This document shows, piece by piece, positions 1 through 26,993 of a stretch of DNA of 26,993 bases. The notes under the pieces were generated by a model. It saw only the letters and a program-made list of their open reading frames with translations. It did no database searches and was not told where the DNA came from. The stretch is taken from the NCBI GenBank assembly GCA_018062165.1, contig JAGOSU010000001.1:1-26993 (forward strand), given 5' to 3'. This DNA is from Minisyncoccota bacterium (GTDB taxonomy: Bacteria > Patescibacteriota > Minisyncoccia > Phycocordibacterales > Phycocordibacteraceae). The position numbers and the translations under genes were made by a program. Each line of letters starts with the position of its first letter. Position 1 is the stretch's first letter.

Positions 1-190
1 CCCCTCCCGCCCCTTCCTGTAGGTTAGCTAGTAACGCGGTACGGCGCTCTTTGTAAACTTTCCCCATACGGGACAGGTCTATGAAGGCGTCGCGCGGGTA
101 TTCCGTCCGACGCCTTGGTTGTTATACGCCTCCCGGCCTGTAACAGGTGAGCGGTACTGATTAGAAACTTAGACGTAACGTAAACATTGT

Positions 191-1387
<1,197 letters not shown>

Positions 1388-1406
1388 GCAAGCCAGTATC
1401 ACTCGT

Positions 1407-1763
1407 ATGGCAACTAAAGCTAAAAAGACCCTGAAGAAAGAAGCGTCGGCTCCAACCGAGCCGAAGCTCCGCATCCGGGTCCGCGCCTACGAGCACAAGA
1501 TTCTCGATCTCTCGGTAAGGCAGATTATGGACACCGCTAATCGCTTCGAAGCGAAAATCGTTGGCCCTGTTCCGCTCCCGACTGAGATAAAGCGATGGAC
1601 CGTGAACCGCTCAACCTTCGTCCACAAGGACGCACGCGAGCAGTTCGAAATGCGCATCCACAAGCGACTCATCGATATCCTCTCCCCGAATCCGAAGGTC
1701 ATCGAGGCTCTCACGAACCTCAACCTTCCGTCCGGAGTGACGATTGACGTGAAGATGGTCTAA
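1407..1763 (+). CDS. rpsJ: 30S ribosomal protein S10 with basic N-terminal extension
   Basis: LRIRVRAYEHKILD...GPVPLPT...HKDAREQFEMRIHKRLIDI. Confidence 0.98.
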   Translation: MATKAKKTLKKEASAPTEPKLRIRVRAYEHKILDLSVRQIMDTANRFEAKIVGPVPLPTEIKRWTVNRSTFVHKDAREQFEMRIHKRLIDILSPNPKVIEALTNLNLPSGVTIDVKMV

Positions 1764-1779
1764 CAAGACCAACTTTGAC

Positions 1780-1808
1780 AAAACCGCCCTAGCAATAGGG
1801 CGGTTTTT
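1780..1808. terminator. Bidirectional intrinsic terminator after rpsJ
   Basis: AAAACCGCCCTA-GCAA-TAGGGCGGTTTTT: 12-bp stem, GNRA loop, A tract before and T tract after. Confidence 0.9.
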
Positions 1809-1820
1809 GTATCTCGTTCT

Positions 1821-1967
1821 CTAGAAACCAGAAGGGTCTTTCTCGGTCTTTAGTTTGTGAGCAACTTCTCTTGTAGCGTGCCAAAGCTTCTCCCATGATC
1901 TCATCTCCGCTTGGGGCTTCTTGCCTTCAGCTTTTCTCTTTTCCCAGTATCCTTCCGGTCCAGCCAT
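1821..1967 (-). CDS. 48-aa small hypothetical protein, below the ORF-track cutoff
   Basis: Hand translation MAGPEGYWEKRKAEGKKPQAEMRSWEKLWHATREVAHKLKTEKDPSGF*; TAACAT -10-like box 7 nt upstream; ends just before the bidirectional terminator. Confidence 0.6.
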   Translation of the reverse strand: MAGPEGYWEKRKAEGKKPQAEMRSWEKLWHATREVAHKLKTEKDPSGF

Positions 1968-2094
1968 ACAGAGTATGTTAGATATAACGTTTCACCATTA
2001 AACCCCGGGACTAGAAACTTGCAAGGTTCGAACGTGCACAAACCTCGCTCCAAGGGCTCCCGGGAGCGGTGGTTCGGTATATACTTTTCTCATT

Positions 2095-3057
2095 ATGTTT
2101 GAGCGCAAGAACCCCATTCCCAAGCTGAGTGAGCAACGGAAGCGAGAAAAGGCGAAGTATCGAGATGAGGGGCTCAAAAGGAACGCGGGCTACCGGCGGG
2201 AGCAGATGCGGTACGCAGATCCCCTGGGGTATCTTGGTGATTTACTCACCGGTAAACTTCCAACCGCTAAACAACTTGGCGAAGAGCTGAAAGCGCGCGA
2301 TCAGGAGCGGTTGAGGGAACTGGTAGCAGAGGCGAAGGATGCGGCGCGCATCATGATGCTTGATGACGCGACCAGCTATCGCGCGGGCGAAATGGAACAC
2401 GAGTTGCCGATGGTAGAGTTTGGGGCCTGGCTTGAGGATGCACTACGCGAGGGGAAGCTGCCAGACACGATCATTGCTGAGGACGTTACTGGTCGACCGC
2501 TGGCGCAGATATGTCGCACGTTCCTTACGCTCCTGAACAAGAGGATAAATCCTGATGCTGAAAATGTACCAGTTATTTCGTATGCGGTTGGACGATATAC
2601 GTCGCCTACGTTGGCGAAGCAACTCGCAGAGGGTGTAGCGCAGAAGCTTGAAAAGCGAGGTGCGCGCAATGTGCTTGTCTGCACCGATGCTGTTGAGACC
2701 GGGAGCTCGATGGGTCCGTTGCTCACAGAAATTGGAGGGCAGTCCTACTCTCTCGCTCTTATGATAGATAGGATTACCCCGCGCGCCGAGACGATGATAC
2801 TCGAACGTACGGAGAAGAATCCGGCCGTGCACATCTCGCTCCATCCAGACATGGATATTGGACAAGACTCAGTGCTTATCATGCGTACGCTCGAGCGCCG
2901 GTATAAGAAAAACGCTGATTATAGAGACCTGCTTCTGGTAATCGAGGAGCTAGAGAACCGCCCGTACCGCCTCCAAGCAATTGAAGAGATTGCCACGGTG
3001 ATGTATGAAACCTTCCTTGAGCGTCCGGGGGTCAAGGAATTGGTAGCTGGTCGCTAG
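2095..3057 (+). CDS. Hypothetical protein, possible type I phosphoribosyltransferase-like fold
   Basis: 320 aa; PDTIIAEDVTGRPLA and NVLVCTDAVETGSSM resemble the PPi loop and PRPP-binding loop; TATACT box 9 nt upstream of ATG. Confidence 0.55.
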   Translation: MFERKNPIPKLSEQRKREKAKYRDEGLKRNAGYRREQMRYADPLGYLGDLLTGKLPTAKQLGEELKARDQERLRELVAEAKDAARIMMLDDATSYRAGEMEHELPMVEFGAWLEDALREGKLPDTIIAEDVTGRPLAQICRTFLTLLNKRINPDAENVPVISYAVGRYTSPTLAKQLAEGVAQKLEKRGARNVLVCTDAVETGSSMGPLLTEIGGQSYSLALMIDRITPRAETMILERTEKNPAVHISLHPDMDIGQDSVLIMRTLERRYKKNADYRDLLLVIEELENRPYRLQAIEEIATVMYETFLERPGVKELVAGR

Positions 3058-3072
3058 GGGTATACTTTTCGC

Positions 3073-3405
3073 ATGGCCTTCCCGGAAGAGTTCCGTTCTG
3101 CAGCAAACCAGGATATCTCCACGCTTTCGGTCGTCGAGCTCATCAATCAACATGACGCCCTACGAGATACGTTTAATGCCTATCTCGAGTCCGCACAGAC
3201 CTCGTCGGAGACTGCTCCCGAGCCTGCTCCAGCAGAGCAAATTCGGGCACAGGAGCTGTGGAAAGAACTTCTCCGGCGAGCAATTGCAGACGATTCTGCC
3301 GCACTCGAGGCGGTCATCAAGCGCACTGATGAATCCACGCCGATGACCAGGGAGCGCATTGAGGCACTGCTTCGTTCGGAGGATAGTTTCGGAGACGCAT
3401 CATGA
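3073..3405 (+). CDS. Hypothetical acidic helical protein, 110 aa
   Basis: TATACT at 3061-3066, 6 nt upstream of ATG; ATGA overlap with the next ORF. Confidence 0.7.
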   Translation: MAFPEEFRSAANQDISTLSVVELINQHDALRDTFNAYLESAQTSSETAPEPAPAEQIRAQELWKELLRRAIADDSAALEAVIKRTDESTPMTRERIEALLRSEDSFGDAS

Positions 3406-3764
3406 GTGAAGGAAAAAAATGGTGGAAGAAGCTCGATCCGCTCAAGGGCTATCGAAAGGCGAAGCAGGAGCAAGAGTGGGAAAAGAGCATTACGCACTTT
3501 ATTGATAAGGCTAATGCCCTTGTAGAAGAAGCGTTGAAAACAGAGGATCCGTTGGCGCACGCTCTGAATGAACTGACCTTCTATGGCGAGGCGAAGAGGT
3601 TCGGAGTCATTTCTCCTAGCTCGTTGCGGGTCTATATACGCTATCTGGAAAAGGCCGTGGCAACTGAGGCCCAGGTTCCTATGGACCCTACGGGGAAACG
3701 CCTCAGATTCATGCGAGAGTTGGTCGCAGAGCTTCAAAAGCGCCTGGATCTCAGGGATACCTAG
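3402..3764 (+). CDS. Hypothetical protein, 120 aa
   Basis: ATGA stop/start coupling with the preceding ORF; ends 6 nt before the rplC -35 box. Confidence 0.7.
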   Translation: MSEGKKWWKKLDPLKGYRKAKQEQEWEKSITHFIDKANALVEEALKTEDPLAHALNELTFYGEAKRFGVISPSSLRVYIRYLEKAVATEAQVPMDPTGKRLRFMRELVAELQKRLDLRDT

Positions 3765-3770
3765 CCTTCC

Positions 3771-3799
3771 TTGCATCTTTCGGAGCCTCCCTGTATAGT
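3771..3799 (+). promoter_or_regulatory. sigma70-type promoter for rplC-rplD-rplW-rplB
   Basis: TTGCAT (3771-3776), 17-nt spacer, TATAGT (3794-3799). Confidence 0.7.
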
Positions 3800-3889
3800 C
3801 CTCGAAACGCTACGTACCTCGCACTGAGGGACCAATGGCCGGAAAGGGGAGACCCTCTACGCGCTATTGAAGGCGCGTTTTATTTTTTC

Positions 3890-4495
3890 ATGAAATTCAT
3901 CCTCGCTCGCAAAGACTGCATGACCCAGATCTTCGATGATCAGGGTATCGTCCACGCCGGAACCATCCTCAAGGTGGTGCCGAACGTCGTCACGCAGGTG
4001 AAGGCCAAGGATGGCAAGGATGGTTACGCCGCAGTGCAGGTAGGCATGGACGCACAGACCGAGAAGCGCCTCAGCAAGCCTCAGTTCGGCAAGGCATTTA
4101 AAGTACTTAAGGAGTTCCGCGTCGAGGACACCGCAGGTTTTGAGGTGGGCAATGAGATTACGCTTGAGACCTTCGCTCCGGGGGACGGTGTCCGCGTCGT
4201 CGGCACCTCCAAAGGACATGGCTTCGCCGGCGTAGTGAAGCGCCACGGCTTCCACGGCGGTCGCCGCTCGCACGGTCAGAAGCACTCTGAGCGTGAGGCA
4301 GGTTCCATCGGTGGAGGAGGTCGTGCCGGAGGCCGCGTGGCCAAGGGCATGCGCATGGCCGGCCGCATGGGAGGAGACCGCGTTACGGTCACCAACCTCA
4401 AGGTGCTTCACATAGACGCAAAGAGCGGCGAGATGATTATTTCAGGCGCCGTTCCTGGTCCTCGTGGCTCGGTCGTTGAAGTCATCGCAGCATAA
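3890..4495 (+). CDS. rplC: 50S ribosomal protein L3
   Basis: DGYAAVQVG, SKGHGFAGVVKRHGF, MAGRMG, GAVPGPRGS. Confidence 0.98.
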   Translation: MKFILARKDCMTQIFDDQGIVHAGTILKVVPNVVTQVKAKDGKDGYAAVQVGMDAQTEKRLSKPQFGKAFKVLKEFRVEDTAGFEVGNEITLETFAPGDGVRVVGTSKGHGFAGVVKRHGFHGGRRSHGQKHSEREAGSIGGGGRAGGRVAKGMRMAGRMGGDRVTVTNLKVLHIDAKSGEMIISGAVPGPRGSVVEVIAA

Positions 4496-4503
4496 ATTTT
4501 CGT

Positions 4504-5262
4504 ATGGCACCAACCAAAAAGACAACCGTAAAGAAAGCAGCCCCTAAGAAGGCCGCACCACGCGCAAAGAAGGCGCCTGAGATTACCCCAGGTAAGGGGG
4601 AGGCCGTTATCTATGGCATGGACGGCTCAAAGGCTGGCACGGTCGCTCTTCCGGCAGAGCTCTTCGGCGTGCAGTGGAATGCAGACCTCGTACACCAGGT
4701 CGTCGTTGGCATGCAGGCAAACGCCCGCCCAACGGTCGCCAACACCAAGTTCCGCGGTGAAGTATCCGGAGGAGGCAAGAAGCCGTGGAAGCAGAAGGGT
4801 ACTGGTCGTGCTCGTCACGGCTCTAACCGCTCCCCAATCTGGGTGGGTGGAGGTACCTCTCACGGTCCTCGCGCAGAGCGCGTCTACAGCGTGAAGATCA
4901 ACAAGAAGATGCGCACCGCCGCTCTCATGTCGGTCCTTTCTCGCAAGATGAAGGATGGTGAGGTGATTCTTGTCGAGAAGATGTCCTTTGGTACGCCAAA
5001 GACTTCCGCAGCAGTGAAGACCCTTTCAGCCCTTGCTAAGGCCGCTGATGCGCCAAACCTCACCAAGAAGCGCGTGAATGCCGCACTCATCGTGCTCTCC
5101 GGTAACGATGCAAGCGTGAAGAAGAGCTTCCGCAACATCGGTAACATCACGAGCGAAGAGGTCCGTAACCTTAACCCGGTCGACATCATGAACCGCCGCT
5201 ACCTCGTCATCGAGAACCCGACGGAATCCTTTGCGGTTCTTTCCGGTAAACTAAAGAAATAA
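4504..5262 (+). CDS. rplD: 50S ribosomal protein L4 with Lys/Ala/Pro N-terminal tail
   Basis: EVSGGGKKPWKQKGTGRARHGSNRSPIWVGGG. Confidence 0.98.
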   Translation: MAPTKKTTVKKAAPKKAAPRAKKAPEITPGKGEAVIYGMDGSKAGTVALPAELFGVQWNADLVHQVVVGMQANARPTVANTKFRGEVSGGGKKPWKQKGTGRARHGSNRSPIWVGGGTSHGPRAERVYSVKINKKMRTAALMSVLSRKMKDGEVILVEKMSFGTPKTSAAVKTLSALAKAADAPNLTKKRVNAALIVLSGNDASVKKSFRNIGNITSEEVRNLNPVDIMNRRYLVIENPTESFAVLSGKLKK

Positions 5263-5264
5263 GT

Positions 5265-5624
5265 ATGGGACTCTTTTCATCCGACACGAAGAAGAAAGTA
5301 ACGAAGGCCAAGAAGGTTTCGAAGGCCAAGAAGCCTGCCGTTATGAACGCTGACACCGTGCTTAAGGCACCGTGGATGAGCGAGAAGGCACTCATTGGTA
5401 CCGAGAAGGGTGTCTACGTCTTTGAGGTTCCTCCTGAGGCAACCAAGACGGATGTCATTGCTGCTATGGAGACCATCTACAAGGTCACCCCACGCCAGAT
5501 TCGCATGGTAAACCTCCCAGGTAAGCGCAAAGCTCTTCGCCACAAGCGCGGTATGGGAACACGTGCACGCCGCCACAAGGCCTATGTGTACCTGAAGTCG
5601 GGCGATACCATCACCCTCGTCTAA
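5265..5624 (+). CDS. rplW: 50S ribosomal protein L23
   Basis: APWMSEKA...YVFEV...ATKTDV...HKAYVYL; position in operon. Confidence 0.96.
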   Translation: MGLFSSDTKKKVTKAKKVSKAKKPAVMNADTVLKAPWMSEKALIGTEKGVYVFEVPPEATKTDVIAAMETIYKVTPRQIRMVNLPGKRKALRHKRGMGTRARRHKAYVYLKSGDTITLV

Positions 5625-5634
5625 CCTTTAGATT

Positions 5635-6477
5635 ATGAAAAGCTACAAACCATACACCAAGAGCCGTCGCGGAATGACCACGCTGCCATACAAGCAGCTT
5701 CTTTCCGGTGACCGTCCATTCAAGGCTCTCTTGAAGGCTAAGAAAGACCAGGCAGGACGCAACTCCCAGGGCCGCGTCACCACTCGTCACCAAGGAGGAG
5801 GTCACAAGAAGCGCCTTCGCGATGTCGACTTCCAGTACAACAAGAAGAACATTCCTGCACGTGTTGAGACTATCGAGTACGATCCGTACCGCACTGGCTT
5901 CATCGCGCTCGTGCTCTTCGCGGACGGTGAGCGCCGCTACGTGCTCGCACCGAAGGACCTCAAGGTTGGCGACAGCTTTGTGGTTTCTGAGGACGCGCCA
6001 GTGAAGACGGGTAACCGCATGCCGCTTGGCAAGATTCCTACCGGTACCTTTGTGTACAACATCGAGCTCCAGGTGGGAGCAGGCGCACGCCTCGCTCGCT
6101 CTGCAGGTAACTATGCAGAAGTCATCGCGCATGACGCAGGCTACGCGCAGATCAAGCTTCCTTCTACTGAGGTTCGCAAGGTCTCTGACCTCTGCTGGGC
6201 ATCCATCGGTGCCGTCGGTAACGAAGAGAGCCGCCTCGTGAAGTACGGAAAGGCAGGACGCTCACGTTGGAAGGGTATTCGCCCTACGGTGCGTGGTACG
6301 GCTATGAACCCAGTTGACCACCCACACGGAGGAGGTGAAGGACGTCAGGGTCGTGGTCTCAGGCGGGCCAAGACGATGTGGGGCAAGCCATCCGGCAAGG
6401 GACAGAAGACCCGTACGCCGAAGAAGTACTCGAACTCACACATCGTTTCTCGTCGAAAGGTTGGCAAGAAGGGATAA
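5635..6477 (+). CDS. rplB: 50S ribosomal protein L2
   Basis: IEYDPYRT, RPTVRGTAMNPVDHPHGGGEG. Confidence 0.99.
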   Translation: MKSYKPYTKSRRGMTTLPYKQLLSGDRPFKALLKAKKDQAGRNSQGRVTTRHQGGGHKKRLRDVDFQYNKKNIPARVETIEYDPYRTGFIALVLFADGERRYVLAPKDLKVGDSFVVSEDAPVKTGNRMPLGKIPTGTFVYNIELQVGAGARLARSAGNYAEVIAHDAGYAQIKLPSTEVRKVSDLCWASIGAVGNEESRLVKYGKAGRSRWKGIRPTVRGTAMNPVDHPHGGGEGRQGRGLRRAKTMWGKPSGKGQKTRTPKKYSNSHIVSRRKVGKKG

Positions 6478-6479
6478 GC

Positions 6480-6508
6480 AAAAGGCCGGGATTGACCCGG
6501 CCTTTTTT
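6480..6508 (+). terminator. Intrinsic terminator after rplB
   Basis: AAAAGGCCGGG-ATTGA-CCCGGCCTTTTTT. Confidence 0.9.
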
Positions 6509-6546
6509 GTTGCTACTCTTACCTGGCACTAATCGATATACATTCC

Positions 6547-6783
6547 ATGTCTGATGCTGAATTCCCAAAGCAAGATGAACCGCACATAGCTGATTACGAA
6601 GGGAAGGTTCGTGGTTTTACGGAAAGACTCCGCGCCCTCTACGGCAATACTCCCGCATGGGATGCGCAGATTGCCGAGAGTGCATCTCACGAGCTTGCAG
6701 GAGACGCAGCAAACAAGGTCACGACGATTGACGAAGGCAAGCTACGTCAGGCGTACCGCGAAGCCAAGGAAGCCAACGGTTAA
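6547..6783 (+). CDS. Hypothetical protein, 78 aa
   Basis: ORF fills the space between two terminators; no recognisable motif. Confidence 0.6.
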   Translation: MSDAEFPKQDEPHIADYEGKVRGFTERLRALYGNTPAWDAQIAESASHELAGDAANKVTTIDEGKLRQAYREAKEANG

Positions 6784-6784
6784 C

Positions 6785-6812
6785 AAAAAGCCCCGCGAGA
6801 GCGGGGCTTTTT
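6785..6812. terminator. Bidirectional terminator between convergent genes
   Basis: AAAAAGCCCCGC-GAGA-GCGGGGCTTTTT. Confidence 0.92.
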
Positions 6813-7616
6813 CTATCGGTACTTCGCTTGGAGTATCGCTGAGAGCTCGCTCTTTGGAAGGCGTACTTCCTGCATTCCGAGCGCCCAAGGCCCTACCTGG
6901 TAGGGGGCGAAGATGATAACCAGGTCGTTCCCTTCAAGGTAGAAGTTGAGGAAGTTGTCTTCGTCAGGAGTCGTGCCGGCATCAATCATTTCCATGTTGA
7001 GTTCGGACTCGCTCACATTTGAGGCCGCTGCAATTTGCGTCACGACCCTCGCGTGAGAGCTTGAGGAGAGCCGTGCGAGATAATCGCTGCCTGGGACGAA
7101 GAGATCACCAAGTGTGAGTCCCTCACCGGTTTCAGAGTCGAAGGTGAAGGTGCGGTAGTAGGCGTTGGGGTGTGCGCCAAGCGTGTCCGCGTACATGAGA
7201 TAGACGTAGGACACGGTGGTGTCGGAAGTGTGGAGCTCGTACTCCATACCAAAGGCGTACTTCCGGCCCTCATCCAGGCGCTGCATCGTGATGTCGTCCT
7301 GTGTCATGGTCAGAAGCTCGTTCTCTTCCTTGAAGGACTGCACTGAGTTCTCGGCAAACTGCTTCATGACCTCAACGGCATGTGCGTCGGCTCCGGCGCC
7401 TGCTGAAGCCCTGAGAGGCGTCTGGCTAGGGTATGCAGCCTCAATCTCCCAGTACTGCTCGTCCTCCGTTATAACCCCCGGTTCCCCCTGCGGCCCTCCT
7501 GCTTGAGGGGCGGGCACCTCAGGGGCGGGAGTGCTCGCCATATACCAGATAAGGGCGCCCAGAACGATGATAATGAGGGCGACCCCTCCGATTGCGAGCT
7601 TTTTGTTGGTGTCCAT
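6813..7616 (-). CDS. Membrane-anchored DUF3298/DUF4163 (RsiV/PdaC-like) protein
   Basis: N-terminal TM helix; GAHPNAYYRTFTFDSETGEGLTLGDLF and NFYLEGNDLVIIFAPYQVGPWALG match the family pattern; TAGTAT box 8 nt upstream. Confidence 0.8.
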   Translation of the reverse strand: MDTNKKLAIGGVALIIIVLGALIWYMASTPAPEVPAPQAGGPQGEPGVITEDEQYWEIEAAYPSQTPLRASAGAGADAHAVEVMKQFAENSVQSFKEENELLTMTQDDITMQRLDEGRKYAFGMEYELHTSDTTVSYVYLMYADTLGAHPNAYYRTFTFDSETGEGLTLGDLFVPGSDYLARLSSSSHARVVTQIAAASNVSESELNMEMIDAGTTPDEDNFLNFYLEGNDLVIIFAPYQVGPWALGMQEVRLPKSELSAILQAKYR

Positions 7617-7669
7617 ATCTCTCTATACTACCCCCTACCCGGAAGGAATCATGAAGAATAGGCCGTTAT

Positions 7670-7698
7670 TTGACACTACGCGCTCTTTCCTATAGATT
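7670..7698 (+). promoter_or_regulatory. sigma70-type promoter restarting the operon at rpsS
   Basis: TTGACA (7670-7675), 17-nt spacer, TAGATT (7693-7698). Confidence 0.75.
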
Positions 7699-7737
7699 TC
7701 ACCTATCCCGCGACGCGGGCTTTTCATTGCTTAACTC

Positions 7738-8091
7738 ATGTCTCGCTCCCTCAAGAAAGGACCGTATGTGGACGTCAAACTCCTCAAGAAGGTCAAGGAC
7801 AAGAAACCAGCTTCGGCGGGGGTAATTAAGACATGGGCCCGCAACTCGCAGATTGCTCCTGACTTCGTTGGTTTCACCTTCGGTGTTCACAACGGCAAGG
7901 CCTTCGTGGATGTGCTCGTTACTGAGGACATGGTGGGACACCGCCTTGGTGAGTTCTCCCCTACGAAGAAGTTCATCCGCCACGGAGGAAAGATGCAGAA
8001 GGAGCTCGAGCAGAAGAAGAAGGACTCTGAGATCGCAGCCGCTAAGGCTTCCAAAGAGCCTGCTGCCGCAGCCCCTGCCAAGAAGAAATAA
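7738..8091 (+). CDS. rpsS: 30S ribosomal protein S19 with C-terminal tail
   Basis: [29 protein letters not shown]. Confidence 0.99.
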
Positions 8092-8093
8092 CT

Positions 8094-8411
8094 ATGAAAG
8101 CCTCACTTACAAGCCACAACCAGCCTCCGCGCAAAGTCCGTCTCGTGACTGACCTCGTGAAGGGCAAGAAGGTAGAAGACGCACTTGCTGCGCTCTCCTT
8201 CCTTCCGAAGCGTGCTGCCGCTCCAATCAAGAAGTTGATTGAGTCTGCTGCTGCCAACGCCAAGAACAAGGGCGAGGATGTTTCCAAGCTCAAGGTGAAG
8301 AACATTACGGTTGATTCCGCAGGTATGTTGGTGAAGTACATGCCCCGCGCTATGGGTCGTGGAGCACCGGTACGCCGCAGGAAGAGCCAGATAAGCGTTG
8401 AGCTCGCATAA
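8094..8411 (+). CDS. rplV: 50S ribosomal protein L22
   Basis: PRKVRLVTDLVKGK, SAAANA, MPRAMGR. Confidence 0.97.
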   Translation: MKASLTSHNQPPRKVRLVTDLVKGKKVEDALAALSFLPKRAAAPIKKLIESAAANAKNKGEDVSKLKVKNITVDSAGMLVKYMPRAMGRGAPVRRRKSQISVELA

Positions 8412-8419
8412 CTTTTCGT

Positions 8420-9124
8420 ATGACACACACCGTACATCCTTACGCACACCGCCTCGGCATCATCCGGGATTGGAAGAGCCGTTGGTTTGCCCGTGGCAAG
8501 GCACAGTATCGCGAGAATATCGCTATTGATGAGGGTATACGCCGTTTCCTCACCAAGCGCCTTAAGGGCATGCACGTCTCAGACATCGAGATTGAGCGCT
8601 CTGCTACCGAGACCCGCGTGCTTTTGCACACCGCCCGCCCAGGTCTCGTCATCGGACGTTCTGGTGAGAACGCTACCAAGCTCCGCAAGGAACTCGCTGG
8701 CGTCATCGCTAAGGCATCTCCTAAGGATTCTGCTGCTCGCAAGTCGCTCGTGAAGCTCGACATCATGGAAGTTCGCCAGCCAGAAACCAACGCTTCCGTT
8801 GTCGGTCAGATGGTTGCCGAGGGTCTTGAGAAGCGCCTTCCGTTCCGCCGTGTGCTGAAGTCCACCGTCGAGAAGGTCATGGCCGTTCGTGATGTCGTTG
8901 GAGTGCGCATCGTGATTTCTGGTCGCCTCGGTGGTGCTGACATGTCTCGCATCGAGCAGATCAAGCGCGGACGTATTCCGCTTCAGACCTTCCGTGCAAA
9001 CATCGACTACGCACACACGGAGGCGCACCTTCCGTACGGCCAGATTGGTATCAAGGTCTGGGTCTACCTCGGCGACACCTTCACCGAGCGCAATCACGGT
9101 CCGCAGCCAGCACCGCGCGCATAA
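8420..9124 (+). CDS. rpsC: 30S ribosomal protein S3
   Basis: RLGIIRDWKSRW, ARPGLVIGR, SGRLGGADMSR, PLQTFRANIDY. Confidence 0.98.
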   Translation: MTHTVHPYAHRLGIIRDWKSRWFARGKAQYRENIAIDEGIRRFLTKRLKGMHVSDIEIERSATETRVLLHTARPGLVIGRSGENATKLRKELAGVIAKASPKDSAARKSLVKLDIMEVRQPETNASVVGQMVAEGLEKRLPFRRVLKSTVEKVMAVRDVVGVRIVISGRLGGADMSRIEQIKRGRIPLQTFRANIDYAHTEAHLPYGQIGIKVWVYLGDTFTERNHGPQPAPRA

Positions 9125-9134
9125 TATTTTTCGT

Positions 9135-9557
9135 ATGTTGTTTCCTAAAAAAGTAAAACACCGCAAGTGGCAGACTGGACGAAAGTCTCCAGCCAAGATG
9201 GCGCGTCCTGATACGCGTGGTACGAAGGTGTCCTTCGGTTCCCACGGCATGAAGGCAACCACCGCTTCTCGCATCACCTCTAACCAGATTGAGGCCGCTC
9301 GTAAGGTGCTCACCCGCGTTACCGGCAAGGGAGGCAAGCTCTGGATTCGCATCTTCCCTGACCGCCCAATTACGCAGAAGGCAGACGGTTTGAAGATGGG
9401 TAAGGGAAAGGGAGACCCGAAGCACTTCGTGTTTGAGGTGCACCCAGGTCGTGTGCTCTTCGAGCTCGATGGTGTTGAGGATGCGATTGCCCGCGATGCT
9501 ATGCGCCGCGCCGGTGCAAAGCTTCCGCTTAAGACCTCCGTCGTTCTTCGTTCCTAA
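9135..9557 (+). CDS. rplP: 50S ribosomal protein L16 (start corrected to ATG 9135)
   Basis: MLFPKKVKHRKWQ, LWIRIFPDRPIT, MGKGKG. Confidence 0.98.
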   Translation: MLFPKKVKHRKWQTGRKSPAKMARPDTRGTKVSFGSHGMKATTASRITSNQIEAARKVLTRVTGKGGKLWIRIFPDRPITQKADGLKMGKGKGDPKHFVFEVHPGRVLFELDGVEDAIARDAMRRAGAKLPLKTSVVLRS

Positions 9558-9563
9558 TCATTT

Positions 9564-9764
9564 ATGGCAAAGAAACTTACATTCAAGGACCAGAGCGTCG
9601 AAGAGCTCAACAAGGCACTTCTCGAGAAGAAGGAGGAGCTCCGCAAGCTTCGTTTTGAGGCTGCGGGGGCACGCCCGAAGGAGAGCAACGCCCCTGCGAA
9701 GATTCGCAAGGATATTGCCCGCATCTTGACGGAACTCACGCTTCGCGCGAAGGTAAGCAACTAA
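9564..9764 (+). CDS. rpmC: 50S ribosomal protein L29
   Basis: ELRKLRFEAA...IRKDIARILTEL; position in operon. Confidence 0.96.
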   Translation: MAKKLTFKDQSVEELNKALLEKKEELRKLRFEAAGARPKESNAPAKIRKDIARILTELTLRAKVSN

Positions 9765-9766
9765 CC

Positions 9767-10012
9767 ATGGAAACTCCTACCTCACGTCCCCAGAGCTTCA
9801 AAGGTGTCGTCGTAAAGACGGCGATGAAGGACACCGCTACGGTGGCTGTCTCTCGCTACGTGAAGCACCCGAAGTACAAGAAGTTCCAGACCCGCACCAA
9901 GAAGTTCTTGGTCCATGACCCGGGCAACACGGTGAAGGTTGGCGACAATGTCACCATCGTCGCGTGCCGCCCGCTTTCGAAGATGAAGCGCTTCAAGATC
10001 GCTACTGCATAA
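9767..10012 (+). CDS. rpsQ: 30S ribosomal protein S17
   Basis: GVVVKTAMKDT, HPKYKK, RPLSKMKRF. Confidence 0.97.
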   Translation: METPTSRPQSFKGVVVKTAMKDTATVAVSRYVKHPKYKKFQTRTKKFLVHDPGNTVKVGDNVTIVACRPLSKMKRFKIATA

Positions 10013-10016
10013 GACC

Positions 10017-10394
10017 ATGATTCACGACCGCACTATCGTTACCGTTGCTGACAACTCAGGCGCCAAGATTGGCCGTGTCTTCAAGGTACTCGGTGGGTCC
10101 AAGCGCCGCTACGCAAGCCTCGGCGATGTCGTCGTGATCTCCATTCAGACCGCAGAGCCTCGCAAGGCAACGAAGAAGAAGGATGTCGTGAAGGCAGTGG
10201 TTGTACGCACCAAGAAAGCTGCACGCCGCGCTAACGGTTCCTACATTGCCTTTGATGACAACGCTGTCGTTATCATCGAGAAGCAGGGTAAGGAGATGGG
10301 TCCTCGGGGCAACCGCGTCTTCGGTCCAGTTGCTCGTGAGCTCACCGAGAAGGGCTGGCAGAACATTGCGTCACTCGCACCTGAAATCGTTTAA
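10017..10394 (+). CDS. rplN: 50S ribosomal protein L14
   Basis: ADNSGAK, FDDNAVVII, RVFGPVAREL. Confidence 0.98.
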   Translation: MIHDRTIVTVADNSGAKIGRVFKVLGGSKRRYASLGDVVVISIQTAEPRKATKKKDVVKAVVVRTKKAARRANGSYIAFDDNAVVIIEKQGKEMGPRGNRVFGPVARELTEKGWQNIASLAPEIV

Positions 10395-10396
10395 GT

Positions 10397-10786
10397 ATGA
10401 AAAAGTACACTAAGACCAAGCAGAAGTCCTACGCCGCAGGACGCCGCAAGAAGAACTCTCGCCGCGCACCGAAGGTGGTCATCATGAAGATGAAGCTCAA
10501 GAAGGGCGACCACGTCATCGTGGTGTCCGGCAAGGACAAGGGAAAGGAAGGCAAGATCCTTACCGTTCTTCCAAAGGAGAACCGTGTTGTCGTTGACGGT
10601 ATCGCTATGGCAAAGCGCCACGTCAGGAAGAGTGGTCGTGGTCAGTCTGGCCGCATCGTCGAGCACCCAGCAGCTATCAACGCCTCAAACGTGATGCTTA
10701 TTGATGCTGAGACCAAGAAGCCAACCCGTGTAGGCCGCAAGGATGGTCAGCGCATCACGAAGAAGAGTAAGACCGTTCTCAAATAA
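10397..10786 (+). CDS. rplX: 50S ribosomal protein L24, possibly with a 29-aa basic N-terminal extension
   Basis: KKGDHVIVVSGKDKGKEG KOW motif; INASNVML; true start uncertain (10397 versus the downstream MKMK). Confidence 0.96.
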   Translation: MKKYTKTKQKSYAAGRRKKNSRRAPKVVIMKMKLKKGDHVIVVSGKDKGKEGKILTVLPKENRVVVDGIAMAKRHVRKSGRGQSGRIVEHPAAINASNVMLIDAETKKPTRVGRKDGQRITKKSKTVLK

Positions 10787-10791
10787 CTTTT

Positions 10792-11322
10792 ATGATGCTT
10801 TCAAAACAACGCCAGCAGACTGCCTTCGAGGCACTTTCCGCAGAGTTCGGGTACAAAAACCGAATGGCGGCTCCGCGCATCACCAAGGTGGTCGTTTCCT
10901 CCGGTGTCGGAAAGGCAGACAAGCTTAAGAAGGCGCTCGTTGAGAAGAAGCTTGCTATCATCACCGGTCAGAAGCCGTCTCCTCGCGGCGCAAAGCAGTC
11001 GGTTGCACAGTTCAAGGTGCGCGAGGGCGATATCGTTGGTTACCAGGTCACCCTTCGCGGCGGCCGCATGTTTGATTTCGTTGATAAGTTGATTCACATC
11101 GCCCTTCCTCGTACTCGTGACTTCCGCGGCATCGCAAAGACCACCGTTGATGATATGGGGAACATCACCATTGGTATCAAGGAGAACACGATTTTCCCTG
11201 AGACCTCTGACGAGGACCTCAAGGACGTGTTTGGGGTGGCAATCACGATAGTAACGACGGCTAAGTCGAAGCCGGAGGCGGAGGCCTTCTTCACGCACCT
11301 TGGCGTGCCTTTTAAGGCGTAG
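10792..11322 (+). CDS. rplE: 50S ribosomal protein L5
   Basis: ITGQKP, FKVREG, VTLRG, LPRTRDFRG; start may be the adjacent ATG at 10795. Confidence 0.98.
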   Translation: MMLSKQRQQTAFEALSAEFGYKNRMAAPRITKVVVSSGVGKADKLKKALVEKKLAIITGQKPSPRGAKQSVAQFKVREGDIVGYQVTLRGGRMFDFVDKLIHIALPRTRDFRGIAKTTVDDMGNITIGIKENTIFPETSDEDLKDVFGVAITIVTTAKSKPEAEAFFTHLGVPFKA

Positions 11323-11334
11323 ATTCAGCGTCGT

Positions 11335-11363
11335 TTGACACTGACTGCCACTGTTGATACATT
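11335..11363 (+). promoter_or_regulatory. Internal sigma70-type promoter upstream of rpsN
   Basis: TTGACA (11335-11340), 17-nt spacer, TGaTACATT extended -10 (11358-11363). Confidence 0.75.
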
Positions 11364-11393
11364 GATTCGACGCTCCTCGGAGCTATTTTTCTT

Positions 11394-11663
11394 ATGGCCA
11401 AAAAGTCCCAAATCGCCCGGAACCTAAAGCGCGCTAAGCTCGTCGCTCAGTACGCTGGTAAGCGTGCCGCTATGAAGGAGGCAGGGGATTACGAGGGCCT
11501 ACAGACGCTTCCGAAGAACTCCTCCCCAGTCAGGGTCAAGAACCGTTGTTCGATTACGGGTCGTGGTCGTGGGTACCTCCGTGCCTTCGGTCTTTCCCGC
11601 ATCCAGTTCCGCGAGATGGCCCGCCAGGGCAAGATCCCGGGCGTAAAGAAAGCATCATGGTAA
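11394..11663 (+). CDS. rpsN: 30S ribosomal protein S14, zinc-independent 89-aa type
   Basis: [35 protein letters not shown]; only one Cys. Confidence 0.98.
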
Positions 11664-12052
11664 GCGACCGCGTCGGAGATTTCATAATCCGCCTCAAGAA
11701 TGCCGGCGCCATCGGCAACACCTCGGTCGTGCTCCCGCACTCAGGTCACCTCGAGGACATTGCTAAGAAGCTCCGCGATCTCGGGTTCGTCGCCTCCGTC
11801 GATGTTCGCGAGAAGGGAGGTAAGAAGATGCTTGAGGTCGGTCTCGCCTACCACGAGAACGGCGTTCACAAGATTAACGACGTGAAGCGCATCTCGAAGC
11901 CAGGTCGCCGTCTCTATGTCTCTTCTCGCACTGCACACTCGGTGAAGAACGGACTTGGTGCACGCATCATCTCGACTCCGAAGGGCATCCTTGCTGACAA
12001 GGAGGCTCGTCAGGTAAAGGTCGGTGGTGAAGAGCTGTTTGAAATCTGGTAA
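11657..12052 (+). CDS. rpsH: 30S ribosomal protein S8 (start corrected to ATG 11657)
   Basis: [38 protein letters not shown]; 7-nt overlap with rpsN. Confidence 0.98.
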
Positions 12053-12059
12053 TACTTCT

Positions 12060-12596
12060 ATGGCATCCCGTCTCGCAAAGAAACCAATAGTAATTCCTTC
12101 GAAGGTCCAGGTGACCTCGGCTGACGGCGTACTCACCGTTAAGGGGTCAAAGGCAACGCTTTCGCGCGCGGTGCACACCTCACTTTCTATAGAAGTTACT
12201 CCTGAGGGCGTTGTTATTGCGCCAAAGAACAACACCCGCCTTGCGCACGCGCTCACGGGCACCTTTGCCGCACACCTCAAGACCATGATTAAGGGAGTGG
12301 AGGAGCCGTTCAAGAAGAACCTCATCCTCACGGGTGTCGGCTACAAGGTTGAGCTTCAGGGCAAAGACCTCGTTTTCGCCGTTGGTTTCTCGCACAAGGT
12401 GACGGTCCCGGTTCCCGAGGGACTTACAGCGTCCGTCGTGAAGAATACGATTACGGTCGAGGGTTCTGACAAGCAGCAGGTGGGACAGTTCGCCGCTGAG
12501 ATTCGTGCTATCAAGCCACCGGAGCCGTACCTCGGAAAGGGTATCGCCTACGAGGGTGAGGTTATCCGCCGTAAGCAGGGCAAGAAGGCCGTCTAA
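12060..12596 (+). CDS. rplF: 50S ribosomal protein L6 (start corrected)
   Basis: [32 protein letters not shown]. Confidence 0.98.
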
Positions 12597-12604
12597 TATT
12601 TCGT

Positions 12605-12952
12605 ATGCCTAAGACTCTTACAAAATCTGAATCTCGCATTCGCCGCCACAAGCGGGTACGCGGCAAGATTAAGGGAACCGAAGCGCGCCCACGTCTCGCT
12701 ATTTTCCGTTCTAACCGCTTCATCAGCGCGCAGATTATCAATGACGACACCAGCACGACGCTTGTCGCTGCTCACGGCCGCGAGTTCCCTGGCCCACTCG
12801 GCAAGCAGGCAGTTGCAGTCGGCAAAGCAATCGCAGAGCGCGCAGTAGCAAAGGGCGTGAAGGCAATCGTCTTCGACCGCGCTGGCTACGCCTACGCCGC
12901 ACAGGTGAAGGCACTTGCTGACGCTGCACGCGAAGGCGGACTTTCTTTCTAG
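12605..12952 (+). CDS. rplR: 50S ribosomal protein L18
   Basis: [34 protein letters not shown]. Confidence 0.98.
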
Positions 12953-12956
12953 TACT

Positions 12957-13553
12957 ATGACCGACACAGCAACTATGGATCCTATCGCACCAACTGACGC
13001 TCCTGTGGCAGAGGCAAAGCCTGTGGAGACGAAGACCGAAGCTCCTCAGCGTGGAGGACCTCGCGGACGTGGAGGCGACCGCCGTGGCGGAGGCCGCCCT
13101 CGTGAGCGCCGTGAGCGTGAACGCTCTGAATTCGACCAGGTAACGGTCGACGTGCGTCGTGTGGCCCGTGTTATGGCCGGAGGTCGCCGCTTCTCCTTCT
13201 CCGTCACCATCGTGATTGGGGATCGCAAGGGACGCGTGGGCGTTGGTCTTGGTAAGGGAGCAGACACTGCACTCGCTATTGATAAGGCAGTACGTGACGC
13301 CAAGAAGCACCTTGTCACTGTTCCTCGCACCAAGAGCGGTTCCATCCGTCATGACGTCTCGGTCGTCTACGGCACTACCACCCTTTCCATTATTCCTTCC
13401 CCGGGTCGTGGACTCGTCGCCGGTTCCGCAATGCGTACCGTGCTTGAGCTCGCCGGCATCGGAGACGTGGTGACCAAGATTCTCACCCGCTCGAAGAACA
13501 AGCTCACCATTGCACGCGCTACCGTTGCTGCACTCAAGCAGCTCAAGGGCTAA
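12957..13553 (+). CDS. rpsE: 30S ribosomal protein S5 with long N-terminal extension (start ATG 12957)
   Basis: RVARVMAGGRRFSF, GRVGVGLGKG, GRGLVAG. Confidence 0.98.
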   Translation: MTDTATMDPIAPTDAPVAEAKPVETKTEAPQRGGPRGRGGDRRGGGRPRERRERERSEFDQVTVDVRRVARVMAGGRRFSFSVTIVIGDRKGRVGVGLGKGADTALAIDKAVRDAKKHLVTVPRTKSGSIRHDVSVVYGTTTLSIIPSPGRGLVAGSAMRTVLELAGIGDVVTKILTRSKNKLTIARATVAALKQLKG

Positions 13554-13563
13554 CCTTTTATAT

Positions 13564-14019
13564 ATGCAGACCAACACACTCAAAGCAAAGTCCAAGCGCG
13601 TCACATCGATGCGTGTCGGTCGCGGTGGCAAGCGCGGAAAGACCTCCGGTCGTGGTACCAAGGGTCAGAAGGCACGTTCTGGTCGCAAGATGCGCCCTGA
13701 GATGCGTGACCTCATCAAGAAGATTCCTAAGCTTCGTGGACACGGTAAGAACCGCAGTCGCACCGTGCGCCTTGATCGCGTGGTCGCAAAGCCAGTGAAC
13801 CTTGCTGTTCTTGAGGCAGCGTTTTCTGCAGGTGACACGGTTACGCCAGCAGTGCTCGTGAAGAAGGGCATCATCGCAACGCGCGGCGGACGCGTTCCGG
13901 CAATCAAGATTCTTGGTGCCGGTGAACTCACCAAAAAGCTTACGATTTCAGGAGTAAGCTTCTCCGCTACTGCCAAGGCCGCCATCGAAAAGGCAGGTGG
14001 CTCCATCCTCAATGGTTAG
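13564..14019 (+). CDS. rplO: 50S ribosomal protein L15 (start ATG 13564)
   Basis: RVGRGGKRGKTSGRGTKGQKARSG, IKILGAGEL, AIEKAGG. Confidence 0.98.
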   Translation: MQTNTLKAKSKRVTSMRVGRGGKRGKTSGRGTKGQKARSGRKMRPEMRDLIKKIPKLRGHGKNRSRTVRLDRVVAKPVNLAVLEAAFSAGDTVTPAVLVKKGIIATRGGRVPAIKILGAGELTKKLTISGVSFSATAKAAIEKAGGSILNG

Positions 14020-15286
14020 CGAATTCTTCAGGAAAATCTCCCTCGTCGTCACGGACCCCGTCCTCAGGTTCCGCGTTCTCTTCATCGTTGCGGCGTTTGC
14101 CGTTTTCCGTTTCTTGGCTTCTGTTCCGATTCCGGGCGTTAACCCGCTTGCGCTCGAGCAGTTCTTTTCAAACAACCAGTTCCTTGGTCTCTTGAACGTC
14201 TTCTCCGGAGGCGGGTTCGAGAATCTTTCCATTGTGATGCTCGGTGTGGGTCCGTACATTACGGCGTCCATCATCATGCAGCTCGCAACCGTTATTTTCC
14301 CAGCCGTTAAGGCTATGTACTCTGAGGAGGGTGAGGCAGGCCGCACCAAGTTCATCGCTATTTCCCGCGCGCTCACCATCCCGCTTGCCATCCTTCAGGC
14401 CGTTGCCTTCCTCTCGCTTCTTGAGACGCAGGGTGTCGTGACCTCGCTTACGCCGTTTGATTTCGCAGTGAACGTCTTCCTCGTTGCAGCAGGTTCCATG
14501 CTTCTCATGTGGATTGGTGAGCTCATCACCGAGTTCGGTATCGGTAACGGTGTTTCGCTCATAATCTTCGCAGGCATCATCGCCGGCATCCCAGGTGGTC
14601 TCTCGCAGCTTCTCTACACTGCAACGGCGGCGAACATCCCAGCCTATCTCGGCTTCTTCGTTCTCTCCCTTGCTGCTATTTACGCGGTGGTGTCAGTGTC
14701 TGAGGCAGAGCGCTCAGTTCCTATCGCCTATGCGCGCCAGGTACGCGGCGCTGCCCATCAGCAGGGAGCAGCTACCTACCTTCCGATTCGTATCCTTCAG
14801 GCAGGAGTGATGCCAATCATCTTCGGTCTCTCGCTCACGCTCCTTCCACAGGTGGTGCTTACGGGTCTCTCTGCGGTTGGTGTTGGCGGCCTTGATCCTT
14901 GGGTTGCAGGCTACGCAGCCTTCTCCGCAAACCCATGGCTCCATGGTGCGGTCTACTTCCTCTTCGTGTTCATGTTCACCTTCTTCTACACCTCTATTAC
15001 GTTCGAGCCACACCGCGTGGCAGAGAACCTGCAGAAGTCTGGCGCCTTCGTTCCAGGTGTTCGTCCTGGACGCGAGACGGAAACCTACATCGGTAATGTC
15101 GTTACCCGCGTGACCTTCCCAGGAGCTCTCTTCCTCGGTGCTATCGCCGTCGTTCCGTTCATCGTGCAGGGATTGACCGGCATCACCGCCATTCTCGTCG
15201 GTGGTACCGCGCTTATCATTGCGGTCACCGTGGTGCTCGACCTCATCCGCAAGATTGACGCGCAGGTTTCGCTCAAGGAATACTAA
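14012..15286 (+). CDS. secY: Preprotein translocase subunit SecY (start ATG 14012)
   Basis: SIVMLGVGPYITASII, WIGELITEFGIGNGVSLIIFAGI, GAFVPGVRPG; 8-nt overlap with rplO. Confidence 0.99.
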   Translation: MVSEFFRKISLVVTDPVLRFRVLFIVAAFAVFRFLASVPIPGVNPLALEQFFSNNQFLGLLNVFSGGGFENLSIVMLGVGPYITASIIMQLATVIFPAVKAMYSEEGEAGRTKFIAISRALTIPLAILQAVAFLSLLETQGVVTSLTPFDFAVNVFLVAAGSMLLMWIGELITEFGIGNGVSLIIFAGIIAGIPGGLSQLLYTATAANIPAYLGFFVLSLAAIYAVVSVSEAERSVPIAYARQVRGAAHQQGAATYLPIRILQAGVMPIIFGLSLTLLPQVVLTGLSAVGVGGLDPWVAGYAAFSANPWLHGAVYFLFVFMFTFFYTSITFEPHRVAENLQKSGAFVPGVRPGRETETYIGNVVTRVTFPGALFLGAIAVVPFIVQGLTGITAILVGGTALIIAVTVVLDLIRKIDAQVSLKEY

Positions 15287-15312
15287 TTCCCCTTGTGCTA
15301 CAGTAGTGCGGT

Positions 15313-15879
15313 ATGGATTTGAACACAGTACTCCTTATAGGTAAGCCCGGCAGCGGCAAGGGCACACAGGCTGCACTTCTGGCACAGAAGACCGGATGGC
15401 AGACCATTGCGTCCGGGGACCTCTTCCGTGCACTTATGAAAGAAGATACGGAAGTAGGTGCCAAGATGCGCGAGGAGATTGAGAAGGGCCTTCTTGCTCC
15501 TGATTGGTTTGCGATGTATCTCTTCCAGAAGTCGGTACTCAACCTTCCTTCTACCCAGGGAGTAATCTTTGATGGCTTTGGCCGCAAGGTGCCTGAAGCT
15601 AAAGTCGTCGTTGATGTGCTCACCTGGCTCGGGCGTCCGTTCACGGCAGTGCACGTGAAGGTCTCAGATGCTGAAATTATTGACCGCCTCGAGAAGCGAA
15701 AAGGTGTCTCTGGACGTGCTGACGACCATGCGGTTGAGAAACGACTTGATGAATACCGCATCTTCACCGAGCCTTCTATTGAGGTGTTCCGCGAAGCTGG
15801 AAAGCTTGTTGAAGTGAATGGCGAGGGTGAGGTCGACGCTATTCAGGCAGAGATACAGAACGCGCTCAACCTCGAATGA
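15313..15879 (+). CDS. adk: Adenylate kinase, short-LID type
   Basis: GKPGSGKGTQA P-loop, DGFGR, GRADD; TGcTACAGT 8 nt upstream. Confidence 0.93.
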   Translation: MDLNTVLLIGKPGSGKGTQAALLAQKTGWQTIASGDLFRALMKEDTEVGAKMREEIEKGLLAPDWFAMYLFQKSVLNLPSTQGVIFDGFGRKVPEAKVVVDVLTWLGRPFTAVHVKVSDAEIIDRLEKRKGVSGRADDHAVEKRLDEYRIFTEPSIEVFREAGKLVEVNGEGEVDAIQAEIQNALNLE

Positions 15880-16652
15880 TTGTCCGTACACCAGAAGAGC
15901 GGGAGGGAATCATCGAAGCTGGACGCCGTCTTGGCGTCGTGCTCTCTGAGGTAGCGAAGATTGTGGCGCCCGGCGTTTCAACTGCTGACCTTGATATTCT
16001 TGCAGAGAAGCTGATTCGTGAGGGAGGGGACGTCCCGGCCTTTCTTGATTACACTCCCGAGCGTGGGGTGCGTCCGTATCCAGCGACGCTGTGCGTTTCT
16101 ATAAACAATGAGGTGGTGCACGGTATTCCAAACGAGGCACCACGTATTCTTGAGGAAGGCGATATCGTTGCGCTTGATCTTGGATTGATTCACAAGGGAT
16201 TTGTTACCGATTCTGCCCTCACCGTTGCCGTAGGGGAAGTGAGTGATGAGGCGAAGCGCCTTATGCAGGTGACAGCGAAGTCACTTGAAGACGCGATTGT
16301 TGCTGCGCGCCCGGGCAATCGTATTGGCGACATCTCGCACGCAACCGAAGCTGCCTTTAAGGGAAGCGGCTTCTCGGTCGTGAAGGTACTTGGCGGACAC
16401 GGTGTAGGGTCGGCGGTGCATGAGGAGCCCTGGATTAGTAACGTTGGCACGCCTGGTACGGGGCCTGAGATTGTGGAGGGGATGGTGCTCGCGCTTGAGC
16501 CGATTGCCAACGCAGGCAAGGCTTCGGTCATTCTTGCGCCTGATGGCTATACGTACCGCTCCAAGGATGGCTCCATTTCCGCTCACTTCGAGCACACTAT
16601 TTTAGTAGAGAAGGAGAAGACGTTGGTGATTACGAGGCGCCCTGGCGAGTAA
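15876..16652 (+). CDS. map: Methionine aminopeptidase type I
   Basis: CVSINNEVVHGIP, GHGVG, HEEP, LEP, AHFEHT. Confidence 0.97.
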   Translation: MIVRTPEEREGIIEAGRRLGVVLSEVAKIVAPGVSTADLDILAEKLIREGGDVPAFLDYTPERGVRPYPATLCVSINNEVVHGIPNEAPRILEEGDIVALDLGLIHKGFVTDSALTVAVGEVSDEAKRLMQVTAKSLEDAIVAARPGNRIGDISHATEAAFKGSGFSVVKVLGGHGVGSAVHEEPWISNVGTPGTGPEIVEGMVLALEPIANAGKASVILAPDGYTYRSKDGSISAHFEHTILVEKEKTLVITRRPGE

Positions 16653-16712
16653 CAGGATTTAGGCTATACTCCCCACATACAAGCGCGAAAGCGATTTTTT
16701 ACTATAGGAACC

Positions 16713-17321
16713 ATGCCTACCCCGCACCCCAAGAAAGAGCGTACGTTCGTGATGATTAAGCCTGATGGCGTTCAGCGCGGACTGGTTGGCGAAATCGTCC
16801 GCCGTTTCGAGAACACGGGCCTCAAGCTCGTCTACCTCAAGCTCTCTATGCTCGACGAGACAAAACTCTGGGAGCACTACGGCAAGGATGACGCATGGTT
16901 TGAGAAGAAGGGAGCGGGCATCATGGCCGACCGCCAGGCAGCAGGACTCCCGGTAGAAAAGGAAGCCCTTGAGTATGGCAAGGACATCATCCGCGCACTC
17001 GTAACGTTCATGACCGCAGGACCGGTCGTTATGATGGTGATTGAAGGCAACCAGTCAGTTGCAGTGGTGAAGAAGCTTGTGGGAGGCACGGAGCCCGCAA
17101 CGTCAGACGTTGGTACCATTCGTGGTGACCTCACGGTGGACTCCTACTCTATTGCGGCAATTGATGACCGCGCAGTACGCAACCTCATTCACTGTTCAGA
17201 CCAGCCTTCAGAAGCTGAGCGCGAGATTGCACTCTGGCTCCCTGGAGCAGAAGTGCTCAGTTACCGCCTCGTTGGGGAACAAATTCTCTACGACGTTAAC
17301 CTCGACGGTATTCTCGAATAG
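16713..17321 (+). CDS. ndk: Nucleoside diphosphate kinase, long form
   Basis: ERTFVMIKPDGVQRGLVGEI, GTIRGD, RNLIHCSD (catalytic His). Confidence 0.95.
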   Translation: MPTPHPKKERTFVMIKPDGVQRGLVGEIVRRFENTGLKLVYLKLSMLDETKLWEHYGKDDAWFEKKGAGIMADRQAAGLPVEKEALEYGKDIIRALVTFMTAGPVVMMVIEGNQSVAVVKKLVGGTEPATSDVGTIRGDLTVDSYSIAAIDDRAVRNLIHCSDQPSEAEREIALWLPGAEVLSYRLVGEQILYDVNLDGILE

Positions 17322-17353
17322 AAAGGAAGCAGCCAGAGTGATATTCTCACTCT

Positions 17354-17659
17354 ATGGCTGCACCAAAGATTTCTGGCGGCACGGTACACACCCTCCCGTC
17401 TGATGTGCGAAAGGTCTTGAGTGTCGATGCTAAGGCACGTGCGGCATGGGAGAGTCTGACGCCGCTTGCGCGCAATGAATGGATTTGTTGGACTATTTCC
17501 GTACAAAAAGCAGAGACACGTCATGACCATGTGCGACGAGTACGGAGCCAACTGAAAGAAGGGAAGCGTCGCCCCTGCTGCTGGATTGGGTGTATTCATC
17601 GCCCTGACAAACCGATGAGCCCATCGGTAAAGGGAGTGCTCAATACACGAAGGAAATAA
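17354..17659 (+). CDS. YdeI/OmpD-associated family protein
   Basis: LPSDVRKVL...WESLTPLARNEWICW...RRPCCWIGC; TGaTATTCT 6 nt upstream. Confidence 0.75.
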   Translation: MAAPKISGGTVHTLPSDVRKVLSVDAKARAAWESLTPLARNEWICWTISVQKAETRHDHVRRVRSQLKEGKRRPCCWIGCIHRPDKPMSPSVKGVLNTRRK

Positions 17660-17709
17660 AGGCGATTGCGGTATCCACATCCCCTTCATAGAGGAGGAGT
17701 ATACTTATA

Positions 17710-17849
17710 CGTGGAGCCATTCCTTGAAACGCAACTTACTTTCCCTACGGGAGTCTTATATCTACGCACGATAGTGAACTTTGTTCCGATTCGAGCGATG
17801 CGGACACCCACTTGGCACTATCGAGTTGCCAAACGGGAATGGCTCTACG
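17710..17849 (+). ncRNA. ssrS: 6S RNA candidate (ssrS-like), compact ~140 nt
   Basis: 15-bp terminal stem 17710-17724/17835-17849 with G-U pairs on the + strand; GCAAC/GTTGC stem; central bubble; GGGAGTC (17749-55) pairs with GACACCC (17803-09) with an A.A mismatch; 3' bubble mini-hairpin CTTG-N7-CGAG; TATACT at 17700-05; terminator follows. Confidence 0.72.
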
Positions 17850-17853
17850 AAAG

Positions 17854-17875
17854 AATCCCGCGCTGCGGGATTTTC
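17854..17875 (+). terminator. Intrinsic terminator after the ncRNA
   Basis: AATCCCGC-GCT-GCGGGATTTTC. Confidence 0.7.
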
Positions 17876-17894
17876 TCGTGCTAAAGTGGTTTCT

Positions 17895-18254
17895 ATGCGG
17901 ATTCGCTGGCTCCTTCTCGCGCTCGCCTTGAGCGCGCTTCTGCTCTCCCTTCATCTCTGGGGTACCGCAGAGTTTTTGTACTGGAAGTTCGTGTGGTTCG
18001 ATAGCCCGATGCATCTCTTGGGAGGCATTACACTCGGCGTGTTCGTCGCTACGCTTTTGAAAGCTCCTCAGCCCGTTAAATTTTATGGGCTCATCTTGGT
18101 GCTCATTGTAGGGTGGGAGCTATTTGAGTTCCTCCTCGGTTCTCCACGCAAGGACAACTATGCGTTTGATACCGTACTTGATCTCTGCCTTGGTGTGCTC
18201 GGGGCATCGCTTGCGTATTATTCCGCTCGAAGGTCGCTATGGCGCTCCGCGTAA
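17895..18254 (+). CDS. Small integral membrane protein (YjdF/DUF2238 or VanZ-like), start corrected to 17895
   Basis: WFDSPMHLLGG, GWELFE, DTVLDL motifs; about four hydrophobic segments; TGcTAAAGT 7 nt upstream. Confidence 0.7.
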   Translation: MRIRWLLLALALSALLLSLHLWGTAEFLYWKFVWFDSPMHLLGGITLGVFVATLLKAPQPVKFYGLILVLIVGWELFEFLLGSPRKDNYAFDTVLDLCLGVLGASLAYYSARRSLWRSA

Positions 18255-19648
18255 CGTTCTACGGCGGTGCTGGCACCGTCACAGGTTCGAACTTCCTCGT
18301 TGAAAGCGGGAACAGCAAGGTGTTAGTGGATTGCGGTATTGAACAAGGAAAAGATTATTGTGAATCGTGTTCGTATGACCCATTCCCGTATGAGCCGGGA
18401 AGTATTAATGCACTTGTGATAACGCACGCGCACCTCGACCACATCGGACGCGCTCCACGCTTGGTGAAGGAAGGCTATGCAGGTCCCGTGTACATGACGG
18501 CTCCCACGCGTGATATTGCAGAGGCGATGCTTCGCGATAGTGCTGATATTCTCGGACAGAATGCTGCAGCGCGTGATTTGGCGCCACTGTATCTGCAGGA
18601 GCATGTGACGAAGTTTCTTTCACTCATTAAGGTCATTGAGTATCGGACGGAGACCAAGCTTACGGATGACCTCTCTTTGTATTTGCGAGACACGGGGCAC
18701 ATCCTTGGTGGGGCGAGTGTACGGCTGACGGACAAGGAAGGGGTGTCGCTTGCTTTCACGAGCGACATTGGGAACTCGCCAACCCCGCTTCTCCCAGACG
18801 CAGAGACTATTACTGACGCGGATGCTGTTGCTATTGAGAGTGTGTACGGAGACCGCCTGAACCCAGAGAAGGCGCATCGAGTCGAGAAGTTTAGGGACAC
18901 GCTTAAGAGCGCACTTGCTCGTGGTGGCCCCATCCTCATTCCCTCGTTCTCCATCGAGCGCACCCAGCTCATGCTCTATGAGCTCTCTAACCTCATGGAG
19001 GCAGGAGAACTACCACAGGTGCCGGTGTTCCTTGATTCACCTCTGGCCATTGAGGTTACGAACATCTACCGGAAGCACGGCGCGAAGTTCTTTAAGGATA
19101 CCGCTCAGGAAGAACTCAAGCGCGAGCATGACCTCTTCAACTTCCCGTTCCTACGGATGACGAAGTCCCGGGAGGAGTCTATGAGTATTGCGGAGGTGAA
19201 GGACCCGAAGATTATCATCGCAGGAGCTGGCATGAGTCACGGTGGTCGCATCGGGAAGTGGGAGCACCGCTACCTCCCAGACCCTAAGACCACCCTCATC
19301 ATGGTGGGGTACCAGGCACCAGGAAGTCCAGGGAGAATGCTCCAGGATGGCGCTAAGAAGGTGCGCATTGACCATCGGGACGTTACGGTGCGTGGACATA
19401 TCGAGACCCTGCATGGCTGGTCTGGGCATGCAGACCGGGACGGGCTCCTCAAGTTTGCGGAAGGGTGTCTGCCTCGGACAAAGAACTTTTTTGTGACGCT
19501 CGGAGAGCCATCGTCTGCGCGCTTTCTTGCGCAGCGTATTCACGATTTCCTCGGGACGCGCGCGATTGTACCGGGGAAGGGAGATGTGTGGGAGGTGACG
19601 AAGGAAGGAGTGAAGAGGATAGAGAGCCAGAAAGGGTTTGAGGCGTAG
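18239..19648 (+). CDS. MBL-fold beta-CASP ribonuclease (COG1236/TTHA0252-like)
   Basis: THAHLDHIG, SDIG, ESVYG, PSFSIERTQ, GWSGHAD. Confidence 0.9.
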   Translation: MALRVTFYGGAGTVTGSNFLVESGNSKVLVDCGIEQGKDYCESCSYDPFPYEPGSINALVITHAHLDHIGRAPRLVKEGYAGPVYMTAPTRDIAEAMLRDSADILGQNAAARDLAPLYLQEHVTKFLSLIKVIEYRTETKLTDDLSLYLRDTGHILGGASVRLTDKEGVSLAFTSDIGNSPTPLLPDAETITDADAVAIESVYGDRLNPEKAHRVEKFRDTLKSALARGGPILIPSFSIERTQLMLYELSNLMEAGELPQVPVFLDSPLAIEVTNIYRKHGAKFFKDTAQEELKREHDLFNFPFLRMTKSREESMSIAEVKDPKIIIAGAGMSHGGRIGKWEHRYLPDPKTTLIMVGYQAPGSPGRMLQDGAKKVRIDHRDVTVRGHIETLHGWSGHADRDGLLKFAEGCLPRTKNFFVTLGEPSSARFLAQRIHDFLGTRAIVPGKGDVWEVTKEGVKRIESQKGFEA

Positions 19649-19676
19649 GTGATGAGTACGGGTATAATCTGCTGAC

Positions 19677-20204
19677 ATGGATTTCCTCCACGACTTCTGG
19701 CTCATTCAAGCCATCGGTGCAATCGGACTCATATTCGTCATCTTTGCTTGGAATGCAAAGAATAGGGTGAGCATTCTTTCTTTACAATCACTCAGTACGG
19801 TACTCTTCTTTGTTCATTACGTCCTTCTTTCAGCCTTTGCAGGTGCAGCCATGTGCTTGGTGGTTTTGGGGCGTAATTTTGTATTCGCTCAAAAGGATAA
19901 GAAGTGGGCAAATCACCCGGCATGGTTTTACGTGTTCGCTCTTATTTCAGTAGCTGCCCTCATTCCTTTCTGGGAAGGTTGGATTAGCATCCTTCCGGTT
20001 GTAGCGGTCATTATTGGTGTCCATGCGATGTCGAAGGATCGTCCTGCAGACATGCGGCTCTATATGCTTGCAGCCTGTCTTCTTTGGGTTCCGTACACGA
20101 TTGTCGTCGATTCTTATTCAGGGCTCTTGAATCAAATCGTGGGAATCGTCGGCATTCTTATGGGCATGTATAGGCACGACAGGAAACCGGTGATTCCTGA
20201 ATAG
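19677..20204 (+). CDS. YgjV-family inner membrane protein
   Basis: QAIGAIG...VHYVLLSAFAGA...RN pattern, multiple TM segments; TATAAT 8 nt upstream. Confidence 0.7.
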   Translation: MDFLHDFWLIQAIGAIGLIFVIFAWNAKNRVSILSLQSLSTVLFFVHYVLLSAFAGAAMCLVVLGRNFVFAQKDKKWANHPAWFYVFALISVAALIPFWEGWISILPVVAVIIGVHAMSKDRPADMRLYMLAACLLWVPYTIVVDSYSGLLNQIVGIVGILMGMYRHDRKPVIPE

Positions 20205-20254
20205 GGTGCAGGTTCCAACATCGTCCAAGACAGCCAGCAAGGTATAGTTTCAGC

Positions 20255-21502
20255 ATGGTTCCCGACTCCCATCATTTTGATGTCATCGTCATAGGCGGCG
20301 GTGCAGCAGGGCTTATGGCAGCTGGTCGTGCAGCAGAACGCGGCAAGCGGGTCCTTTTGTTTGAGAAGAACCAGAAGGCAGGAGAGAAGCTCCGTATTAC
20401 CGGGGGAGGGCGTTGCAACATCACGAATGCGGAAGAGGACACCAAGGTACTCCTTTCTCATTACGGTTCCGCAGAGCCGTTTCTCCACTCTGCGTTCTCT
20501 GAGTTTGGCATGGAGGAGGCGTTCAAATTCTTCGAGTCTCGCAAACTGCCGCTCAAGGTGGAGGCACGTAAGCGTGCGTTCCCTCAGAGCGAGAAGGCAC
20601 CTGACGTCGTGCGGACACTTGTCTCCTATGTGCGAGACGGGAAGGTTGATGTGCGTCTTGGTACGCCAGTGCGACAGGTGGTTGTTGCGAATGGGAAGGT
20701 GGAGAAGATAATCGCAAGCGGAGGGGAGTTCTTTGCTGACTCCTATATCTTTGCGACCGGCGGCGTGTCACACCCGGAGACCGGTTCCACAGGGGATGGC
20801 TTTGGTTGGCTGCGGGCACTCGGGCATACGGTGGAGGAACCAACGCCCACCATCGTGCCGCTTAAGGCCAAGGACGCATGGATACGCTCTTTGGCAGGTA
20901 AGTCGCTTCTAGACGCGAAGATAACCTTCTATTTGGGTGCTGAGAAGAAGTTCAGCAGTACGGGCACCATCCTTCTCACACACTTCGGTCTCTCTGGCCC
21001 CACTATCCTTAACAACGCTGGGAAGGTTGCGGACCTACTCCATGAAGCGCCGGTTACCGCCACGATAGATCTTTTCCCTGCGCTTAACATTGGGGAATTA
21101 GATACAAAGTTCCGTGAGCATTTTGATGCAAACAAGAACAAGCTCCTCAAGAACGTTGCGCATGAGTTCTTGCCACCGGGCACAGTGGACGTGCTTTTGG
21201 CGCTTGCGCCTAGTGTTGACCCAGAGAAGAAAGCACACAGTGTTACGAAAGAGGAGCGGCGAGCGCTTGTTGATATGGCGAAAGAGCTGCCGGTCTCCAT
21301 ATCTGGACTCATGGGATTTGACCGTGCGGTGGTTGCTGACGGCGGGGTGCGGCTTACTGAAATTGATATGCGCACCATGCGCTCGCTCCGCGCCTCGAAT
21401 CTATTTGTAATTGGAGACTTGCTCCATATACAACGACCCTCTGGCGGGTACTCGCTCCAGCTTTGTTGGACCACCGGGTATGTGGCGGGGAGCAATGCAT
21501 AG
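20255..21502 (+). CDS. HI0933/YhiN(RdsA)/BaiN-family flavoprotein
   Basis: IGGGAAG Rossmann motif, KLRITGGGRCNITN, LTHFGLSGP, SGGYSLQLCWTTG. Confidence 0.92.
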   Translation: MVPDSHHFDVIVIGGGAAGLMAAGRAAERGKRVLLFEKNQKAGEKLRITGGGRCNITNAEEDTKVLLSHYGSAEPFLHSAFSEFGMEEAFKFFESRKLPLKVEARKRAFPQSEKAPDVVRTLVSYVRDGKVDVRLGTPVRQVVVANGKVEKIIASGGEFFADSYIFATGGVSHPETGSTGDGFGWLRALGHTVEEPTPTIVPLKAKDAWIRSLAGKSLLDAKITFYLGAEKKFSSTGTILLTHFGLSGPTILNNAGKVADLLHEAPVTATIDLFPALNIGELDTKFREHFDANKNKLLKNVAHEFLPPGTVDVLLALAPSVDPEKKAHSVTKEERRALVDMAKELPVSISGLMGFDRAVVADGGVRLTEIDMRTMRSLRASNLFVIGDLLHIQRPSGGYSLQLCWTTGYVAGSNA

Positions 21503-21584
21503 AGAGGCTTTGGGTGCTCTTAGGACGGCGTAGTTGAGCCACGTTCATCTCAACCTAAAAGTACACATGGTACGATGACTGCAT

Positions 21585-22475
21585 ATGAAATACATACTTT
21601 CCGCAATCATTCTCATCCTTCTTATTGGCGCCGGGTGGTATTTCTTCCTTCGGCAGGCACCCGCTCTCGCTCCCGAGAGCCCAGAAGTGTCGGGAACAGA
21701 GAACCCGGCAGATGTGGCGTCGCCACAGCAGGACGATGGCATGACCGTCATCGGACATTCAGCAGAGGGAGCTGACATTACCGCCTACCACTACGGTACA
21801 GGCGTTGACGAAGTTCTGTTCGTAGGCGGCATTCACGGTGGCTACTCTTGGAACACTGCGCTCGTTGCCTATGAGCTCATGGACTATCTTGAGGCAAATG
21901 AAGCCACGATTCCTTCAAATGTGCGTGTGACCGTCATCCCTGCGCTTAACCCTGACGGGCTTCAGGACGTTGTTGGGACAACGGGCCGTTTCGAGGCGAG
22001 CGACGTATCCTCGAGCGCTGACACTACTGCAGCGCGTTTCAACGGAAACGACGTAGACCTGAACCGTAACTTCGATTGTGATTGGCAGGAAGACGCAGTG
22101 TGGCAGAGCAAGCCAGTGAGTGGTGGCAGTGCCGCATTCTCTGAGCCTGAAGCCCAGGCAATCCGCGACTATGTAGGGACGAAGGGTCCCAAGGCGGTCA
22201 TTGTCTGGTATGCGTCTGCAGGTGGGGTATACGCTTCCAACTGTCACAACGGCGTGCTCGCAGAGACGCGCGAGATACTCAACCGCTACGCAAAGGCGTC
22301 AGGCTACCCTGCTCATGAGACCTTCGATTACTACGCGGTTACTGGTGACATGACCAACTGGCTCGCCAAGGTTGGCGTTCCAGCCATCAGCGTCTTGCTC
22401 TCGGACCACACGAGCACCGAGTGGTCGAAGAACCAGGCAGGCATAGACGCCATCCTTAATTATTACGCTGAGTAA
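21585..22475 (+). CDS. Membrane-anchored M14 peptidase homolog, predicted catalytically inactive
   Basis: NPDG, RFNGNDVDLNRNF and FSEPE are retained, but the sequence has HGGYS, VWYAS and SVLL where Zn ligands and the catalytic Glu are expected. Confidence 0.85.
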   Translation: MKYILSAIILILLIGAGWYFFLRQAPALAPESPEVSGTENPADVASPQQDDGMTVIGHSAEGADITAYHYGTGVDEVLFVGGIHGGYSWNTALVAYELMDYLEANEATIPSNVRVTVIPALNPDGLQDVVGTTGRFEASDVSSSADTTAARFNGNDVDLNRNFDCDWQEDAVWQSKPVSGGSAAFSEPEAQAIRDYVGTKGPKAVIVWYASAGGVYASNCHNGVLAETREILNRYAKASGYPAHETFDYYAVTGDMTNWLAKVGVPAISVLLSDHTSTEWSKNQAGIDAILNYYAE

Positions 22476-23350
22476 TGTTTCTGGCCTCGACTAAGGGGCG
22501 AATCATAGCAGGTGCGATTGCGCTCGCGGCTCTTGCTGCGGGCGTCCTGCTATTCTTCATGACCCGCCCAGAGGCGCCAGTTGGGAAAGCGCCCACTGTT
22601 GAACAGTCTGCCGTCGAACGCTCTATCATTGGGAGTTCTGTTGAAGGCCGCTCTATTGAAGCGTACGCGTACGGAACAGGGAACACCACGCTCGCATTCG
22701 TTGGTGGCATCCATGGCGGCTATGAATGGAACAGTGTGCTCCTTGCCTACGAGCTCATGGACCATCTGGAAGAGAATCCGGACCTCATCCCGGCGAACCT
22801 ACAGATAGTGGTCATCCCTTCTGCGAACCCAGACGGGCTCTACAAGATAGTGAAGAAGGAAGGACGCTTTACGCGCTCCGATGTTGTTTCTGGCGACCAG
22901 TCCGCAGGGCGGTTCAATGCAAATGGCGTAGACTTGAACCGTAACTTTGCGTGTAAGTGGCAACCACAAGCGACATGGCGAGGAGAGACCGTGAGTGCCG
23001 GCACTGCGGCGTTCTCAGAGCCAGAGGCCAAGGCACTACGCGATTTCTTTGAGGAAGTGCGGCCTGCAGCGGCAGTCTTCTTCCACAGTCAGGCGAATGC
23101 CGTGTATGCATCAGAGTGTGAGGCTGGTGTGCTTCCAGAGACTCTCGTGGTTATGAACGCGTATGCGAGCGCGGCTGGGTACCCTGCAGTGAGCACATTT
23201 GATGCGTATCCGGTCACGGGCGACATCGAAGGATGGCTTGCGTCCATCGGTATTCCAGCGGTCACAGTAGAACTTTCCTCCCACGAGGCGGTGGAATGGG
23301 AGCGGAACTGGCGTGGTGTTGCCGCGCTTCTGGAACGGTACGGGGAGTAG
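22475..23350 (+). CDS. Membrane-anchored M14 zinc peptidase (MpaA-like)
   Basis: GGIHGGYEWN, NPDG, RFNANGVDLNRNF, FSEPE, FFHS, TVEL; TAATG overlap with the previous gene. Confidence 0.88.
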   Translation: MFLASTKGRIIAGAIALAALAAGVLLFFMTRPEAPVGKAPTVEQSAVERSIIGSSVEGRSIEAYAYGTGNTTLAFVGGIHGGYEWNSVLLAYELMDHLEENPDLIPANLQIVVIPSANPDGLYKIVKKEGRFTRSDVVSGDQSAGRFNANGVDLNRNFACKWQPQATWRGETVSAGTAAFSEPEAKALRDFFEEVRPAAAVFFHSQANAVYASECEAGVLPETLVVMNAYASAAGYPAVSTFDAYPVTGDIEGWLASIGIPAVTVELSSHEAVEWERNWRGVAALLERYGE

Positions 23351-23372
23351 GGTTCGAATCCTGGGCGGTCAG
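23351..23372 (+). other. tRNA 3'-end fragment (tRNA-Gln-like), not a full tRNA
   Basis: GGTTCGAATCCTGG-GCGGTCA-G reads as T-loop, T-stem 3' strand, 7-nt acceptor strand ending CA and discriminator G; no 5' half upstream. Confidence 0.4.
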
Positions 23373-23409
23373 CTCGAAAAAGAAAACAGACTGTGAAATA
23401 ATCATCGAT

Positions 23410-23892
23410 ATGAACACAATACCTAAAAACACTATTTGCCTCTGGTTTGAAAAGGATGCTGAAGCTGCAGCAAATTTCTACGCTGCTACGTTTCCTGACA
23501 GCACGGTAGGCAATATATTTCATGCGCCTACTGATTTTCCTGACGGAAAGGCGGGTGACGTCCTCACCGTAGAATTTACCGTGTGTGGAATTCCCTGCGT
23601 TGGTCTCAATGGCGGCTCTGCCTTCAAGCAAAGCGAAGCGTTCTCGTTCCAGATCTCAACGGATACTCAGGAGGAGACGGACCGTTACTGGAACGCCATT
23701 GTTGAGAATGGAGGTCAGGAAAGCGCGTGCGGATGGTGCAAGGACCGTTGGGGAGTGTCCTGGCAGATTACCCCACGTACTCTCATTGAGGCGCTCGCCG
23801 TTGGCGGGGAAGAGGCAAAGCGTGCGTTTGAGGCGATGATGACTATGGGGAAAATTGACGTCGCCACTATTGATGCGGCGCGACAGGGATAA
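23410..23892 (+). CDS. VOC/PhnB-like (3-demethylubiquinone-9 3-methyltransferase family) protein, start corrected
   Basis: ICLWFEKDAEAAANFY, LNGG, EAFSFQI, CGWCKDRWGVSWQI. Confidence 0.9.
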   Translation: MNTIPKNTICLWFEKDAEAAANFYAATFPDSTVGNIFHAPTDFPDGKAGDVLTVEFTVCGIPCVGLNGGSAFKQSEAFSFQISTDTQEETDRYWNAIVENGGQESACGWCKDRWGVSWQITPRTLIEALAVGGEEAKRAFEAMMTMGKIDVATIDAARQG

Positions 23893-23893
23893 T

Positions 23894-24115
23894 ATGGCTA
23901 AGACAGTTACTTGCCGTGAGCTAGGCGGCACCTGCGAAGAGCAGTTCTCGGGCGAAACGTTCAACGAGATTATGCAGAAGGGTGGCGCGCACATGATGGG
24001 AGACGAGGCCCATACAAGTGCCATCATGAGCATGGAAGCGCGCACAGGGGAGAATAGGGAACAGTGGATGGAACGAATGCAGAGAGAGTTTGATGCGAAG
24101 CCCGAGGATGCCTAA
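23894..24115 (+). CDS. DUF1059-family small protein
   Basis: TCRELGGTC...GAH pattern; 73 aa. Confidence 0.7.
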   Translation: MAKTVTCRELGGTCEEQFSGETFNEIMQKGGAHMMGDEAHTSAIMSMEARTGENREQWMERMQREFDAKPEDA

Positions 24116-24404
24116 GTCGTTCAAGCTGAAATCAAAAGTACTGGTGTACCAAGGCATGAGCGCATGGCGCTTTCTTGCCATCCCCCTACGGGAAGGGAAG
24201 GAAATAAAAGAGAACTATGGGAAGTTGGCGAAGGGATGGGGGTCACTTCCTGTGTCCGTAACCATAGGCACAACGGTGTGGGATACATCTATTTTCCCCG
24301 ACAAGAAGAGTGGAACATACCTGCTCCCTCTTAAGGCCAAGGTGCGCAAGGCAGAGGACATCGCTGATGATGCTGTGGTTTCCTTCGGGCTCACACTACG
24401 GTAA
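24108..24404 (+). CDS. DUF1905-family protein
   Basis: AWRFLAIP, GWGSLPVSVTIG, WDTSIFP, YLLPLKAKVRK. Confidence 0.8.
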   Translation: MPKSFKLKSKVLVYQGMSAWRFLAIPLREGKEIKENYGKLAKGWGSLPVSVTIGTTVWDTSIFPDKKSGTYLLPLKAKVRKAEDIADDAVVSFGLTLR

Positions 24405-24449
24405 GAATCTGGGAACTCATACAAGGTTGGTTTGCTACAATGCAACCAT

Positions 24450-24848
24450 ATGAAAACAAAAACCAAAGGTGCCAACTACGTAGATGGGTTCGTGTTCGTT
24501 GTTCCAAAAAAGAACGTCCCAGCTTATAAGAAAATGGCGCGTGACGGAGCGGCTGCGTGGAAGAAGTTCGGTGCACTCGACTACAAGGAGTGCATGGGCA
24601 ATGATCTCAACATCAAAGGGTCAAAAGACATGCCAGCCCCACTCTTGTTCACTACGCTCACCAAGGCAAAGCCAAGCGAGACGGTGTGGTTCTCCTTCAT
24701 CACCTTCAAGAGCAAGGCGCATCGCAACCAGGTGAACAAGGCAGTCATGGCCTACTTCAGCAAGAAGTATGCAAACGAGAAAGACATGTCGATGCCCTTC
24801 GATGTGAGGCGCATGGCATACGGAGGCTTCTCGGTAGAAGTGGGGTAA
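24450..24848 (+). CDS. DUF1428 (YbaA-like) protein
   Basis: YVDGFVFVVP, ETVWFSFI, MPFDVRRMAYGGF; TGcTACAAT 8 nt upstream. Confidence 0.85.
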   Translation: MKTKTKGANYVDGFVFVVPKKNVPAYKKMARDGAAAWKKFGALDYKECMGNDLNIKGSKDMPAPLLFTTLTKAKPSETVWFSFITFKSKAHRNQVNKAVMAYFSKKYANEKDMSMPFDVRRMAYGGFSVEVG

Positions 24849-24864
24849 CCAAGCGTTGCAGAGC

Positions 24865-24898
24865 TAACAAAAAAGCCCCTTTCGGGGCTTTTTTGTTA
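24865..24898. terminator. Bidirectional terminator
   Basis: Perfect 15-bp inverted repeat TAACAAAAAAGCCCC-TTTC-GGGGCTTTTTTGTTA between convergent genes. Confidence 0.93.
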
Positions 24899-25243
24899 CA
24901 CTACCTTCTTAGCAATTCTTGCGAATATCTCAGGGTTCTCAGTGGCGAGCGTTGCGAGGACCTTACGGTCGAGCATGATTCCTCCCTTCTTAAGCTTCGC
25001 GATGAAGGTGCTGTAGGACTTGTGGCCGTTGTCGCGGACGGCGGCGTTGAGGCGGACAATCCAGAGTGCGCGGACATCATTCTTCTTGTCGCGGCGGTGG
25101 GCAAAAGCCTGCTTTCCAGCGTGAACAAGAGACTCCTTGGCAGCGCGCTCCTTCTTCGAGCGGCCATGACGATACCCCTTGGCGCGCTTAAGAACGTTCT
25201 TGCGGCGCTTAAGGCTGGTGACTCCTCCTTTTACTCGTGGCAT
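24896..25243 (-). CDS. rplT: 50S ribosomal protein L20
   Basis: MPRVKGG, AKGYRHGRS, RRDKKND, LWIVRLNAA, LDRKVLA. Confidence 0.98.
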   Translation of the reverse strand: MPRVKGGVTSLKRRKNVLKRAKGYRHGRSKKERAAKESLVHAGKQAFAHRRDKKNDVRALWIVRLNAAVRDNGHKSYSTFIAKLKKGGIMLDRKVLATLATENPEIFARIAKKVV

Positions 25244-25253
25244 ATATTAAAAA

Positions 25254-25457
25254 TTACTGGTTATTCGTGTTTGGCGACCCTGGGAGGAAGCGGCGACGAA
25301 GGGCAGTTCCCATCTTGAGGGAGTGTGCACGCTTCTTGGTGCCCTTAGTGGAGCTGCTCTCCTTGGCATTGAAGTGGTCCTGACCCGCCTTGCGTACAAC
25401 AAGCTTGCCCTTACGGGTAACGCGAATTCGTTTGGAAAATGACTTATTTGTTTTCAT
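25254..25457 (-). CDS. rpmI: 50S ribosomal protein L35 (start corrected)
   Basis: MKTNKSFSKRIRVTRKGK...HFNAK; lies between infC and rplT. Confidence 0.92.
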   Translation of the reverse strand: MKTNKSFSKRIRVTRKGKLVVRKAGQDHFNAKESSSTKGTKKRAHSLKMGTALRRRFLPGSPNTNNQ

Positions 25458-26013
25458 GGGTTGGTTCTGGTTTCTCGCTTGGGGCCTTTGCTGCTTTCGG
25501 GTCTCGTTCGATGATGCCGGCGAATCCTTTAGGGGACTTCGTGATGGGCTCGGCGACCCGGTACGCGTACGGGATGAGGAGAAGGAACTTCTCGAGCCGC
25601 TCCTTGAGGAATTTCTCATCCATCCCCTTGTAGCGGCCCTTGAGGAAGAGTTCAGCACGGACCCGGTGACCTTCGGCGAGCCATTCGGCGGCCTTTTTGG
25701 CCTTCAACCGCATGTCGTTCTCGCCGGTGCCCACCTTTATCTGGACCTCCTTGGTCTCAGAGACCTTGGCCTTGGCCCTGGCAGCGCCCTCCCTCTTCTT
25801 CAGCTCGTAGAGAAATTTACCATAATCCGTCACTTTCGCAACGGGAGGGACCGCGTTTGGCGAAATTTCAATGAGGTCCATACCGGCCTCTTCAGCCGCC
25901 TTAAGGGCGTCAGCAAGGGAGAGGACCCCAAGGTTCTCTCCTTGGGCCCCGACCACCCGCAGCTCGCGCGCGGTAATCTCCCGGTTTATTCGTACCTTTT
26001 CAGTAGTCGCCAC
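25444..26013 (-). CDS. infC: Translation initiation factor IF-3 (GTG start)
   Basis: INREITARELRVV, DLIEISPNAVPPVAKVTDYGKFLYE. Confidence 0.97.
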   Translation of the reverse strand: MATTEKVRINREITARELRVVGAQGENLGVLSLADALKAAEEAGMDLIEISPNAVPPVAKVTDYGKFLYELKKREGAARAKAKVSETKEVQIKVGTGENDMRLKAKKAAEWLAEGHRVRAELFLKGRYKGMDEKFLKERLEKFLLLIPYAYRVAEPITKSPKGFAGIIERDPKAAKAPSEKPEPTHENK

Positions 26014-26049
26014 GTGTGAGAGGACTTTAGCACGAAGGGCCCTCTGGGG

Positions 26050-26808
26050 CTACCGCCTACGAGGGGGCGGACGCTTGAAGGGGGTAAGCTTCTTGCCACG
26101 TTGCTTACGGGTAATCTCCGTAAAGAAGGGCAGGTACATGTCGTGCTCTGGGGGGATGATGGTCTCTTTGCGGTTGGTGCGCTCGGTGAACTCCACCTCA
26201 AGGCCCGTAACGATCGCCAGCGGCTGTTGTTCCTTACCCTCGCCCATAACAAGCACTGCGGCTGAGGCCAGGGAGTCCGGGATGTTGGTGCGCGAGATTT
26301 TCATCACCCGACCGAACATGTCCTTAGTGCCCCGGTAGTCGCGTATGCCTCGGAAGCCAGCGTAGCCCATCGCCACACCTACCGCGCCAGCTCTTAGTGC
26401 CAGCACCCGGCTGTCCGGGATGAGGATACCAAGCCTCTTCACCTTGTAGCGCTTACGAAGTTCGGTGCGAAGCTCGCTTGCCGCCCTGAAGCTGTCCTTG
26501 GGAAGGAGGATAAGCTTGTTGCCCTCGGCGTTTGACTCATCAATGCCCGCGCTCGACATAAGGAGCCCGTCTTTGAGCGTGAGCCACGTGTACATGGTGC
26601 GCATGGCGAAGTCAGCCTCCTTGCGGATAGCCTTCTCGCGAGTGTGTTCATCCACGATTTCTACGGTGCGTCCTTCGGCGAGCGCCACAATCTTACTTGT
26701 GACAACGAGAATCGTCCCTTCTTGTACCTTCGGGATATGCGCAACGATAAAGTCCGCGAGGTTCTCCCGCTCGTGGAAAACGCGAGTCTTAATTGGCCTG
26801 ACTTCCAT
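26050..26808 (-). CDS. CofE/F420-ligase-family gamma-glutamyl ligase (FolC2-like)
   Basis: VVTSKIVALAEGR, SAGIDESN, DS...RAGAVGVA, DSLASAAVLVMGEG. Confidence 0.85.
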   Translation of the reverse strand: MEVRPIKTRVFHERENLADFIVAHIPKVQEGTILVVTSKIVALAEGRTVEIVDEHTREKAIRKEADFAMRTMYTWLTLKDGLLMSSAGIDESNAEGNKLILLPKDSFRAASELRTELRKRYKVKRLGILIPDSRVLALRAGAVGVAMGYAGFRGIRDYRGTKDMFGRVMKISRTNIPDSLASAAVLVMGEGKEQQPLAIVTGLEVEFTERTNRKETIIPPEHDMYLPFFTEITRKQRGKKLTPFKRPPPRRR

Positions 26809-26992
26809 CTTTGTCTTTTAGCAGCCAGATGCCCGCGTACGCAAGTGGGGTGTAGAGCACGCCCATGGCAACCTTGAAGAGCCACCAGCTAATGATGAGT
26901 GAGAACAGAACAGACCACTCGTAGATACCAATGAAGGCAATCGACATGAAGAGTACCGTGTCCAAGAGCTGGCTCCACAGGTTCGAGAGGGT
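26789..26992 (-). CDS. VUT-family / YhhQ queuosine-precursor transporter, C-terminal part (truncated by window edge)
   Basis: Hand translation TLSNLWSQLLDTVLFMSIAFIG...KVAMGVLYTPLAYAG...*; overlaps the CofE-like start by 20 nt. Confidence 0.8.
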   Translation of the reverse strand, partial: TLSNLWSQLLDTVLFMSIAFIGIYEWSVLFSLIISWWLFKVAMGVLYTPLAYAGIWLLKDKDGSQAN

Positions 26993-26993
26993 G

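Follow-up and report, generated by a model that had tools for sequence, protein, structure and literature searches.

Between the ndk gene and a gene for a beta-CASP/RMMBL ribonuclease, the genome of this member of the Minisyncoccota carries a region for which no open reading frame accounts, and the question raised by the locus is what this region encodes. Here we report that positions 17711 to ~17876 (+ strand) of the window, which is the whole 26,993-nt stretch of DNA that was analysed, are probably the ssrS gene of a compact 6S RNA, consisting of a 140-nt rod and a terminator hairpin, with its function assigned from that of the family. As a mimic of an open promoter, 6S RNA holds RNA polymerase. 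No publication that treats 6S RNA of these bacteria came up in our literature search.

Locus and structure of the RNA

The assembly consists of 629 kb in 60 contigs, is 88.8% complete, and contains the RNA element once. At 17700-17876 (+), a -10 box is followed by the 140-nt rod and then by an intrinsic terminator; all three had been named in an earlier reading of the letters alone (the sequence-only reading) and were found in place on inspection. The -10 promoter box TATACT (17700-17705, +) follows a TATA.T pattern that is invariant in 12/12 genus relatives, and no match to a -35 element was found upstream of it. The primary transcript is predicted to be ~165 nt long (17711-17876, +), with a start placed 6-8 nt past the -10 box and an end placed in the U run of the terminator. 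The terminator (17854-17876, +), which was read from the sequence as an 8-bp core stem with a GCU loop (AAUCCCGC-GCU-GCGGGAUU) and a U run, was absent from the output of a simple terminator scan; its hairpin and U run are plain by eye. In relatives, terminators of unrelated sequence stand in the same place, each genome having its own. The RNA of the window is a stand-alone unit of predicted promoter, RNA and terminator, with one copy in this genome.

The plus strand folds with a minimum free energy of -54.0 kcal/mol, compared with -32.5 +/- 3.4 kcal/mol in 200 shuffled sequences (z -6.4); the z value of the minus strand is only -3.6. Adopting the consensus fold costs the window sequence just 2-4 kcal/mol above this minimum. 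The rod is closed by a 15-bp stem with two G.U pairs (5' strand 17710-17724, 3' strand 17835-17849, +), for which the genus alignment contains 13 modelled pairs, with 96.7% of cells paired and 6 pairs changed on both sides. Helix P2, the downstream duplex, is formed by GCAACUU (17731-17737, +) and GAGUUGC (17823-17829) and aligns to uGAgCC/GGuUCa of RF00013, the Rfam model of 6S RNA. Since it hardly varies within the genus, only one compensatory event, an A-U to G-C change in a single relative (G017), can be counted in its favour.

The large central bubble has a pyrimidine-rich 5' strand of 11 nt (ACUUUCCCUAC; 17738-17748, +) that is unpaired in the consensus, and a 3' strand of 13 nt (ACUUGGCACUAUC; 17810-17822, +; family consensus ACCUGGCA) that comes after the invariant CCCAC and aligns to ACCUgg of RF00013. 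In the signature helix, GGGAGUC (17749-17755, +) pairs with GACACCC (17803-17809), with an A.A mismatch; GGG/CCC is invariant and the flanking pairs covary both in the genus and in the order. The apical arm (17756-17802, +), with its tip GAAC-UUU-GUUC (17776-86), is shorter than in relatives, where it is capped by a tetraloop and where the arm helices covary. The sequence-only reading had described the 15-bp closing stem, the GCAAC/GTTGC stem, the 5' bubble, the GGGAGTC/GACACCC helix with its A.A mismatch and the apical tip, and all of them are in place. The motif CTTG-N7-CGAG that it had added is indeed present in the window but not conserved, with 65% of cells pairing versus 63% after shuffling; as a conserved hairpin it was rejected, doing no better than shuffles or slid controls.

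Conservation in the genus and the order

When 40 relatives were searched at the DNA level, the element turned up in genomes of the same genus, and twelve matches were extended to full length with nhmmer. In the genus alignment, GCAACUU, GGG, CCCAC.U.GC and GUUGC are invariant or nearly so, and the closing stem is variable yet paired. The model-based alignment of 14 sequences has 94.4% of cells in standard pairs, versus 81.2% when shuffled and 39-53% when the pairing partners are slid; 18 of the 34 pairs are changed on both sides, and none of 500 shuffles reaches any of the observed measures. The transcript can be assigned to the plus strand, since the frequent G.U pairs suit this strand only and the opposite strand costs more than 100 bits in covariance model score.

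A covariance model built from the genus copies (R1) gave single matches in 24 further genomes from other families of the order. Among the order-level copies inspected, a TAnnnT box was found 6-20 nt upstream in 22/22 and an intrinsic terminator directly downstream in 22/22. A second model (R2), built from 21 diverse order-level copies of other families, detected the RNA in 124/151 sampled genomes of the order (110/133 among high-quality genomes), nearly always in exactly one copy and in two copies in three genomes. Under strict genome-search filters, R2 did not find the genus of the window; searched directly on the window, it scored 33.4 bits (E 1e-4). The order alignment is paired in 92.2% of cells, and every cell of the GGGAG/CACCC helix (100%) is paired, three of its pairs covarying; again, 0/500 shuffles reached the observed values. 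Covariation and conservation in relatives, which the sequence-only reading had named as a check, are thus found for the rod at both levels. Such conservation across the order is the profile expected of a housekeeping RNA gene.

Several of the loci surveyed have features of their own. In three genomes of the order, two tandem matches to the RNA model lie 50-350 nt apart, at G027:C5:28578-29076, G106:C42:18116-18557 and G168:C10:6906-7263, and these may be duplicated 6S genes, comparable to 6S-1 and 6S-2 in Bacillus. In a genus relative (G010; L007:1125-1331), the tip of the apical arm carries an inserted perfect hairpin of ~60 nt; this genome, whose contamination is 5%, has a second RNA match on another contig. 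A contig search with the beta-CASP protein yielded three loci in all. Two of them (L064, L065), from near-identical metagenome-assembled genomes labelled Candidatus Saccharibacteria, have a beta-CASP protein that is 97% identical and an RNA that is nearly identical; the third (L066), a 68% relative and the more distant genome, is labelled Paceibacterota, so that the public labels disagree.

Similarity to the 6S family

At gathering thresholds, no Rfam family matched the window, and at E <= 10 a 351-nt segment gave chance matches only (asX2, sR28, Ysr202). RF00013 did not match when searched against the whole genome; on the element alone it scored 10.8 bits (E 2.6), which is not significant and lies below the curated cut-off of 46.4 bits, an annotation threshold that stands for no biological property. 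The alignment obtained spans model positions 36-151 and places P2, the GGGAG/CACCC helix, the apical arm and ACUUGG on their counterparts. Around the central bubble, the consensus of RF00013 reads GGGag...caCCCACCUgg, i.e. the same GGGAG...CACCCACCUGG core as in the window, where the counterpart is GGGAGUC...GACACCCACUUGG; it does not vary within the genus or within the order. The sequence-only reading had named the pairing of GGGAG with CACCC followed by ACCUG as a 6S signature, and the Rfam consensus bears this out.

Among 41 relatives, RF00013 gave five matches at E <= 1, and 5/5 lie on the orthologous RNA. The best of them, in G005, extends over the full length with 35.1 bits (E 4.9e-6); the others are in G013, G007, G017 and G026, and a sixth match at the orthologous locus, in G106, came from a scan of the loci. 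A search with RF00013 at relaxed thresholds, as the sequence-only reading had envisaged, therefore gave little for the window itself (10.8 bits) but did hit the orthologous locus in five relatives. No genus copy attains the cut-off of 46.4 bits. In the phylum sample, RF00013 matches were significant in 22 of 151 genomes, with lengths of ~143-197 nt, and exceeded the cut-off in 7/151, where the matches are 153-158 nt long. In the reverse direction, twelve RF00013 loci from other classes were searched with the lineage-specific models; R1 matched six and R2 five, at the Rfam coordinates, and three of the loci matched by R1 or R2 score above the Rfam cut-off.

Similarity to the 6S family is thus significant through intermediates. 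Because the RF00013 score of the window is not significant and the genus stays below the cut-off, membership rests on these intermediates. The remaining features agree with it: the rod has the architecture of a 6S RNA (closing stem, internal helix, large central bubble and apical arm), and the gene stands alone, with a sigma-70-type promoter and a 3' end of its own, in one or two copies per genome. No second 6S candidate was found elsewhere in the genome. Since the intermediates are significant and every testable feature of structure and sequence is present, we class it as a compact and divergent 6S RNA, and the matches of RF00013 to the orthologues together with those of R1 and R2 to 6S genes of other classes support the short 6S RNA that the sequence-only reading had proposed; neither a better match to another Rfam family, which it had named as counting against the proposal, nor a competing 6S candidate in the genome was found. 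As the 6S family is well known and 6S RNA is already detectable with Rfam in some members of the phylum, the gene, as classified from its sequence, is a further, divergent member and no new kind of RNA.

Predicted pRNA synthesis and release

Besides the CTTG-N7-CGAG motif, a second detail of the sequence-only reading needs revision. The perfect 8-bp helix CGAUAGUG/CACUAUCG, put forward there as a release conformation, does occur in the minimum free energy fold of the window but is not conserved, with 53% of cells pairing before and 53% after shuffling; it is private to the window, no better than shuffles, and was rejected as a conserved feature. As both this helix and CTTG-N7-CGAG are private to the window, the compensatory C-G to U-A change claimed along with them finds no support.

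We propose as a better fit for the release conformation an alternative 3' hairpin, UUGGCA (17812-17)/UGCCAA (17827-32), which would span 17812-17832 (+). It draws on the 3' strands of both the bubble and P2 and is mutually exclusive with P2. In the genus, at least 4 consecutive pairs can form in 13/14 sequences and all 6 in 7/14; the hairpin changes at two positions, the outer pair being C-G, U-A or G-C and the inner pair G-C, A-U or G.U. In the R2 alignment, its counterpart in the rest of the order is a standing hairpin within the 3' bubble strand (CCUAG...CUAGG), which covaries (90.4% paired, with observed values reached by 0/500 shuffles). When 17726-39 was blocked to mimic a bound pRNA, the best fold contained the UUGGCA/UGCCAA hairpin, at -49.6 kcal/mol, the same energy as that of the open-bubble P2 state.

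The start of pRNA synthesis is predicted at C17739 (GUAAGUUGC), in agreement with the sequence-only reading; in the RF00013 alignment this is the third bubble nucleotide after P2, which would correspond to the E. coli start site U44. The genome has a 441-aa open reading frame with sigma-70 region 2, of the size of a primary sigma factor, and two small sigma-like open reading frames. If the gene works like others of the 6S family, from which the following steps are taken, its RNA would sit in the active-site cleft of the RNA polymerase holoenzyme carrying the primary sigma factor, mimicking an open promoter, and transcription from DNA promoters would be blocked in the occupied holoenzyme under nutrient scarcity. 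When NTPs return, the polymerase would copy the 5' bubble strand from near C17739 into a short pRNA, 5'-GUAAGUUGCG..., which would unwind P2 (17731-37 with 17823-29). The freed 3' strand of P2 could then pair with the 3' bubble strand (UUGGCA/UGCCAA) as a release hairpin of the E. coli type, and the RNA would leave the enzyme.

Gene neighbourhood and alternative explanations

The succession map-ndk-RNA-small membrane protein-beta-CASP/RMMBL ribonuclease, with every gene on one strand, recurs in the genus and in at least 20 other families of the order. In the window it extends over 15876-19648, and loci L003-L051 show the same order from map to the beta-CASP gene; the small membrane protein has no Pfam match. 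The conserved arrangement map-ndk-RNA-beta-CASP supports the orthology of the RNA matches, and it would also suit a leader. A gene for a 101-aa protein of the YdeI/OmdA family (17354-17659) lies between ndk and the RNA; it was found in none of the compared loci of the genus and the order and looks like a recent insertion. The downstream membrane-protein gene has a -10 box of its own, TAAAGT preceded by TGc, and its start codon ATG at 17895 (17882-17897, +). TGcTAAAGT ends 7 nt before this ATG, and no Shine-Dalgarno sequence is present (17880-17897); the gene appears to be leaderless.

The neighbourhood also bears on a possible partner. RNase J1 of B. subtilis acts in both the maturation and the decay of 6S RNAs (PMC10578484), and the neighbouring beta-CASP nuclease might likewise act on the 6S RNA described here. 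A more far-reaching and rather speculative idea, which we consider only as a minority possibility, is that the release device of 6S RNA changed its type within the order and that the beta-CASP enzyme is a nuclease dedicated to the maturation or decay of 6S RNA. Most families would then have kept the standing hairpin in the 3' bubble, as in B. subtilis, and the genus of the window would have turned it into a switch competing with a new, invariant P2, as in E. coli; the fixed position of the RNA gene upstream of the beta-CASP gene would reflect the dedication of the nuclease, comparable to RNase J1 in B. subtilis.

Among the alternatives to a 6S RNA, the one with the best prospects, though we hold it to be unlikely, is a housekeeping RNA of 6S ancestry or shape that has another partner, such as core polymerase (as for Ms1) or a different protein, and makes no pRNA. 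Scores below the Rfam cut-off would fit it, as would the shortness of the apical arm in the window, this arm being the counterpart of the -35-like region. Yet the most conserved parts of the RNA are those that define 6S RNA, namely the bubble, its flanking helices and the ACCUGG strand; no Ms1 match was found at E <= 10, where Rfam matches were chance matches only, and truncated 6S-1 RNAs, reduced to the bubble with short arms, remain capable of the complete cycle in vitro (PMC8876501). Considerably less probable is a cis-acting leader or attenuator of the membrane-protein and beta-CASP genes, working by autoregulatory cleavage or ligand-dependent termination. Such a device would agree with the place of the RNA ahead of these two genes in at least 20 families and with the succession of promoter, structure, terminator and gene, which is also the layout of an OFF riboswitch, but not with the details. 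The closing stem is complete and very stable, and no antiterminator is evident; the rod shares only 2 nt with the terminator, and therefore there is no sign of a switch. With its own -10 box 7 nt before the ATG, the downstream gene is independent of read-through. Neither the mutually exclusive terminator and antiterminator of a riboswitch or attenuator nor a dependence on read-through was thus found, which speaks against this candidate. In addition, most genus relatives lack the membrane-protein gene, so that the adjacent gene differs; 6S RNAs of other classes adjoin none of these genes; the conserved core is the 6S core; and no riboswitch, leader or other cis-regulatory family of Rfam matches the window.

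We attach almost no probability to the remaining explanations, that the element is an SRP RNA (4.5S) or an inverted repeat acting at the DNA level, i.e. the end of a mobile element or a recombination site. An inverted repeat is at odds with the strand specificity of the G.U pairs and of the covariance model scores (a difference of more than 100 bits), and the element is single-copy, syntenic and part of no repeat family; with one copy in the genome, a repeat or mobile element was rejected. An SRP RNA would be a rod-shaped hairpin of about the right size, and none was detected elsewhere in the genome, but the SRP models (RF00169, RF01854) do not match the element. These models also gave no match elsewhere in the genome, and none in near-complete genomes of the genus, including one that is a single contig. 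The SRP protein families, which were matched in 14/14 control genomes, gave a consistent picture: the Ffh M domain PF02978 was found in 0/3 genomes, the SRP54-type GTPase domain PF00448 in 0/41 genomes of the order and 1/121 of the phylum, where the single match is weak and covers the P-loop only, and TIGR00959 in 0/101 genomes of the phylum and not in the genome studied. A tblastn search of this genome with E. coli Ffh gave nothing better than E 0.07, with the control genes rplS, trmD and rpsP being found, and the only open reading frame with a DTAGR motif has an N-terminus that resembles MraZ, as judged by eye. With no Ffh or FtsY found in the genome or its relatives, no SRP RNA is expected, and this candidate was excluded. 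The lineage appears to be without the SRP pathway. Literature on SRP loss in these bacteria was uninformative; the ftsY and SRP genes in papers on TM7x are those of the host. SRP is usually counted as universal, and the finding, if real, would mean a large radiation without such a system.

Significance

The assignment as 6S RNA would identify the RNA between ndk and the beta-CASP gene and supply its link to the 6S family. The Rfam 6S model misses this gene in most of a large order of the candidate phyla radiation, whereas the lineage-specific model finds it in the 124 of 151 genomes given above, and including these sequences in the seed alignment would mend the annotation. Very reduced genomes that apparently lack the SRP pathway would nevertheless have kept polymerase control of the 6S type, which gives a hint on which regulators are hard to lose.

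Comparison with known RNAs

With the E. coli-type 6S RNA (SsrS, RF00013), the RNA of the window shares the closing stem, P2, the large central bubble and the apical arm, the GGGAG/CACCC helix followed by ACCUGG, and the organization as a single stand-alone gene. The two differ in size, the rod of 140 nt standing against a model of 187 positions, and in score, as 10.8 bits fall short of the cut-off of 46.4 bits. Release of the E. coli type proceeds through a hairpin that the P2 strand, once freed, forms with the 3' bubble strand (PMC8876501); a hairpin of the 3' bubble strand with the 3' strand of P2 is likewise possible in the window once P2 opens, but its predicted length is 6-8 bp rather than 9 bp.

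The 6S-1 RNA of B. subtilis has a standing hairpin in the 3' bubble strand of the free RNA (PMC8876501), as predicted for the small hairpin in the 3' bubble strand of the order-level relatives. A further likeness is that the pRNA predicted for the window begins with G, the template of which is a C immediately 3' of P2. In contrast to 6S-1, the hairpin of the genus of the window competes with P2 and does not stand beside it.

Ms1 RNA of Actinobacteria, which binds core RNA polymerase (PMC9130861), is also a rod-like RNA with a bubble and a shape related to 6S RNA; it differs from the RNA of the window in that no sequence or model match connects the two and that Ms1 is without the 6S core present here. 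Further counterparts are the Rfam-detectable 6S RNAs from other classes of the phylum, which have the core in common with it (GAGAGUC...GACACUCACUUGG or GGGAGC...CACCCACCUAG), are likewise compact at 153-158 nt and are matched by R1 and R2. These have no ndk or beta-CASP gene within 1.5 kb and reach the Rfam cut-off, whereas the family of the window, with its fixed place upstream of the beta-CASP gene, stays mostly below it.
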